From positions 895 through 64,894 of the forward strand of contig DASTDD010000214.1 of NCBI GenBank assembly GCA_035710545.1: a stretch of DNA of 64,000 nucleotides. Direction: 5' to 3'. Shown here one piece after another: positions 1 through 64,000 of the stretch. The notes under the pieces are model-generated. The model searched no databases and had not been told where the DNA came from. It saw only the letters and a list, made by a program, of their open reading frames with translations. Position numbers and translations under genes: made by a program. The DNA comes from Steroidobacteraceae bacterium. GTDB taxonomy: Bacteria > Pseudomonadota > Gammaproteobacteria > Steroidobacterales > Steroidobacteraceae. The first letter of the stretch is position 1, and each line of letters starts with the position of its first letter.

Positions 1-597
1 TCCCCAAAGGTTGGCGAAGCTTGCGGTCGGCCCGAGCGGGCCGACTCCGAACACGATCACCACCAGTCCCACGACGATCAGCGCCACGATCGTGATCACC
101 TTGAGCAGGGCAAACCAGAACTCCAGCTCGCCGTAGACGCGCACCGCCAGAGTGTTCGTCGCGTACAGCACCGTCAGTGCGCACAGCCCGGGGAGCCACT
201 GTGGGACCTGCGGAAGCCAGAACCGCACGTAGATCCCGATTGCGGTCAGCTCCGCCATGGCCGTGACGACCCACATGAACCAGTAGGACCAGCCGGTGAC
301 GAACCCCGCGAAGGGCCCCACGAACTCCTCCGCGTAGCTGGCGAAAGAGCCGGCCACGGGCCGATAGGTGAGCAGCTCCCCCAGGGCCCGCATGATGAAG
401 AAGATCGCGACTCCACCGATCGCGTAGTTCAGCAGCAGTCCCGGCCCGGCCTTGTGGATCGCGCCCGCCGAGCCCAGAAACAGTCCCACTCCAATCGTGC
501 CGCCGATCGCGATGAGCTGGATATGACGGCTCTGCAGGCTGCGCGCGAGGGATGCCTCGGTTGCTTTCAGGCCGGCCGTTGCGTCGGGCTTCGACAT
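1..597 (-). CDS. Amino acid permease (APC family), N-terminal part; the 3' end lies beyond the window start
   Basis: Hand translation from ATG at 597: MSKPDATAGLKATEASLARSLQSRHIQLIAIGGTIGVGLFLGSAGAIH...AGSFASYAEEF...WSYWF. This is the typical AroP/AnsP/CycA-type N-terminus. The frame stays open to position 1. Confidence 0.8.
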   Translation of the reverse strand, partial: MSKPDATAGLKATEASLARSLQSRHIQLIAIGGTIGVGLFLGSAGAIHKAGPGLLLNYAIGGVAIFFIMRALGELLTYRPVAGSFASYAEEFVGPFAGFVTGWSYWFMWVVTAMAELTAIGIYVRFWLPQVPQWLPGLCALTVLYATNTLAVRVYGELEFWFALLKVITIVALIVVGLVVIVFGVGPLGPTASFANLWG

Positions 598-633
598 CTC
601 TCTGACCTCCCCCGGTGTGTAGCAGCCCCGCGG

Positions 634-2427
634 TCACTCCATGTCCGGATACGGTCCCTTGCCCCCTTCAGCGATGAACCGATCGATCCGCGCGCTGAGA
701 ACCGGCAGCGGCACGGACCCGAGCTCGAGCACCGCATCGTGGAAGGCGCGGATGTTGAAATTCGGTCCGAGCGCGGCGCGGGCCTTGTCACGGGCCTGCA
801 CGATGGCACGCTCGCCGAGGTAGTAGGAGAGCGCCTGACCGGGCCAGGCGATGTAGCGGTCCACCTCAGTCTCGATCTCGTGCTGCGGCAGGGCCGTGTA
901 CTGCCGCAGGTAATCGATGGCGCGCTCGCGCGACCATCCCTGCGAGTGGATGCCGGTATCGACCACGAGGCGCGCCGCGCGCCAGATCTGGTAACCCAGC
1001 ATTCCGAAGCGCTCGTAGGGCGAGTCGTACATGTTCATTTCCACGCCCAGCAGCTCGCAGTACAGCGCCCAACCCTCGCCGTAGGCCGAGATGTAGGTGC
1101 GTCGCCGGAATGCGGGCTGGTTGGTGTGCTCGGCGGCGATCGGAATCTGGAACGCGTGACCTGGCGCCGACTCGTGCAGGGTGAGCGCGGTCAGGTTGTA
1201 CAGAGGACGAGAGGGCAGGTTGTACGTGTTGAGGAGGTACACACCGGGGCCGCCCCGGCCAGCGGTGTAGAAGGGCGCGAGATCCTCCGGTACCGGCTTG
1301 ATCGCGAAGCGTGCGCGTGGCAGGTAGCCGAAGAACTGGGAGGCCTTGCCGTCGAACCGCTTGGCGATCCACGCGGCATGCATGAGCAACTCGTCAGCGC
1401 CTTTGGCGTAGAACCGGGGGTCCGTCCGCAGGAACTGCAGGAACGCCGCGAAATCGCCCTGAAAGCCGGTTTCCTTCATGACGGCCAGCATCTCCCCATG
1501 CAGCCGCGCCACCTCCGCTTCGCCGAGCGCGTGGATCTGCGCGGGATCCATGTCGAGAGTGGTGAACTCGCGGATTTTCGCGCGGTAGTAGGCCGCCCCG
1601 TCGGGCAGGTCCTGCGCCGCGAGCGTCACGCGGCAGCCCGGCACGTACTCCGTGCGCATGAACTTCAGCAACACCCTGTACGCCGGCTGGACGATGTCGC
1701 GGATGGTCGCGACGGCCTGCGCACGCAAGCTCGCCTGATCGGCAGCCGAGATCTCGGGCATCTCCCTGAAGGGCGTGTAGAAGAGACTGGCCTCGGGTGT
1801 CACATCCGTTACCGCAGTGACCGAGGCGTCGCGGCCTTCCATCGTCACCCGCGGCGGTGTGAACCCCCGCTTCAGCCCCGCGCGCATCTGGTCCATCTGC
1901 TCCTGGAAATAGCGCGGCACATCGTGCAGCTGCCTGATCCAGTTCCGGTAGTCCTGCAGTGTCCTGAAAGGCCTGCGGGCCGTATACCCGAGGTTGGTCC
2001 AGAACGTCGTGTCTGAATTGGCGGGCATCTGGTATTCGCGGAAACGCTGATTCGCGACGAGCACTTCGATCTGGGGCCGATAAATGTCGTAGTTGACTTT
2101 CTCCCCTGCGGAGAGCTGTGCCCTCGGAATTTTGTCGAGCTTCGCCCGCACGTCCTCCCAGTAACGCAATCGCATGAGTTGCGAAGCCGGATCGACTCTC
2201 GGCAGATGATCCACCACCGGGCGCTGCGAGTCCTCACCGTCGGCGAGCTGCTCCTCGCGCCACTTCCACTCGGCCGTGTAGAGAGCTCTGAGCCGGGTGT
2301 CGGCCCCGTCTTGCCTGGAGGTGCAGGCGCCTAGGCCCGCGAGAGTGGCCATTGCAATCGCATGGGCCATCAGAGCGGCCAGGGTCGGGCGCGCAAAGCA
2401 GGCCCGTGCAACCCACGTTGTCGTCAT
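634..2427 (-). CDS. DUF885 family protein, predicted lipoprotein
   Basis: The 629-aa track ORF contains DUF885-like blocks (YTAEWKWREEQ, HESAPGHAFQ). I chose the internal start MTTTW (cat at 2425-2427) because it precedes the lipobox-like signal LAGLGAC. Confidence 0.8.
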   Translation of the reverse strand: MTTTWVARACFARPTLAALMAHAIAMATLAGLGACTSRQDGADTRLRALYTAEWKWREEQLADGEDSQRPVVDHLPRVDPASQLMRLRYWEDVRAKLDKIPRAQLSAGEKVNYDIYRPQIEVLVANQRFREYQMPANSDTTFWTNLGYTARRPFRTLQDYRNWIRQLHDVPRYFQEQMDQMRAGLKRGFTPPRVTMEGRDASVTAVTDVTPEASLFYTPFREMPEISAADQASLRAQAVATIRDIVQPAYRVLLKFMRTEYVPGCRVTLAAQDLPDGAAYYRAKIREFTTLDMDPAQIHALGEAEVARLHGEMLAVMKETGFQGDFAAFLQFLRTDPRFYAKGADELLMHAAWIAKRFDGKASQFFGYLPRARFAIKPVPEDLAPFYTAGRGGPGVYLLNTYNLPSRPLYNLTALTLHESAPGHAFQIPIAAEHTNQPAFRRRTYISAYGEGWALYCELLGVEMNMYDSPYERFGMLGYQIWRAARLVVDTGIHSQGWSRERAIDYLRQYTALPQHEIETEVDRYIAWPGQALSYYLGERAIVQARDKARAALGPNFNIRAFHDAVLELGSVPLPVLSARIDRFIAEGGKGPYPDME

Positions 2428-2440
2428 GCTGACGGTCCCT

Positions 2441-3160
2441 TCAGGGCTTCGCGGACAAGCCCAGCGCGCGACGCAGCTCCGCGGCAGTGAGAACCCTGGT
2501 GTAGACGGGCGTGCCAACGTCAAATTCGCGCGCGCGCGCCAGCGAGCCGACTACGACTGGCTCGAAGCCGGCATCTCGCACCAGTCGCTGCGCTACGGCG
2601 AGGGCTTCCTTGTCATCCCCCGCGAGCGGTATGGCTACCGGCTCGCCTGAGCGATGCGCCTCATTTGCCAGATCCGTGTAGTTGATTGCGTTGAACGCTC
2701 GCACCAGGCGCACGCCTGGCAGGAACCGGACCGAGGCGACGCCAGTGCCCTCTCGGCGCGCCTCGATCGCCATCTCACCGTCCCGACCGGGGTAGGGATT
2801 GCCCGTGTCCAGCACGATCTTTCCCGCCAGCTCGTGCGAAAGATCCCGGCCCAGCTGGGGCAGAGCCCCGTAGGGCACGGAAATCAACACGACCGCGCCG
2901 AAGGTCGCGGCTTCCCGCGGCGTGCCGACGCGCGCCTTCGGACCGAGCGAGGCAGCCAGCCCTCTGAGCTCTTCGGGATGCCGCGAGGACAGCAGGACTT
3001 CGTGGCCGGCTTTCACCCAAAGTCTGGCAAGGTTGCCACCGATGTGGCCGGCTCCGATGATCCCGATCCGCAGCGGCCCGGCTTCCGGCGCCGGTGCCGC
3101 GCCAGCCGTCGCCGACAGAGTGACCACACTCAGGGCGGCCAGCAGCCATGCGGCCCGCAT
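2441..3160 (-). CDS. NADP oxidoreductase, F420-dependent/ProC-like Rossmann protein with a hydrophobic N-terminus
   Basis: IGIIGAGHIGGNLARLWVKAGHEVLLSSR Rossmann motif. Start set at MRAAWLLAALSV (cat at 3158-3160). Confidence 0.7.
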   Translation of the reverse strand: MRAAWLLAALSVVTLSATAGAAPAPEAGPLRIGIIGAGHIGGNLARLWVKAGHEVLLSSRHPEELRGLAASLGPKARVGTPREAATFGAVVLISVPYGALPQLGRDLSHELAGKIVLDTGNPYPGRDGEMAIEARREGTGVASVRFLPGVRLVRAFNAINYTDLANEAHRSGEPVAIPLAGDDKEALAVAQRLVRDAGFEPVVVGSLARAREFDVGTPVYTRVLTAAELRRALGLSAKP

Positions 3161-3294
3161 CCCCGAGCACCGGGCCCACACCGCGGCGGGCGCGTGCCTG
3201 GGCTGGTCCGGCCCCGGGTCATTTCCCTCCCTGTTCAGCGTGCGCATCATCCGGCCTCTCCACCTGTCCACCTGCAGGGGCCCGGATTATAGCC

Positions 3295-4245
3295 TCACGC
3301 GCGCAGTGTCCTGCGAAAGCTCCCCTCGCCTGCGCTGGCGGCCTTACCCAATTGCTGGTTGAGTGCGACGCCACCCAGGATCAAAGCACCCGCCACCGCC
3401 ATGTTGGCCGTGACCGGCTCACCCAGGACGAGCCACGCCCACAGTACTCCGAAGAGAGGTATCAGGTAGGTCACGGTCGCGGCGCGCGGCGCTCCGATGC
3501 GATGAATCAGCCGGTAGTACAGAACGAACGCGAAGCCTGTGCACAGCACTCCCAGCAGCACGGCGCTGAGCCAGGATCCAGCCGGTATTGGCGCCTGGGG
3601 CCACGTGGCGGCGGCGAAGGGTGCGGTGAGTATGGCCGAGCACAGCAGGGTCGCGGCGGCGACCGCGCCAGCGGGCAGGCCGACGAGTTGGCGTCGTACG
3701 AGATTCGCGCCGATGCCGTAGAGGAGTGCCGCGCCGGTGCCCGCCAGCGCCGCGGGCCATACGCTCACGCCCCCCATCTTGCCGCTGGCCAGCACGATCA
3801 CGCCGACAAAGCCGGCCACGAGTCCCGCAGCGCGGCGTCCGCTGATGAGCTCGCCGTAGAAGACCAGCGCCACCAGCGCAGTGAACATCACCGTAGTTGC
3901 GTTGGCGATCGCGCCCACTCCTGCCGGGGCGCCTTCAGCAGCCCAGGCAAACAGGACGAACGGTATCGCTGAATTGACGGCGGCGATGCCGGCCAGCTTC
4001 AGCCACTGGTGAGCCGAGATCCTCCCCCAGGTGCGCCACAGCTGTGGCAGCAGCACGAGCGCGCCCAGGCCCAGGCGCATCTCGACGAGCGCGAATGCGC
4101 CGAAATGCCCGGCGGCCACGCGCATGAACAGGAAGGAGGCCCCCCAGATTGCCCCGAGGAGCAGCAGCTCGAGCGCCGTCAGCCAGGCAGGGCCCGGCCT
4201 CTCGGGAGGCGCCTGGGCGCCCGCGGCAGTATCGGCATCGGACAT
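3295..4245 (-). CDS. DMT superfamily (EamA-like) transporter
   Basis: About 10 hydrophobic segments with a duplicated EamA-like pattern. Start at MSDADTA (cat at 4243-4245). Divergent from a LysR gene. Confidence 0.8.
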   Translation of the reverse strand: MSDADTAAGAQAPPERPGPAWLTALELLLLGAIWGASFLFMRVAAGHFGAFALVEMRLGLGALVLLPQLWRTWGRISAHQWLKLAGIAAVNSAIPFVLFAWAAEGAPAGVGAIANATTVMFTALVALVFYGELISGRRAAGLVAGFVGVIVLASGKMGGVSVWPAALAGTGAALLYGIGANLVRRQLVGLPAGAVAAATLLCSAILTAPFAAATWPQAPIPAGSWLSAVLLGVLCTGFAFVLYYRLIHRIGAPRAATVTYLIPLFGVLWAWLVLGEPVTANMAVAGALILGGVALNQQLGKAASAGEGSFRRTLRA

Positions 4246-4353
4246 GGGTCTGGTTTGTCGATTGCGCAAATCTACGCTGATTGTGCCTGTTGCGCCGGGT
4301 TGAGCAAGATCGTACTGTTCCTGTCAGCCACAAATCTGATTTGTGTCTCAACC

Positions 4354-5286
4354 ATGAGCTTGCGCCCGGCCTCCCTGCCCGCCTTCGGCGTTTTCGCTTC
4401 CGCCGCCCGGCACCAGAATTTCGCTCACGCGGCCGAGGAGCTCGGCCTCACCGCCAGCGCCGTGAGTCACCACGTCCGCAGCCTCGAGGCGGCACTTGGA
4501 GTGAGGCTTTTCCAGCGCCATGCGCGTGGCGTTGCGCTGACGGTGGAAGGGCGCTCGCTGGCGGATGCTGCCACCGCCGCACTCTCGGACATCGATGCCG
4601 TGGCGAGCACCCTGAACTCGGTTGCAAAGAATGTCGCACGCGTACGCGTGGCCGCGCTGCATTCGCTGACCTACTGCTGGCTGCTGCCTCGATTGAAGAG
4701 TTTCGTCGCGGCTCACCCGCGAATCCGCCTGAGCGTGGAGACTGGCACGGCAATCACTCGCTTCGACGACACGGGGCCGGATCTGGCGATCCGCCATGGC
4801 GCCGGCTTCTGGCCAGGCCTGACGGCTCATTACCTCATGGACGAGCAGCTCTTCCCGGCTGCCTCACCCGCCCTGCCCGGTCTCGAGCGGGTCCATGGCC
4901 CGACACAGATTGCCGGCCTGCCACTGATCACGGATCTCGCGTTCCAGGGCTGGCGTGACTGGTTTCGCGCGGCCGGAATCCGTGGCTTGAGATTGCCGGA
5001 GATGCACAGCTTCACCGATTCGACGGATGTCATGCAGGCGGCGGTGTGCGAACTCGGTGCCATCCTCGCCCGCTCGCGCATCGTGGAGCCTTTCCTGCGC
5101 GACGGGCGGCTGGTGCGCCTGCCCGGGCCCGCACTCACGGCGCGCTTTGGTTACTACGCCGTCCACCCCGCTCACCGGCGCCTGACCGCGGCGGCGGGCA
5201 GTCTCCTCGAGTGGCTGCGTCACGAAGGGGCGCGTCAGTCGTACGAGCCGCCCGTATTCGTCCCGTTGGTTCGTGAGCCCCTGTAG
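4354..5286 (+). CDS. LysR family transcriptional regulator
   Basis: N-terminal wHTH: LPAFGVFASAARHQNFAHAAEELGLTASAVSHHVRSLEAALGVRLFQRH. ATG at 4354. Divergent to the EamA gene. Confidence 0.85.
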   Translation: MSLRPASLPAFGVFASAARHQNFAHAAEELGLTASAVSHHVRSLEAALGVRLFQRHARGVALTVEGRSLADAATAALSDIDAVASTLNSVAKNVARVRVAALHSLTYCWLLPRLKSFVAAHPRIRLSVETGTAITRFDDTGPDLAIRHGAGFWPGLTAHYLMDEQLFPAASPALPGLERVHGPTQIAGLPLITDLAFQGWRDWFRAAGIRGLRLPEMHSFTDSTDVMQAAVCELGAILARSRIVEPFLRDGRLVRLPGPALTARFGYYAVHPAHRRLTAAAGSLLEWLRHEGARQSYEPPVFVPLVREPL

Positions 5287-5299
5287 ATGATCCGGGCCG

Positions 5300-5845
5300 T
5301 CAGCGGTGGTGATGCATGAGCGACTCGACAGCGTCAAAGAGTGCGCGGATCCCGAACGACACATCCTGGATGCGCCCGTTGACGAAGATCGCCGGAGTTC
5401 CGCGTACACCGCTGCGGTGAGCGCCGTCCATGTGCTCACGGATTCTCTGCAGATACACGTGATCGTGCATCTCTGCCGAATAACGGGCCATGTCGAGCCG
5501 CAGCCGCTCGGCGTAACCTTGCAGGCTGGACAGCTTGAGGTGCTCCTGGTTGGCAAACAGCAGGTCGTGCATCTCCCAGAATCTGCCCTGCCCGGCGGCG
5601 CACTCGGCTGCTTCGGCCGCACCGAGCGCGTGCGGATGCACCTCCTCGAGCGGGAAATGACGGAAGATGAGCCGCAGGCGACCGGCGAACCGTTCCAGCA
5701 GCAGCTTCAGGGCGGGGGCGGCCTGCTTGCAGTTGGGACATTCGAAGTCTCCGTACTCCACCACTGTCACGGGCGCATGGTCGGCGCCGAGTGCGTGGTC
5801 AGCGGCCTGTGGCGGGACGTCGAGATCGAACACTCTGTGGCTCAC
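5300..5845 (-). CDS. DsbA/thioredoxin-fold protein (CPNC active site), no signal peptide
   Basis: VVEYGDFECPNCKQA CxxC motif and a C-terminal GTPAIFVNG block, as in the Thioredoxin_4/DsbA family. Confidence 0.7.
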   Translation of the reverse strand: MSHRVFDLDVPPQAADHALGADHAPVTVVEYGDFECPNCKQAAPALKLLLERFAGRLRLIFRHFPLEEVHPHALGAAEAAECAAGQGRFWEMHDLLFANQEHLKLSSLQGYAERLRLDMARYSAEMHDHVYLQRIREHMDGAHRSGVRGTPAIFVNGRIQDVSFGIRALFDAVESLMHHHR

Positions 5846-5882
5846 GTTGGATGCCTCCGGGCGCGGCGAGCGCTGCGCCCAC

Positions 5883-6752
5883 TCAGGTCGCTGGCAGGGG
5901 AATGAACTCGGAATTATCCAGATCGGGCAGCTTCATGCGCCCCGCCCGCCAGTCGGCCTTCGCCTGCTCGATGCGCTCCTGCGAAGAGGAGACGAAGTTC
6001 CACTCGATGAAGCGCTGCCCGATCGGCTCCCCGCCCAGGATCATGACGATCGCGGGACTCGCGGCAGTGAGGCTCGCCCCGGCATGCTCCGCGGAGAAGA
6101 CCAGCATCTGCCCGGCGTTGAAGCGGCGGCGCTCGACTTCCACCACTCCGCTGGCAAGGTAGGCGGCGCGTTCGCTGTATTCGGGCGGCAGCTGCAAGCG
6201 CGCGCCTTCCTTTATCGTGCAGTGCGCGTAGAAGAGGGGCGAGTGTGTCTTGACCGGCGAGCCCACACCGTAGGCGCGCCCGGCGATCAGGCGCATCCAG
6301 ACACCGCCTGCTTCCAGCACGGGCAACCGCTCGCGCGAGTGATGCCAGAAGGCCGGCTCGGTTTCCTCTTCCCGGTCCGGCAGGGCCACCCAGGACTGAA
6401 TGCCGTGCAGCGCACCGCCCTGCTTGCGGATCTTCTCGAAGCGCTCCGAGTGCGTGATGCCTCGCCCGGCGGTCATCCAATTGACCTCGCCGGCGTGGAT
6501 CGGCTGCTCCGAGCCCACGCTGTCCCGGTGCATGATCTCGCCTTCGAAGAGGTATGTCACAGTGGACAGGCCGATGTGTGGATGCGGGCGGACATCGGCG
6601 TTGGCCGGCAATCCGGGGGCGAAATCGGCGGGCCCGATGTGATCGAAGAAGATGAAGGGGCCAATCATGCGGCGGCTCGCGAAGGGCAGGACACGACCCA
6701 CTTCGAAGCCGCCCAGATCGCGGCGGCGCTGATCGATGACGAGCTCGAGCAT
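5883..6752 (-). CDS. Pirin family protein
   Basis: FFDHIGPA...RPHPHIGLSTVTYLFEGEIMHRDSVG...NWMTAGRGITHSER are the characteristic pirin cupin motifs. Confidence 0.85.
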   Translation of the reverse strand: MLELVIDQRRRDLGGFEVGRVLPFASRRMIGPFIFFDHIGPADFAPGLPANADVRPHPHIGLSTVTYLFEGEIMHRDSVGSEQPIHAGEVNWMTAGRGITHSERFEKIRKQGGALHGIQSWVALPDREEETEPAFWHHSRERLPVLEAGGVWMRLIAGRAYGVGSPVKTHSPLFYAHCTIKEGARLQLPPEYSERAAYLASGVVEVERRRFNAGQMLVFSAEHAGASLTAASPAIVMILGGEPIGQRFIEWNFVSSSQERIEQAKADWRAGRMKLPDLDNSEFIPLPAT

Positions 6753-6826
6753 GGTATCGGGAGGCGCAGCTTTCCCCAGGGAGGATGATCGAGCTTTTCA
6801 CCGAACCTGGCAAATGAGCCCGTTCG

Positions 6827-7291
6827 CTACAATCCCAGTTGGCTCAGTCCGGGGTGGTCCGCGGGTCTCGGACCGAGGGGCCAGTGGTACTTGCGATCTG
6901 CGGCAGCGATCGGCAGATCATTGATGCTGGCGATCCGAACGCGCATCAGGCCCTCCGCGTCGAATTCCCAGTTTTCATTGCCGTAGGAGCGGAAGTGTTG
7001 ACCGCTGTCGTCATGCCACTCGTAGGCGAAGCGTACTGCGATCCGGTTGCCGTTGAATGTCCAGAGCTCCTTGATGAGACGGTAGTCCAGCTCGCGTGCC
7101 CACTTGCGCGTCAGAAAGGCCACGATCTCGGCCCGGCCGTGGATGAACTCGGCCCGATTACGCCACCGGCTGTCCTCGCTGTAGGCAAGCGAGACCGCTT
7201 TTGGATCACGGCGATTCCAGGCATCCTCGGCCATCCGAACTTTCTGGGTGGCCGTCTCCGCATCGAACGGGGGAAGCGGCGGGCGTGGCAT
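6827..7291 (-). CDS. DUF1348 (NTF2-like) family protein
   Basis: [26 protein letters not shown]...[10 protein letters not shown]...[11 protein letters not shown]...YGNENWEF. Start at MPRPP (cat at 7289-7291). Confidence 0.75.
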
Positions 7292-7440
7292 GGGGTCCTC
7301 CGTAATTGCGATGTCAGTACCGCGCGGCGCAGGCGCGGCGGGTGCTCGAGCGATCGGGTATTCGCGCAATATACACTTGGTGCGGACGGCCCGTCCGCGC
7401 AGGCAAGCTTGCGCTTCAGTTCTGCAAGGTGCACTCGGCA

Positions 7441-8706
7441 ATGAAGCTCCCCACGGGCGGGCACATCGTCATCGGCGTCCTGGCACTCGTGGCTCTCGTG
7501 CTCGGGATATGTTTCCTCCTCGCATGGCGCGATGCGTTGCCCGCGATCGAGCCGCCGGGAGCGGGTGACTTCGCCGCGGACACGATCGCACGCGGTGCAC
7601 AGCTCGCCGCCCTGGGCGGGTGTGCGCCCTGCCACACGGCGCCAGGCGGCGCGAGCTTCGCGGGCGGACGCGCCATCGACACACCCTTCGGCAGAATCTT
7701 TTCGACCAACATCACGCCGGATCCGCACAGCGGCATCGGCCGCTGGTCCGAAGCCGCCTTCCGGCGTGCGATGCGCGAGGGAGTCGACCGCGAGGGACGT
7801 CAGCTCTATCCAGCCTTTCCCTACGATCATTTCACGCTCGTGAGCGATACGGACGACGCCGCTCTCTACGCCTACTTGATGACACGTCGCCCGGTCCGGG
7901 CCGAGGCCCGGCAGAACCAACTCGGTTTTCCCCTGAGGATTCGCTGGATACTGGCAGCCTGGAAGTTGCGGTACTTTCACCCAGGGCCCTACCAACCTGA
8001 CACCGCTCACGATGAGCTCTGGAACCGCGGCGCGTACCTCGTGAACGGACTGGCACACTGCGGCGCGTGTCACACGCCGCGCAACCGGTTCGGCGCCGAG
8101 AACCCGGCCCAGCGATTTGCAGGCACCGAGGCCGAGGACTGGTATGCCTACGCCATCAACTCAGCCTCGCAGGCGCGAGTGCCCTGGGACGCCGACTCTC
8201 TGAGCCTCTTCCTGCGCAACGGCTGGCATGATCGTCACGGTATTGCGCAGGGTCCGATGGCCCGCGTGACCGATGACCTGGCGCGGGTGCCGGATTCCGA
8301 CTGCCGCGCGATCGCCGTCTACGTGGCGTGGCTGATGAGTGAATCCACCGCGGCCGGCGCGCCCAAGGCCGCCCCGCCGAACAGTCGCGATGGCCAGGCC
8401 ATTTATGCGGCAGCCTGCGCAGACTGTCATGATGGAGCGAGGCCCTTGCCCATCGGCGGCGTCCGGCTGGAGCTCAGCACCGCGGTCAGCGGCGAGAGCG
8501 CGATCAATCTGATCAACGTCGTGCTCGATGGAGTGCGTCCTCCCGAGGGAGCCGCCGGTCCCATCATGCCGGGCTTCGCCAGCACACTCTCGGACACACA
8601 GCTCGACTCGCTGGTGACCTACCTGCGTGGGCATTTCGCGGGCAAGCCGCCCTGGCCGGCGTTCATCGAGCACGTGCGCGAGGCACGAAGGCGCTCGCAT
8701 GATTGA
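7441..8706 (+). CDS. Tri-haem cytochrome c subunit of a membrane-associated dehydrogenase
   Basis: Three CxxCH motifs (CAPCH, CGACH, CADCH) and an N-terminal TM anchor. The stop overlaps the next start (ATGATTGA at 8699-8706). Confidence 0.85.
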
Positions 8707-9325
8707 GCTGACGGTGAACGGACAGACCCATCGCATCGATGCGGATCCGGAAACGCCGCTGCTGTACGTGCTGCGCGAAGACCTGCAGCTGAATGCCGCG
8801 AAGTTCGGCTGTGGCCTGGGCCAGTGCGGAGCATGCACGGTGCTCGTGGATGGCGAGGCAGCCCTCGCGTGCGTGACCCCGATCCTGGTTCTACCCGGGC
8901 GACAGGTCACGACGCTGGAAGGTCTGGGCGGCGCGGAAGATCCAGCGCCGATCCAGCGGGCCTTCATCGAGGAGCAGGCTGCCCAGTGCGGCTTCTGCAT
9001 CGCCGGCATGATCATGCGTGCGCAGGCACTCCTGCAGAGCAATCCACGCGCGAGCGACGCCGACATCCGTGCGCAGCTCGAACCCAACCTGTGTCGTTGT
9101 GGCACGCACATGCGGATTCTCCGCGCCGTGCGCCGTGCTGCCGCGTTACTGCAGGGGTCAGGCGCGGCCGCATTCCATTCGCCGAGTGCGAAGTCGGCAC
9201 CCGGCGGCTCCGAAGCCGCGGGTCGAAATGGATCAGGAGGCACCGAGGGCTCGGAAGACCTGCGACGCCCCGGCGAGCGGGACCTGTCGCGCCATCCCCA
9301 GCAGCGCGAGCGGCCCGAACGATGA
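8699..9325 (+). CDS. (2Fe-2S)-binding small subunit of a xanthine dehydrogenase/aldehyde oxidase family enzyme
   Basis: [48 protein letters not shown]...CGFCIAGMIM...CRCGTH. The stop overlaps the next ATG (ATGA at 9322-9325). Confidence 0.9.
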   Translation: MIELTVNGQTHRIDADPETPLLYVLREDLQLNAAKFGCGLGQCGACTVLVDGEAALACVTPILVLPGRQVTTLEGLGGAEDPAPIQRAFIEEQAAQCGFCIAGMIMRAQALLQSNPRASDADIRAQLEPNLCRCGTHMRILRAVRRAAALLQGSGAAAFHSPSAKSAPGGSEAAGRNGSGGTEGSEDLRRPGERDLSRHPQQRERPER

Positions 9326-11586
9326 GCGGTCTCATGCCGCGCACCCTCTCCCGCCGCACGGTACTCCAGGGGACGGGTGCTTTGGTGCTGAGTTTTTCGC
9401 TGCTGCGCTCAGCGCCGGGCCAGAGCGGGGCACCGGCTGGCCGTTCCGCAGGGCAGCCCGACGATCTCCCCGGCAGTCTCAGGAAGAGCCCTGTGCTCGA
9501 TGCCTGGATCCGGATTGACGCAGACGGCAGCGTCACCGCTTTCACCGGCAAGGCGGAGCTCGGTCAGGGCATCCGGACAGCGCTGCTGCAGGTGGTTGCC
9601 GAGGAGCTCGACGTGCCGTGGGGGCACCTCAGCCTGGTCACGGCCGACACCGACCGCACCCCGAACGAGGGATACACCGCGGGCAGCCACTCCGTGCAGG
9701 ACAGCGGTACGGCCCTGCGCAACGCGGCCGCTCAGGTGCGCGAGATCCTCATAACCGAGGCGGCTCGCCGGCTCAGTCTCCCGCGGGATCAGCTGCACAC
9801 CGAGTCGGGAGCCGTGTTTGCCGCCAGTGGCAGCCGCATCTCCTACGGAGACCTCGTTTCCTCGATCGCCCTCCATGTGCAGGCGCAACCGCATTCGGTC
9901 CTGAAGGACTCCGGGCGCTTCTCGGTCATGAATCATGCGGTGCCCCGGGTCGACATCCCCGCCAAGGTGACGGGCGGCCAAGCCTACGTGCAGGACATGC
10001 GCCTTCCCGACATGTTGCACGCCCGGGTCGTGCGGCCGCCGTCCTATCAGGCAACACTCCTGGAAGTTGACGCGAAGGAAGTCGAGAGCATGCCGGGCGT
10101 GATGAAGGTCGTGCGCAACGGCAGCTTCCTCGCCGTCGTCGCGCAGCGCGAATATCAGGCTGTCAAGGCAATGCAAGCACTGGCGCGCGCGGCACACTGG
10201 TCGGAGAGCGTCTCGCTGCCGGTGGAGTCGGACCTGCGGCAGGTGCTGCTGACTCTGCCTTCAAACGACACGGTCATCCTGGATACACTCGAGCCGGCCC
10301 ACGGTGCCACGGCCGCTGCAGCTTCCGCCACGCTCGAAGCGACCTATTCGCGTCCGTACATTGCCCACGGGTCGATTGGACCATCGTGTGCCGTAGCCCA
10401 GTTCAACGACGGGGTGCTGACCGTATGGTCGCACACCCAGGGGGTCTATCCAGACCGACAGGCGATTGCGGAGATGCTGCACCTGCCGCCGGAAAAGGTC
10501 CGTTGCATCCACGTGGAAGGATCGGGTTGCTATGGACACAATGGCGCCGATGACGCGGCAGCGGACGCTGCGCTCATTGCCACAGTCGTTCCGGACCGGC
10601 CGATCAGGGTGCAGTGGATGCGCGAGCAGGAGCATACATGGGAGCCGTTTGGTCCGGCCATGCTCGCCAAAGTGACCGGAAGGCTCGATGCCTCCGGCCG
10701 GATCGACACGTGGGAATACGGCGTTTGGAGCAATACCCACTCGATGAGGCCGGGGCCCGCGGGTGCTCTGCTGGCAGCGCGATCTATCAATGCGCCTTTT
10801 CCCGCTCCGGAACCCAAACCGCTGCCCCTGCCCGAAGGCGGTGGTGATCGCAACGCGATCCCGCTCTACTCGTTGCCGCACGTACGGGTCGTGCATCATT
10901 TCCTGCCCGACATGCCGGTGCGAATCTCGGCGCTGCGCTCTCTGGGAGCGCACATGAACATCTTCGCAATCGAGAGCTTCATGGACGAGCTGGCTCTCGC
11001 CGCGCGCGCCGACCCGGTCGAATTCCGGCTCCGACAGCTCGATGATCCGCGGGGACGCGATGTCATCAGCGCCGCCGCGGACGAGTTCCGATGGGCGGCT
11101 CGGCCGCGACCGGGCAATGGCCAGGGATGCGGATTCGCGTTTGCACGCTACAAGAATCTTGCGGCCTACTGCGCGATCGCCATGCAAGTAGAGGTCGACC
11201 CCGAAAGCGGTCGCACCCGGGTCGTGCGCGCTGCCGCTGCCGTGGACGCCGGCGAAATCATCAACCCGGATGGGATCCGCAATCAGATCGAGGGGTCGAT
11301 CCTGCAGTCACTCAGCTGGACCCTGTTCGAGCACGTGCGGTTCGACCGGACCCGGATCACGTCCGTGGATTGGGCGACCTATCCCATCCTGCGCTTCGCC
11401 TCGGTTCCCGACACCGTCACCGTCAGGGTTCTGGAGCGCCCCGGCGAGCCGTTCCTCGGCTGCGGCGAGGCCGGCCAGGGGCCGGCTGCCGCCGCCCTGG
11501 GTAACGCCGTGGCCAACGCCACCGGGCGGAGATTTCGCGACTTGCCGTTGAGCCCAGAGCGCATCCGCGCCGCAACAGGCGCCTGA
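9322..11586 (+). CDS. Molybdopterin-binding large subunit (IorB / aldehyde dehydrogenase-like) with a Tat signal
   Basis: Twin-arginine leader MSGLMPRTLSRRTVLQGTGALVL. The long Moco-dehydrogenase body ends ...EPFLGCGEAGQGPAAAALGNAVANATG. Confidence 0.9.
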   Translation: MSGLMPRTLSRRTVLQGTGALVLSFSLLRSAPGQSGAPAGRSAGQPDDLPGSLRKSPVLDAWIRIDADGSVTAFTGKAELGQGIRTALLQVVAEELDVPWGHLSLVTADTDRTPNEGYTAGSHSVQDSGTALRNAAAQVREILITEAARRLSLPRDQLHTESGAVFAASGSRISYGDLVSSIALHVQAQPHSVLKDSGRFSVMNHAVPRVDIPAKVTGGQAYVQDMRLPDMLHARVVRPPSYQATLLEVDAKEVESMPGVMKVVRNGSFLAVVAQREYQAVKAMQALARAAHWSESVSLPVESDLRQVLLTLPSNDTVILDTLEPAHGATAAAASATLEATYSRPYIAHGSIGPSCAVAQFNDGVLTVWSHTQGVYPDRQAIAEMLHLPPEKVRCIHVEGSGCYGHNGADDAAADAALIATVVPDRPIRVQWMREQEHTWEPFGPAMLAKVTGRLDASGRIDTWEYGVWSNTHSMRPGPAGALLAARSINAPFPAPEPKPLPLPEGGGDRNAIPLYSLPHVRVVHHFLPDMPVRISALRSLGAHMNIFAIESFMDELALAARADPVEFRLRQLDDPRGRDVISAAADEFRWAARPRPGNGQGCGFAFARYKNLAAYCAIAMQVEVDPESGRTRVVRAAAAVDAGEIINPDGIRNQIEGSILQSLSWTLFEHVRFDRTRITSVDWATYPILRFASVPDTVTVRVLERPGEPFLGCGEAGQGPAAAALGNAVANATGRRFRDLPLSPERIRAATGA

Positions 11587-11616
11587 GAGCCACCGCTCGA
11601 CAGGCGCAGGCCGGCA

Positions 11617-12462
11617 CTAGTTCGCTTCGGCGTAGAAAGCCAGCGTACGCAGCTCGATGCTCTCGCGCGGCGCCGCGCCCGCGGGTGTGGTTGGATCGCT
11701 GAATGCCGAGTGCGGCACGAAGCGCGCGCGGCCGTCCTGTGCCGAGTCGAAGCACTTGATCAGCATCGCCTCATCGGTACGCATGCCGGGAGCGTAGAAC
11801 CAACGGTGCGCCGCATTGAATCGGACGTAGTAGATCTCGCCTGTGCGGTCCGGATAGATGAGATCGGTTGCGACCAGATCATCCGGATCGATGCTGCGGG
11901 CATCAGTCACCGCCAGCGGCGAGTCCTGAATCGGGCCCTTGATCGGGCGCCAGAGGTTGATCACCGAAAATCGCTGGCGCAGCAGTGCCTCAGCCTCGCC
12001 GGCGAGCAGGTCCCGCACCCGTTGGGGCCCGGAGTCGACGGTGTAGTCGTTGTGCACTCGCGGTACCGGCTGTCGCGGAACTCCCACGGTTCTGTCGTTT
12101 GCTCCGGGAATGCGCCGCCGGATGGTGTGATCGAACACGACTACACGCTCTGCGCCGCTCGCCTGCTTGATCAGCTCGATGGCTTCGGGGTAGTAGGTCG
12201 ATCGGATGGCATCCTCGTCGCCGAAGTCTCGTAGGGCAGTCGGCGCGGACAGCAGTTGAAATCCTTCCCGCTCCAGAGACAGCGACCCGGCGATCGGGCG
12301 CATGTCGTGAATGGCCACCGTGTGATCACGGTACACGGCAGTGGTCCGCGCCACACCCGGTGGCGGCTCGAATTCGAGCGCGCGTGGCTTCCCCTCGCCA
12401 GGCTCGAGGTAGAGAACCGAGGCGCGAACGTGTGATGCGGATTCCTGCCTAACAGCGTTCAT
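11617..12462 (-). CDS. CmcJ/NvfI-like oxidoreductase family protein
   Basis: VLYLEPGEGKPRALEFEPPPGV...REGFQLL...VVVFDHTIRRR...VHNDYT pattern recalled for this family. Start at MNAVRQ (cat at 12460-12462). Confidence 0.6.
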   Translation of the reverse strand: MNAVRQESASHVRASVLYLEPGEGKPRALEFEPPPGVARTTAVYRDHTVAIHDMRPIAGSLSLEREGFQLLSAPTALRDFGDEDAIRSTYYPEAIELIKQASGAERVVVFDHTIRRRIPGANDRTVGVPRQPVPRVHNDYTVDSGPQRVRDLLAGEAEALLRQRFSVINLWRPIKGPIQDSPLAVTDARSIDPDDLVATDLIYPDRTGEIYYVRFNAAHRWFYAPGMRTDEAMLIKCFDSAQDGRARFVPHSAFSDPTTPAGAAPRESIELRTLAFYAEAN

Positions 12463-12670
12463 GCGGGTTCTTCCTGCTGGTAGCGGACCGTTGCCACAGG
12501 CGCATTCCGACCCCGACAGGGGACCAGTCGGCGTGCGGCACTTCGTTGCGTTTCCGAAGCTGGCCGTCCGACGGCTTCGGATCGAACCAGTAGCTGCCAT
12601 CGACTGGCGTGGACCCCAGGCTGATGCGTGCCAGAATGGCTTCGAACAGCGATGGTTTTCGAGCACTCAT
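12449..12670 (-). CDS. Hypothetical small protein (73 aa)
   Basis: ATG at 12670 is preceded by GGAGGCGGAT (strong SD). Third-position GC is about 70%. No family recognised. Overlaps the CmcJ-like start by 14 nt. Confidence 0.2.
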   Translation of the reverse strand: MSARKPSLFEAILARISLGSTPVDGSYWFDPKPSDGQLRKRNEVPHADWSPVGVGMRLWQRSATSRKNPHERC

Positions 12671-12805
12671 ATCCGCCTCCTGTACCCCGGATGCCGTTGT
12701 CTCGGCTCTCGCGCGGGGCTTCCGGACCCCTGCGCGCGATACATAGCCTGCGCCGGCGGGTGCCACGGAACAAACAGAGTGCGTTGAGCGGCGTTTAGTT
12801 TTTCT

Positions 12806-14272
12806 TCACGGCTCGATGAAGATGGTGGCGGGGTGCTCGAGGCGGTCCTTGAGCGACTGGATCATTGCCGCGGCGTCGTATCCGTCGACGAAGCGGTGAT
12901 CGAAAGAGGAAGACAGGTTCATCATTCGCCTGACCGTGACGATGCCCTCGTAGACCACAGGTCGCTCGACGGCACGATTCACTCCGATGATCGCCACCTC
13001 GGGTGCGTTGATGATCGGCGTCGTGACGATGCCTCCGAGCTTGCCCAGGCTCGTCACCGTAATGGTGGACCCCGTCAGCTCCTCTCGCGCGGCTTTGTTG
13101 GTACGCGCTGCTTCGGTCACCCGACGCATCTCTTCGGCCAGCTCCCCGAGGGACAGCGATTGGGCGTCGTGCACGACCGGTACTTTCAGACCATCGGCTG
13201 TCTGCGTGGCGATTCCGACATGCACTGCCCTGTGCCGCACGATGACGCCACGCTCGGAATCATATAGGGCGTTGCATTGGGGAAACTCGCGCAGCACACC
13301 CACCAGCGCCGTCACGATGAACGGCAGGTACGTGAGCGCGGCGGCACCGCGCTCGAGGCGCGAGTTCAGATGCCGGCGCAACGACTCGAGTTCGGTGACA
13401 TCGACTTCCTCGACGTAGGCGAAATGCGGAATGTTGCGCTTGCTCTCGCTCATGCGCTGGGCAATGAGCCGGCGTACGCCGATCACCTTGATCTCTTCGG
13501 TGGGCGGCTCGTCGCCGCGGGGCTCCTTCGCGGGCCTCACGGGACGCAGCCGCGATGGCGTGGCCCGGCTCGACACGAATGCCTCGAAGTCCTGGCGCAG
13601 GATGCGGCCGTGCGGACCCGAGCCCGCCAGCTGGGTCAGATCGACGCCCGCCTCGCGAGCCTTGCGCCTTATTGCGGGCGAGGTGGCCACCCGCGTGGAG
13701 CGCTCCTGTACGGAAACCGCACCATGTCCGTTCGAGCGATTGCTCGCGCCTCCGCGCAGCTCGAGCGTGCGCGGCGGCGTCACCGCGGCCGAGTGGGCGG
13801 GCGACGCAGGCTTGGCGACAGCGGCCGCCCCGGCTTTGGCAGCAGCCACGGGTCCGGCTTTGGCAGCAGCCACCGGGCCGGCTTTGGCAGCAGCCACCGG
13901 TACGGCTTTCGCGGCAGTGGGCGCCGCGGTCTTGTCAGCGGGCGGTGCGCCCTTCGCAGCAGGCGACGGTGCACCCTTGGGAGCAGCGAGTGGGGCGGTC
14001 TTCTCCGGAGGGCTCGCCACCGCCGTTCCGGAGTCGGTCTCCAGGACAATCAACTCCGACCCAACCGGCACCATGTCGCCCGGGTTCCCCGTGGTCGAGA
14101 TGACGCGTCCGCTGACCGGCGCAGGCACCTCGACTGCGGCCTTGTCCGTCATCACCTCGACCATGACGTCGTCCTCGGCGACCTGGTCGCCGGCCTTCAC
14201 GCGCCAGCCGACGATCTCAGCCTCTACCGTGCCCTCGCCCAGATCGGGCAGCTTGAACACATAGCGACTCAC
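12806..14272 (-). CDS. bkdB: Dihydrolipoamide acyltransferase (E2) of branched-chain 2-oxoacid dehydrogenase
   Basis: Lipoyl domain FKLPDLGEGTVEAEIVGWRVKAGD..MTDKA, an Ala/Pro linker, and a catalytic SFDHRFVDG motif. GTG start at 14272 after GGAGGA; it overlaps the E1beta stop (GTGA). Confidence 0.9.
   Translation of the reverse strand: MSRYVFKLPDLGEGTVEAEIVGWRVKAGDQVAEDDVMVEVMTDKAAVEVPAPVSGRVISTTGNPGDMVPVGSELIVLETDSGTAVASPPEKTAPLAAPKGAPSPAAKGAPPADKTAAPTAAKAVPVAAAKAGPVAAAKAGPVAAAKAGAAAVAKPASPAHSAAVTPPRTLELRGGASNRSNGHGAVSVQERSTRVATSPAIRRKAREAGVDLTQLAGSGPHGRILRQDFEAFVSSRATPSRLRPVRPAKEPRGDEPPTEEIKVIGVRRLIAQRMSESKRNIPHFAYVEEVDVTELESLRRHLNSRLERGAAALTYLPFIVTALVGVLREFPQCNALYDSERGVIVRHRAVHVGIATQTADGLKVPVVHDAQSLSLGELAEEMRRVTEAARTNKAAREELTGSTITVTSLGKLGGIVTTPIINAPEVAIIGVNRAVERPVVYEGIVTVRRMMNLSSSFDHRFVDGYDAAAMIQSLKDRLEHPATIFIEP
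13831..13926. repeat. In-frame 24-bp tandem repeat (3 near-identical copies plus 1 degenerate) inside bkdB
   Basis: CGGCTTTGGCAGCAGCCAC(C)GGG.. at 13831, 13855 and 13879. It encodes the PVAAAKAG repeats of the E2 inter-domain linker. Confidence 0.8.
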
Positions 14273-15285
14273 GTTTCCTCCATCACGCTCTTGAGCGCCT
14301 GCGCTATCCGGGCCGGGCCGGGAAAATATTCCCACTCGAAGGCATGCGGATACGGGGTGTCCCAGCCAGTCACTCGCCTGATGGGTGCCTCGAGATTCCA
14401 GAAGCAACCTTCCTGCACGGTGGCAACGAGCTCCGCGCCGTAACCGCTGAAGCCGGTGGCTTCGTGAACGACCACGCAGCGGCCGGTCTTGCAGACGGAG
14501 GCGCAGATCGTGTCGACGTCGAGAGGCACAAGCGTACGGATGTCGACGATCTCCGCATCGACCCCCGAGAGTCGGACGGCGGAGGCTGCCACATGCACCA
14601 TGGTTCCATAAGTGAGGATCGTGACATCGCTGCCCGGCTGTGTGATCTCCGCCCGCCCGATTGGCACGTTGTAATGATCCTCCGGGACCTCGCCGCGGGG
14701 GTGGGAGCTCCAGGGGATGGCGGGCTTGTGCGGGTCACCGTCGAAGGGCCCGTTGTAGATCCGCTTGGGCTCGAAGAACACGACCGGGTCCTCGTCTTCG
14801 ATGGAGCTGATCAGCAGGCCCTTGGCGTCGTATGGATTGGAGGGCATCACCACCTTGATGCCGCTCACGTGAGTGAAGATGCCCTCGGGACTCTGCGAGT
14901 GTGTCTGCCCGCCGCGGATTCCGCCACCGCAAGGCGTGCGGATGGTCACGGGCGCGGAGAACTCGCCCGCGGTGCGATATCGCAGCCGCGCCAGCTCGCT
15001 CACCACCTGATCGAAGGCCGGATAGATATAGTCGGCGAACTGGATCTCCGCAACCGGCTTCAACCCATTGACGCCCATCCCGATCGCGGCCGCGACGATT
15101 CCGCCCTCGGCGATCGGGGTATCGAGGACCCGATGCTCGCCGTATTTTCTCTGCAGCCCGTCGGTGACACGGAAGACGCCCCCGAAGTAGCCGACGTCCT
15201 CGCCGAGAATCACCACGCGCGGATCGCGCTGAAGCATGATGTCCATGGCGGAGTTGAGCGCCTGGACCATGTTCATGTTCGCCAT
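14269..15285 (-). CDS. bkdA2: 2-oxoisovalerate dehydrogenase E1 component, beta subunit
   Basis: MANMNMVQALNSAMDIMLQRDPRVVILGEDVGYFGGVFRVT... is a typical E1beta. Lies 3 nt after E1alpha. Confidence 0.9.
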   Translation of the reverse strand: MANMNMVQALNSAMDIMLQRDPRVVILGEDVGYFGGVFRVTDGLQRKYGEHRVLDTPIAEGGIVAAAIGMGVNGLKPVAEIQFADYIYPAFDQVVSELARLRYRTAGEFSAPVTIRTPCGGGIRGGQTHSQSPEGIFTHVSGIKVVMPSNPYDAKGLLISSIEDEDPVVFFEPKRIYNGPFDGDPHKPAIPWSSHPRGEVPEDHYNVPIGRAEITQPGSDVTILTYGTMVHVAASAVRLSGVDAEIVDIRTLVPLDVDTICASVCKTGRCVVVHEATGFSGYGAELVATVQEGCFWNLEAPIRRVTGWDTPYPHAFEWEYFPGPARIAQALKSVMEET

Positions 15286-15288
15286 AAC

Positions 15289-16593
15289 TCAACCCTCCTT
15301 GGCGAATGAGCGAGTGGACTCTTCGCGCTCGTTGTCCGCGGAGCTGTCTTTCGCCTCGAGAGCCCGCAGCTCCTGGAGCTGCTCGCGCTGGCGTATCAGG
15401 TGCGGGGGCATCTGCCGGAAGACGTCCTCGAACATCGTAGCGGGGTCCAGAGTCGGGCCGTCGGCGAGCGTCCCGTACGATACGGCTTCCTTCCAGCACG
15501 CGGTCACATGCGCTTCGAGCTCCTTCTCCAGAACACTGTGCCGCTCTTCCGACCATTCCCCGAGCGCGATCAGGTGCTGCTTGAGCCGCACGATCGGGTC
15601 TCCCAGGGGCCAGTCCCGCCATTCGTCCTTGGGGCGATAGCGGGAGGGATCGTCACTGGTCGAATGGGCCGAGGCTCGATACGTGACGTGCTCGATGAGG
15701 GTTGCGCCCCCGCTGTGCCGCGCCCGTTCCGCCGCCCAAGTCGTCACCGCGTGCACCGCCAGAAAGTCATTGCCGTCCACTCGGATTCCCGGAATGCCGT
15801 AGCCGGGCCCGCGCGCCGCGAACGTCCGGTGCTCGCCGCCGGCAAAACCCTGGAACGTCGAGATGGCCCACTGATTGTTGACGACATTCAGGATGACGGG
15901 CGCGTCGTACACCGCGGCAAAGGTGAGCGCATGGTGAAAATCGGCCTCGGCCGTCGAGCCTTCGCCACTCCAGCTCGCCGCGATGCGGTCCTCGCCTTTG
16001 ATCGCCGCCGCCATGGCCCACCCCACCGCCTGCGGAAACTGGGTGGCGAGGTTCCCCGAGATGGAGAAGATGTTGCCGCTGCCCCAGTGATACATCACCG
16101 GCATCTGGCGGCCCTTGCACATGTCGCGAGTGTTGGAAAGGCACTGACACATCAGGTCGGTGAGGCTGCGCCCGCGGACGACGTACAGGCCCTGGTTGCG
16201 GTAGGAAGGGAACAGCATGTCCCCAGGCAGGAGCGCCATGCCCTGCGCCACCGACACCGCCTCCTCGCCGGTGGATTTCATGTAGAAGGAGATCCGCCCC
16301 TGCCGCTGCATGCGCTGCATGCGGTCGTCGAACAGGCGCGTGAGAACCATGTGCCGCAGTCCAACCTGCAGGTCGGCCGGCTCCAGGTGGGGGTTCCAGG
16401 GCCCGACGGCGCGGTGCGTATCGTCCAGCACACGCACGAGCGACGTCGCGAGACTCTGTATCTCGGTGACCGGCGCCGTCGCATCGGGCCGCGGCACGGT
16501 GCCGGCCGGCGAGAGCGCAACATAGCTGAAATCCGGCTTGTCGCCAGGGCGGGCCGGTGGATGGGGCACGTGCAGGCGGGACCGTTGCACCAT
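15289..16593 (-). CDS. bkdA1: 2-oxoisovalerate dehydrogenase E1 component, alpha subunit (TPP-dependent)
   Basis: ISFYMKSTGEEA...GEGSTAEADFHHALTFAAVY...TYRASAHSTSDDPSRYR are E1alpha TPP-binding blocks. Confidence 0.9.
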   Translation of the reverse strand: MVQRSRLHVPHPPARPGDKPDFSYVALSPAGTVPRPDATAPVTEIQSLATSLVRVLDDTHRAVGPWNPHLEPADLQVGLRHMVLTRLFDDRMQRMQRQGRISFYMKSTGEEAVSVAQGMALLPGDMLFPSYRNQGLYVVRGRSLTDLMCQCLSNTRDMCKGRQMPVMYHWGSGNIFSISGNLATQFPQAVGWAMAAAIKGEDRIAASWSGEGSTAEADFHHALTFAAVYDAPVILNVVNNQWAISTFQGFAGGEHRTFAARGPGYGIPGIRVDGNDFLAVHAVTTWAAERARHSGGATLIEHVTYRASAHSTSDDPSRYRPKDEWRDWPLGDPIVRLKQHLIALGEWSEERHSVLEKELEAHVTACWKEAVSYGTLADGPTLDPATMFEDVFRQMPPHLIRQREQLQELRALEAKDSSADNEREESTRSFAKEG

Positions 16594-16655
16594 GTGCTGA
16601 TTACTCGTTCGTAGCCCGGATTATCGACCAGAGTGGAATATTACTTGCGCCCAGC

Positions 16656-16670
16656 GCAAGAGGCGTTCCA
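16656..16670 (-). promoter_or_regulatory. Sigma54-like -24/-12 element TGGAACGCCTCTTGC upstream of the bkd operon
   Basis: GG and GC are spaced exactly 12 nt apart. The predicted TSS near 16644 is about 50 nt upstream of the bkdA1 ATG. It is one half of a 37-bp palindrome (16634-16670). Confidence 0.35.
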
Positions 16671-16945
16671 ATTTGCGTCGGGAATGCCGGATCTGCGCAA
16701 CGACTCGTTCACGAACCGGCCTCGTTCGGCACGACAGCGACAGGGGCGGGTCCGGCGGGCCGCCCTCCGCCCCCCAAGGTCTCTTGCCAGGCGAGGGTTT
16801 TCGCCTTCCCCAGTCAGTCACGGCGCTGTCCCGGCAAGCACCCTGCCCATCCGCGGGAGGCTCAGCGCGGCGCAGACTCAGGCCCGGCAGGTGCCGGTGG
16901 AGCCCAGACTCGGCGGACTTGCGGCGGACCTGCTGGAGCAGACCC

Positions 16946-16972
16946 AAAAAGGGCGGCGCAGGCGCGCCGCCC
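16946..16972 (-). terminator. Rho-independent terminator of the PRC-barrel gene
   Basis: 9-bp stem GGGCGGCGC/GCGCCGCCC (16951-59 / 16964-72) with a 4-nt loop. On the minus strand it is followed by UUUUU (16946-50). Confidence 0.7.
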
Positions 16973-17004
16973 CATGGACTGTGGAGGATCAGCCCGGCCT
17001 GAGC

Positions 17005-17670
17005 TCAATCGCTCATCTTGCCGTGTCGCTTCCAGTAGCTGTCCGCCTTGCCCTGCCAGCTCGTATTGGAGGTGTCCTGAAGCTGGCTTTCGGGGACCTT
17101 GGGTGCATTCTGCAGACGCTTCTGATCAACCATCAGCTTGTTGCCCTTGACCATATGTTTGGCCGCCATGTACGGCATGGCGGTGTCGCTCCCGCTCTGA
17201 TCGGCAATGACGACATAGGCGGGCTTGCCGGATGAGTCCTTGACGACACTGGTCACTGTCCCAAGCTGCTTGCCGTCATGCGATTGCACGTCCATACCCG
17301 ACGCGATACCGCCCGCGGCAGCCATGCGCATGGCGCCCCTTTGATGCGGCGTCGAGGCACCGGTCGGATCCGGATTCTGGTTGGTTTGCGCCTCGCCACT
17401 CGACTGTGAGGTCAGGTCCCGCTGGTGCGGACTCGATGCCGAGCTCGGATTGGTGTTACCGCTGTTCGGCGGGGCCGGGTACGTCTGTGGGTTCGCCTGA
17501 TCCGGCTGATGCGTCGGGGGGTTGGCCGCCGGATCCTGATTAGCCGGCGGCTGTCCCTGCGGAGTGGTCGCCGAGTTGGGTTGATCCGGCGGCATGGTGG
17601 GAGACTGTGCGTAGGCCGCGCCTGCCAGAGACAGACCGGCGAGGATAGATAGGCCTTTCAGCGTGTTCAT
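17005..17670 (-). CDS. Secreted PRC-barrel domain protein with a Pro/Gln-rich low-complexity region
   Basis: Signal peptide MNTLKGLSILAGLSLAGAAYA. C-terminal DVQSHDGKQLGTVTSVVKDSSGKPAYVVIA...MVKGNKLMV is PRC-barrel-like. Confidence 0.7.
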   Translation of the reverse strand: MNTLKGLSILAGLSLAGAAYAQSPTMPPDQPNSATTPQGQPPANQDPAANPPTHQPDQANPQTYPAPPNSGNTNPSSASSPHQRDLTSQSSGEAQTNQNPDPTGASTPHQRGAMRMAAAGGIASGMDVQSHDGKQLGTVTSVVKDSSGKPAYVVIADQSGSDTAMPYMAAKHMVKGNKLMVDQKRLQNAPKVPESQLQDTSNTSWQGKADSYWKRHGKMSD

Positions 17671-17744
17671 GGGTCACCTTCAGTTGTCTTTCGGTTCATC
17701 ACGCAGGACACCGGAAAGCGGCCCGCGCAGCTCCTGACTGAAGC

Positions 17745-17759
17745 GCAATCCCCATGCCT
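17745..17759 (-). promoter_or_regulatory. Sigma54-like -24/-12 element AGGCATGGGGATTGC upstream of the PRC-barrel gene
   Basis: GGCAT-N5-TTGC with correct 12-nt GG/GC spacing. The predicted TSS near 17733 is about 63 nt upstream of the ATG at 17670. Confidence 0.4.
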
Positions 17760-17787
17760 GCGGGCGCCTTTGACGCAGACCGAAGCT

Positions 17788-17858
17788 GAGATCTGCGTGC
17801 GGGCGGAGCCCCTTGCGTCGGAGCTCCCTTTCAGGGGGCAAGCCCGCACGCAGATCTC
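17788..17858. repeat. Perfect 17-bp inverted repeat GAGATCTGCGTGCGGGC / GCCCGCACGCAGATCTC with a 37-nt spacer
   Basis: Arms at 17788-17804 and 17842-17858. The spacer holds a further GCCCC/GGGGC pairing. Lies in the divergent PRC-barrel/PepSY intergenic region. Confidence 0.8.
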
Positions 17859-17893
17859 GCCGACCGCCAACCCGCAGCCTCAGATCGGGTCAC

Positions 17894-17919
17894 GGAACAC
17901 CCTGGCCCCGGCGGGCGTT
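17894..17919 (+). promoter_or_regulatory. EcfG-type ECF promoter GGAAC-N17-CGTT upstream of the PepSY gene
   Basis: GGAAC at 17894-98 and CGTT at 17916-19. About 40 nt upstream of the GTG start at 17959. Confidence 0.5.
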
Positions 17920-17958
17920 GCAGTACCGAAGCGTGCCAACTCCAAGGAGAGCCAGACA

Positions 17959-18498
17959 GTGAGCGCTACGGCGTACCGGATCGCCGCCACGGTCGTGTTT
18001 TGGGCGATGCTGACCGCGGTCGCGGCCGGTTCGGCGAGCGCCGTGCACGAAGTACAGTCGCTCACGCAGGCCAAGGTTTCGCTTACCGAAGGCATCCATC
18101 TCGCGGAGCAGCATGCCAACGGTCATGCCATCAGTGCGTCCTACGAAGTTCCCAACGGCCGTCCGTCGTACTACCTGATCGAGGTTCTGCGCGGCGACGG
18201 CCTGAAGCTGACACGCTACGAGCTCAGCCCCAACACCGGGAGAGTGCAGCCGGCCGGCGATCAACATCTCAACCAACTGCCTGGCAGACTGAAGCCGGCT
18301 GCCGTCGGGAATGCACCGACATCGCTTGCGGGCGCCGTGCAGCGCGCTGAGGAGCGCGCGGGAGGCAAAGCTACCGGGGCTACCATCGACCCGGGTGGGG
18401 ACCGGGTGAACTACATTATTGATATCGCACGGCTCGACGGCAGCACGCAGCGTGTCGAGGTGAACGGGGCCGACGGTAGGGTGGCCGGGACCGATTGA
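17959..18498 (+). CDS. PepSY domain-containing protein (two PepSY-like modules), membrane anchored or secreted
   Basis: GTG at 17959 after AAGGAGA. Hydrophobic N-terminus AATVVFWAMLTAVAAGSASA. PepSY-like blocks ...AISASYEVPNGRPSYYLIEV and ...VNYIIDIARLDGSTQRVEVNGADGRV. Confidence 0.7.
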   Translation: MSATAYRIAATVVFWAMLTAVAAGSASAVHEVQSLTQAKVSLTEGIHLAEQHANGHAISASYEVPNGRPSYYLIEVLRGDGLKLTRYELSPNTGRVQPAGDQHLNQLPGRLKPAAVGNAPTSLAGAVQRAEERAGGKATGATIDPGGDRVNYIIDIARLDGSTQRVEVNGADGRVAGTD

Positions 18499-18601
18499 GC
18501 CTTGGACGGATTCTCCGGCGGAGCCATTGGCCGAGCCAGCTCCCACCCAACCGCGTGGGCGCGCACAATTGGCGGCTCCGCGTACCAGCTGTGGTGATCT
18601 C

Positions 18602-19435
18602 ATGAAGACGGTGGTCCTGCCTGCGGGAGAAAGGGTACCGGCGTTCGGCATGGGCACCTGGCGCATGGCGGAAGATCGCGCCCGGCGCGCCGAGGAGATC
18701 GCCACGTTGCGGCTCGGTCTCGATCGGGGTGCCACGCTCATTGACACGGCTGAAATGTATGGCGAGGGCCACGCGGAGCAGTTGGTCGGGGAGGCAATCG
18801 CCGGCAGACGGGACGAGGTATTCCTCGTGACCAAGGTGTATCCCCACAACGCAAGCCGGACGGGCATGCCGCGCGCGTGCGAGCGCAGCCTCAAGCGCCT
18901 CGGCACCGACCGTATCGACCTCTATCTGTTGCACTGGAGAGGAAGCATCGCGCTGGAGGAATCCATGCAGGCGTTCGCCGATCTGCAAAGAGACGGCAAG
19001 ATCCGCCACTACGGCGTCAGCAATCTCGACCTGGCGGACCTGAAGCAGGTGTCACAAACATCGTCGGGCGGCGCGGTGCAGGCCGACCAGCTACTGTACA
19101 ACCTGACCCGCCGGGCGCTGGAGTGGGATCTGTTGCCCTGGCTGCGGGAACAGGGCATCCCCGTGATGGCCTACTCTCCGGTGGAGGAAGGCCGCCTGCT
19201 CTGCAATGCGCGCCTGGCGCGATTCGCGCGCGACTGCGACCGGACCCCGGCGCAGGTGGCGCTGGCCTGGCTGCTGGCGCGGCCGGATGTCATCGTCATT
19301 CCCAAGACGGCGCGGCGCGATCGACTGTTGGAGAATCTCGCCAGCCTGGAACGGCCACTGGACGCCGGCGAGCTCACGGAGTTGGATCGGCTGTTCCCGC
19401 CTCCGCGCGGCCCGGCGCCGTTGGAAATGATCTGA
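18602..19435 (+). CDS. Aldo/keto reductase
   Basis: MKTVVLPAGERVPAFGMGTWRMAED...IDTAEMYGEGHAE...DLYLLHWRG...VSN are AKR signature blocks. Confidence 0.85.
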   Translation: MKTVVLPAGERVPAFGMGTWRMAEDRARRAEEIATLRLGLDRGATLIDTAEMYGEGHAEQLVGEAIAGRRDEVFLVTKVYPHNASRTGMPRACERSLKRLGTDRIDLYLLHWRGSIALEESMQAFADLQRDGKIRHYGVSNLDLADLKQVSQTSSGGAVQADQLLYNLTRRALEWDLLPWLREQGIPVMAYSPVEEGRLLCNARLARFARDCDRTPAQVALAWLLARPDVIVIPKTARRDRLLENLASLERPLDAGELTELDRLFPPPRGPAPLEMI

Positions 19436-19519
19436 GCGCCCGGTACAGTGGCGACGATATGTACCCAGGCATCGGCTTGCCGCCGGTGTTCCTGTCTTCG
19501 AACAGGATGGTCCGATTCG

Positions 19520-19837
19520 ATGAAGCCCAAACAGACTTACCGGGGTGTCCTCCTGCGCGACAAGCCGGCAGCCCGCCCGCTGCCGCGGCCGCAAGCCCGC
19601 GGGCCGGTGCGCGTGGGTCGGGAAGTGGCCGGTCGCAATGGCAAGGGCGTCTCGGTGATTACCGGTTTGCCCCTTTCGGGGGCCGAGCTGGAGGCTCTCG
19701 CGACCGACCTGAAGAGGCGCTGTGGAGCGGGCGGCGCGGTACGGGATGGCGTCATCGAGATCCAGGGCGACCATCGGGACCGGCTCGTCGCCGAGCTGGT
19801 CAAGCTCGGCTATGAGGCGCGCCGCTCGGGCGGGTGA
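19520..19837 (+). CDS. yciH: Translation initiation factor SUI1/YciH family
   Basis: [67 protein letters not shown]. Start chosen at MKPKQ. Confidence 0.8.
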
Positions 19838-19976
19838 GCCTTCCCGGCTGGCAAGCCGTGTCGAATATTGCTATAGACTTGCACAAGGCGGGCCTGCCGG
19901 AAGTCCGCCTGGATGCGGGGATTTCACGCACGGCAGCCCCGGTTCCCGGAACTTACTTATCATGCAGGAGTTTCGA

Positions 19977-20609
19977 ATGGGAAACAGTCACGCGGAACAC
20001 GTCGTGTCCAGGAATCATCCTTCAGCAAAGCGCGCTCCGAGCGGGGACGCGCTGCTATTCGCGCGCAACTTCTTCCGCCATCCGCGCATGCTGGGCTCGA
20101 TCATTCCGAGCTCTCGCTTTTTGATCAAGCAGCTTCTGCAGCCGATCGACTGGGACAAGGCCCGGGTCATCGTCGAGTACGGTCCAGGGGTCGGTGGAAT
20201 CACCGCCGAGGTGTTGCGGCGTATGCGCCCCGACGCGTGCCTGATCGCCATCGAGACCAATCCGGAGTTCGTCAGCTTCCTGAGCCGGACCCTGGTGGAT
20301 GAGCGGTTCCATGTCGTGCAGGCTTCGGCCGCCGATGTCTGCGAGATCCTGCAGCAACACGGTCATTCCAAGGCGAGCTACATCATCTCGGGCATTCCAC
20401 TGGGCGCCATGCCGCAAAGGCTGCGCCAGCCGATCCTGCACCACACCTGCGAAGCACTGGAACCCGGCGGCTCGTTCCTCGTGTATCAATTTACGACACG
20501 GGTATTGCCGGATCTGAAGCGGATCTTCAGGTATGTCAAGCGCAAATTCGAGCCGCTCAATGTGCTGCCGGCTCACCTGTTCTTCTGCCAGCAGCCGGCG
20601 ACGGCCTAG
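19977..20609 (+). CDS. Class I SAM-dependent methyltransferase (Rhodobacter PmtA-like phospholipid N-methyltransferase family)
   Basis: FFRHPRMLGSIIPSSRFLIKQLL...VIVEYGPGVGGITAEVL SAM motif I. ATG at 19977 lies 6 nt after AGGAG. Confidence 0.65.
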   Translation: MGNSHAEHVVSRNHPSAKRAPSGDALLFARNFFRHPRMLGSIIPSSRFLIKQLLQPIDWDKARVIVEYGPGVGGITAEVLRRMRPDACLIAIETNPEFVSFLSRTLVDERFHVVQASAADVCEILQQHGHSKASYIISGIPLGAMPQRLRQPILHHTCEALEPGGSFLVYQFTTRVLPDLKRIFRYVKRKFEPLNVLPAHLFFCQQPATA

Positions 20610-20672
20610 CCGCGCGGGAGTCGGGTTGTCCGCCCCAAGCGTGCCGGACGGCGCGCCTGGCGCGCATGTTGT

Positions 20673-21647
20673 ATGAGCACGCTCGGTACCTGGGCATTCC
20701 CGGAGCGCCTGCAACCCAGGCAGGAGCTGCTGCGTTACGATCTGGAGGCGGCTCTGCAGTCCGTGGTGCTTCTGCACGCGGAAGTGCCCGATAATGCTTT
20801 CACCGCGGCGGTCCTGGGAACGGAACGCATCGGGCACGGCGTAGTCATCGGGCACGACGGGCTGGTAGTCACCATCGGCTATCTGGTCACGGAAGCACGA
20901 TCCATCTGGCTCACCACCAACAGCGGCGCCGTGCTGCCGGGCCACGTCGTCGGCTACGACCAGGTGACCGGCCTGGGGCTGGTTCAGCCGCTCGGCCGGC
21001 TCGACGTTCCTGCCATGCCGCGAGGCTCGGCCAGCGGGGCCGCGGTGGGTGATGGCGTAACCGTGATCGGTCACGGCGGCCTCAGTCACGCGCTCGATGC
21101 GAAGCTCATCGCCAAGCGGGAATTCGCCGGCTACTGGGAATACCTGCTGGAGGAGGCTGTGTTCACCGCACCCGCGCACCCGCAGTGGGGCGGCGCGGCA
21201 CTCGTGAACAGGGACGGCAGGCTTCTGGGGGTCGGATCGCTGCTGGTGCAGGAGGCCAGGGGCGCGCGCACCGTCGACGCCAACATGTTCGTGCCCATCG
21301 ATCTGCTCGAGCCCATACTCGACGACATGCTCCGGCTGGGGCGGCCTTCACGGGCAGCGCGTCCCTGGCTCGGTATGTATGCGACCTCACTGGAAGGCGT
21401 GCTCGTGGTGGGCGGGCTGACTCCTGGCGGACCGGCCCAGAGGGCGGGAATGCGTCCCGGTGATGTGTTGCTCGAGGTGGCCGGCGAACCGGTCGGCGAC
21501 CTGGCAGACATGCTGCGCAGAGTCTGGAGTATCGGGCCGGCCGGCGCCGAGATCGGGCTGACCGTGGCACGCGGAGGCAGTACTTCCCGCATCAGCGTCA
21601 AATCCGCGGATCGCAGTGACTACCTCACCAAGCCGAGAACTCACTGA
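20673..21647 (+). CDS. Trypsin-like (S1C/HtrA-like) domain plus PDZ protein, cytoplasmic; the Ser nucleophile motif is not evident
   Basis: His block GHGVVIGHDGLVVT and Asp block GYDQVTGLGLV. QWGGAALVN sits where GNSGGxLVN is expected. C-terminal PDZ (GGLTPGGPAQRAGMRPGDVLLEV). No signal peptide. Confidence 0.7.
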   Translation: MSTLGTWAFPERLQPRQELLRYDLEAALQSVVLLHAEVPDNAFTAAVLGTERIGHGVVIGHDGLVVTIGYLVTEARSIWLTTNSGAVLPGHVVGYDQVTGLGLVQPLGRLDVPAMPRGSASGAAVGDGVTVIGHGGLSHALDAKLIAKREFAGYWEYLLEEAVFTAPAHPQWGGAALVNRDGRLLGVGSLLVQEARGARTVDANMFVPIDLLEPILDDMLRLGRPSRAARPWLGMYATSLEGVLVVGGLTPGGPAQRAGMRPGDVLLEVAGEPVGDLADMLRRVWSIGPAGAEIGLTVARGGSTSRISVKSADRSDYLTKPRTH

Positions 21648-22325
21648 TCATCCGTGTCGGATCGGGCGGATGAGGACTGGATCATCGAACTGAGGGAAGT
21701 TGACGTGCGGACCCACCGCATGCCTCACCATCCGCTCGGCCGGATACCCCTGCAGAAGATTCCTTGCCTCGGCAGGGCGTCCTCCCAACCACGTCTCATA
21801 AGCCTCGCGGGGCAGGATCGCCGGCATCGCTCCGGTGGTCTCGATTCCCGCCAGAAGAGTGTTGGCCGGCACGGTGAGCAGTGCGCACCCCTCGATCACA
21901 TCGTCGTCCTTCTCCGTGACAAAACGATCCCACAGTGCGGCAACGCCAAACACGGGCCGATTCACGACCCGCACGTAAAACGGCTGGCGGTGCCCGCTGT
22001 CCGAACGCTGCCAGATATAAAACCCGGCAACCGGCACGATGCAGCGTTGACCGTGCAGCCACACGGTGCGGTATTCCTCAGACTCTTCCATGACCGTGCT
22101 CGTGAGCGTCGGATCGGGTTCGCCCGGTGCATCGGGCCTCCTGGAAGCGGGCAGCAGACCCCAACGCATCACGACGCCCTCGGACTCCCGTTCATGCATG
22201 CGGGCGGCAGGCACACTCTGTAAGGGGGCGACGTTGAAGCGTGTTTCGAATGTCCACCAGGGGTTGCTGACGCTGATCTCCTGCTCAGCCTCTTCCCTGC
22301 CCGGTATCACCAGTCGTTGGCACAT
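21648..22325 (-). CDS. SOS-response-associated peptidase (SRAP/YedK) family protein, divergent
   Basis: Starts MCQR (Cys2). Has FNVAP, MRWGLLP and PVAGFYIW blocks. Start set at MC (22325). The stop abuts the neighbouring gene's stop. Confidence 0.7.
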   Translation of the reverse strand: MCQRLVIPGREEAEQEISVSNPWWTFETRFNVAPLQSVPAARMHERESEGVVMRWGLLPASRRPDAPGEPDPTLTSTVMEESEEYRTVWLHGQRCIVPVAGFYIWQRSDSGHRQPFYVRVVNRPVFGVAALWDRFVTEKDDDVIEGCALLTVPANTLLAGIETTGAMPAILPREAYETWLGGRPAEARNLLQGYPAERMVRHAVGPHVNFPQFDDPVLIRPIRHG

Positions 22326-22537
22326 ACCGCAAGAGTACGACCACACCCCGTCGCGCGGGAACTGTCCGCGGCTGCCGACACGCTGCAACCGTTCGCCCTC
22401 CCGCGATTTCCCCAGCTCCATAGCCCAACTGGCGGGTTACACGCGGCCAAAGGGTGAGACGCCTGCGTCGAACCCCTCCTGGCCGCGTGCCCGAAGAGAC
22501 AGCTGAGCTTGACCTGCTGAAAGTGCCGCAGGAGATT

Positions 22538-22972
22538 TCAGCCAATGGCTCGACTGAACACCATTGAATCATCCGCGAATGCCTTGAGCTCGAGGGCGTT
22601 ACCCGAGGGGTCGAGAAAAAAGCACGTCGCCTGCTCGCCCGCCTGGCCCTTGAAGCGCACCTGCGGCTCGATGAGGAACGCTACCCCGGCCGCCTTCAGG
22701 CGTTGAGTGACGCCCTGCCACTCGGCGAGCGTCAGGATCAGGCCGAAATGCCGTACGGGGACGTTTTCTCCATCCACCTCGTTGTAGTCGCCGGCGGTTT
22801 GCCGCTCGCACAGGTGCGCAACGATCTGGTGTCCGTGGAAGTCGAAGTCCACCCAGCGGTCCGATGAGCGTCCTTCGGGACAACCGAGCAGGCCGCCATA
22901 GAAGTTGCGCGCCGCGCCCAGATCGTGAACCGGGAAGGCGAGATGGAAGCGTGGCTGGCGCGGCTCAGTCAT
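22538..22972 (-). CDS. VOC (glyoxalase/bleomycin resistance/dioxygenase) family protein
   Basis: FHLAFPVHDLGAARNFYGGLLGCPEGR...DFHGHQIVAH...FLDPSGNALELK is the typical VOC fold pattern. Confidence 0.7.
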   Translation of the reverse strand: MTEPRQPRFHLAFPVHDLGAARNFYGGLLGCPEGRSSDRWVDFDFHGHQIVAHLCERQTAGDYNEVDGENVPVRHFGLILTLAEWQGVTQRLKAAGVAFLIEPQVRFKGQAGEQATCFFLDPSGNALELKAFADDSMVFSRAIG

Positions 22973-23023
22973 GGCTTTCTCCGGTCGATTGGTGCCACCC
23001 CTCGCACGCTTGCGTGCGAGACG

Positions 23024-23680
23024 CTATCGCGGAGCCTGGAGCAGGCTTGACAGGTCGGCACGCGTCTCCTCGATATGCGCATGCGTCAGGCGGCTTGCCT
23101 CATCCGCCTTGCCGCTCGTCCACGCTTCGTACAGGTCCGTGTGCTCGGCGGTTGCGCGAGTCACGCGCCCGCGCGGCAGCAAGTGCATGCGTACATACCG
23201 GTGCGACAGCGTATGGAGTCTGTTGAGTATCTCGGCGGTGACGGGCTGCAGGCGGGGCACGGTCAGCGCCAGGTGAAAGGCCCGGTTGAGCTCACCCGAT
23301 TCATGCAACTCACCGGCAGCCAGAGCATCGTTCAGGTTGGTGAATGCAAGCCGCACCGCATCGACATCTCCGGGTGTCGCGAGTCTGACCCCTTCCGCCA
23401 CAGCAGCCGGCTCGATCTGCAGGCGGAGCCGGAAGACTTCGTCCACCTCGGTCGAAGACAGAGGTCGCACCTGAAATCCGCGGTGAGCATAGACGTCTAC
23501 CAGGCCTTCGGCGCGCAGCTGGACCAGTGCCTCGCGCACCGGAATCTTGCTCACGCCGAATTCGGCTGCGATGACGTCCTGCAGCAATGCCGACCCCGGC
23601 GGATACTCTCCTGTCAGGATCTTTTCCCGGATCCGGTCCGTGATCTGCCCACTCATGGTGCGAATCAGTGGTTCGGACAT
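23024..23680 (-). CDS. GntR family transcriptional regulator (FadR/FCD type)
   Basis: ITDRIREKILTGEYPPGSALLQDVIAAEFGVSKIPVREALVQLRAEGLV wHTH, then a helical FCD-like C-terminus. Confidence 0.85.
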   Translation of the reverse strand: MSEPLIRTMSGQITDRIREKILTGEYPPGSALLQDVIAAEFGVSKIPVREALVQLRAEGLVDVYAHRGFQVRPLSSTEVDEVFRLRLQIEPAAVAEGVRLATPGDVDAVRLAFTNLNDALAAGELHESGELNRAFHLALTVPRLQPVTAEILNRLHTLSHRYVRMHLLPRGRVTRATAEHTDLYEAWTSGKADEASRLTHAHIEETRADLSSLLQAPR

Positions 23681-23722
23681 ATTCCTGACGGTGGCGGCCT
23701 GCAAGCTGCCACCGGCTCCGGC

Positions 23723-24721
23723 TCAGATCACCTGGAAACCCGTGGGAAACGGCTCGGCTGGGTCGATCCACACGGTGTTGAATCCGGTGACGAAAGCAGA
23801 ACCCTCGATTCCCGGAATGATAGCCGGTGTGCCGTTAAGATCCACTGTCTGCAGCACCCGGCCGACGAAGCGGCTGCCGATGATGCTCTCGTGCACGTAG
23901 GAGTCCCCGGAACGCAGTCGGCCGCGCGCGACAAGGTGCGCGAGGCGCGCTGAAGTTCCCGTGCCGCACGGAGACCGGTCGATGGCCCGGTCGCCGTAGA
24001 ATACGGCGTTCCGGCCATCGGCGCCCTCACCCTTGGGCCGGTCAGTCCACATGACGTGGCTGACCCCGCGGATCGTTGCATCCAGCGGGTGAACCGGCTC
24101 CACCGCCTTGCGCATGAGCGCACGGACCACTGGACTGAGCGACAGAATCCTCGATGCTCCCAGCGCGTCGATTCCCTCGTAGGCGTCCTGCGTCTCGATG
24201 ATCGCGTAGAAATTGCCGCCATAGGCCACGTCGACGGTCAGCGGGCCTAGACCCGGAACGTCGATGCGGATGCCTTCGGCAGCCAGGTAGGAAGCGACGT
24301 TGCGGATCGTGACCGTAGTGACCTTGTCGCCGCGCACCGTGTATTCGATGCCGATGACCCCGGCAGGCACCTCGAGGCTGAGCCGGCCGTAGGTTCGCGG
24401 TCTGATCAGCCCATGCTCGAGCGCAAACGTGACAATGCCCATGGTGCCGTGCCCGCACATGGGCAGACATCCGCTCGTTTCGATGAACAGAACGGCAGCA
24501 TCGTTGGCGGGGTCGAACGGCGGATACAGAAACCCGCCGGACATCATGTCGTGGCCGCGCGGCTCGAACATCAGTCCCCGACGGATCCAGTCGAAGCGTG
24601 CCAGGAAATCCTGCCGCCGCTCGCTCATGTTGGCGCCGGAGAGGAAAGGGGCGCCGCCCACCACCAGGCGCACAGGATTGCCCGCGGTGTGGCCGTCGAT
24701 GCAGAAGAAGACCGACTTCAT
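23723..24721 (-). CDS. 4-hydroxyproline 2-epimerase (proline racemase family, Cys/Cys type)
   Basis: MKSVFFCIDGHTAGNPVRLV... with the first catalytic Cys in SGCLPMCGHG and the second in DRSPCGTGTSA. Confidence 0.8.
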   Translation of the reverse strand: MKSVFFCIDGHTAGNPVRLVVGGAPFLSGANMSERRQDFLARFDWIRRGLMFEPRGHDMMSGGFLYPPFDPANDAAVLFIETSGCLPMCGHGTMGIVTFALEHGLIRPRTYGRLSLEVPAGVIGIEYTVRGDKVTTVTIRNVASYLAAEGIRIDVPGLGPLTVDVAYGGNFYAIIETQDAYEGIDALGASRILSLSPVVRALMRKAVEPVHPLDATIRGVSHVMWTDRPKGEGADGRNAVFYGDRAIDRSPCGTGTSARLAHLVARGRLRSGDSYVHESIIGSRFVGRVLQTVDLNGTPAIIPGIEGSAFVTGFNTVWIDPAEPFPTGFQVI

Positions 24722-24733
24722 GCGGGCATCCCG

Positions 24734-25639
24734 CTAGCGGGGCCGCCGGGTGGCCGCTTCCTTGACCATCGCCGTGACCGCCTCGCGGCGCTCGCCGGAC
24801 AGTGGCAATCGCGGCGGCCGGACTCGCTCCGAGCCCCGGCCCATGAGCTGCTCGGCCAGCTTGATCGACTGAACCAGGTCGGGGTCCGAATCCAGGTGCA
24901 GCAGGGGCATGAACCAGCGGTAGATGGCCCGGGCGCGCTCGAGATTGCCGGAGCGCAGCGCCTCGTAGAACAACAGCGACTCCTCCGGGAACGCGTTGGT
25001 CAGGCCGGACACCCATCCCTTCGCCCCCAGGCACAGCCCCTCGAACGCCACGTCGTCCAGTCCGGCAAACACCACGAAGCGGTCGCCGAATGCATTCAGC
25101 ACGTCGGTGAATCTCCGCGAGTCGGGCGCCGACTCCTTGAGCGCCACGATGTTGGGCAGCTGTGCCAGACGCGCCAGAGTTCCCAACTCGATGTTTACCC
25201 GGTAGGCCGGCGGGTTGTTGTACAGCATGATGGGCAGAGAGGTGGCCTGCGCGACGGTCCTGAAGTGGTATTCCAGCTCGGCGGAAGTCGGCACGTAGAC
25301 CATGGCCGGCAGCACCATCAATCCGTCTACACCGATCCGCGCCGCGTCGCGCGCGTACGCGACGGCATTCGCAGTCGTCAGTTCTGACACTCCTGCCAAA
25401 ACCGGTACACGGCCGGCAGCGGTCTCCACCGCCGCCTGCAGCACGGCACGCTTCTCCTCGGCGCTCAGGGAGTTGTTTTCTCCGACGGTGCCGAGTATCA
25501 CCAGACCGTGGACGCCGGCGCGCAGCAGCGCTGCCTGCACGGCGCGCGTACCCGGCAGGTCAACATTCAGAGCTTCGTCGAACTGGGTCGTGGCGGCCGG
25601 GAAGACACCTGACCAGGTGCAAGCGATCGGTGCTGACAT
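24734..25639 (-). CDS. Dihydrodipicolinate synthase family protein, likely 1-pyrroline-4-hydroxy-2-carboxylate deaminase
   Basis: DapA/NAL-family blocks (GTVGENNSLS.EEK, LPIMLYNNP). Adjacent to the hydroxyproline epimerase. Confidence 0.75.
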   Translation of the reverse strand: MSAPIACTWSGVFPAATTQFDEALNVDLPGTRAVQAALLRAGVHGLVILGTVGENNSLSAEEKRAVLQAAVETAAGRVPVLAGVSELTTANAVAYARDAARIGVDGLMVLPAMVYVPTSAELEYHFRTVAQATSLPIMLYNNPPAYRVNIELGTLARLAQLPNIVALKESAPDSRRFTDVLNAFGDRFVVFAGLDDVAFEGLCLGAKGWVSGLTNAFPEESLLFYEALRSGNLERARAIYRWFMPLLHLDSDPDLVQSIKLAEQLMGRGSERVRPPRLPLSGERREAVTAMVKEAATRRPR

Positions 25640-25679
25640 GTGGCGGCCGCTTGTTGAGGTATCGTAGATCGTATACGGT

Positions 25680-25687
25680 AGGTCCGT
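25680..25687. promoter_or_regulatory. Candidate GntR-type operator core CGTATACG in an AT-richer divergent promoter region
   Basis: Perfect 8-bp palindrome within GTATCGTAGATCGTATACGGTAGGTCCGTATGG, between the divergent DHDPS-like and FAD-oxidoreductase genes. Confidence 0.25.
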
Positions 25688-25711
25688 ATGGCGACAGGGT
25701 AGCCGGCTCGC

Positions 25712-27019
25712 ATGGCGGAATCAAACTGCGGCGGGAGCGCTGTCGCCGTCATTGGCGCGGGTGTGGTCGGTTGTGCCGTGGCCTGGACGCTCGCGCGCAC
25801 CGCGCAGCGCGTAGTGCTGCTCGATCGAGCGGACCCGGCAACCGCTGGAGCCTCATTTGGCAACGTCGGGCACATCGCGACCGAGCAGGTGCAACCGCTG
25901 CCCTCCCCACAGCTGCTGCTCACGTTCTGGCGGGAGCTGTTTGCGCTCGGCGGTCCTCTCGACATTCCGCGGCACCGACTGACCGCGCTCGCGCCCTGGT
26001 TCGCGCGATTCGCCCTGGCGGCCTTGCGGCAGCGGCAGAACGCCAGATACTTCAGTCCTCTCGTGCGCGCAGCCGCCGACGCACTCGCGCGCCTCCTCGA
26101 GGAAGTTGGCCGGCGCGATCTCATGCGCCGAAACGGGCATTACTCATTGTGGCTGGGTCAGGACGGAGTCGCACGTGCAGCGCTCGAGCGCAGGCAGGCG
26201 ATGGCCTGGAACGTCGCCGCCTCGCCCGCCCCGCCGGACCTGCTCAGGGCTGCAGCCTCGGCGGCAGCCCACTCGACTCGCGCGAGGCCCCAGAGTGCGA
26301 ACCGGTTGCACGCCGGGCCGGCCGCGGGCCTCTGGTACCCCGATAGCGCCCACGTGTTGGACCCGGCCCTCGTGGCCCAGGCGCTGGCTTCCGGCGCCGT
26401 GCGTGCCGGCGCAATACTCAAGCGCTCGAACGTCCGGCAGCTCGCGGCCGCGGGCGACGCTATCGAAGTGTTCACCGACACCGGATCCCTGACGGTGAAG
26501 ACGGCCGTGATCTGTTGCGGCGTGTGGTCCGCGCCCTTCATGGAATCCTTCGGCCTTCGCGCTCCTTTGGAAGCCGAGCGGGGGTATCACGTGGAGCTGC
26601 CGGGCCACGCCCCTCTTGCGGATGCGCCGATCGTTTATGCAGACCACAGCGTGGCGGTGACACCCATGTCCGGTCGACTGCGCGCCTCGAGCTATCTGGA
26701 GTTCGCGGGCCTGGGGACTCCGCCGGATCCGCGCAAGCCTGCTCGGTTGCGCGCGACGCTGCGTGAGCTGGGTTATCAATGCGATCCGGATGGGCCGAGC
26801 TGGATGGGGCCGCGCCCCACGCTGCCTGATTACCTGCCCGCGATCGGCCGCGTGCCCGGACCGCTCAACCTGTTCTATGCCTTCGGTCATCAGCATATGG
26901 GTTTGACGCTGTCGGCCGTGACCGCGGAGCTGGTCGCCGAACTCGTGACGGCGCGGCCCCTCCGCTTCGACATCTCCGCCTTCGATCTGAGGCGCTTTGG
27001 AGCCGCCCGGCGGCGCTGA
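25712..27019 (+). CDS. FAD-dependent oxidoreductase (D-amino acid / D-hydroxyproline dehydrogenase-like)
   Basis: N-terminal dinucleotide fold VAVIGAGVVGCAVAWTLA, DAO-family length, and its position in the hydroxyproline cluster. Confidence 0.8.
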   Translation: MAESNCGGSAVAVIGAGVVGCAVAWTLARTAQRVVLLDRADPATAGASFGNVGHIATEQVQPLPSPQLLLTFWRELFALGGPLDIPRHRLTALAPWFARFALAALRQRQNARYFSPLVRAAADALARLLEEVGRRDLMRRNGHYSLWLGQDGVARAALERRQAMAWNVAASPAPPDLLRAAASAAAHSTRARPQSANRLHAGPAAGLWYPDSAHVLDPALVAQALASGAVRAGAILKRSNVRQLAAAGDAIEVFTDTGSLTVKTAVICCGVWSAPFMESFGLRAPLEAERGYHVELPGHAPLADAPIVYADHSVAVTPMSGRLRASSYLEFAGLGTPPDPRKPARLRATLRELGYQCDPDGPSWMGPRPTLPDYLPAIGRVPGPLNLFYAFGHQHMGLTLSAVTAELVAELVTARPLRFDISAFDLRRFGAARRR

Positions 27020-27165
27020 CTGCCGAGTCCAAGCTGGTCGCCAACCCCGGGAAATTTGGCTCTGGACCGAGGGCCGCCATGCCCAGCTTGCCGGGGAGGA
27101 TTTCACACCGGTGCGGCGCGTGGTTCCGCTGGCCCGGCCGGCCCGGCCTCGACTATGCTCACCGC

Positions 27166-27948
27166 ATGTGCCAGCTCGCGTGGCTGCAGGCATCACTGCT
27201 TTCCCTGTTTGTCACTGTCGCGCTGGCCATGCCCGCGGAGAGCCTGCACCATCGGTTCAGGCTCGAAGGACACGGCACCCCCACGGTCATCCTCGAGTCC
27301 GGCCTGGGCGACACCCTCGATGTGTGGAATACCGTGCAGCCACTGATTGCCTCAGGCTGCGCGCGCACTCTCGCCTACAACCGCGCCGGCTACCTCGGAA
27401 GTGACCCATCCAATCTGCCGCGCGACTCCGTGACCATCGTGGCGGAGCTGCGCGCCGAGCTGCAACGGCAGCACATACGGCCGCCATATATCCTCGTCGG
27501 TCATTCCCTTGGTGGCCTGTACATGCAGTACTTCGCGCGCAACTACCCGCAGGAGGTCGCGGGTCTGGTGCTCGTGGACTCTACAAGCTGGGAGCAGCAC
27601 CTGGACCCGGGTAACCAGGCCAACACGCCCTACAACTCGCGCACCGCTGTCACGTTGTTCATGCCATGGATCGTTCGCCGGGAAATCCGCGACAGCGTGG
27701 CAGCCGGCGAACAGGTGCACGCCAGCCCGCACGTCGACGTCCACACCGTCGTGCTCTCGAGCACTCGCGGACCGGCGGGAGAGACCCCGTCGGCCAGGGC
27801 GTTGGCCGCCCGCCTGCAGGACGAGATTGCCGCGGACTTTCCGGGTGCGCGGCGTGTACGGGTCAGTGACAGCGGACACTACATTCAGCGGGACCATCCG
27901 GAGGCGGTCGCCGAGGCAGTCCGGCGCCTCGCAGGCTGCAAACCCTAG
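27166..27948 (+). CDS. Alpha/beta hydrolase with signal peptide
   Basis: VILESGLGD oxyanion region, nucleophile elbow GHSLGG, and a C-terminal SGHYIQRDHPE. Start at MCQLAWLQASLLSLFV. Confidence 0.75.
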   Translation: MCQLAWLQASLLSLFVTVALAMPAESLHHRFRLEGHGTPTVILESGLGDTLDVWNTVQPLIASGCARTLAYNRAGYLGSDPSNLPRDSVTIVAELRAELQRQHIRPPYILVGHSLGGLYMQYFARNYPQEVAGLVLVDSTSWEQHLDPGNQANTPYNSRTAVTLFMPWIVRREIRDSVAAGEQVHASPHVDVHTVVLSSTRGPAGETPSARALAARLQDEIAADFPGARRVRVSDSGHYIQRDHPEAVAEAVRRLAGCKP

Positions 27949-27979
27949 GGCCTGATCCGGCGCGCTTGCCTGCCGCTGT

Positions 27980-28774
27980 TCAGCGGGTGCGGCGGCTGCG
28001 AGCCTGGCGGCCTTGCACCCCCGGATCCTTCGAACCGGCAAACGCTGGAGCATCGGTTCGCGTCACCGGCTCGGTCTCGATGCGCGACTTGAGAAGCCGC
28101 AGCGCCTCCTGAGGCTCATCCGCATACGAGAACAGACGCAGATCCGCCTCCTCGATGACCTCATGCCGCAGCAGCGCGTCGAAGTCTATGATCTCCCGCC
28201 AGTACGCGCCGCCGTACAGGACGATGGCAATCTGTCGATCGAGCTTTCGAGTCTGCGCGAGCGTCAGGATCTCGAAGAACTCGTCCAGCGTACCGAATCC
28301 CCCTGGGAAGATGACGATGGCACGCGCCAGATGCGCAAACCACAGCTTGCGCATGAAGAAATAATGGAACTCGAACAACAACTCGGGAGTGATGTAGGGG
28401 TTCGGGCGCTGCTCGTGCGGCAGACCTATGTTCAGGCCCACGCTACGGCCGCCGGCGTCCGCCGCTCCGCGATTGGCGGCTTCCATCATACCGCCTCCAC
28501 CGCCGGAGCAAACGATGAGTCTGCGGCCGTTCTCCGGCAGAGACAGACTCCACTGCGTCACCAGGCGAGCGAGCTCGCGTGCCTCGGCTACGAATTTCCC
28601 CAGCGGGCCGTCCGCACGAGCCCGGGCCGAGCCGAAGAAGACCACGGTGTCGTGGACGTGCTGCGCACTGAAAGCCCGCATCGGCGCCAGGTATTCGGAC
28701 AGGATGCGCAACGGCCGGGCCTCGTCGGAGTCGACGAACTCGCGATCGTGATAGGACAGGATGGGATGCTTCAT
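27980..28774 (-). CDS. LOG family (TIGR00730) Rossmann-fold nucleotide-binding protein
   Basis: VVFFGSARA...CSGGGGGMMEAANRGA...PGGFGTLDEFFE motifs. Start at MKHPIL (28774). Confidence 0.8.
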   Translation of the reverse strand: MKHPILSYHDREFVDSDEARPLRILSEYLAPMRAFSAQHVHDTVVFFGSARARADGPLGKFVAEARELARLVTQWSLSLPENGRRLIVCSGGGGGMMEAANRGAADAGGRSVGLNIGLPHEQRPNPYITPELLFEFHYFFMRKLWFAHLARAIVIFPGGFGTLDEFFEILTLAQTRKLDRQIAIVLYGGAYWREIIDFDALLRHEVIEEADLRLFSYADEPQEALRLLKSRIETEPVTRTDAPAFAGSKDPGVQGRQARSRRTR

Positions 28775-28865
28775 CGGATGCCTCTGGGCCCGCGCAAGCG
28801 CGCCACTGTAGCAGCTCCGTCGATTACACTTTCCACGAGTATCCGCGGCAGAGGCGCGACCTGAC

Positions 28866-29855
28866 TTGCGCTCGCTCATCCTGAGCTCGACACTGACGAT
28901 TGCGGCTCTCGCCGGCAACGTCACAGTGCCGGCGGACGAAACCCGCGATTACCCGGCGCCTGCGACGCACACCGTGCCGCGCGCCGCCAGAAGGGCATCT
29001 GCGGATGCGCCACCGACCGCCGAGCTTCCGCCAATCTCGCGTGCGACTTCATTGCTGGTGGTCGCGCCGCATCCCGATGACGAGTCCCTATGCTGTGCTG
29101 GGATCATCCAGCGCGTCATACAGGTCGGCGGCCGTGTCAGTGTGGTGTGGATCACGAGCGGTGATGCATCCGAGATCGACCGGCTCGTAATCGAGAAGCG
29201 CGTATTCGGCAGCACCGGCAAGATGCGCGATCTGGGCGAGCGGCGAATGCACGAAGCGCAGGATGCGGCAACCATCCTGGGCCTGGCGCCGGAGCACCTG
29301 TACTTCCTCGGCTATCCCGATCGTGGCGTGCTTGCGCTGGCGACTGACAACTACGTCACTCCTTACCGATCCAGATTCACCGGCGCGGCGAGCGTCCCCT
29401 ATCGCGCGGCGCTGTTTCCCGGGCATCCCTACACCGGCCAGAGCCTCGAGGAGGACTTCACAACCGTCCTGGAGCGCACGCAGCCGACTCTGATTCTGGC
29501 GCCCAGTCCGCGTGACTCGCATCCGGATCATCGGGCCACGGGAATCATCACCATACGGGTCCTCAGCCATCGCCATGAGCTGACGCGGGCCCGCTACTGG
29601 ATCGTTCATGGCGGAGAAGACTGGCCGAGGCCCAAGGGGTTCGAGCCCGGGCTGGCGCTCACTCCCGCTCCGCTGGATGCGGGACTGTCGCCTGCGCCCT
29701 TCCCCCTCGACTCCGGCGAAGAGCAGCGCAAGCTGTTTGCCATTCGTGCCTATCACACGCAGATGAAGGTGACTTCCACGAATCTGCTGTCATTCGTCCG
29801 CAGGAATGAGTTGTTCTCCTCGCGACCGGTTCCTCAGGAAGCGCCGTCCGACTGA
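28866..29855 (+). CDS. PIG-L/LmbE family deacetylase with N-terminal signal
   Basis: VVAPHPDDESLCCAG and HPDH zinc-binding motifs. The track gives a TTG start at 28866, so the start is uncertain. Confidence 0.75.
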   Translation: MRSLILSSTLTIAALAGNVTVPADETRDYPAPATHTVPRAARRASADAPPTAELPPISRATSLLVVAPHPDDESLCCAGIIQRVIQVGGRVSVVWITSGDASEIDRLVIEKRVFGSTGKMRDLGERRMHEAQDAATILGLAPEHLYFLGYPDRGVLALATDNYVTPYRSRFTGAASVPYRAALFPGHPYTGQSLEEDFTTVLERTQPTLILAPSPRDSHPDHRATGIITIRVLSHRHELTRARYWIVHGGEDWPRPKGFEPGLALTPAPLDAGLSPAPFPLDSGEEQRKLFAIRAYHTQMKVTSTNLLSFVRRNELFSSRPVPQEAPSD

Positions 29856-29891
29856 CGGCAGACCTGCCTGCAGCGGGCGTGGCCGACAAGC

Positions 29892-31097
29892 TCAGGGGGA
29901 GTTGGGACGACGCCAGCGCTCGAGCCATCGATCCAGCCTCCCGGCAATCTGTTCCTGCAGACGGTCGAGCGCCGCACGTTGCGGCCAGTGGCGCCGATCG
30001 AGCTCCAGCGACTGACCGCAGTCTTTCTCGAATACGCTGGCAGCGGCCCGCGCGAAGGCGGCACACTCCACCTCCTGGTTGGCTTCGAGATTCCACTTGA
30101 AGCTCCAGCGATCGAGATTGCTGGACCCGACGCTCACCCAGTCATCGCAAACAGTCATCTTTCCGTGCAGAACGCGCGGCTGGAACTCGAAGATGCGCAC
30201 CCCGTTGCGTAGCAGCTTGCCGTAGAAGCGCCGTGCCGCATGCCGCACCCAGGGATGATCGGTCAAAGGACCCGGCACCAGCAGCCGCACATCCACGCCA
30301 CGCCGTGCCGCCCGCCGCAGGGCTTTGCGAAAGCGGCGCGAAGGTACGAAATAAGCGCTCATGATCCAGGCGCGCTCGTGCGAGTCCCCGATGCGGCGTG
30401 CCACGGCGGTGGCCAGCTCGGAGCGATACCATGCCTCGCTGAGAACTACGCGACCCCGTGCGCCTTCGCCGGACACGGCCTGAGCTGTTGGGGCCGCGAG
30501 GGCGAGTGGCGGCCCGCTCGTATGCCACGTCTGCGCGAACGCACGATGCCAGTCGGCGAGTACGGGACCGTTTATCTGGGCCACGAGATCGCGCCACGGC
30601 CACCCGGGCGGCCCGACGACACCGAACTCGTCGGTGAGGCCGACGCCTCCGACGAACGCCACTTCGCCATCGACGAGCATGAGCTTGCGATGATCCCGCA
30701 GGAAGTTGCGCAATCGCTTGACAAGCCGGAGGGCGTTATAGACACGCAGCTCCACCCCGGCATCGATCAACTCGCGTCGATCGGCTTGTGACAATGCGAG
30801 TGAGCCGAACCCGTCCACGATTACGTACGCCTTCACGCCGCGGCGGGCCGCGCGGACGAAAGCCTCGATGAAGCGGCCGGCGAGCACTCCGGATTGGACG
30901 AGGTACATCTCCAGCAGGACATAAGATCGCGCGTCATCGATTGCCTGCACCATGCGTTCAAAGTACTGCTCGCTGTCCTCCAGGAGTACGAATCGGTTGC
31001 CGTCGCGCCACGGCCAACTGGCCGTGGGGCTCTCGGGAATGTATTTCAGTGATGTGCGCATGCGCGAAAGATGACCGAGCCGTGTACCCTCGTCCAT
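29892..31097 (-). CDS. Phospholipase D / cardiolipin synthase-like protein (two HKD motifs)
   Basis: HRKLMLVDGEVAFVGG and LHGKMTVCDDWVSVGSSN HKD motifs. An alternative start is MRTSL at 31061. Confidence 0.8.
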   Translation of the reverse strand: MDEGTRLGHLSRMRTSLKYIPESPTASWPWRDGNRFVLLEDSEQYFERMVQAIDDARSYVLLEMYLVQSGVLAGRFIEAFVRAARRGVKAYVIVDGFGSLALSQADRRELIDAGVELRVYNALRLVKRLRNFLRDHRKLMLVDGEVAFVGGVGLTDEFGVVGPPGWPWRDLVAQINGPVLADWHRAFAQTWHTSGPPLALAAPTAQAVSGEGARGRVVLSEAWYRSELATAVARRIGDSHERAWIMSAYFVPSRRFRKALRRAARRGVDVRLLVPGPLTDHPWVRHAARRFYGKLLRNGVRIFEFQPRVLHGKMTVCDDWVSVGSSNLDRWSFKWNLEANQEVECAAFARAAASVFEKDCGQSLELDRRHWPQRAALDRLQEQIAGRLDRWLERWRRPNSP

Positions 31098-31099
31098 TC

Positions 31100-31939
31100 A
31101 TGACCCAGCGATTGTTACGAGTATGCCTGCTTGCCGCCGCGGTCGTGCTGTTGCCGCAAGCGGCTTTGGGCGACGTCACGGGAGCCATCAATCGCATCCG
31201 GCTTCATGGCTGCCAGGAACGCCCGGGCAGCGTACCGCGGGTGCGAGAGAACTCACGCCTCGACGAGGCAGCCCGCCGCCTGGCACGCGGCGAGAACTTA
31301 CGCGAGGCAGCGCGCGATGTGGACTACCGTGCCGTTGCCTCGGCTTCAGTACACATGAGCAACGTGCCAGATGATGGCGCGGTAGAGCGCTTGGTCAGCG
31401 AGCGGTTCTGTTCACAGGTCACCGAGCGGGAGCTGCGGGACATCGGCACGTATCGCAGGGGACAGGATGTCTGGCTGGTGCTGGCCACACCGTTTTCGCC
31501 CCCCCGGCCAACGGAGGCGGCCGAGGTTGCGCGTCGCGTCCTCGAGCTGACGAACCAGGCACGCTCGCGCCCGCAACGTTGCGGCCGCGTTCCCTATCCG
31601 GCCGCCCCGCCGCTCGCACTCTCCACGACACTGCAGACTGCGGCACTCGAGCACTCCAGGGACATGGCTGCCCACGGGTTCCTGGATCACGCAGGTCGCG
31701 ATGGCAGCAGTCCCGCAGTTCGGGTGACGCGCACGGGGTACCGGTGGCGAATTGTCGGCGAGAACGTAGCGAGCGGAGTCATGACACCGGAGGAAGCGGT
31801 GAGCGGTTGGCTGGGAAGCCCCCATCATTGCGAGAATCTCATGAGCGCGCGCTTCGAGCAGATGGCGGTCGCGTACGCAACGAACGCCTCGAGCCCCGGG
31901 GGTATCTACTGGACGCAGGTATTCGCCACTCCGCGCTGA
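31100..31939 (+). CDS. Secreted CAP (SCP/PR1-like) domain protein
   Basis: Signal peptide MTQRLLRVCLLAAAVVLLPQAALG. C-terminal CAP block GENVASGVMTPEEAVSGWLGSPHHCENLM. The ATG lies 2 nt from the divergent start at 31097. Confidence 0.75.
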   Translation: MTQRLLRVCLLAAAVVLLPQAALGDVTGAINRIRLHGCQERPGSVPRVRENSRLDEAARRLARGENLREAARDVDYRAVASASVHMSNVPDDGAVERLVSERFCSQVTERELRDIGTYRRGQDVWLVLATPFSPPRPTEAAEVARRVLELTNQARSRPQRCGRVPYPAAPPLALSTTLQTAALEHSRDMAAHGFLDHAGRDGSSPAVRVTRTGYRWRIVGENVASGVMTPEEAVSGWLGSPHHCENLMSARFEQMAVAYATNASSPGGIYWTQVFATPR

Positions 31940-32018
31940 TCGAGGCACGAAGAAGGCAGCCCGCAACTCGATGATCTCGTAGAATCCGCGCCCTTGGTAT
32001 CGAGCGGCGGGAGGGCAG

Positions 32019-32546
32019 ATGGCGGAAGTCGAGATTCACACCGGACACGATCACGCGGCTGACACGGTCGCACAACGCGTTGGCGTTGCCGTAGGCGTCA
32101 TTGGCGTTTTGCTCGCCGTGGTCACGATCGGATCGCACCGCGCACACACACAGGCGGTCATCAACAGAACCGAAGCCAACGATCAGTGGTCGTTCTACCA
32201 GGCCAAGAAGATACGGCAACAGGTCCTGGAGGTCGGCGCCGGCCTCGCACGAACGCTGGCGGCGGAAGAAGGCAAGGCTGAAGGTCTGGTCGAGCGCTAC
32301 TCCGCGCAGGGGGCGCGCTATGGCCAGGAGACTGCCGACATCGAGAAGGTCGCGCGCGCGGCGGAAGAGGAAACCCGGCGCGAGGAGCGCAGGGCTCTGC
32401 GCCTGGACCTGGGCGAGGGCTTCCTGGAGCTCGGCCTGGTGCTGTCGTCGCTGTACTTCCTGTCGCGGCGGCGCTTTTTTCCCGCTCTGGGTCTCGGTGC
32501 GGCCGCGATCGGCACGGCACTGGGAGTGGCGGGCTTCCTCGTTTGA
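32019..32546 (+). CDS. DUF4337 domain-containing membrane protein
   Basis: ANDQWSFYQAKKIRQ block and a C-terminal TM hairpin, typical of DUF4337. Confidence 0.7.
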   Translation: MAEVEIHTGHDHAADTVAQRVGVAVGVIGVLLAVVTIGSHRAHTQAVINRTEANDQWSFYQAKKIRQQVLEVGAGLARTLAAEEGKAEGLVERYSAQGARYGQETADIEKVARAAEEETRREERRALRLDLGEGFLELGLVLSSLYFLSRRRFFPALGLGAAAIGTALGVAGFLV

Positions 32547-32553
32547 GCTGGGC

Positions 32554-33330
32554 TCAGGCCGCCGGTTCGGGCAGTGCGCGCCGGTTGAACATGACCGCGA
32601 GACCCGCGCCCAGACAGAGGGTGCCGAACCAGGCGATCGTGCGCGTCAAGACCAGGTAGCTGAGGTGGTAGTACGAATCGAGGTACCACTCCTGCCGCCA
32701 CGCCAGCGTGCCGACGATCAGCAGTGATGAGGCGGCAACCATTGATACGATGAGCTGACGTACCCGCGGGGCGACTGGCTCGGACCCCATCGGCAATGGT
32801 GTGCGCCGTATGGCTCGCCGGATCCACTCAGCGACTGCCAGCAGGCCCACTACCGAGCTGAGGTACTGCAACAGGTGACTTATCGTCGTGTCCCACCCGA
32901 ACACTGTGATCGGGGATCCCAGGGCCGCCACCCTCATCGTCGTCCAGCCGTCGGGATGCGTGAAGGAGTCCCACCCGATGTGCGTCCAGGTGCCGATCAT
33001 CAGGGACAGCAGGGCGATCGGCCAATGCATCGGCCGCCTTGCGAACTCTTCGATGGAGCGCAGCGAGGCCGCCCGGGCACGCGGACTCAGCAGCACCGTC
33101 AGAGGATCGCGAAGCAGCACCACCGCCACGAGCAAGGCCATTCCCAGGGGCAGGCAGATGAAGAACGAGCCATCGAGCGTGTGCGTATCGTTCCATAGCT
33201 GGGCAATCCGGTGCGGGAAGTAATACGGCACGTCGGGCACGAGGCTGCCGATGACGAGCGGAAGGGTCAGCAGGAATCTGAAGCGGCGCAGCGGCAGGAC
33301 GGCTGCCGGATGCGCAAAAGTGAATGGCAT
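32554..33330 (-). CDS. DUF4184 family membrane protein
   Basis: Starts MPFTFAHPAAVLPL, the hallmark DUF4184 N-terminus, followed by multiple TM segments. Confidence 0.7.
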   Translation of the reverse strand: MPFTFAHPAAVLPLRRFRFLLTLPLVIGSLVPDVPYYFPHRIAQLWNDTHTLDGSFFICLPLGMALLVAVVLLRDPLTVLLSPRARAASLRSIEEFARRPMHWPIALLSLMIGTWTHIGWDSFTHPDGWTTMRVAALGSPITVFGWDTTISHLLQYLSSVVGLLAVAEWIRRAIRRTPLPMGSEPVAPRVRQLIVSMVAASSLLIVGTLAWRQEWYLDSYYHLSYLVLTRTIAWFGTLCLGAGLAVMFNRRALPEPAA

Positions 33331-33552
33331 ACCTCTTGAAGACTCGCAGAAATGGGACATTCCCCGCAAGTCTTCCTTCCCTGAGCTGGGAGCCACGCAC
33401 GGCGGGCAATCCACGGCGCCACCGCAGCACGGCCTTGGACGGCAGTCTCGTGCGATCAGCGCCCGGGGATCACCCCTCCAGGCGGCCTCCGAGCCAGGGG
33501 GCGTCCCCGCAGTCAGCACGCACGAGACTGCACCGGAAGAGCTCACACGCTC

Positions 33553-34140
33553 CTACTTCGTGCGCAGGTTATGTTTCTTCCGGTAGATGCGTCCGCTCTG
33601 GCGATTGTCCGCCCTCTGGATCCTGCGCTGCTCACGGGCGCTCACGCGGCCGTTGGCGGCGGCATTGGCTTCGCGGCGATCGTCATGGGCCTGGCCGCGC
33701 TCCAGTGAGCCCACTTCGCGATTGGTGAGGGCGCCGCTCTTGACACCGTTCGCGATCCGCTGCTGCTGATTTACGTTGCGTTGCACATCAGCTTGCATGC
33801 GCTCGGACGAGGCCGATCCTGGATTGCCGGTGACGGCATTGTGCTTGTCGGCCGCGATGTCACGGCTGGCGCGGTTCTCCGCTGCATTGAGGCGGGCCTG
33901 CTCACCCGCGCTGACGGAGCCATTCTTCAGGTCGTGCGCCTCCATCCGGTCGATGTGCTGCTGCTGGCGCTCGAGCTGACCGGCCTCACGGGTCGAGAGC
34001 TCTCCTGACTTCAAACCCTGCTCGATGCGCTCCTGTTGGTTCACATCGCGCTGCTGATCCTGTTGTACGGTCTGCGCGAGCGTCGCGCTGCTCAGCAGGC
34101 TCGCCGCCAGCACTCCCAGGCATGTTGCAGTTGCCTTCAT
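33553..34140 (-). CDS. Secreted hypothetical protein with two tandem repeats of about 70 aa, rich in Gln/Arg/Glu
   Basis: Signal peptide MKATATCLGVLAASLLSSATLAQ. Repeat 1 is RDVNQQERIEQGLKSGELSTREAGQLER... and repeat 2 is RNVNQQQRIANGVKSGALTNREVGSLER... Confidence 0.6.
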   Translation of the reverse strand: MKATATCLGVLAASLLSSATLAQTVQQDQQRDVNQQERIEQGLKSGELSTREAGQLERQQQHIDRMEAHDLKNGSVSAGEQARLNAAENRASRDIAADKHNAVTGNPGSASSERMQADVQRNVNQQQRIANGVKSGALTNREVGSLERGQAHDDRREANAAANGRVSAREQRRIQRADNRQSGRIYRKKHNLRTK

Positions 34141-34279
34141 ATGCCTTCTCCCATATCGGTGTCCGCGTAGCACATGCTACTGCCCGGTCACAACGGCTAA
34201 CACCTAACAGGGTTGACTGCAGATTTCCACAGGCTCCCGGCCCGATCCTTCGGTCCAGGCGTGGGGTGGGCCGGCCGGC

Positions 34280-35065
34280 TCAGCCGGGTGCGCGCCCGCG
34301 GTGACGCCGGCGCCGCGCCCGGTCAACCGGGCGGCGACTGGTGCGTTGGGGGGCCACCTGCAGCGGGTCGGTCGCGTGTTGCCAGACCCGCAGCCCGCCG
34401 ATGAAAGCATTGCGGTTGTCGCCCAGCCGGCAGTTCGGTGGCAGGCTCTTGAGCCGCCTCGCGTTGCCGCCGCCGATGACGACATAGTCCGATTCGAGAG
34501 CCTTGCTGAGCTGCGCCACCACCTCCGAGACGATCTTGCGCCATTTCTTGTTGCCGAGCTTGCTGCGCCCCTGCTCACCAACGTAGTCCTCGAAGGAGCG
34601 GTCGTGGCGGTAGGGCAGATGCCCGATCTCCATCGGCTCGACGACGCCATCGAGAATCAGCGTGGCGCCAAGCCCGGTACCCAACCCGAGAAACAACATC
34701 CGGCCACCGGCATAGCTGCCGATCGCCTGCATGGCTGCGTCGTTGATCACGCGCACCGGAGCGCCGAGGATCCTCTCGAAATCGAAATGCACCCATCCGT
34801 GTCCGAGGTTGTACGGCTCGGCCGTGATCCTTCCATGCAGCACGAGGCCGGGATAACCGATCGAGACGGCATCGTAGGCGGATTGCGGCAGCAGCTCGAG
34901 CAGCGTCCGCGTCATCATCTGGGGAGTCATCTGCGGACCCGAAACGAACCTCCCGACGGCGCCCTTTGCGCCGACACGGAATTTGACGTGCGATCCGCCT
35001 ACGTCGAGGACCAGAATGCGCCGCGGTGGCTTGGGCTTCTTCGGGTTGCCGGTCCGGGTCCTCAT
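34280..35065 (-). CDS. ROK family kinase (polyphosphate glucokinase-like)
   Basis: ILVLDVGGSHVK, VINDAAMQA, LGLGTGLGA and IGGGNA blocks. Start at MRTRTGNPKK. Confidence 0.7.
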   Translation of the reverse strand: MRTRTGNPKKPKPPRRILVLDVGGSHVKFRVGAKGAVGRFVSGPQMTPQMMTRTLLELLPQSAYDAVSIGYPGLVLHGRITAEPYNLGHGWVHFDFERILGAPVRVINDAAMQAIGSYAGGRMLFLGLGTGLGATLILDGVVEPMEIGHLPYRHDRSFEDYVGEQGRSKLGNKKWRKIVSEVVAQLSKALESDYVVIGGGNARRLKSLPPNCRLGDNRNAFIGGLRVWQHATDPLQVAPQRTSRRPVDRARRRRHRGRAPG

Positions 35066-35202
35066 CGAGCGATTATGGCTCGACAGACTGCCATCGCACC
35101 ACCGGACCGCTCGCCGCACTGCGCGTTCGCTCCACCGAATGGACTTTGAATTACGATCCCGACGGAGCCACTATTGAGGCAGGGTAAGATGGAGCGCAAC
35201 CC

Positions 35203-35868
35203 ATGTTTCGGCTGATTCCACTCGCGTTGCTGGTCGTCGTTCCGGCACTGCAGTGCGCAGTTGCAGGTGACGATGACACTTCCAGGGTTCTCGGTTCGGT
35301 CCGGATCGCCGCGGGCTCTCATGCGGGCGATGCGACGACGGTCAACGGATCCGTCGAGCTCGGCGCCAACTCGGTCGTCAAGCATGCCGGGACCGTGAAC
35401 GGAAGCATCACTCTGCACGAGCACGCCTCGGCGGAATCGCTCGAGACCGTGAACGGCTCGACCCGACTGGAGCGCAGTGCCCGAGTCTCCGGCAGCCTGC
35501 ACCTGGTCAACGGCTCGATCGTCCTCGATCAGGGTGCGGACATCGGCGGCCGCGTATCCAATGTCAACGGATCCATCCGGCTGGAAGGCGCGCATGTGGG
35601 CGGTGGCATCGAGACAACGTCCGGCGACGTCGACGTGGGCGCAGGCTCGCGCGTCGAGGGTGGTATTCTGATCAACAAGGAAGATGAAGGTTGGTTCCAC
35701 TTCGGCTCGATAAGGACACCGCGCGTGGTGATCGGCCCGGGCGCAGTGGTCCAGGGACGGCTCACGTTCAACCGCGAAGTGAAACTGTACGTCAGCGATC
35801 GCGCGCGGATCGGACCCGTGCAGGGAGCCACGCCGGTGAAATTCTCTGGCGACCAACCGCCCGATTAG
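35203..35868 (+). CDS. Secreted repeat protein with about 7 VNGS(I/V)xL units (beta-helix / bactofilin-like repeat)
   Basis: Signal peptide MFRLIPLALLVVVPALQCAVA, then TVNGSVELG, TVNGSITLH, TVNGSTRLE, LVNGSIVLD and NVNGSIRLE with about 20-aa periodicity. Confidence 0.6.
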   Translation: MFRLIPLALLVVVPALQCAVAGDDDTSRVLGSVRIAAGSHAGDATTVNGSVELGANSVVKHAGTVNGSITLHEHASAESLETVNGSTRLERSARVSGSLHLVNGSIVLDQGADIGGRVSNVNGSIRLEGAHVGGGIETTSGDVDVGAGSRVEGGILINKEDEGWFHFGSIRTPRVVIGPGAVVQGRLTFNREVKLYVSDRARIGPVQGATPVKFSGDQPPD

Positions 35869-35880
35869 GCGCATTGGGTT

Positions 35881-35915
35881 GATGGCTGGAATCGCCTCCG
35901 GCGATTCCAGCCATC
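35881..35915. terminator. Perfect 16-bp stem-loop between the convergent repeat-protein gene and fhs
   Basis: GATGGCTGGAATCGCC (35881-96) / GGCGATTCCAGCCATC (35900-15) with a 3-nt loop. Overlaps the fhs stop codon. There is no downstream U-tract in either sense. Confidence 0.45.
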
Positions 35916-37590
35916 AAAAAAGCCCCACCACCCGGCCGTTCTCGTCGATGTCGATCGAGTTGGCCGCGGGCACCGCCGGCAGGCCCGGCATGGTCATGAT
36001 GTCGCCGCAGATCATCACGATGAACTCCGCGCCGGCGGCCAACCGCACCTCGCGGATGATGACTACGTGATGCGAAGGCGCGCCGCGCAGCTTGGGATCA
36101 GTACTGAATGAGTATTGCGTCTTGGCGACGCATACCGGGTAGTGCCCATAGCCGGAATGCTGCAGGCGATCGATCTGTGCGCGAACCTTCGCATCCGCGT
36201 CCACGTCGGACGCGTTATATACCTTCGTCGCAATCGTTCTGATCTTTTCCCAGAGGGTGGCGTGCTCGTCATAGACGAACCTGAAGTCATTCGGCTGCTC
36301 GCACAGCCGCACGACCTCGTTCGCGATGTCCACTGCGCCCTGACTTCCTTCGGCAAAATGGCGACCGAGAACAACCTTGACTCCCAGGGGCTCAACCAGG
36401 TCCACCAACCTCTGCACCTCGCGCGCGGTGTCTTCGGCGCGATGGTTGATGGCGACCACGCAGGGCAGGCCGTAACGGCTGCGCACGTTTTCCACGTGCC
36501 GCCGGAGATTGGAGATCCCCTCCTCCAGGGCGCCCAGATTCTCCTTGCCGAGATCGGCGACCTCGACCCCGCCGTGGTACTTGAGGGCCCTCACCGTCGC
36601 GACGATCACCGCCGCGGAAGGCCGGAGGTTCGCCTTGCGGCACTTGATGTCCACGAACTTCTCCGCGCCCAGATCGGCGCCGAAGCCTGCCTCCGTCACC
36701 ACGTAATCAGCCAGCTTCAGCGCGGTGCGTGTGGCGACCACTGAGTTGCAGCCGTGCGCGATGTTGGCGAACGGCCCCCCGTGGATGAAGGCCGGATTGT
36801 TCTCCAGGGTCTGCACCAGATTGGGAGCCAGCGCGTCCTTCAGCAGCACCGTCATGGCGCCATGCGCCTTGAGATCCTTGGCGAGAATCGGCTTCTGCGC
36901 GGTCGTGTAGCCGACCACGATCTTGCCCAGGCGCTCGCGCAGATCGGCGAGGCTGGTCGCCAGGCAGAATATCGCCATCACCTCCGAAGCCACCACGATG
37001 TCAAAGCCGTCCTGGCGCGGATAGCCGTTGGCGGGGCCTCCCAGGCCGGCGACAGTCTCGCGCAGCGCGCGGTCATTGACGTCGAGGACGCGGCGGATGC
37101 CGATGCGACGCAGGTCGAAGCCAAGCTGGTTGCCGTGATGGATGTGATTATCGATCAGGGCTGCCAGCAGGTTGTTGGCGAGCGCGATGGCGGCGAAATC
37201 GCCCGTGAAGTGCAGGTTGATGTCCTCCATCGGCACGACCTGGGAATAGCCGCCGCCGGCCGCTCCGCCCTTCATGCCGAACACCGGGCCCAGCGCCGGC
37301 TCACGCAGGCAGATGAGCGTCTTGCGGCCGGTGAAATTCAGCGCATCGCCCAGCCCCACCGTGGTCGTGGTCTTGCCCTCGCCTGCCGGCGTCGGCGAGA
37401 TGGCCGTGACCAGGATGAGCTTGCCGTCCGGACGGCTTTCGAGCTGGCGCACGCAATCGAGAGAAACCTTGGCCTTGTAGCGGCCGTACAGCGACAGGCT
37501 GTCTTCGGGCAATCCCAGGCGCTCACGGGCCACCTGGACAATCGGGTGCATCTTCGCGCGCTGCGCGATCTCGATGTTTCGCAGTGTCAT
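35914..37590 (-). CDS. fhs: Formate--tetrahydrofolate ligase
   Basis: Full-length 558 aa with [14 protein letters not shown] (P-loop), [10 protein letters not shown] and the characteristic C-terminus. Confidence 0.95.
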
Positions 37591-37732
37591 CGGCTCACTC
37601 TTGTTCTGGTTGATCCGCCTACATTACCCGGCCGGCGTCTTCCGGTACATGGCCACACCGGCGCCTGCGCCGAGGTTGCGTGTCCGAGTCGTGCCGTGAT
37701 TCCATTCGGCCGGTCCATCGTCGCCCGGGTCT

Positions 37733-38158
37733 GTGCCGCCCATGCTGTGGCTGAAAGCCTTCCACATCGTCTTCGTGGTCACCTGGTTTGCCGGGCTGTT
37801 CTACCTGCCGCGGCTCTTCGTATATCACGCCGCGGCGACGGATGCCGTCGGGCTGGAACGCTTCGGTGTCATGGAACGGCGTTTGTTCGGGATCATGACG
37901 ATCGGAGCGTCTTTTGCGATCCTGTTCGGTCTTCTCATGGTCGCTGTCTCGCCCGCTTACCTGCAGACTGGTTGGCTTCGGGTGAAGCTGGCTCTGGTGC
38001 TCGTGCTGATCGGCTATCACCTGTGGTGCCGTGCCCTCATGGTCGAGCTGCGCGAGGGGCGCAGCACGCACTCTCCGCGCTGGTACCGGATCTTCAATGA
38101 AATGCCCGCGTTGCTGCTCATCGCGATAGTGGTGCTCGCTGTAGTCAAGCCCTGGTGA
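37733..38158 (+). CDS. hemJ: Protoporphyrinogen IX oxidase HemJ (UPF0093)
   Basis: MLWLKAFHIVFVVTWFAGLFYLPRLFVYHA, 4 TM segments, 141 aa. Confidence 0.85.
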   Translation: MPPMLWLKAFHIVFVVTWFAGLFYLPRLFVYHAAATDAVGLERFGVMERRLFGIMTIGASFAILFGLLMVAVSPAYLQTGWLRVKLALVLVLIGYHLWCRALMVELREGRSTHSPRWYRIFNEMPALLLIAIVVLAVVKPW

Positions 38159-38266
38159 TCGACCCGAGGTTGACGGATCCGCGAGCCGGGCCGGATGTAG
38201 CCAAACTGCAACAGCCGCTGCAGGTCCTGGCTAAAATGCGTTGAGCCGCTCGAGGTCGCCTGCCAA

Positions 38267-39979
38267 GTGAAGGTTCGCTCCCGCCTGTTCTCTCTCGTGT
38301 CTTCCTCGTGGCGCGACTCCCCTACGCTCGCGCCTTTCCACTCGCGGATCTTCGCGGCCATCTGGACTGCGAGCCTCATTTCGAACTTCGGCAGTTTGAT
38401 CCAGGCGGTGGGTGCCGCCTGGCTCATGACTTCAATCGCGCCCACTGCCGACATGGTGGCGCTGGTGCAGGCATCGACGACCCTCCCGATCATGTTGCTG
38501 TCGCTGCCGTCGGGCGCGACGGCGGATATCTGGGACCGACGCCTGGTGATGATCATCGCCCAGGCGCTCATGCTGTTGGTTGCGGGAGCTTTGAGTGTCA
38601 TCGGCTTCCTGGGTTTGATCACGCCATGGCTGTTGCTGGCGCTGACGTTCCTGATCGGTTGCGGAACCGCTCTGTACGGTCCGTCCTGGCAGTCTTCGGT
38701 CGGCGAGCAGGTGCCACGTGCCAATCTGCCATCGGCCGTAGCCCTGAACAGCCTGGCTTTCAATCTGGCTCGCGCCGCGGGACCGGCGATCGGCGGCATC
38801 ATCGTTGCGCAGGCCGGCCCTCCCGCCGCATTTCTGATCAATGCGCTGTCGTACGTCGGGCTCATCGTTGTGCTGGCACTGTGGCGCCGGCCACAGCCTG
38901 CAGCGTTCCTGCCGCCCGAAAACGTTTTCATGGCCATCGGAGCCGGCGTGCGCTACGCGCGCCTTTCCCCCGATATCCGCACGGTGCTGGTGCGTGGCCT
39001 GGTGTTTGGCCTGCTCGGCAGCAGCGTCTGGGCGCTCATGCCGCTGATTGCACGAGACCTGATAGGCGGCAACGCAGTCACCTATGGCGTGCTGCTGGGA
39101 GCGTTCGGGAGCGGCGCCGTGATTGGCGCGCTGGGTTCCGCATCTTTGCGGGAGCGATTCACAAACGAGCAGATCGTGTGGGCTTCGACAGCCGGATTTG
39201 GCGCCGCCGGAGTCGTAACTGCGGTCAGCTCCTGGCACGCCCTGAGCATGGTTGCCCTCATGCTCGGCGGTGCCTGCTGGGTACTGGCGTTGTCCACGTT
39301 CAACGTGACGGTCCAGACTTCCTCACCCCGATGGGTCGTCGGCCGGACCGTGGCTATCTATCAGATGGTCACATTCGGCGGGCTGGCGATCGGTAGCTGG
39401 ATCTGGGGTGAGGTCGCCAGTCAGTTCGGCCTTGCGCGCTGCCTGGCGCTTTCCGGCGTCCTCATGGTTGTGTCCGCCCTCCTTGGCCGCTGGCTTCCGT
39501 TGCGTCAGCCGGAGGGACTCAACCTCGATCCCTCGCGCACCTGGTCCTCCATCAACAAGGCGCAGCTCGAGAAGCTCAGGGACAGTGACCCGGTAGTCGT
39601 CACTGTCGAGTATCGGATCGCCCCCGAGGATGCGGTGGCATTTCGCGATGCCATGCGGGAGTTGCGGCGCGTGCGGCGCCGCGACGGCGCGCGGCGGTGG
39701 TCGCTGATGCAGGACCTGGCGGCACCCGAGATCTGGCTCGAGCGCTATCACAGCCCGAACTGGGTCGAGCACCTCCGCCGCCATCATCGCTTCACGGTCG
39801 CCGACCAGGAGATCGAGCAGCGCGCCCTGGCCTTTCATCGGGGTCAGGAGCCACCCCGCGTGCGCCACCTCATCGAGCGCCGGCTCGGCGAATCGATGAG
39901 CGAGCGCAGCGCAGCGACCGATCCCAACCTGCCCTCAGGGCAGGTTTCGATCGCCAGCAGCGGCGACGACGAGAACTAG
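38267..39979 (+). CDS. MFS transporter (MFS_3/EntS-like) with a soluble C-terminal extension of about 150 aa
   Basis: FRIFAAIWTASLISNFGSLIQAVGAAWLM start and 12 TM segments. The tail VVVTVEYRIAPEDAVAFRDAMRELRRVRRRDGA resembles an ABM/Dabb-like fold. Confidence 0.8.
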   Translation: MKVRSRLFSLVSSSWRDSPTLAPFHSRIFAAIWTASLISNFGSLIQAVGAAWLMTSIAPTADMVALVQASTTLPIMLLSLPSGATADIWDRRLVMIIAQALMLLVAGALSVIGFLGLITPWLLLALTFLIGCGTALYGPSWQSSVGEQVPRANLPSAVALNSLAFNLARAAGPAIGGIIVAQAGPPAAFLINALSYVGLIVVLALWRRPQPAAFLPPENVFMAIGAGVRYARLSPDIRTVLVRGLVFGLLGSSVWALMPLIARDLIGGNAVTYGVLLGAFGSGAVIGALGSASLRERFTNEQIVWASTAGFGAAGVVTAVSSWHALSMVALMLGGACWVLALSTFNVTVQTSSPRWVVGRTVAIYQMVTFGGLAIGSWIWGEVASQFGLARCLALSGVLMVVSALLGRWLPLRQPEGLNLDPSRTWSSINKAQLEKLRDSDPVVVTVEYRIAPEDAVAFRDAMRELRRVRRRDGARRWSLMQDLAAPEIWLERYHSPNWVEHLRRHHRFTVADQEIEQRALAFHRGQEPPRVRHLIERRLGESMSERSAATDPNLPSGQVSIASSGDDEN

Positions 39980-40044
39980 GCGGGCCCACGCGGTCCGAGC
40001 GCGCGCCGGGGGCTTGCGAATTATGTGAAATGGCGCCGCCAGAT

Positions 40045-40058
40045 GTCACATCTGTGAC
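40045..40058. promoter_or_regulatory. Palindrome GTCACA-TC-TGTGAC upstream of the PAS-GGDEF-EAL gene
   Basis: 6-bp arms with a 2-bp spacer, 36-60 nt upstream of the candidate starts. Possible operator. Confidence 0.2.
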
Positions 40059-40093
40059 GAAGCACTGACGGCAACCTGCGCCGAATTGATACG

Positions 40094-42268
40094 GTGGGCG
40101 CTGCCGAATCGGCGCTTCACATGAACACGGCGCTCTTACTGCAGTCCCCATCCCCGTCGTCTGGGTCCGAGGCCGACAACGCCCAGGACAACGCGCGGAT
40201 GCTCAAAACGCTGCTCGCCAACGTGGAAGGCATGGTCTATCGGCGGCGGCTCGACGCTGCCTGGACGATGGAGTTCGTCAGCAGCGGTTGTCTCAGGGTG
40301 ACCGGCCGGCAACCCGCCGAACTGTTGAGCGGCGCCGGCATTTCGTACGGCGAGCTGCTGGTTCCCGAGGATCGCATGTGGGTCTGCGAGGCGATTCGCT
40401 GTGCCGTCGAAGAGGGCCGCGCATTCGACCTGGAATACCGGATCGTGCATGGCGACGGCGCCATCCGCTGGGTCTGGGAGCGGGGCGCCGGCGTGGCGGA
40501 TGAGCATGGCCGCCCTTGCGCTCTGGAAGGACTGATAGAGGACATCACCAAGCGCAAGAGCGCAGAGCACGCGTTGCGCGAGGCCGAGCGGCGCTATCAC
40601 GGTCTGTTCGATAACGCCATCGAGGGCATCTTCCGAACCAGCACCGACGGGCAGTTTCTCGATGCCAACCCGGCGCTCGCGCACATCTACGGCTTCGAGT
40701 CTCCGGAAGAGCTGATGCGGTGGGTGCGCGACATCGGCAGCCAGCTTTACGTGGAGAAACAGCGCCGCGAAGAGTTCATTCACATGATCAGGGCTCGCGG
40801 CTCGGTGACCGGCTTCGAGTCGCAGGTTTACCGCAAGAACGGCGACGTCATCTGGATCTCCGAGAATGCGCGCGCCGTTCTGGCTGAGGACGGACGGTTG
40901 ATCGGCTACGAGGGTACGGTCGAGGACATCACCGAACGCCGCCTCTATCAGGTCCGCATCGAGCATCAGGCCAATTACGACACGCTCACCGGCCTCGCCA
41001 ACCGCTCTCTGCTGCAGGACCGTCTGCAGCAGGCGCTGCTCACGGCGGCCAGCTCGGACCGCCGCATCGCGGTCGCGTTCGTGGACGTGGATCGCTTCAA
41101 ATTCATCAACGACAGCCTGGGCCATCATTTCGGCGACGAGTTGCTGAAGACGGTGGCCGCACGCCTGCGCTCGTGCGTGCGCGACTGCGACACGGTCGCT
41201 CGCCTCGGCGGCGACGAGTTCGTCCTGCTGATCAACGGACACGGCGGTCCTGACTCGGTCCGTCAACTCATGGCCCACATGCTCTCGGTCCTGTCGCAGC
41301 CCTGGGTCATCGAGCAAGGCGAGTTCCTCGTCAGCTGCAGCATTGGAGTGGCCCTTCATCCTGAGGACGGCGAGGAGGCGCTCACTCTGCTGAAGCACGC
41401 CGACTCGGCGATGTACCGCGCCAAGGACAGTGGGCGCAACAACTTTCAGTTCTTCACGCGTGAGCTCAACGCCGTCATGACAGAGCGGCTCGAGCTGGAG
41501 ACACACCTGCGCCGCGCGCTCGAGCGCAACCAGTTCGTGCTGCGCTACCAGCCGCGAGTCAACCTGGCGACCGGGCAGATCGTCGGCGCGGAGGCGTTGC
41601 TGCGTTGGCGGATTCCCCAGCGCGGCACGATCGCGCCGCGCCGCTTCATCTCGCTCGCGGAGGAGACCGGGCTGATCGTCCCGATCGGCAAGTGGGTGCT
41701 GCAGAGCGCCTGCGCGCAGAACAAGGCCTGGCAGGATGCGGGTCTGCCGCCGATCGTCGTCTCGGTGAACGTGTCGCCGCGACAGTTTCGCCAGGAGAAT
41801 CTCGTCCAGACCGTGGCGGAAGTGCTGCAGACCACCGGCCTCGACCCGCATTTCCTCGAGCTGGAGCTCACCGAGAGCATGGTCATGCACGATGCGCCGC
41901 AGCTCGTCGCCATGCTCGATGAGCTCAAGAAACTCGGCGTACAGATGGCGGTCGACGACTTCGGCACCGGCTATTCGAGCCTGTCGTACCTGAAGCGTTT
42001 TCCCGTCGACCGCCTGAAGGTCGACCGTTCCTTCGTGGTGCACATGTCCAGCGAGCCGGATGACGCCACGATCGTCCGCGCCATCATCGCACTCGGCCAC
42101 AACCTGGGACTGAAAGTCGTAGCCGAGGGGGTCGAGTCGGCACAGCAGCACCGCGCCCTGCGCGCCTACCAGTGCGACGAGGCACAAGGCTTCCTCTTCA
42201 GCCGACCCGTCTCGGCGCGCGACCTGCCGCGGCTGCTGAGCAGATCGAAATCCGACCCTCGAGCCTGA
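40094..42268 (+). CDS. PAS-PAS-GGDEF-EAL signalling protein (c-di-GMP turnover)
   Basis: Two PAS modules, RLGGDEF, and EAL (EALLRW...DDFGTGYSSLSYL...KVDRSF). The start is uncertain (GTG at 40094 or ATG at 40121). Confidence 0.9.
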   Translation: MGAAESALHMNTALLLQSPSPSSGSEADNAQDNARMLKTLLANVEGMVYRRRLDAAWTMEFVSSGCLRVTGRQPAELLSGAGISYGELLVPEDRMWVCEAIRCAVEEGRAFDLEYRIVHGDGAIRWVWERGAGVADEHGRPCALEGLIEDITKRKSAEHALREAERRYHGLFDNAIEGIFRTSTDGQFLDANPALAHIYGFESPEELMRWVRDIGSQLYVEKQRREEFIHMIRARGSVTGFESQVYRKNGDVIWISENARAVLAEDGRLIGYEGTVEDITERRLYQVRIEHQANYDTLTGLANRSLLQDRLQQALLTAASSDRRIAVAFVDVDRFKFINDSLGHHFGDELLKTVAARLRSCVRDCDTVARLGGDEFVLLINGHGGPDSVRQLMAHMLSVLSQPWVIEQGEFLVSCSIGVALHPEDGEEALTLLKHADSAMYRAKDSGRNNFQFFTRELNAVMTERLELETHLRRALERNQFVLRYQPRVNLATGQIVGAEALLRWRIPQRGTIAPRRFISLAEETGLIVPIGKWVLQSACAQNKAWQDAGLPPIVVSVNVSPRQFRQENLVQTVAEVLQTTGLDPHFLELELTESMVMHDAPQLVAMLDELKKLGVQMAVDDFGTGYSSLSYLKRFPVDRLKVDRSFVVHMSSEPDDATIVRAIIALGHNLGLKVVAEGVESAQQHRALRAYQCDEAQGFLFSRPVSARDLPRLLSRSKSDPRA

Positions 42269-42865
42269 TCAACGCGAAGCGCTCTTCGCCCCCACGGGTC
42301 CCGCCCAATTTCGCACGAACTGCTGCCAATCGGGACGAGCCGGTGCCTGCGCAGGCTGTGCAGACCTGTCCTCGCTGCCCAGGTACAGAAACCCCACGAT
42401 CGCGTCCTTGCTTTCGAGATCCAGAGCAGCCTTCACAGCATCATCGTAGGCCGCGCCACCGGTTTTCCACATCGCATTGAACCCAAGAGCGCACGCTGCG
42501 AGCAGCACGGCGTGTGCTGCCGCGCCGGCCGAGAGAATCTGCTCAACGGGCGGAATTTTCGCGACCGGTACGATGATGGCCGCCACTACGATCACGACGG
42601 GCGCCCGAAACGCCTTGCGCCGCTCCCGCTCGATGGCCTCCTCCGTCACAGTGCCCCGGCTGCGGCGCAATTGGTCCGCCAGTAATTCCCCGAGCTGGGC
42701 GCGGCCTGCATCGCGGATCACGATGAAACGCCACGGGCGCAGGCGGCCGTGATCGGGCGCGCGCACGGCGCTCTGAAGCATGAGCCCGAGCGCCGCATCG
42801 TCCGGCGCCGGCTCCGCCAGTGCGCGTGCCGAGCGCCGTTGCAACAGGGCTTCGATCGCTTGCAT
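42269..42865 (-). CDS. NAD(P)H nitroreductase family protein (YdjA-like)
   Basis: AIEALLQRRSARAL...AVRAPDHGRLRPWRFIVI... nitroreductase fold, 198 aa. Confidence 0.8.
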   Translation of the reverse strand: MQAIEALLQRRSARALAEPAPDDAALGLMLQSAVRAPDHGRLRPWRFIVIRDAGRAQLGELLADQLRRSRGTVTEEAIERERRKAFRAPVVIVVAAIIVPVAKIPPVEQILSAGAAAHAVLLAACALGFNAMWKTGGAAYDDAVKAALDLESKDAIVGFLYLGSEDRSAQPAQAPARPDWQQFVRNWAGPVGAKSASR

Positions 42866-42945
42866 GGGTAACCTTTGGATGGTCGGAATCTTTCATTCTC
42901 CCACGTCATCGCCGGCTGACACACCCGCGATGGCGCCACTGATTC

Positions 42946-43614
42946 GTGGCAAACTGGCGCACCGCGGGTGCAACGCCCGCGAACGAGCCTGCCGTGGCGA
43001 GCAATCTGCAAACTCTCTCCGAAGCCTGCGAGCGCAACAAGGCGCCCATTCTGGGCATCCTGAGCACCGCTTTCGCACACACCCGCGCGGTCCTGGAGGT
43101 TGGCAGCGGCACCGGCCAACACGCGGTCTACTTTGCGGCGAACCTGCCACATCTCATCTGGCAGCCGAGTGATACTCGCGAATACCTTCCCGGGCTGCGC
43201 GAGCGGACCCGGCTCGAGGGAGGCCCGAATCTGTGCGAGCCGATCGAGCTCGATGTACGCGTGCAGCCGTGGCCCGTCGGACCGGTCGAGGGACTCTTCA
43301 GCGCAAACACTCTGCACATCATGAGCTGGAGCAGCGTGCAGGAATTTTTTCGCGGCGCGGGCGCGGTGCTGTCGGGCCCCGCGGTAGTGTGCATTTATGG
43401 ACCGTTCCGGTATCGGGGTCGTTACACCAGCGACAGCAATGCCAGCTTCGATGCGTTCTTGCGCGACCGCGATCCCCACAGCGGGATTCGCGATTTCGAG
43501 GCCGTTGACGCCCTCGCCCGAGCCGAAGGGCTTGCGCTGACCGCCGATCATGCGATGGCCGCCAACAACCAGACCCTGGTCTGGAGCAGGTCGGCTCGCA
43601 CCCCCACGGGATAG
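42946..43614 (+). CDS. DUF938 domain-containing (methyltransferase-fold) protein
   Basis: [12 protein letters not shown]...[28 protein letters not shown]...NQTLVW are DUF938 hallmarks. Confidence 0.75.
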
Positions 43615-43651
43615 CTGGAGGCTGCGCCCGGAACCGGAGTACAGTCGTGCG

Positions 43652-44197
43652 ATGGATCAGGGCACACTCCGGGAAATCAGAGATTCGATCCGCACGATTC
43701 CCGACTACCCGAAGCCCGGCGTCCAATTCCGGGACATCACCACCCTGCTGGGAAATGCGCGAGCTTTCCGCCGCGTGGTGGACGAGCTGGTGGAGCCCTG
43801 GACGACTGCGAAGGTCAATCGGGTGGCCGGTATAGAAGCCCGTGGCTTCATCCTCGGGGGCGCGGTGGCGCACCAGCTCGCCGCCGGATTCGTACCCATC
43901 CGCAAGAAGGGCAAGTTGCCGCACACGACCGTGCGGGTAGCCTACTCGCTGGAATACGGCCTGGACGAGATGGAGATGCATCAGGACGCCGTCCAGCCCG
44001 GCGAGCGCATCATTCTGGTGGACGATCTCATCGCAACAGGCGGCACGGCCGAGGCGGCCGTCCGGCTGCTGCGCACCCTGGGCGCCCAGATCCTCGGGGC
44101 CTGCTTCATCATTGACCTGCCGGACCTCGGGGGCACGCGGAAGCTGCAGGCGCTCGGGGTTCCGGTGCGAACCCTGGTCGCTTTCGAGGGTCGCTAG
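43652..44197 (+). CDS. apt: Adenine phosphoribosyltransferase
   Basis: [23 protein letters not shown]...[10 protein letters not shown]...[17 protein letters not shown] motif. Confidence 0.95.
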
Positions 44198-44285
44198 AGC
44201 CTGTGTCGATGCGGCGGGCGCGGCAGGCCAGGTGCCCCAATACGGCGCATAAAGGCGGCATCCGGCGCGACGGCATGGTCGGGGC

Positions 44286-44409
44286 GCCGCAGCGCAGCCC
44301 GTGGCCGCAGCGCAGCCCGTGGCCGCAGCGTAGCCCGTTGCCGCAGCACGCCCCGGGCCCCGCAGCACAGCCCGGGGCCGTAGCACGGCCCGGGGCCCGT
44401 AGCACGGGG
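44286..44409. repeat. Degenerate 18-bp tandem repeat, about 7 copies (GCCGCAGCGCAGCCCGTG decaying to CCGTAGCACGGCCCGGGG)
   Basis: Copies 1-2 are identical (44286-44303 and 44304-44321) and later copies diverge progressively. Intergenic, downstream of apt. Confidence 0.8.
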
Positions 44410-44565
44410 TGCTCGCGCGTGCCGGTCAGGCGGTAGCTGCTGCGGCGTTAACAATTGCTGGAAACTTTGCAGCGGCAATTTCCGTCATAATAGCCAAGCT
44501 GCGGCGGCCCCGGCACTCGAGCCGTCAGCAAGTCCGACCCTCAACCTCTAGTGGAGACCCTCTCG

Positions 44566-44748
44566 ATGCTCAAGCAAGTCGTCGCCGTCCTCAGTCTGAT
44601 CCTGCTCGCGGGACCGGTGCTGGCCGCCGACAACCCGCCGCCCGCCGACCAGTCAGCCAGCGCTCCGGCCAAGAGCGCCAAGAAGCACCACGCGAAGAAG
44701 CACCACAAGGCCGGCGCCAGCACGGATCAGTCTGCGCAGCCGAAGTAA
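44566..44748 (+). CDS. Small secreted protein (60 aa) with a His/Lys-rich tail
   Basis: ATG at 44566 lies 9 nt after GGAG. Signal MLKQVVAVLSLILLAGPVLAA, then SAKKHHAKKHHKAG. Followed by a canonical terminator. Confidence 0.5.
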   Translation: MLKQVVAVLSLILLAGPVLAADNPPPADQSASAPAKSAKKHHAKKHHKAGASTDQSAQPK

Positions 44749-44770
44749 GAACTCCTGTAATGTGTTGGGG

Positions 44771-44797
44771 AGGCCCGCCCTGGCGGGCCTCTTTTGT
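44771..44797 (+). terminator. Rho-independent terminator
   Basis: AGGCCCGCC/GGCGGGCCT stem followed by CTTTTGTT, 23 nt after the stop at 44748. Confidence 0.75.
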
Positions 44798-44973
44798 TCT
44801 CGCACGGGGGCTGCGCGCGGCGTCCCGCGGATCAGGGGGGAGGCGCTCGGGTCGGCAGGCTCCTACAGTCCGGTGGGAGCCCGCGAGTCGCCCCGGTGGT
44901 TTTCGCCGACTGCTGAGCGCACCTCGTGCCCCTAGAGTGAAGCAATTTCCGAGGTTTTTGAAAGGTGAAGTTC

Positions 44974-45252
44974 ATGAAGATGCTCTCGGCCGTGTCCTGT
45001 GCCTTGTTCCTCGTCTCCGTCCTGGGTTGCTCGCAGCAGGCGAGCACTGTTCCCGCGGCCGCGCAGCCCGGCAACCCGCCCTCGGGCAGTGCCGCAACGC
45101 ACAGCTCGGATGTGAATACCTTCGGCGAAAGCAAGGATACGGCGGCGGACGCGGCCCAGGCACGCGCGCAAAGCTGGGGAGGCTCGGGCCAGGATTCGAG
45201 CAAGCCGGCGAACGCCCCCGACCCGGCCAACCAGCCTCCGCCCCGCCAGTAA
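44974..45252 (+). CDS. Small hypothetical lipoprotein (92 aa)
   Basis: ATG at 44974 after AAAGGTGA. Lipobox in MKMLSAVSCALFLVSVLGCSQQ. The mature part is low-complexity and Ala/Pro/Ser/Gln-rich. Confidence 0.5.
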   Translation: MKMLSAVSCALFLVSVLGCSQQASTVPAAAQPGNPPSGSAATHSSDVNTFGESKDTAADAAQARAQSWGGSGQDSSKPANAPDPANQPPPRQ

Positions 45253-45254
45253 CA

Positions 45255-45271
45255 GCAGCGGCGAAGCCGCT
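45255..45271 (+). terminator. Short hairpin after the lipoprotein gene
   Basis: CAGCGGC-GAA-GCCGCTG immediately after the stop, followed by TGTGTA (weak U-tract). Confidence 0.35.
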
Positions 45272-45602
45272 GTGTAGGACCATTCTGACAGGCGTTTCAG
45301 CCGGAGAGCACGCGCGATCCGGCCATGATGGGGTGGCCTGCATTCCCGGGGCGAGCCACTCTCGGGCACCACTGGTTTCGCCGTGCACGCAGGTCATGAC
45401 CGTTCGGGAGCTTTCCTCATTGCTGGCCGTCATTGTCGGCATGCTGCTGGTAATGACGGTCTGAGACTGGCGCCGGATAACCGGCAGTACGATTCGCCGT
45501 CTGGCTGGCGGGTGCAAGGCGCATCTGCTAAACCAGAGCGAGTGGGGGCGCTGGCAAGCGCCCCGCGGGCCCGGCGCGGCGGGCAATTGCGGAGGCGATG
45601 AC

Positions 45603-46355
45603 TTGGAGCGGCGCGACCCCGATTCGGCCGAGATCGAGCGACTCGTGGAGGCTCGCACCTGCGAGCTGTCCGCGTTCTCGGCGCACCTGCAGGCCCTCGC
45701 CGAGCAGGAGAAATCACAACTTGCGCGCACGCTGCACGATGAGCTGGGCGGCTTGCTGACGGCGGCGAAAATGGATCTGTCATGGCTGCAGTCGCGTATG
45801 TCCGGCTCGCCGATGCAAGAACGTCTGGCGCAACTCGGCGGCGTACTCGATGAGGCGATGGACCTCAAGCGGCGGGTCGTCGAGCAGCTGCGCCCCTCCC
45901 TGCTGGATCATTTCGGTCTGCCGACCGCGATTCGCGCGCACATGGAATCCACCTGCGCTGAGAGGGGGCTCGAATGCGAGGTGCTCGTCGAGCACCCCTG
46001 CGATTCGCTCCCACGAGAGACCGCCATAGGACTGTTTCGCGTCGTCCAGGAGGGACTGTCCAACGTCGTGCGCCACTCGCAGTGTCGCCGGGTCAAGTTG
46101 GTTCTGGCGGGCGAATCGGGTCGCTGCAGGGTCACCCTCGTGGACGATGGCCGGGGATTCGATAGCGGCGCCCCGCTGCAGCCGGGCTCGCACGGGCTCA
46201 TGCGGATGCGGCAGCGAATCCGCTCTCTTGGCGGCTCCATGAGCATCGACTCGCGCCCCGGCGCGGGCACCACGGTACGGTTTGAGGTTCCGGTGGCCGC
46301 GCTGCCATCCGGCGCCCCGAGTTCACCGACAGCAGATTTTCCGACCGCTCGCTAG
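45603..46355 (+). CDS. Histidine kinase, HisKA_3 (NarX/DegS-type) dimerisation domain plus HATPase, with no sensor domain in this ORF
   Basis: LARTLHDELGGLLTAAKMDL H-box, plus N-box and G-box (HATPase_c). TTG at 45603 lies 7 nt after GGAGG. The same frame is open upstream to a TGA at 45462-64. Confidence 0.75.
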   Translation: MERRDPDSAEIERLVEARTCELSAFSAHLQALAEQEKSQLARTLHDELGGLLTAAKMDLSWLQSRMSGSPMQERLAQLGGVLDEAMDLKRRVVEQLRPSLLDHFGLPTAIRAHMESTCAERGLECEVLVEHPCDSLPRETAIGLFRVVQEGLSNVVRHSQCRRVKLVLAGESGRCRVTLVDDGRGFDSGAPLQPGSHGLMRMRQRIRSLGGSMSIDSRPGAGTTVRFEVPVAALPSGAPSSPTADFPTAR

Positions 46356-46801
46356 TGGCTCGAAGCCGGGGGCGCCCACTTCGAATGCCCGTCCACCACG
46401 ATCGCCTTGAGCAGGGCGATGTCACGCATCTTGTCGAGAAAGTAGTCGGCTCCCGCGGCGAAACAGTGGTCACGCACGAAGTCGGACGCGTAGTTGGTCA
46501 GCACGACGATGAGCGGCTGTGACTGGGGCGGATACATCTGGCGGGTGTGCCGGATCACGGCGACGCCGTTGCCCTCCGCGAGCTCGATGTCCACGACCAG
46601 AACGTCAAAGACCGCTTCCTGCAGGCGCTGCAGGGCTTCACTCTGCGTGGTGGCCTGGGCCGCGACTGCCACGCGACCCGGCTCGGACAGGAGGTCGACG
46701 AGGCGCCGCGTCAGCACCGCCGAGTCCTCGATCAGGAGGATACGCCGCTCGACTGCGGGCGTGTCACCGGCGCCGGGGGAGTGCACGTGGGCCGTCGCCA
46801 T
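46352..46801 (-). CDS. Single-domain response regulator (CheY-like receiver)
   Basis: RILLIEDSAV...DVLVVDIELAEGNG...VVLTNYA...ADYFLDK. 149 aa. The stop overlaps the kinase stop (CTAG). Confidence 0.85.
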   Translation of the reverse strand: MATAHVHSPGAGDTPAVERRILLIEDSAVLTRRLVDLLSEPGRVAVAAQATTQSEALQRLQEAVFDVLVVDIELAEGNGVAVIRHTRQMYPPQSQPLIVVLTNYASDFVRDHCFAAGADYFLDKMRDIALLKAIVVDGHSKWAPPASSH

Positions 46802-46804
46802 GAC

Positions 46805-47443
46805 TTACTGGAGCAGATTGTTCTTGATGGCGTAGTACGTGATGTCGGCATTCGTCTTCATGCTCATCTTCTCCAGGATCCTGGTGCGGTAGGTGCTGAC
46901 CGTCTTGACGCTCAGAAACAGCTTGGCCGCGATCTCGGACACGCTCTTGCCTTCGGCGAGCTTGCAGAAGATCTGGAATTCACGCTCCGAGAGCACACTG
47001 TGGCGCGGCTCGCCCGCGGCACCCTGCATCCCGCTGACGAGCATCTCGGCCAGTTCCGGACTCACATATCGCCCGCCGCGCACGGCCGCACGAATCGCCC
47101 GGCACAGCTCGCCGTCATCGGCCGTCTTGCTCACGAAGCCGCTGGCGCCGGCCCGCAGGACGTTCAGTCCGTACTGGTTCTCGGGGTAGGCGCTCAGGAC
47201 CAGCGTGGCCACCGTCTCGTGATGCGCCTTGATCTGCCGCAGCACGTCGAGCCCTGACATGTCGGGCAGCGAGAGATCCAGCAACAGCACGTCGCACGTC
47301 GCCGACCGGAGCAGCGCCAGGGCTTCGCGCCCGGTCTTGGCTTCGCCCGCCCAGCTGAAGTCGGGCTGGCTTTCGATGATCTGCTTCAGCCCGAGACGCA
47401 CGAGCTGATGATCGTCTACGACTGCGACACGGGTGGCTGGCAT
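46805..47443 (-). CDS. NarL/FixJ (LuxR-type HTH) response regulator
   Basis: RVAVVDDHQLVRLGLKQI...DVLLLDLSLPDMSG receiver, and C-terminal LSEREFQIFCKLAEGKSVSEIAAKLFLSVKTVSTYR. Confidence 0.9.
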   Translation of the reverse strand: MPATRVAVVDDHQLVRLGLKQIIESQPDFSWAGEAKTGREALALLRSATCDVLLLDLSLPDMSGLDVLRQIKAHHETVATLVLSAYPENQYGLNVLRAGASGFVSKTADDGELCRAIRAAVRGGRYVSPELAEMLVSGMQGAAGEPRHSVLSEREFQIFCKLAEGKSVSEIAAKLFLSVKTVSTYRTRILEKMSMKTNADITYYAIKNNLLQ

Positions 47444-47654
47444 GATGGCGTCGTGTTTGCCTTGTGTGCTTACCGGGACCGCGACCGTGTTTCCCATGGG
47501 GCAAAGAAGGTACGCGCGTGCCCGGTCAGGCGGATGTGGGAGTCGCGGAGCGTGCGTGGCAGCGTAAGCCTCACCATCGTGTAGGAATCGTCCGACAGGC
47601 GGAAGATCCCTGCTGTGAACGCCACGGGGACCGCAGCTCCCATGTCCGCCCGGC

Positions 47655-49049
47655 TCAGGGCGCCGAATCCTGCGCGTTCACCGGCTCTTCCTTGGCATCC
47701 ACACCCACCGATTCCTTGCCGTTGTAGGCCTCCAGGCGGTTATACAGCGTCTTGAGGCTCACCCCGAGAATCTCGGCGGCCTTGCGCTTCACGTGGCCGC
47801 AGTATGCGAGTGTGGCCATGGTCACCCGCCGCTCGACCTCCTCGAGGGGCGTTCCCACCCGGATCGTGATCGTCATGCTGTCCTCGCCCTTGGGCGCGCT
47901 GTCCGCGTTTCCGATCTCGAACTCGATCACCTCGTCAGCCATGATGAACGTTCGTTGCACGTAGTTCTTCAGCTCACGCACATTGCCGGGCCACGCATGC
48001 TGGTAGAGGCGGACGAGCGCATCGCGTGAGAAGGTCTTGTTGGTTCCCTCGCCGCGGTTGAGCTCATCGAGGAAGAACTGCGCCAGCTGCTCGATATCGG
48101 AGCCGCGCTCACGCAGCGGCGGAAGGCGGATCGGAAACACGTTGAGCCGGTGGTAGAGATCTTCCCGAAGCTTGCCATCGGTGACGGCCTTCTCGGGCTC
48201 GCGGTTGGTCGCACAGATGACGCGCACGTCGCTGGCTATGGTCTGGGTACCGCCGACCCGGGTCACCGTCCCGGTCTCGAGCACGCGCAGCAGTTTCACC
48301 TGCAGCTCCATGGGCATCTCGGTGATCTCATCGAGAAAGATCGTGCCGCCGTTGGCGCGCTCGAAAAAGCCCTTGTGCTGGCGGTCGGCGCCGGTGAAGC
48401 TGCCGCGCTCATGCCCGAACAGCTCGCTTTCGATGAGCTGCGGGGCGACGGCGCCGCAATTGAGGGGCAGGAATGCGGCATCGCGCCGTCGCGAAAGCTC
48501 GTGCACCGTGGCGGCAGCGAGCTCCTTTCCGGTTCCGCTTTCGCCGATGAGAATCACCGTCGCGGAGGTCGGGGCCACGCGGCTGAGCTGATCGTAAAGG
48601 ACTTGCATGCGCGGGGAGCTGCCCAGGATTCGTCCGAAACGTCCCAGCCGCCGCAATTCCTCGCGCAGCTCGCCGATCTCATGCTGCAGGGCCGAGGTCT
48701 TCTTGGCGTGACGAAGGACGGCCTGCACCCGGTCGAGGTCCGCCGGTTTCACGAGGTAATCGCTCGCGCCCGCGCGCAGCGCCGCTACTGCGCTGTCGAC
48801 CGTCGCGTGGCCGGTCACGATGATGACTTCGGTCGCCTCCGGCTTCTCCAGCTCACGCACCAGCTCGATCCCCTCCCCATCCGGAAGGCGCAGATCGGTC
48901 AGCAGAACATCCGGACGCTGCCGTCCGAGCTCGATCCGGGCATCCCGCAGGCTGTGCGCGCGAGCACTGGTAAACCCTTCCATGCGGGCGACTTCCTGAA
49001 GCCAGTCCACGACATCCGCGTCGTCGTCGACTATCAAAGCGTGTGCCAT
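47655..49049 (-). CDS. Sigma54-dependent (NtrC-family) response regulator / bacterial enhancer-binding protein
   Basis: Receiver (LIVDDD..LLTDLRLPDG), AAA+ (GESGTGKE, the GAFTGA-type loop ERGSFTGA, RVICATN), and a Fis-type HTH (AAEILGVSLKTLYNRL). Good SD (GAGGA). Confidence 0.9.
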   Translation of the reverse strand: MAHALIVDDDADVVDWLQEVARMEGFTSARAHSLRDARIELGRQRPDVLLTDLRLPDGEGIELVRELEKPEATEVIIVTGHATVDSAVAALRAGASDYLVKPADLDRVQAVLRHAKKTSALQHEIGELREELRRLGRFGRILGSSPRMQVLYDQLSRVAPTSATVILIGESGTGKELAAATVHELSRRRDAAFLPLNCGAVAPQLIESELFGHERGSFTGADRQHKGFFERANGGTIFLDEITEMPMELQVKLLRVLETGTVTRVGGTQTIASDVRVICATNREPEKAVTDGKLREDLYHRLNVFPIRLPPLRERGSDIEQLAQFFLDELNRGEGTNKTFSRDALVRLYQHAWPGNVRELKNYVQRTFIMADEVIEFEIGNADSAPKGEDSMTITIRVGTPLEEVERRVTMATLAYCGHVKRKAAEILGVSLKTLYNRLEAYNGKESVGVDAKEEPVNAQDSAP

Positions 49050-49369
49050 TGATTCCTCGAAAGCTCAGATTTCAGTCTAGGCCCCGGCGCCCCACCCGCA
49101 AATGTCGCCATGGCCAGACAGGGGTGAATGGCGGCAACTTTCTCCTGTTCATAACGATTATCGCCCCAGGACGGCACCGAACAGCCGACCGCTCGCAGCC
49201 GATCGCGTCGCCGGGGGAGGGCCGACCACTGGCGGCGGCCATGTCGGGCGGGCCCCGAGACTATCACGGCGCGCTATACGGGAGTTGCCAGTAAGGTGCG
49301 GTACTGGCGTTGAAGCACGCAGCCGCGGGATCGTGCTGGATCCTCGAGCGGCGCAAGCGCTTGATTTTC

Positions 49370-49399
49370 GGTGCGCTGCCGGGGTTGCGCGCCCTTTTT
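49370..49399 (+). terminator. Orphan terminator-like hairpin on the plus strand
   Basis: GGTGCGC (49370-76) / GCGCGCC (49387-93) with one G.U pair and a 10-nt loop, followed by CTTTTTGG. I can support no plus-strand gene upstream of it. Confidence 0.25.
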
Positions 49400-49402
49400 G
49401 GG

Positions 49403-50593
49403 TCAGAGATCGACCGCACCCGGCGAAGCGCGGCTCAGGGGCAAGCCCGAGATCCCGCTCGCGATGATGGAGCTCACCATGACGACGAGCGTGATTCCCG
49501 CCAGCTCCCGTGCGAACGGCGCGCTCAGCCCGCGATCGATGGCGAGCGCCAGACAGTACAGGGTGGCGACGCCTCGCGGGCCGAACCAGGCGACTCCCCG
49601 CCAATGGGACTCGGGCACCGCGACACCTCCCAGGCCCAGGCGCACGGCGAGCGGCCGTATCAGCAGAAGCAGCAGGGCTGCGAAGACGAGCATCCGCGCT
49701 CGGAATTCGACGCTGGCAACGAGCGAACCCAGGAGCACGATGACGGACAGCCAGGCACACCGCTCGATTCGCCCGGCGATCCGCAGTACCCGCGGCATCA
49801 GTGGGCGGTTTCGCAGGGGGCGCCACAAGCGGCCGCCATGGCTCAGCGCGACGCCGGCTGCAAACACCGCCGGAAACCCGTCCGTGCGCATCAGGAGTGC
49901 GGCTCCATAAGCCAGGGCAGCCGCCGCAAAGACCATGGCCTCCTCGAGGAAATCCGTCTGTCGCTCCGGATCCAGCAGCGTGATGCAGCGCGCGGCGCCC
50001 GCCCCGGTCAGCCAGCCGATGCTGAAGCCACCGGCGACCGCCCAAAGCGCCATGAGGGACATTGAGCTCAGTGCGCCGGTGTCCGAGTCGCTCAGTCCCA
50101 TCATTGCAAGAACCAGCAGCACGAGGGCGGTGGCCAGACCGTTGTTGAGGCCCGCCTCGGCGCCGAGCACGAACGACAGGCCGTCGTGCTCGCCTTCGGA
50201 GTGAGGCATCGTATCCGAGGCCAGTACCGAGTCGGTCGGCGCGACAATCGCCCCGAGCAGCAACGACTGCGCGAGGCTCATGTCGAACATCAGATGGGCG
50301 ACTGCTGCAGCCATTGCCGCGGCCGCCGCCATGGCCAGCGTCGAGAGTCGCACCGGCATCTGCCAGAAGCGCCACCGGAGGGGCACTCGCAGGCGCAGTC
50401 CCGCGCAAAATAGACAGATCAGCAGTGCAATCTCGCTCAGGGACTCGATCGGTGCGCCATCGTCCACCAGCTGAGGCCGCAGCAGCCGCAATCCGAACGG
50501 ACCGAGAACCATGCCCAGCGCGAGCGCGACGACCGCCGCCAGAGCGGGGCGCCTGAGCAGCACGAAGTCGATTCTATTGCCGGGCGTGCTCAC
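49403..50593 (-). CDS. Cation:proton antiporter (CPA1, Na+/H+ exchanger family)
   Basis: 396 aa and polytopic, with Na_H_Exchanger-like segments (LLGAIVAPTD). GTG start at 50593 overlaps the upstream gene's end by 20 nt. Confidence 0.8.
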   Translation of the reverse strand: MSTPGNRIDFVLLRRPALAAVVALALGMVLGPFGLRLLRPQLVDDGAPIESLSEIALLICLFCAGLRLRVPLRWRFWQMPVRLSTLAMAAAAAMAAAVAHLMFDMSLAQSLLLGAIVAPTDSVLASDTMPHSEGEHDGLSFVLGAEAGLNNGLATALVLLVLAMMGLSDSDTGALSSMSLMALWAVAGGFSIGWLTGAGAARCITLLDPERQTDFLEEAMVFAAAALAYGAALLMRTDGFPAVFAAGVALSHGGRLWRPLRNRPLMPRVLRIAGRIERCAWLSVIVLLGSLVASVEFRARMLVFAALLLLLIRPLAVRLGLGGVAVPESHWRGVAWFGPRGVATLYCLALAIDRGLSAPFARELAGITLVVMVSSIIASGISGLPLSRASPGAVDL

Positions 50594-51062
50594 CGTAGCT
50601 CATGACGACTGTCCCGCCGGCAGGCGGTTCACCGGGCAACATCCGGATCTGCTGGCGGTCGTTCATCAAGTCCTCGAACTGCCGCAACACCACCTGCCGC
50701 ACGTACTCAGGCAGATGATCATCCAGCGCGTTGCGGTATACCTCGAGCGCATGATCCTCCCCGCGCTCGCACTCGTCTACGAGCGCGCCGTCGTCATTCA
50801 GCGTCAGTGCGGCATGCAGATTGACCCAGCCGCGCCGCGCCCCGCCCGGTATTACCCAGCGAATGCCGGGGTCACCGCCGCAGCGATCGATGAGATCGCG
50901 CAACTCAGCGGCTGCGCTGCGCCGGCGATCCGCAATTGCCGAGAAGAGCGCCCGCAGGGAGGAGCTGCCGACGTGCTCCGCGCACGTCCGAAATCCGCGC
51001 TCACCTGTCCGAGTGACGCTCAAAAGTTCGTTCAGGGCGACGCTCAAAAAGCGATGGCTCAT
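50574..51062 (-). CDS. DUF2383 / PA2169-family four-helix-bundle (ferritin-like) protein
   Basis: LNELLSVTRTGERGFRTCAEHV...LFSAIADRRRSAAAELRDLI is the TIGR02284-like pattern. Start at MSHRF (cat at 51060-62). Confidence 0.7.
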   Translation of the reverse strand: MSHRFLSVALNELLSVTRTGERGFRTCAEHVGSSSLRALFSAIADRRRSAAAELRDLIDRCGGDPGIRWVIPGGARRGWVNLHAALTLNDDGALVDECERGEDHALEVYRNALDDHLPEYVRQVVLRQFEDLMNDRQQIRMLPGEPPAGGTVVMSYGEHARQ

Positions 51063-51557
51063 GGGACACCTCAACATCCGAGAACGAGCCGCGAGTGCCG
51101 CCGGAGCGGATTCGGGCGGCTCGCAATCCAGCAGGAGATGTGCCCATCGGGGCTCGCGGGTGACTCGAAAATCGGCCGCTGCCGGTGGCTCCCGCGGTCG
51201 CCCCGCGAGAGCGCCGAGCCGCGGGAATTTTTTTCACGGCAGGTATGATTTACACGCAGCGGGGGAGCTGCCGCGGCTGTCTTCTCCGTCCGCCCGACCC
51301 ATCCTTGGTTGGTGCACGACCACGCGGCCCAACCTGATGCCGCAAGGAACGTGAGTGCCGTGTTGAGATGGCAGGCGCGACATAATGCTGCGCGCTTTGC
51401 GGCCCCGGAAGCGGCCCCAGCCGGATCTCCACAGGCTGCGACCGGCCCGGGCGACCTGTGTGCGGAGGTTCTGCGGGTCTCGGGGAGCCTTGTGAATCCC
51501 TCGACTTCCGCTCCTGAGCCCAGAGCTCGAGCATGGCCTCTGCGTGGCTGCCTGCGC

Positions 51558-51573
51558 TGGCACGAGCGTTGCA
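51558..51573 (+). promoter_or_regulatory. Sigma54 promoter P1, TGGCACGAGCGTTGCA
   Basis: Matches TGGCACG-N4-TTGCW at every conserved position. GG at 51559-60 and GC at 51571-72. Predicted TSS near 51584. Confidence 0.6.
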
Positions 51574-51581
51574 TACGGGAT

Positions 51582-51596
51582 GGGCACGCCCTTTGC
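51582..51596 (+). promoter_or_regulatory. Sigma54 promoter P2, GGGCACGCCCTTTGC
   Basis: GGCAC-N5-TTGC with correct spacing, 24 bp downstream of P1. Predicted TSS near 51608. Overlaps the small hairpin ACGCCC-TTTGC-GGGCGT-TTTT (51586-51606). Confidence 0.45.
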
Positions 51597-51701
51597 GGGC
51601 GTTTTTGGCGTATCAGATTCGCGCCATGGCCCTCGGGCGGTGGCGCCTACAGAAGACCCCCCGTTTGGCGGGCTGTGGTGCGACCAGCCCGCTCTTTTTT
51701 T
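51584..51701 (+). ncRNA. Candidate sigma54-dependent small RNA or terminator-containing 5' leader (about 95-118 nt)
   Basis: Bounded by P1/P2 and an intrinsic terminator. No SD-preceded ORF inside. Lies in a 670-bp intergenic gap of the regulatory island. Confidence 0.35.
51668..51701 (+). terminator. Rho-independent terminator
   Basis: 8-bp stem GCGGGCTG (51668-75) / CAGCCCGC (51685-92) with a 9-nt loop, followed by TCTTTTTTT. Confidence 0.65.
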
Positions 51702-51782
51702 GCCCGCTGCAGACCGGGGACCTCACAGGTCGCCAACAGCTAACAGTTGCACGCGGCGCGCGAAGGGTTCACATTTCGCACC

Positions 51783-52070
51783 ATGGACGGGGCGCAGCAG
51801 ACGGCAATACACCAGGCGCTGGTCACAGTGCAGCAGGCTGTGACCAGCATGACCTTCCCCAGCTGCGATCAGGGTGATTTGATCGAGCTCATCGATCGGA
51901 TCGAAGAGCAGCTGCATGCCAACCACCCGAACGTTCCCATGATGTGCACGTTTCTCAACTCGATCGCACGCAGCCTGCGTGCGCAGCCGGAAGCGCGCGA
52001 AGTATGCCTCGTCATCGAGGATGCGATCGGAGCGGCCGGCCTCCCCAGCACCTGGCAGTCCGGAATCTGA
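51783..52070 (+). CDS. Hypothetical small cytoplasmic protein (95 aa; 107 aa if it starts at TTG 51747)
   Basis: High third-position GC and helical-looking sequence (DLIELIDRIEEQLHANHP). No recognisable family and a weak SD. Stops 6 nt from the convergent hybrid kinase stop. Confidence 0.4.
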   Translation: MDGAQQTAIHQALVTVQQAVTSMTFPSCDQGDLIELIDRIEEQLHANHPNVPMMCTFLNSIARSLRAQPEAREVCLVIEDAIGAAGLPSTWQSGI

Positions 52071-52076
52071 GTACAG

Positions 52077-53738
52077 TCACCTGGCGCCGCTTGCCAGGCG
52101 GCGCACCATCGGCACGAACGCATCGAGATCGACCGGTTTGGCCACGTGCAGGTCGAATCCGGCGTCCATTGCCGCTGCGACATCGCTCTTCGAGGCATAG
52201 CCGGTAACGGCGATCGCCAGCAGCTGCCGCCCTGTCTGCAAAGCGCGCAGCCTGCGCACCAGCGAATACCCATCCTCCTCGGGCATTGCGATGTCGGTCA
52301 CCACGATGTCGAAGTGCGCATCGGGCTCCTGCACCTTCGCGAAGGCGGAACCGGCCGAGTCCGTCACCGTCACGCGCGCCCCTTCCAGCCTCAGTGTCTC
52401 GGCGACCACGGTGCGCGCATCGGACTCGTCATCCACCACCAGAATGGAAAGGCCACGCAGGCTGTCCCCGTCGCGGCTGCGACCGGCGCCGTCTGAGGAG
52501 GGTGCCTCCGCCGCGCGCCACGCCGGTCGCGCCGGGAACCGGATCGTGAAAGCCGCACCGGCGCCCGGGCCGCCGCTCATGGCGGAGACCGAGCCGCCAT
52601 GCAGAGTGACGATCTCACGCACCAGAGCGAGCCCGAGTCCCAGTCCTCCTGCCTGACGGGTGCTCGAGCTGTCGCCCTGGCGAAACCTGTCGAAGACATG
52701 CGGCAGAAGATCGGCGCCGATTCCCTGCCCCGTGTCGCGCACCGTCAGCTCCGCGAACCCGCTCCGATTGCGCAGGGTCACCGTGATGCGTCCGCCCGCC
52801 GGTGTGAATTTCAAAGCATTCGAAAGCAGGTTGGAGATGACCTGCTGCAGCCGGTCCGGATCGCCGCGCAGCGCCCCCCCGCCCGGCTCGAAGTCAGCCA
52901 CGATCGCGATGGATTTGGCCGCGGCCACCGGTCTGGCCAGATCGAGCGCGGCCGCAGCGACCTGGGCGAGTTGCATCGGGCGCGGCTCGATGCGCAGCTT
53001 GCCGGTCTCGATGCGCCCGAGATCGAGCAGGTCGTTCACCATTTTCAGCTGCGCACGCGCGCTATGGTCGATGCGCGCGCAGATCGAGGCCACCTCCGGG
53101 TCCTCGGCTCGCTTCAGGGCGAGAATGCGGTTCCAGCCCAGGATGGCATTCAGCGGCGAGCGCAGCTCGTGCGAGAACATCGACAGAAACTGATCCTTGC
53201 CGCGATTGGCGGACTCCGCTTCCGTCCGCAGCCGCCGCTCATTCTCGACCGCCTCCATCTGCCGGCGTCCCTGAGTCGCGGCTGCTGCAGCCTCCACGCT
53301 GACATTGCGCGAAGTCAGGAACAGCGCGGAGGCGCCACCACCGTTGTGCACCGAGCGGCCTCGCAGGGCGATCGACTGCGGGAGGCCACCGGGCCACCGG
53401 GTTTGCACCAGCAGGTCGAGATCACCGCCCTCACGCAGTGCCGTGTCGAGCATGTCGATCAGCACATCGCGATACTCGTCCGCGATCCGGCTCACCAGGT
53501 CCCTGTAGTCCGGCAGCGCGTCCGGCGGCCACCCGAACTCCGCCTTGAATTGGGAATTGGCCTGCAATGCTCGCGTGGCGCCATCGATGCGGCAGAAGCC
53601 GAGGCGCGCGATCGCGAGCACGATGTCCAGTTCGTCCTTGCGCAGCGCGAGGGAAGCGCACAGCGCCTGCGCGAGCGCCAGCGCCTGATCCTGCGCAGCA
53701 CTGGGGGAACCGGGGCTGTCGTCGTGAATTGATCTCAT
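52077..53738 (-). CDS. Hybrid sensor histidine kinase/response regulator (PAS-like, HisKA, HATPase, REC), cytoplasmic
   Basis: FLSMFSHELRSPLNAILGW H-box, HATPase N/G boxes, and a C-terminal receiver ILVVDDE...DIVVTDIAMPEEDG...AKP. No TM segments. Confidence 0.9.
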   Translation of the reverse strand: MRSIHDDSPGSPSAAQDQALALAQALCASLALRKDELDIVLAIARLGFCRIDGATRALQANSQFKAEFGWPPDALPDYRDLVSRIADEYRDVLIDMLDTALREGGDLDLLVQTRWPGGLPQSIALRGRSVHNGGGASALFLTSRNVSVEAAAAATQGRRQMEAVENERRLRTEAESANRGKDQFLSMFSHELRSPLNAILGWNRILALKRAEDPEVASICARIDHSARAQLKMVNDLLDLGRIETGKLRIEPRPMQLAQVAAAALDLARPVAAAKSIAIVADFEPGGGALRGDPDRLQQVISNLLSNALKFTPAGGRITVTLRNRSGFAELTVRDTGQGIGADLLPHVFDRFRQGDSSSTRQAGGLGLGLALVREIVTLHGGSVSAMSGGPGAGAAFTIRFPARPAWRAAEAPSSDGAGRSRDGDSLRGLSILVVDDESDARTVVAETLRLEGARVTVTDSAGSAFAKVQEPDAHFDIVVTDIAMPEEDGYSLVRRLRALQTGRQLLAIAVTGYASKSDVAAAMDAGFDLHVAKPVDLDAFVPMVRRLASGAR

Positions 53739-53885
53739 ACCGTTCGCATTGATCTCGCAGCGACAGCGCGCGGTTTACGGCGTTTCTTACACGCCGTTGC
53801 AAGTTCTCCGTCGGGGGCGGAACCCGGGGGCACTGAAACGGCGGAGCGAGCCCCTGAGGAGCGCCTGCCGCTTCCTCTGAAGCTC

Positions 53886-53900
53886 TGGCATAGCTGTTGC
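53886..53900 (+). promoter_or_regulatory. Sigma54 promoter TGGCATAGCTGTTGC upstream of rpoN
   Basis: TGGCAT-N5-TTGCT with correct GG/GC spacing. The predicted TSS near 53912 is about 30 nt upstream of the rpoN ATG. GAGGA SD at 53927-31. Confidence 0.6.
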
Positions 53901-53940
53901 TGTGATTTCAGTCGATCGCTTTGCTCGAGGATTCCCGCCA

Positions 53941-55299
53941 ATGCCCTATGCCGTAATGGGACTGCGCCTGAAGCAGCAGCTCACCCTCACACCGAGGCTG
54001 CAGCAATCCGTCAAGCTGTTACAGCTCTCGGCTCTGGAGTGTGTGCAAGAACTGCACCAGGCCATCGCCCAGAACCCTTTTCTCGAGGAAGTGGCCGAGA
54101 ACTCGGATACGCGCTCGCAGGCCGAGGAACCCGCTGAATCCTCGCACGATGACCTGGATTTCTCCGGCGGCATCTCCGGCGGCGGCGGCGGCGATGACAC
54201 CCCGGACTGGACCGAATGGACGGCCTCTCCCTCCACCCTGCATGACTCGCTTCATGAGCAACTGCTGCTGTTGGGCTTGACCGAGCGCGACTACGCGCTC
54301 GCGAATCTCGTCGTCGATGCCCTGGACGAGGACGGTTTTCTCAGGCAGCCCCTGGAGGAGATTCAGCGATTCGCGCCGGGCATCGCCCCCGGCGAGATCG
54401 AGACGGCCCTGCGCATCGTGCAGACACTCGAGCCGAGCGGCATCGCGGCGCGGAGTCTCGGGGAATGCCTGGCCTTGCAACTCTATGCACTCGAGCGCAC
54501 GACCCCGGGACGCGAGCTGGCCCTGGAGATCGTGCAAAACCGGCTGCCGCTCATGGCGGCGCGCGACAACACGCGGCTACTGGAGGCGCTCGGCTGCTCG
54601 GAAGAGGCGCTCCGGGAGGCGATCGAGCTGATCCGCAGCCTGGATCCGCGGCCAGGCTCCAAGGTGGGCAGTTTCGAGCCGCGGGCGATCGTGCCCGATG
54701 TGATCGTGCGCAAGGAAAAGAAGCGCTGGGCCGTCAGCATCAACTCGGCCATCTACCCGCGCATCCGCGTCAATCAACAGTATGCCGATTACTTCCGCCA
54801 GGCGCGGGATGGCGAGACGGCGCTGCTCGCGCAGCATCTGCAGGAGGCTCGCTGGCTGGTCCGCAACCTCGAGCAGCGCTTCCTCACGATCCAGCGGGTC
54901 GCGGAGGCGGTGGTGACGCGGCAGCGTAATTTCTTCGACTACGGCGACCTGGCAATGCGTCCGTTGACGCTGCGAGAGATCGCCGACGAGCTGGGGCTGC
55001 ATGAGTCGACCGTATCGCGTGCGACGAGCCACAAGTACATGGCGACTCCACGCGGCGTGGTCGCCTTCAAGCGCTTCTTCTCACGCCAGCTGGCGACGAC
55101 CAGCGGCGGCTCCTGCTCCGCCACGGCCATTCGCGCGCTGCTGCGCGAATTCATCGCCGCCGAGGATCGCCGCAATCCGTTGTCCGATGTGCAGCTCACC
55201 GAGTTGCTGGCCGACCGCGGGGTGAAGGTAGCGCGGCGGACCGTCACGAAATACCGCCGCTCGATGCAGCTGCCAGCCGTGGATTTTCGGCGGGCGTGA
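53941..55299 (+). CDS. rpoN: RNA polymerase sigma-54 factor
   Basis: Region I LRLKQQLTLTPRLQQSVKLLQLSALE, an acidic region II, and region III with the RpoN box ARRTVTKYR. 452 aa. Not in the usual lptB-rpoN-hpf-ptsN context. Confidence 0.9.
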   Translation: MPYAVMGLRLKQQLTLTPRLQQSVKLLQLSALECVQELHQAIAQNPFLEEVAENSDTRSQAEEPAESSHDDLDFSGGISGGGGGDDTPDWTEWTASPSTLHDSLHEQLLLLGLTERDYALANLVVDALDEDGFLRQPLEEIQRFAPGIAPGEIETALRIVQTLEPSGIAARSLGECLALQLYALERTTPGRELALEIVQNRLPLMAARDNTRLLEALGCSEEALREAIELIRSLDPRPGSKVGSFEPRAIVPDVIVRKEKKRWAVSINSAIYPRIRVNQQYADYFRQARDGETALLAQHLQEARWLVRNLEQRFLTIQRVAEAVVTRQRNFFDYGDLAMRPLTLREIADELGLHESTVSRATSHKYMATPRGVVAFKRFFSRQLATTSGGSCSATAIRALLREFIAAEDRRNPLSDVQLTELLADRGVKVARRTVTKYRRSMQLPAVDFRRA

Positions 55300-55332
55300 G
55301 GGGCTTCCGAGCTCACGCGTGGGGGAAGCCCC
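55300..55332. terminator. Hairpin between convergent rpoN and the OmpA-family gene
   Basis: GGGGCTTCC (55300-08) / GGAAGCCCC (55324-32) with a 15-nt loop containing CACGCGTG. No U-tract. Confidence 0.3.
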
Positions 55333-55364
55333 CGCCCTTCATTGCGCAGGCGCCAAGGTGACCC

Positions 55365-56246
55365 TCATCTACGTGAGGACTCTGTGGCGCCCTGCGCAAA
55401 CCGGCCTGATGCATCACTGAAGACGATCTCGACGCGGCGGTTCTGCTGACGTCCCGCGGCGCTATCGTTCGAGGCCACCGGATACGCCTTGCCCAGGCCG
55501 CGCGTCCGATACTGATCCTCCGGCACGCCGCGCGACTCGAGCTCCGTGGCGACCGCCTCGGCACGCCGCTGGGACAGTGCCTGGTTGTAGTCATCGGAGC
55601 CACGGCTGTCGGTGTGGCCCTCGATGATGACCCGCGTCTGGGGATTCGCCTTCAGATACGTGGCCAGACGATCGAGACTGAGACTGGCGCCGGGCTTCAG
55701 GCTCGCCTGTCCAGTGTCGAACAGCACATCGCCAAGTGTCACGACCACTCCACGGTCAGTCTGCTTGGCCTTGAGATCCGCAAGCTGCTGCTGGGCGTTC
55801 GCGAGTTGAGTCTGGGCGGCCAGCGCCTGGCTCTTCGCGCTCTGTGCCTCGGCCTGGGCGTTCGCCGCCTGTAATTGCGCGTTCTGGGTCTGGCGTTCGC
55901 GGCTGGCCAGCAGGATCTTGTTACGATCCCCCTGCGCACGAGCGACTTCCTGATGCGCTTGCGCCTCGGTCACACGCGCTTCGCCGGCTTCCGCATGGCG
56001 ACGTGCAAGATACGCGAGATGATCCACGATCGCCGGCGGCTGCCGCTGCTGGAGTGCACCTTCTGCCTGCTGCAGCGAGGCGCGTGCCGCCTGCAGATCG
56101 TCGCTGGCGGCCTGCTGCGCCAGGGGCTCCTGGGATAGCGTGTCGATTGCAGCCCGTGCCTGCTCGATCTGCTCGTTGCGTTGGGGTGCCGTGGCGCACG
56201 CGCCCAGCACGATGGCGACGGCCCCGATTACTGTGACTGTCTTCAT
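55365..56246 (-). CDS. OmpA-family lipoprotein with an N-terminal DUF4398-like coiled region
   Basis: Lipobox MKTVTVIGAVAIVLGAC. Ala/Gln-rich helical region. C-terminal OmpA_C (FDTGQASLKP...IEGHTDSRGSDDYNQALSQRRAEAV...NRRVEI). Confidence 0.85.
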   Translation of the reverse strand: MKTVTVIGAVAIVLGACATAPQRNEQIEQARAAIDTLSQEPLAQQAASDDLQAARASLQQAEGALQQRQPPAIVDHLAYLARRHAEAGEARVTEAQAHQEVARAQGDRNKILLASRERQTQNAQLQAANAQAEAQSAKSQALAAQTQLANAQQQLADLKAKQTDRGVVVTLGDVLFDTGQASLKPGASLSLDRLATYLKANPQTRVIIEGHTDSRGSDDYNQALSQRRAEAVATELESRGVPEDQYRTRGLGKAYPVASNDSAAGRQQNRRVEIVFSDASGRFAQGATESSRR

Positions 56247-56263
56247 GGCGTTCTCCTTGGCCT

Positions 56264-56818
56264 TTAGTTCGGACCCTGATCAGGGCTCGAGGCGCCACTC
56301 GATTGGGGGGCTCGTGGCGGCGGACTTGGCGGCGAGGTTGTATCCGGAGGCGGTGCGGCCGGCGGCGAAGATGTCTCGGGCAGCTGCCCAGCTGGCGCAG
56401 TCGCCGGCGGTGCCTCGCTCGATTGCGGCGTCCCTGGCGCGCCCTGCATGGCGCCCTGTCCGTTACGCTCCGATTCCTCCCGCAAAGTCTCGTTGCTCTG
56501 GGTGACCTCGCGGGCGGCGTGCTGCGCCTCTCCGGCGGAAGCTCGTGCGGAGGCTACGTCGGCGTCCGCCTCGGCGGATTCGGCGTCGCGGCGCGCGTCT
56601 GCATATCTCCTGTCGCTGTTCGCCTTTTCCGCATTGCTGAGCTCATCGTGAGCGCGCTGCAGATCGGCGGCGGCGTATCGCTGCGCGTTGGTCTTGTCCG
56701 CCTGCTGCACAACGGCGCGCGCGCGTGTCAGCTCCTGTGTTGGTTGTGGCTCCGTGGCGCAGGCCGCGGCAAGGACCCCCGCGATGCTGGCCGGAATCAA
56801 CGCTGCTCGAAATGTCAT
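56264..56818 (-). CDS. DUF4398-like lipoprotein with a Pro-rich tail
   Basis: ATG at 56818 after GGGGGAG. Lipobox AGVLAAAC. Has QELTRARAVVQQADKTNAQRYAAADLQRAHDEL. 17 nt upstream of the OmpA-family gene. Confidence 0.65.
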   Translation of the reverse strand: MTFRAALIPASIAGVLAAACATEPQPTQELTRARAVVQQADKTNAQRYAAADLQRAHDELSNAEKANSDRRYADARRDAESAEADADVASARASAGEAQHAAREVTQSNETLREESERNGQGAMQGAPGTPQSSEAPPATAPAGQLPETSSPPAAPPPDTTSPPSPPPRAPQSSGASSPDQGPN

Positions 56819-56880
56819 GAAATTCTCCCCCGGCTTCTGGCCGACTGCGGGGTTCATGATCTCGCGCGCGGCGTGGGCGG

Positions 56881-56905
56881 AATGTCAGCGCGGCGAGTGC
56901 GTTCC
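56881..56905 (-). promoter_or_regulatory. ECF-type promoter-like element GGAAC-N16-CATT upstream of the DUF4398/OmpA pair
   Basis: One mismatch to the EcfG-type consensus GGAAC-N16-17-CGTT. About 60 nt upstream of the ATG at 56818. Confidence 0.3.
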
Positions 56906-56974
56906 GGCGTGTGCGGCGTATTGGACCGTAGGAGTTCTCTGACTAGAGTCCGACGCAGGGAGCCGCGACCTCTA

Positions 56975-57325
56975 TCAATGGGTCCGCTGCTGCTTGAGCC
57001 CCGCCGCCAGGTTGCGGGGCGCGTCGGCCAATCTGGCATCGACCGATGATCGAGTTGGGTCGCTAGACCGCGGAGCGCGGCCCATCGTGCGGGCGGCGCC
57101 GATGATGCTGCAAAATCTGTCCGCTGGCGTACGCAATGCTGTCTTCGCGCCGCGGGAGCCGCGCGCCAGGGCCATGGCGTGGGCCAGGGCACTTGGCTTG
57201 TCCGTGAAGGTTGCCACAGGCTCCGGAGAGGAATTCCGCAACACATCCCACCGGTGGGCGCTCGTTGCGCAGATCCTATAGATTGGGGTGCTCTCGGTCT
57301 GATTCGGCTGCTTCATCGCGATCAT
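56975..57325 (-). CDS. Hypothetical protein (about 116 aa; the N-terminal half is faintly DUF2188-like)
   Basis: The MIAMKQPNQTESTPIYRICATSAHRWDVLRNSSPEPVATFTDKPSALAHAMALARG portion looks protein-like, but the rest is low-complexity. The start is uncertain. Confidence 0.3.
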   Translation of the reverse strand: MIAMKQPNQTESTPIYRICATSAHRWDVLRNSSPEPVATFTDKPSALAHAMALARGSRGAKTALRTPADRFCSIIGAARTMGRAPRSSDPTRSSVDARLADAPRNLAAGLKQQRTH

Positions 57326-57700
57326 CCACTCGCCGTCTGTCTCGTCCGGCGTCCGGTCACGTTCTTGTGCGCCGGATCCGTGCACTGCACGGGCCTCGGT
57401 TTTCCTTCCACCCAAGGAGGTTCGAGCAAGAAGCACTCCTGCGCGGACGGCGCAGCCGCTGCCGGGGCGGTGGCCAGCTGGCCCGCGGCGCCATTCTGCG
57501 ATGCCGGCCCGCCAGCGCGCGGCCCCGCCGCAAGACTCGTAGGACAGTTCTTACAGCAGCTCGGGAGGATTGACGCCTCCTTCCGGAGACCCTTTCCGAC
57601 TTTGGCGCAGCCCACGACCCGGTACCTTGGCCCTCAAGCGGGGATGCCTTGCTTGGCGAAGTGCGCCGTACTTTCGGCAGCTCAGCAGAGAGGGTAACAA

Positions 57701-58327
57701 ATGGTGACTGATGACATGGTGGCCCTCGTGCCCCAACTCCACACTTTTGCTCGCTCGTTGACGCGCGACGGCGTCCGTGCCGAGGATCTCGTTCAGGAAG
57801 CGCTCATGCGCGCGTTCAACAACATCGACCGCTTCAGGCCCGGCACCAATCTGAAAGCCTGGCTGTTCACGATCGTGCGCAACGAGCACTACTCCCAGCT
57901 GCGCCGGCGCAAGTTCGAGGCCCATGGTGTGGATACGGATCTGCTGCCGGAGCCGAGCGTGCCACCCGATCACGATGGCAAGCTCGAGCTGCGCGACCTG
58001 AACCGTGCCCTGGCCTCCCTTTCGCCCGGCCAGCGGACCGCACTCATTCTGGTCAGCGCCAGCGGCTTTTCGTATGAAGAGGCCGCAGAGATTTGTGGCT
58101 GCGCGGTCGGTACGATCAAGAGCAGGGTCGCGCGCGCTCGCGAGACCCTCATGCAGATGCTCGAGGGCCACGTGCCGATTCCGCGGACCCTCAACGATGA
58201 GGACGATCTGCCCTGCGTGCCGCATGCAGCACGGCACCCGGAGCCGCGCGTGAGCCACCGGCCATCAGTGCGCCGGAACCTGTCCGGGTTCAGTCTTCCT
58301 CTGCCGGCAGCGGCACCGGCTGCGTAG
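57701..58327 (+). CDS. ECF sigma factor (sigma-70 family), EcfG-like region 2
   Basis: LVPQLHTFARSLTRDGVRAEDLVQEALMRAFNNIDRFRPGTNLKAWLFTIVRNEHYS (region 2) and region 4 SYEEAAEICGCAVGTIKSRVARAR. An alternative ATG is at 57716. Confidence 0.85.
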   Translation: MVTDDMVALVPQLHTFARSLTRDGVRAEDLVQEALMRAFNNIDRFRPGTNLKAWLFTIVRNEHYSQLRRRKFEAHGVDTDLLPEPSVPPDHDGKLELRDLNRALASLSPGQRTALILVSASGFSYEEAAEICGCAVGTIKSRVARARETLMQMLEGHVPIPRTLNDEDDLPCVPHAARHPEPRVSHRPSVRRNLSGFSLPLPAAAPAA

Positions 58328-58340
58328 AGTCCTTCCAGTG

Positions 58341-58366
58341 GTGCCGGCAGCCAGCGCTGCCGGCAC
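58341..58366. terminator. Perfect 10-bp stem-loop between the convergent ECF sigma gene and ppc
   Basis: GTGCCGGCAG (58341-50) / CTGCCGGCAC (58357-66) with a 6-nt loop. No U-tract. Confidence 0.4.
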
Positions 58367-58379
58367 TCACCGCCCGCGC

Positions 58380-61109
58380 TCAGCCGGTGCTGTGCAATCC
58401 CTGTGCAATTCCGCTGATGCTCGCCAGCACCGCCTCGAAGAGGTCTCGGTCCTTGCGCTCGCCAGCGCGCCATCTCTGCAGCAGGTCGACCTGCATGAGG
58501 TTCATCGGATCCACATAGGGATTGCGCAAGCGGATCGATCTCTGCAAGGTCGGCTCCGAGTCGAGCAGCTCGTGGACGTCCTTGATTGCCAGCACCTGCT
58601 CGCGTGCGAGCACGTACTCCCTCTGGATGTCGGGGAAGAAGCGCCGCAGGGACTGTGGACACAGCACTTCGTAGGCTCGCGCAATCTCGAGGTCCGCTCG
58701 CGCCAGCATCGTTTCGATGTCATCGACCACGTTGCGCAGGAAGAACCACCTCGCGTAGCCCTCGCGCAATCGAGCCAGACCATGCCGATCGACCGCGGCT
58801 TTCAATCCGGCTCCCGCGCCGTACCACCCCGGCAGCATGTGACGCGTCTGCGTCCACGCAAACACCCAGGGCATGGGAAGCAGCCCGTCGAGCCCCGGCG
58901 ACCCCGGCCGGTGGATGGGCCGTGATCCGATCTGCATCCGCTCGATCACGTCGATGGGTGTCACGCTTCGGAAATACTCGTAGAAATCCCTCTCCCCGTG
59001 GACCAGTCGCCGGTACTCATCCCGGCTGGCCGTGGCAATCGTGTGGGCACACTCGACATCGTCGGGTGAATCTCCGGGCAGGGTGCCGTGCTCCGCGGCG
59101 GAAGTACTCAGCCCCAGCGCGTTGAACGCGCGCTCCAGGGTTCGCATCGCTATCGGGCGAAGGCCGTAGCTGTGCTGCACGGCTTCGCCCTGTTCGGTTA
59201 GTCGCAGGACTCCGTTCACGGCGCCGGCAGGGGCGGCCTTTACCAGTGCGTCGATGCGACCCCCGCCGCGGGCGATGCTGCCGCCGCGTGCATGGAAAAT
59301 TACGTGTCGCTCATCCGCGGCTGCCAGCGCTTGTGACAGTGCCCGCTGAGCCTGATGCGCCGCAAATCGCGAGGCGCACAGGCCGCCTTCCTTGTTCCCG
59401 TCGGAATACCCGATCAGCACGCATTGCGTGCGGTTATGGGCCTCCAGGTGACGGCGGTACAGAGGCTCGGCCAGCAGCTCCTGCATCGTCGCGCCGCATC
59501 GCTCGAGCGCCCCCAAAGACTCGAATTGCGGTGCGATATCCAGCGCCACTTCGCCGGTCCGCTTGTCGTAGGCCTCCGCCCAGCGAGCGAGCAGCAGAGC
59601 GGCCAGGACGTCGTCTGCGCCGGATGCGCCACTCACGACGAAGTAACCGACCGCCGCCGGCCCGTATCGATGCCGCCCCTGCATGACTGCTTCGAAGACA
59701 GCGAGATTGCGCTTGCCCAGCGCATCAAGCTCCACGGTGGGACCGCTGTCTCGGGCCAGTGCATCGGCCAATAGCCTGAATCTCTCAGGGCCGGATCGCT
59801 CCATCCAGCGCGGATCATCGAAGCCTCGTGCGATCACCTGGTGCAGGACTGAAGCGTGTTGGCGGACGTCCAGCGTCGCCAGGTGGAACCCGAAGGTATC
59901 GATGCGCCGAAGCAGGCGCCGCACGTAGAAGAGCCCCGCATTGCCACCCCTGTTGGCCACGAGACTGCTGGCGATGAGCATGATGTCCGCACGGAACTGC
60001 CGCAGCGACTGATAGCCGTTGGGTCGCCCGTCGTACGTGTGGCGCAGCCGCTCGCCAATCTGGGCCAGAAATACCCGATAGGGCATGCGGTCGTGCCGCG
60101 CGGGCGTGATGGCGCGAGCGCCCGGCAGCAATACCGAGTATTCGTCGATCCGCTTGGACAGCTCGGGCGCGACATTCGTGCGGCTGGCGCTTTGCGGAAG
60201 TCGCTGAGCCAGCGTCTGACACTCCTTGAAGTACGCGTTGATGATGACGTGCTGCTGCCGGGCGAGAGTCTCCCGGATGGTCTTGGCATGCACGTCGGGG
60301 TTGCCGTCCATGTCCCCGCCGACCCAGGAGCCGAACTGCAGCAGGCCGGGCAGTTGCAGGGCATCACCCGCCATGCCGTAGACCTTCTCGAGTGCCTGCT
60401 CGATCTCTTCGTAGAACGCCGGCACGACGCGGTACAGGATGTCGATGAGATAAAACAGCACGTGCTCCCGCTCGTCCGCTACTGTGAGCTGCTCGCGCGG
60501 GTGGTCCTCAGTTTGCCAGCCGGCCGTCAGCTCGATTCGAATGCCGCTCCAAAGCCGCCGTGCTTCGTTGGGAGTCAGCGTCGGGTCCAGCCGATCGAAG
60601 AGATGCTGCGCGATACGCTGATACTTGCGCAGGATCGTCTGTCGCGTGGACTCCGTGGGGTGCGCGGTGAAAACCGGCTCGATGCGCAGCGATGCGAGTA
60701 AAGCAAGCACCTCTGACAGCTGCAGTCCCCGCTCTTTCAGAACGGCAATCGCGTCCTCCACTCCGCCGGGCTGTGGCCGCTGGCTGTCCTTGAGGAAGTA
60801 CTGGCGCCGCCGGCGGATACGATGCACTTTCTCCGCCAGATTCACGGCCTGGAACCAGGTCGAGAAGGCGCGGACCAGGTCGCGCGCCAGCGCAGGCGGG
60901 CGTCCGCGCATCCTTCCGGCAAGATCCTGGGCGGCCTTCTCGTCTCCGTCGCGCCGCGCGATCGCGGCCAGGCGGTCGTGCTCGACCAACTCGAACAGCT
61001 CGGCCCCGCCCTGCTCGTGCAGAATGTCGCCGACCAGTGCGCCGAGCGCATGCACATCCTCGCGCAACGCCTCGTGCTTGGGCGGGAAATGGATGTCGCT
61101 GCGGCTCAT
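58380..61109 (-). CDS. ppc: Phosphoenolpyruvate carboxylase
   Basis: VFTAHPTE, GYSDGNKEGG, FHARGGSIARGGG and the C-terminal QGLHSTG motifs. Start at MSRSDIHF (cat at 61107-09). Confidence 0.95.
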   Translation of the reverse strand: MSRSDIHFPPKHEALREDVHALGALVGDILHEQGGAELFELVEHDRLAAIARRDGDEKAAQDLAGRMRGRPPALARDLVRAFSTWFQAVNLAEKVHRIRRRRQYFLKDSQRPQPGGVEDAIAVLKERGLQLSEVLALLASLRIEPVFTAHPTESTRQTILRKYQRIAQHLFDRLDPTLTPNEARRLWSGIRIELTAGWQTEDHPREQLTVADEREHVLFYLIDILYRVVPAFYEEIEQALEKVYGMAGDALQLPGLLQFGSWVGGDMDGNPDVHAKTIRETLARQQHVIINAYFKECQTLAQRLPQSASRTNVAPELSKRIDEYSVLLPGARAITPARHDRMPYRVFLAQIGERLRHTYDGRPNGYQSLRQFRADIMLIASSLVANRGGNAGLFYVRRLLRRIDTFGFHLATLDVRQHASVLHQVIARGFDDPRWMERSGPERFRLLADALARDSGPTVELDALGKRNLAVFEAVMQGRHRYGPAAVGYFVVSGASGADDVLAALLLARWAEAYDKRTGEVALDIAPQFESLGALERCGATMQELLAEPLYRRHLEAHNRTQCVLIGYSDGNKEGGLCASRFAAHQAQRALSQALAAADERHVIFHARGGSIARGGGRIDALVKAAPAGAVNGVLRLTEQGEAVQHSYGLRPIAMRTLERAFNALGLSTSAAEHGTLPGDSPDDVECAHTIATASRDEYRRLVHGERDFYEYFRSVTPIDVIERMQIGSRPIHRPGSPGLDGLLPMPWVFAWTQTRHMLPGWYGAGAGLKAAVDRHGLARLREGYARWFFLRNVVDDIETMLARADLEIARAYEVLCPQSLRRFFPDIQREYVLAREQVLAIKDVHELLDSEPTLQRSIRLRNPYVDPMNLMQVDLLQRWRAGERKDRDLFEAVLASISGIAQGLHSTG

Positions 61110-61132
61110 GCGCCGCGCGCCAGGCAAGCTCA

Positions 61133-61516
61133 TCAGGGATCCCACATGTGGGCGCCGGATGCAAAGTCGGCGCGCTGCGGTCGTACGACGCAGAATCGCT
61201 GCCCCGTCGGAGCTTCCATTACCCACCAGGTACGAACCTGCGCGACGCGCTTGGCGCCCAGGCCCTCGAGGCGTCGGACCTCGGCCTCGATATCGTCCGC
61301 TTCGATATCGAGATGCACCCGGCTGGGGTGCTCGACCCGCTGCACTTCGATGTGCAGGCTGTCAGGGCCGGTCTCGAACAGCCGGTAGCCCGTGTCCTCG
61401 GCGCTCGTGGAGGACTTCAAGGGATAGCCGAGCGCCTGGCTCCAGAACCGCGCAGCCTGGTCGAGATCATCCGTGCGACAGTCGATGATGAATCCGGCGA
61501 GTCGGCTCCTGTGCAT
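61133..61516 (-). CDS. VOC (glyoxalase-like) family protein
   Basis: LAGFIIDCRTDDLDQAARFWSQALGY...VHLDIEADDIEAEVRRLEGLGAKRV...WWVMEAPTGQRFCVV. Confidence 0.7.
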   Translation of the reverse strand: MHRSRLAGFIIDCRTDDLDQAARFWSQALGYPLKSSTSAEDTGYRLFETGPDSLHIEVQRVEHPSRVHLDIEADDIEAEVRRLEGLGAKRVAQVRTWWVMEAPTGQRFCVVRPQRADFASGAHMWDP

Positions 61517-61578
61517 GCGAATACCCTCTGAGGAATCTGCCACGAGCGATCGGCACCATCTTAACCGAAGGGTGCCCC

Positions 61579-63567
61579 TCAACCGGCGAGCAGCACCGCC
61601 TCAGCCCGCTCGAGATCCTCGGGTTGGCCGTAGATCACGACGATGTCCCCGTCCCGCAGCACGGTCTCATCCGCCGGCGCGCGCCCGAGGATGCCCTGAC
61701 GACGCACGCCCGTGAACGTGACTTCGATGCCGCGACTGCGCACGTCGCGCAACGTCCGGCCCACGGCCCAGGCACCGGGCGGCACGACGACGGACTTGAT
61801 CTCCTCCCGGTGCTCCAGCTCCTGATCCATGGGTCGCGGATCGCCTCGCGGGACGATGTTGCGCAGCACTGAATAACGGTTGCTGCGGATTTCACCCACT
61901 GTGCGCACCACACGCGTCACCGGCACCTGCAGCAGCATCAGGACGTGCGATACGAGCATGAGGCTCGCTTCGAACGTTTCAGGTACCACGTCGGTCGCGC
62001 CGGCTTCCGTCAGCTCATGGAGGCGCGCATCGTCCTGAGTGCGCACCAGGACCGGCACGTGCGGGCGCAAGGTACGGATACTGCGCAGGATACCGATGGA
62101 GGTCGCGGGATCGGAAAAGCTGATGACCACCGCGCTGGCGTTGTCCAGACCGGCCCTCGCCAGCATCTCCTCGTCCGAGGAGTCGCCATACAACACCGGG
62201 TCGCCCGCCTGGCGCGCCGCGCGGATGCGCGCCGGGTCGAGGTCCAGCGCAATGTACTCGAAGCCCTGCCCTTCCAGGACGCGCGCCACGTTCTGGCCGA
62301 CCCGGCCGAAGCCGCACAGGATCACGTGCTCGCGCTGCGCGATCTCGCTCGTCGCGGCGTCTTCGCGCTCGATCGCGGTCCCCGGAGGCCCGCGCTCCTT
62401 GAGGATGAAACGCGCGACGCGCTTGTTGTTGTTGAGCACGAATGGGCTGAACACCATCGAGAGCACGATGGCCACGAGCAGCGGCTCGCCGAGTGCCGCG
62501 GGCATCAGCCCGGACTGCAGCGCGATGGTGCACAGCGCCACCCCGAATTCGCCCCCGATGGAGATGACGATGCCGGTGCGCAGCGCTTTGAACCGCGAGT
62601 TCGTGAAGGGACGCGTGACGAGCGCGGCGACGATGGCCTTCAGGGCGACCATGCCGACCAGCATGGCCGACACGAGCCCCAGGCTACCCAGCAGCAGGCG
62701 CACGTCCAGCAGCATTCCCACCGAGATGAAGAACATCCCGAGCAGGATGTCGCGGAACGGCCGGATGACTGCATCGATCTGATGCCGGTACTCGGTCTCC
62801 GCCAGCATCATTCCCGAGAGAAACGCCCCGAGGGCGAGCGACAGGCCGGCAACGTTGGAGATCCAGGCCGAGGCCAGCACGACGAACAGCACGGTGAGGG
62901 TGAAGAGCTCGCGCAGGCGACTGTGCGCGATCACATGGAACAACGGACGCAGCAGCCAGCGACCGGCTGCGAGCACGATGCCCACCGAGAGCGCACCGCC
63001 TATCACCGCGACGGCGCTCTGGCGAAAGTCGAAGTGCCCCCCGCCTGCGGCGAGCGCGGAGGTCAGCGCCAGCAGCGGCACGAACGCCAGGTCCTGAAAC
63101 AGCAGCATGCTGAAGGCAAGCCGGCCGTGGGTGCGATTCAGCTCGGCCCGCTCGGTGAGCTGCTGCAGCAGAATCGCCGTGGAGCTCATGGCGATCGCGC
63201 CCCCCGCGACGATGCCGGTCAGAGGATCCAGTCCCAGCAGCCAGGCTATGCAGGCGAACACGGCGGTCGTGCCCACTACCTGCGCGGCGCCGAGCCCAAA
63301 CACCTCGCGGCGCATGGCAACCATTCGCGGCAGGGAGAATTCCAGCCCAAGGGTGAACAGCAGGAAGGCTACACCGAGCTCCCCGAGCAGCCGCGTGGTG
63401 TCGGAATCCGGGACGAGCGCCAGGGCGTGGGGTCCCAGCGCGAGACCCACGATGAAGTACGCCACGGCGGCCGGCAAAGCCATGCGGCGCACCACCGTGA
63501 CGGCGAACACGACCGCCGCCAGGAGGATGAGGATCTGCGACAGGGGCTGTGACAGCGCCTCGGTCAT
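61579..63567 (-). CDS. Monovalent cation:proton antiporter-2 (CPA2, KefB/KefC-like) with RCK (TrkA-N/TrkA-C) domains
   Basis: 13 TM Na_H_Exchanger core, then HVILCGFGRVGQNVARVLE (Rossmann, TrkA-N) and a TrkA-C tail. Confidence 0.9.
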   Translation of the reverse strand: MTEALSQPLSQILILLAAVVFAVTVVRRMALPAAVAYFIVGLALGPHALALVPDSDTTRLLGELGVAFLLFTLGLEFSLPRMVAMRREVFGLGAAQVVGTTAVFACIAWLLGLDPLTGIVAGGAIAMSSTAILLQQLTERAELNRTHGRLAFSMLLFQDLAFVPLLALTSALAAGGGHFDFRQSAVAVIGGALSVGIVLAAGRWLLRPLFHVIAHSRLRELFTLTVLFVVLASAWISNVAGLSLALGAFLSGMMLAETEYRHQIDAVIRPFRDILLGMFFISVGMLLDVRLLLGSLGLVSAMLVGMVALKAIVAALVTRPFTNSRFKALRTGIVISIGGEFGVALCTIALQSGLMPAALGEPLLVAIVLSMVFSPFVLNNNKRVARFILKERGPPGTAIEREDAATSEIAQREHVILCGFGRVGQNVARVLEGQGFEYIALDLDPARIRAARQAGDPVLYGDSSDEEMLARAGLDNASAVVISFSDPATSIGILRSIRTLRPHVPVLVRTQDDARLHELTEAGATDVVPETFEASLMLVSHVLMLLQVPVTRVVRTVGEIRSNRYSVLRNIVPRGDPRPMDQELEHREEIKSVVVPPGAWAVGRTLRDVRSRGIEVTFTGVRRQGILGRAPADETVLRDGDIVVIYGQPEDLERAEAVLLAG

Positions 63568-63656
63568 TCGCCAGGTGTCTCCTGCTGCTGCTCAGCGAGC
63601 CACATGGCCCGGCCGCGCCAACTTAGACTGCGGCCGGCGAGCGTGCAACGCTCACC

Positions 63657-64000
63657 TCATCGGCGCCACCCCGGGCGCTCGTAGATCGCGACTTGTTGGG
63701 GCACGGCAATTCCGGCGGGCAATCTCGGATCATCGATCGGTGCGCCGGGCCGAAGCTCCAGCGGCAGCACCCCGGCCCAGCAGCCCAGTGAATAGTCGGC
63801 CTCGTCGTCGATCGGCGGTCCCTCGCGCACTTTGGCAGATGCCTCGGCGATCTGCAGCCGCAGGACCGTGGTCGTCCTGAGCTCGAGCGCGTTCGGCCCC
63901 CGAATCCCCGCCGCGCGGCCGGCCACGACGTGATTCACCAGCGCATCGAGCGCTGCGAGCTTCTCGTATTCGTCGCTCACCTCGCGGGCGACACCCAGGA
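63657..64000 (-). CDS. Pyridoxamine 5'-phosphate oxidase-like FMN-binding family protein, C-terminal part (the 5' end lies beyond the window)
   Basis: The frame is open to the window end. LDALVNHVVAGRAAGIRGPNALELRTTTVLRLQIAEASAKVREGPPIDDEADY is typical of this split-barrel family. Confidence 0.6.
   Translation of the reverse strand, partial: LGVAREVSDEYEKLAALDALVNHVVAGRAAGIRGPNALELRTTTVLRLQIAEASAKVREGPPIDDEADYSLGCWAGVLPLELRPGAPIDDPRLPAGIAVPQQVAIYERPGWRR

Follow-up and report, generated by a model that had tools for sequence, protein, structure and literature searches.

Positions 51558 to 51701 of the window, meaning the whole 64,000-nucleotide (64-kb) stretch of DNA that was analysed, probably constitute a stand-alone small regulatory RNA gene, which would be driven by sigma-54 and its activator and whose product would most likely base-pair with mRNAs. 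Comparison of related sequences gives strong support to an independent sigma-54-dependent RNA that is linked to the neighbouring activator, kinase and rpoN. The first-pass annotation had proposed a sigma-54-driven sRNA from the letters of this one locus, and the proposal is now supported by a promoter found in 134 of 134 instances among the matches listed, by sequence invariance that begins at the predicted +1, by a covarying hairpin and by conserved synteny.

Promoter, terminator and 3′ core

The elements that delimit the predicted transcript are the following:

51558-51573, forward strand: sigma-54 promoter P1, TGGCACGAGCGTTGCA, with the −24 GG at 51559-60 and the −12 GC at 51571-72; predicted start site ~51584
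51584-51701, forward strand: predicted small RNA in its long form, ~115-118 nt, with ends set by the P1-predicted start and the terminator T-run
51654-51667, forward strand: C-rich stretch AGACCCCCCGUUUG, candidate seed, invariant and predicted to be mostly single-stranded, with GUUUG just 5′ of the terminator
51668-51701, forward strand: intrinsic terminator, with stem GCGGGCTG (51668-51675) / CAGCCCGC (51685-51692), loop UGGUGCGAC and TC-T7 at 51693-51701

The sequence at 51558-73 had been described as fitting the sigma-54 consensus throughout. An exact match to TGGCACG-N4-TTGCW was confirmed there, and it is the only one on both strands of the 64-kb window. By chance, such exact matches have a mean of 0.05, and five of 100 dinucleotide shuffles yielded one. 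The search for relatives provided 134 instances with enough upstream DNA among the matches listed (17 genome loci and about 117 metagenome contigs), and every one of them carries TGGCAY-N5-TTGCW upstream of the common 3′ module. As expected of the sigma-54-dependent sRNA class, a correctly spaced −24/−12 promoter precedes the predicted RNA start, and the predicted discrete non-coding transcript has its own terminator. No activator site was identified close to P1 in the window, where the nearest candidate element is located ~300 nt upstream. Another sigma-54 match, with one mismatch, at 49033-49048 on the reverse strand (ATGGCACACGCTTTGAT) overlaps the initial codons of the activator gene and was taken as a chance occurrence.

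At the other end of the transcript, the 8-bp GC stem followed by T7 that had been interpreted as an intrinsic terminator (51668-75/51685-92) is indeed present. The G+C-rich stem of 8-9 bp encloses a loop of 9 nt and precedes UC-U7, and ViennaRNA gives this hairpin as the dominant structure. A simple promoter and terminator scan found nothing, its sigma-70-like element being weak; the scan missed the hairpin because its loop maximum was 8 nt. The terminator exists in all complete instances, and its stem and loop are invariant in nearly all of them, with rare single changes in the loop only. Together with the preceding sequence it forms the 3′ module (51654-51701), which consists of AGACCCCCCGTTTGG, the hairpin and the T-run and is nearly invariant among relatives. 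The stretch AGACCCCCCGUUUG is identical between the window and the 17 genome loci, its exact 20-mer ACCCCCCGTTTGGCGGGCTG occurs in at least 120 metagenome contigs, and the centroid fold of the core leaves it unpaired. The U-rich stretch GUUUG, the stem and the U-tail UC-U7 follow the arrangement of Hfq-type sRNAs. The transcript had also been described as devoid of an ORF led by a Shine-Dalgarno sequence; in agreement with this, no reading frame inside it is conserved among relatives, and the short forms, of ~48 nt, are too small for coding.

The instances fall into two forms. In the short forms (33 of 134), P1 directly abuts the module, the predicted RNA is ~46-48 nt long and the C-rich stretch is its extreme 5′ end. 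The long forms (101 of 134, window included) have variable 5′ hairpins before the module. Across the family, the RNA ranges from 46 to 160 nt, is G+C-rich and has no A-rich repeats. When 21 distinct short forms were compared, the 10 nt that link the −12 box to the predicted +1 were variable, and each base from +1 through the T-run was invariant or nearly so. About a quarter of the relatives have only the candidate seed stretch and the terminator, and these two elements would therefore be the functional core.

Hairpins of the long forms and a second promoter-like element

Upstream of the module, the long form in the window contains three further elements:

51582-51602, forward strand: second element GGGCACGCCCTTTGC (51582-51596), GGGCAC-N5-TTGC with correct GG-N10-GC spacing, overlapping hairpin HP1
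51586-51602, forward strand: 5′-terminal hairpin HP1, ACGCCC/GGGCGT, then T5
51621-51646, forward strand: internal hairpin HP2, GCGCCAUGGCCCUCGGGCGGUGGCGC, variable in sequence among relatives with pairing preserved

The pairing of HP2 is supported by a chimera test: in 79 distinct long forms, the native hairpins fold at −21.0 kcal/mol, versus −15.9 ± 0.3 kcal/mol for the chimeras. RNAalifold, applied to 25 sequences, predicted seven pairs, and all seven show compensatory double changes. When the same program was run on all long forms, aligned with MAFFT, misaligned loops caused it to miss this variable hairpin; the covariation was resolved by the chimera test together with the more uniform subset of sequences. 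The alignment of intergenic regions from relatives, a check suggested in the first-pass annotation, thus revealed a conserved promoter and terminator as well as compensatory changes in HP2.

The element at 51582-96 had been considered a second, tandem sigma-54 promoter. It is present with the expected spacing, but it probably does not serve as a promoter. If it worked as one, nested RNAs of ~118 and ~94 nt would be produced, a scenario that finds some encouragement in the correct GG-N10-GC distance and in the recurrence of −24- and −12-like boxes with a variable spacer (RGGNAYG-N4-TTGCG-type) in 49 of 101 long forms, 23-30 nt past the start of P1. The combination of a P1 GG-N10-GC followed by GGGCAC-N5-TTGC appeared in none of 100 shuffles, and a divergent short-form copy (L189) has GGGTAC-N5-TTGCG as the sole element at the promoter position. 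Nevertheless, a working promoter at this place is improbable. None of the 33 short forms has the element, and 52 long forms lack it. It starts where transcription from P1 is predicted to start, and polymerases at P1 and P2 would overlap. It reads TTGCG in 47 of the 49 cases, unlike P1, which reads TTGCA or TTGCT. Further, the chimera test on HP1 gave −13.3 kcal/mol for native sequences versus −11.4 ± 0.33 kcal/mol for chimeras; chimeras fold less stably than the native hairpin, and the spacer of the second element therefore covaries with downstream bases, with which it forms the hairpin. This behaviour is that of a 5′-terminal RNA hairpin, and the element is probably not a promoter. Regarding transcript length, first estimated at ~95-118 nt, the RNA of ~115-118 nt started at P1 is supported, and a shorter RNA started at P2 is doubtful.

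Gene neighbourhood and proposed mode of action

The genes and signals that surround the RNA are:

47655-49049, reverse strand: gene of an NtrC-family enhancer-binding response regulator with REC, AAA+ with GSFTGA and Fis-type HTH (Pfam, NCBIfam, motifs); presumed activator of P1
50574-51077, reverse strand: DUF2383 gene
51130-51145, reverse strand: sigma-54-like promoter GGGCACATCTCCTGCT, ~55 nt upstream of the DUF2383 ATG
51224-51255, no strand assigned: conserved A/T-rich element GGAATTTTTTTCACGGCAGGTATGATTTACAC, candidate activator or IHF site common to the diverging promoters
51747-52070, forward strand: gene of a 95-aa protein, ATG at 51783, not part of the RNA
51747-51775, forward strand: promoter-like element TTGCAC-N17-CACATT, ending 7 nt before the ATG of the 95-aa gene
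52077-53738, reverse strand: hybrid histidine kinase gene (HisKA, HATPase, REC), candidate sensor feeding the activator
53886-55299, forward strand: rpoN gene, promoter included, with conserved ATG at 53941 (ORF start 53902/53941), domain matches and RpoN box
53886-53901, forward strand: sigma-54-type promoter of rpoN, TGGCATAGCTGTTGCT, conserved in 45 of 62 loci

The identity of the neighbours named at the outset (an NtrC-type activator, a hybrid kinase and rpoN) was confirmed by their domains, and their linkage to the RNA is nearly constant. The activator gene, whose product has the receiver Asp and the GSFTGA loop, is located upstream on the opposite strand in 34 of the 35 instances with enough sequence. 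Starting from the activator, the RNA was found in three of four informative loci, the exception being an activator orthologue (L205) with neither the RNA nor the remaining module nearby. On the downstream side, rpoN is present in 44 of 45 instances. There is no further rpoN in the 64-kb window. A search of a plasmid collection found no similar DNA. The RNA, rpoN and the DUF2383/antiporter operon have three sigma-54-type promoters within ~3 kb, a clustering suggestive of a sigma-54 circuit that reinforces itself and whose output is post-transcriptional. The A/T-rich motif TTTTCA-N5-YGTAY-N-TTACA occurs upstream of P1 in 74 loci, with 85 matches in total in all sequence scanned; in short forms it lies at −78 to −91 relative to P1, and its position in the window is −327. 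The minus-strand promoter (reverse complement AGCA-N6-TGTGCC) is present in 40 of 75 loci having the A/T-rich element. The gap downstream of the DUF2383 gene, put at 670 bp in the first-pass annotation, measures 669 bp to the TTG at 51747 and 705 bp to the conserved ATG at 51783. In some relatives (L001 and similar ones), a second DUF2383 paralogue separates the DUF2383 gene from the RNA, and the window shares with L001 just two short non-coding patches in the gap. A pseudogene in the gap was considered and rejected, as tblastn finds no trace of this second paralogue in the window.

RNA polymerase containing sigma-54 requires an ATP-dependent activator. In the mechanism proposed here, this polymerase would bind P1 and the activator would most likely be the product of 47655-49049, ~2.5 kb upstream, presumably phosphorylated via the neighbouring hybrid kinase. 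Transcription would start around 51584 and stop at the intrinsic terminator, at ~51698-51701. The long RNA would then comprise the 5′ hairpin, the variable paired hairpin, the exposed C-rich stretch and the terminator hairpin with its U-tail. Its C-rich core would most likely pair with G-rich sites, such as ribosome-binding regions, of mRNAs encoded elsewhere, and the GUUUG-hairpin-U7 module can be seen as a putative handle for an Hfq-type chaperone.

Searches for targets close to the RNA were negative. No conserved complementary site was found inside the module across ~138 loci, and neither the seed nor the hairpin had complementary 8-mers enriched at any position within it. Control oligos formed duplexes at least as favourable in energy as those of the seed with the translation-initiation regions of the genes for the activator, RpoN, the kinase, the antiporter, DUF2383, the small ORF and OmpA. 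When the whole 64-kb window was scanned for targets, the best matches were located inside coding regions and were not conserved, which is unconvincing in G+C-rich DNA.

A base-pairing small RNA does not normally need an invariant terminator loop. The constancy of the terminator stem and loop is unexplained by simple base-pairing and hints at sequence-specific recognition by something else. One explanation would be that the RNA, while sigma-54-dependent, acts by binding or sequestering a protein that recognises UGCGAC in hairpin loops, the mode of action of GlmY, CrcZ and RsmZ. The loop UGGUGCGAC is the same in nearly all instances, the mRNA target searches were empty, and UGCGAC also appears around the loop of the 5′ hairpin. 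Of 85 distinct 5′ regions of long forms, 19 contain this hexamer, versus 2.1 expected, and half of the P2-like elements read TTGCGAC. This explanation is nonetheless unlikely: short forms have one such loop only, the C-run at the 5′ end, a typical seed position, is longer than any other invariant single-stranded stretch, and besides the activator and RpoN no candidate RNA-binding protein is constant in the module. A more specific variant starts from the 5′ hairpin, which has the GG-N10-GC pattern, and from the presence of UGCGAC in both hairpins; the RNA could therefore bind sigma-54, the activator or another protein of the module. That it serves as such a decoy in a self-contained sigma-54 circuit, as 6S RNA does for sigma-70 and GlmY for RapZ, is a long shot, and if true it would imply feedback on the adjacent sigma-54-driven rpoN.

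The probability is slighter still that the block works mainly as DNA, or on rpoN in cis, for example as a sigma-54 sink, an insulator or a terminator, with a functionless RNA. In favour of this, the block is always upstream of rpoN and co-oriented with it, at 244-344 nt in minimal loci, and rpoN has its own sigma-54 promoter; however, the invariance precisely spans +1 to the U-run, the RNA hairpins covary, and a convergent gene, that of the hybrid kinase, separates the RNA from rpoN in 36 of 45 loci.

The 95-aa protein encoded downstream has 388 homologues with ~80% identity. Structure prediction gives a confident four-helix bundle, and no Pfam or NCBIfam match was found. Its assignment as an Hpt protein (LuxU-like relay) was rejected: no PDB entry matches with E < 0.9, and the E value for an Hpt protein is 7.3. 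A TTGCNN-N17-CAAATT-like element upstream of the ORF is conserved in 80 loci, and its location 7 nt before the ATG suggests a leaderless mRNA, made from a promoter that belongs to the ORF itself. The alternative raised in the first-pass annotation, a 5′ leader with a terminator that attenuates this ORF (51783-52070), is effectively excluded by the comparison: the ORF is real, conserved and co-oriented, 81 nt downstream in the window, but it follows the RNA in just 56 of 95 instances and is absent in 39, where the RNA is followed by the convergent 3′ end of the kinase gene or by the rpoN promoter, 63 of 80 genomes carry it elsewhere with no RNA beside it, and the promoter-like element intervenes between terminator and ATG.

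A base-pairing sigma-54-dependent RNA remains the preferred reading, and it would be the first sRNA candidate in the little-studied Steroidobacteraceae. It is a high-confidence and tractable one, with clear boundaries, a likely activator and sensor kinase, and a linked rpoN. The short form, ~46-48 nt and essentially a seed plus a terminator, would rank among the smallest primary regulatory RNAs and would offer a natural minimal scaffold. The near invariance of ~46 nt, hairpin loop included, across a bacterial family hints at a constraint beyond simple base-pairing.

Comparison with known systems

The search of Rfam recommended in the first-pass annotation matched no family: none reached its gathering score in the whole window, and at E ≤ 10 the region 50900-52200 gave only chance-level matches that the terminator accounts for, among them Burkholderia ncS54 (14.5 bits versus a threshold of 43). 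In the literature searched, there is no report of this RNA and no small RNA reported for Steroidobacteraceae, a group that is common in soil metagenomes. The RNA would be a previously undescribed family of soil Steroidobacteraceae and a solid addition to a known class of regulators.

Precedents exist for the arrangement found here. GlmY is an sRNA driven by sigma-54 and the activator GlrR and encoded beside the activator gene (PMC4152352). Aided by IHF, GlrR binds repeats of the type TGTC-N10-GACA that are located over 100 bp upstream of the sigma-54 promoter (PMC4152352). CrcZ and CrcY depend on RpoN and CbrB, and their genes are adjacent to those of the regulator (PMC6292655). The published account of the Vibrio Qrr RNAs gives a sigma-54 promoter and the NtrC-family regulator LuxO.

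The family described here shares with Qrr the sigma-54 promoter and an NtrC-family response regulator. The Rfam Qrr model does not match the window RNA, not even with E ≤ 10 across 50900-52200, and the window activator scores 343.7 bits on the NCBIfam LuxO model, whose cutoff is 800; NtrC, AtoC and PEP-CTERM regulator models score it similarly, all below their cutoffs. As further points of resemblance, the qrr1 gene is adjacent to and divergent from luxO, hybrid kinases feed LuxO, and the Qrr RNAs, which depend on Hfq, end in a terminator. Here, only one copy was seen per locus, the candidate seed is a C-run instead of the 32-nt box of Qrr, and the locus is additionally linked to rpoN. None of the neighbours was recognised as an Hpt protein, the four-helix one being without a significant fold match.

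The similarity to GlmY/GlmZ of Enterobacteriaceae, with their GlrK/GlrR pair, lies in the sigma-54 promoter, in the response regulator gene beside the sRNA gene and in an A/T-rich TGTA-N5-7-TACA element 78-91 bp upstream of P1 in short forms. Contrary to this, no Rfam GlmY or GlmZ match was obtained, the activator reaches 297.2 bits on the GlrR model (cutoff 763), and a simple scan detected no overlapping sigma-70 promoter. GlmY is, moreover, a protein decoy. With CrcZ/CrcY of Pseudomonadaceae, the sRNAs of the CbrA/CbrB system, the RNA has in common an RpoN-type promoter and a linked NtrC-family regulator gene. CrcZ is ~400 nt long and sequesters Hfq/Crc through repeated A-rich motifs, whereas the RNA here is 46-160 nt, G+C-rich and free of A-rich repeats, and is divergent from the activator gene instead of downstream of it.

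RybB and MicA, envelope-stress sRNAs which depend on sigma-E, combine an alternative-sigma promoter, a seed at the 5′ end and an Hfq-type terminator module. The sigma factor is a different one here and requires an activator, the predicted short RNA of ~46-48 nt is much shorter, its seed is a C-run, and there is no sequence similarity. The short form nevertheless shows precisely their layout of promoter, 5′ seed and terminator.

Sigma-54 promoter and extent of the predicted RNA

Comparison with related loci established a sigma-54 promoter, the boundaries of a predicted transcript, a constraint on RNA structure and linkage to activator, kinase and rpoN genes. The features of the transcript and of the adjoining small ORF are the following.

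51558-51573, + strand: P1, sigma-54 promoter TGGCACGAGCGTTGCA, exact TGGCACG-N4-TTGCW
51582-51596, + strand: second promoter-like element, GGGCAC-N5-TTGC, with correct spacing
51586-51602, + strand: HP1, window version of the 5' hairpin, ACGCCC-UUUGC-GGGCGU
51621-51646, + strand: HP2, hairpin at the end of the variable 5' region, just 5' of (A/U)CCGAAGACCCCCC
51668-51675 and 51685-51692, + strand: intrinsic terminator, 8-9 bp G+C stem, 9-nt loop, UC-U7
51747-51775, + strand: TTGCAC-N17-CACATT, counterpart of the conserved element upstream of the small ORF
51747-52070, + strand: small ORF, ATG at 51783, 95 aa, 388 homologues at about 80% identity

The full consensus match that the first-pass annotation had reported at 51558 was borne out, and neither strand of the window holds another exact one; shuffles of the window that preserve dinucleotides gave a mean of 0.05 such matches. 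Tolerating one mismatch added four further sites, among which 53886-53901 turned out to be meaningful. Upstream of the small ORF, 17 of 80 species-level genome loci carry a block of GACCCCCCGTTTGGCGGGCTGTGGTGCGACCAGCCCGC and a T-run with 0 or 1 mismatch and constant strand, and TGGCAY-N5-TTGCW precedes the block in all 17. Scanning of metagenome contigs for an exact 20-mer from this block retrieved at least 120 contigs, including a chance match (L188) and a diverged copy (L189); among the matches listed, every other contig with sufficient upstream sequence displayed a consensus promoter. A strong sigma-54 promoter was thereby found in at least 134 instances in total.

The instances occur in two forms, depending on whether P1 abuts the core (C-rich stretch, GUUUG, terminator hairpin and U-run; 51654-51701 in the window) or is separated from it by variable 5' hairpins. 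In the short forms (33 among the matches listed), the promoter starts 28-30 nt 5' of ACCCCCC. Because of the usual spacing between -12 and +1, transcription would start on the A of AGACCCCCC and yield an RNA of about 46-48 nt. Across 21 distinct short forms, the 10 nt from the -12 box to +1 and the DNA upstream of the promoter are variable, and each position from +1 through the T-run is invariant or nearly so. The extent of the predicted transcript is mapped purely by this conservation. In the long forms (101 among the matches listed, window included), promoter and core lie 55-181 nt apart. In the window, with the -12 C at 51572, +1 near 51584 and the end of the U-run at 51701, an RNA of 115-118 nt is predicted. 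Many metagenome contigs (L084, L087, L121, L130, L145, L159 and L183) start or end in or adjoining the invariant core; these termini are probably assembly-graph breaks in sequence common to co-occurring species and are no evidence of transcription.

RNA structure and the second promoter-like element

The terminator is present where it had been placed, at 51668-51692, and is the dominant feature of the ViennaRNA fold; a simple terminator scanner missed it solely owing to its loop-size limit. HP2 has 3' arms that differ in almost every lineage (76 distinct in 79 sequences) with pairing kept. Native 50-nt HP2 segments had a mean of -21.0 kcal/mol, compared with -15.9 +/- 0.3 for chimeras whose 5' part and 3' arm came from different sequences. 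Compensatory changes across related loci, suggested earlier as a check, were found in HP2: RNAalifold on 25 sequences including the window predicted 7 pairs, and compensatory double changes occur in all 7. The same analysis gave no covariation signal in the terminator and the C-rich stretch, because both are invariant.

The first-pass annotation had read 51582-51596 as a second sigma-54 promoter. The element exists and its spacing is right; the combination of P1-type GG-N10-GC spacing followed by GGGCAC-N5-TTGC was never produced by shuffles. Among the matches listed, 49 of 101 long forms have an RGGNAYG-N4-TTGCG element, its first base 23-30 nt beyond that of P1, and the short forms all lack it; the predicted transcript thus has the element at its 5' end. 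In 47 of the 49 cases the element ends in TTGCG, whereas P1 ends in TTGCA or TTGCT. The spacer of the element covaries with bases 3' of it (native -13.3 versus -11.4 +/- 0.33 kcal/mol for chimeras), forming a hairpin with UUGCG(AC) within or beside the loop. The hexamer TGCGAC lies within the invariant terminator loop too and is enriched among the 5' regions of long forms, 19 of 85 of which contain it where 2.1 would be expected. Position, TTGCG ending, spacer covariation and TGCGAC therefore favour reading the element mainly as an RNA stem-loop at the 5' terminus. That it is a weak second promoter is doubtful, although the diverged copy L189 speaks for this, its sole element at the promoter position being GGGTAC-N5-TTGCG. 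In the window and its closest relatives (L001 and L152), a T5 follows the 5' hairpin (51586-51606) and resembles a small second terminator about 22 nt past the start site; this arrangement is not general across the family.

Proposed mode of action and the downstream ORF

In the proposed mechanism, the phosphorylated activator would drive P1 and the RNA would then act in trans. In the core, GUUUG, a stable hairpin and U7 follow a C-run that is exposed and lies at or close to the 5' end. Base-pairing is favoured by analogy, because this is the standard layout of a seed plus Hfq handle; neither the module nor the 64-kb window yielded a pairing target. Action by protein binding seems unlikely, even though base-pairing explains neither why the hairpin loop is invariant nor why UGCGAC recurs.

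The earlier alternative of an attenuating leader for 51783-52070 was not upheld, since the ORF is real but separate: in 63 of the 80 species-level genome loci retrieved with it as anchor, it follows an unrelated small lysine/serine-rich protein gene, with the window's other genes absent nearby, and it has its own promoter-like element. That element, resembling TTGCNN-N17-CAAATT and ending about 7 nt before the ATG, is conserved in 80 of 80 loci, and no Shine-Dalgarno sequence was found before the ORF in any of them. The small ORF may thus have its own promoter and a leaderless mRNA. Almost all of its homologues belong to Steroidobacteraceae or to unclassified gammaproteobacterial metagenome-assembled genomes. 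The protein is confidently predicted as a four-helix bundle (pLDDT 86.8) that no solved structure in the PDB matches significantly, and it has no Pfam or NCBIfam relative; 50 positions, including two His and two Cys, are invariant in 20 sequences. In some JGI records homologues carry the name pyruvate dehydrogenase E2, apparently by mis-annotation.

Gene neighbourhood and relation to known systems

Domain assignment agreed with the gene context first proposed (activator, DUF2383, hybrid kinase and rpoN).

47655-49049, - strand: NtrC-type activator
49403-50593, - strand: cation/proton antiporter
50574-51077, - strand: DUF2383/PA2169-family gene
51130-51145 (reverse complement), - strand: sigma-54-like promoter GGGCACATCTCCTGCT of the DUF2383/antiporter operon
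51224-51255: A/T-rich element GCAC-ATTTTTCA-N5-YGTAY-N-TTTACA; window copy TTTTTCA-N5-GGTAT-N-TTTACA
52077-53738, - strand: hybrid histidine kinase
53779-53809: conserved 31-bp element GGCGTTTCTTACACGCCGTTGCAAGTTCTCC, about 80-100 bp upstream of the rpoN promoter
53886-53901, + strand: rpoN promoter, near-consensus sigma-54 TGGCATAGCTGTTGCT, one mismatch
53941, + strand: conserved ATG of rpoN

Among RNA instances with sufficient flanking sequence, 34 of 35 have the activator gene upstream on the other strand, 44 of 45 have rpoN downstream on the same strand, and 36 of 45 have the hybrid kinase between them. The antiporter gene occurs in 28 of 35, as does the DUF2383 gene, and the small ORF lies beside the RNA in 56 of 95. 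Minimal loci hold the RNA between the activator gene and rpoN and little else. When the activator protein, and not the RNA or the ORF, served as the anchor for retrieving loci, the RNA was found in 3 of 4 informative cases; L205 has an activator orthologue (86% identity) in another context, without RNA, DUF2383 or rpoN neighbours. Its upstream intergenic region (1233-1695) contains two copies of a repeat of about 150-190 nt (GATGAAGCGCTGGATCGGGGCTCCTGCCCCGC...GCCAAAAAGCGTGGTTTTTGCCCG...), which may be a small repeat element tied to rearrangement. Conservation of the activator is unusually high (85-97% identity), with the receiver Asp and the GSFTGA loop present; RpoN has the RpoN box, and no NCBIfam equivalog model (NtrC, AtoC, LuxO, ZraR, GlrR and others) reached its cutoff for the activator. 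A HisKA_3 kinase and a LuxR-type response regulator (45603-47497) are conserved beside the activator in relatives, and 55365-58327 encodes an OmpA-DUF4398 protein, a second DUF4398 protein and an ECF-type sigma factor (57701-58327). The location of the module within this regulatory and envelope gene block suggests a stress or envelope-response island.

Of 62 related loci, 45 keep the rpoN promoter in the form TTGGCAYRGCTGTTGCT, and the conserved start codon of rpoN is ATG 53941 (MPYAVMGLRLKQ), not GTG 53902. As far as sequence can tell, this implies that sigma-54 would drive its own gene or that the module rpoN is a paralogue driven by another copy. The strongly conserved GGCGTTTCTTACACGCCGTTGCAAGTTCTCC element resembles an imperfect inverted repeat, CTTACA-N6-TGCAAG. 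Loci lacking the kinase gene have it as well, and so does the clade lacking the rpoN promoter; it may serve as a site for a regulator or as a different kind of promoter. The minus-strand GGGCACATCTCCTGCT promoter is conserved in many relatives. Relatives including L001 (3246-3695) have a second DUF2383 paralogue of 149 aa, whose own sigma-54-like promoter, on the minus strand, stands back to back with P1. About 300 bp of unrelated, non-coding sequence fills the corresponding place in the window (51257-51557), and the -12 half alone of that promoter remains (CTCGAGCATGG, 51526-51536), which looks like a past deletion. The A/T-rich element precedes P1 in 74 loci, out of 85 matches in all sequence scanned. 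Its distance from P1 is 78-91 bp in most short forms, and its distance from the minus-strand promoter is 45-105 bp; the window copy is 327 bp from P1 and about 85 bp upstream of the DUF2383 promoter. We infer a candidate activator or IHF site common to both promoters, comparable to the GlrR sites (TGTC-N10-GACA) and IHF sites of glmY (PMC4152352).

The suggested Rfam search returned no family match for the RNA, consistent with a new RNA family, and no small RNA for Steroidobacteraceae is described in the full-text literature searched. The candidate is robust, widespread and testable, with unusually high invariance and an interesting circuit context, and it is not conceptually unexpected. The closest systems by logic are Qrr/LuxO, GlmY/GlrR and CrcZ/CbrB. 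Each of the Qrr, GlmY and CrcZ families was tested and the RNA belongs to none; together with the Rfam result, this makes it a new family of an already known kind of regulator.
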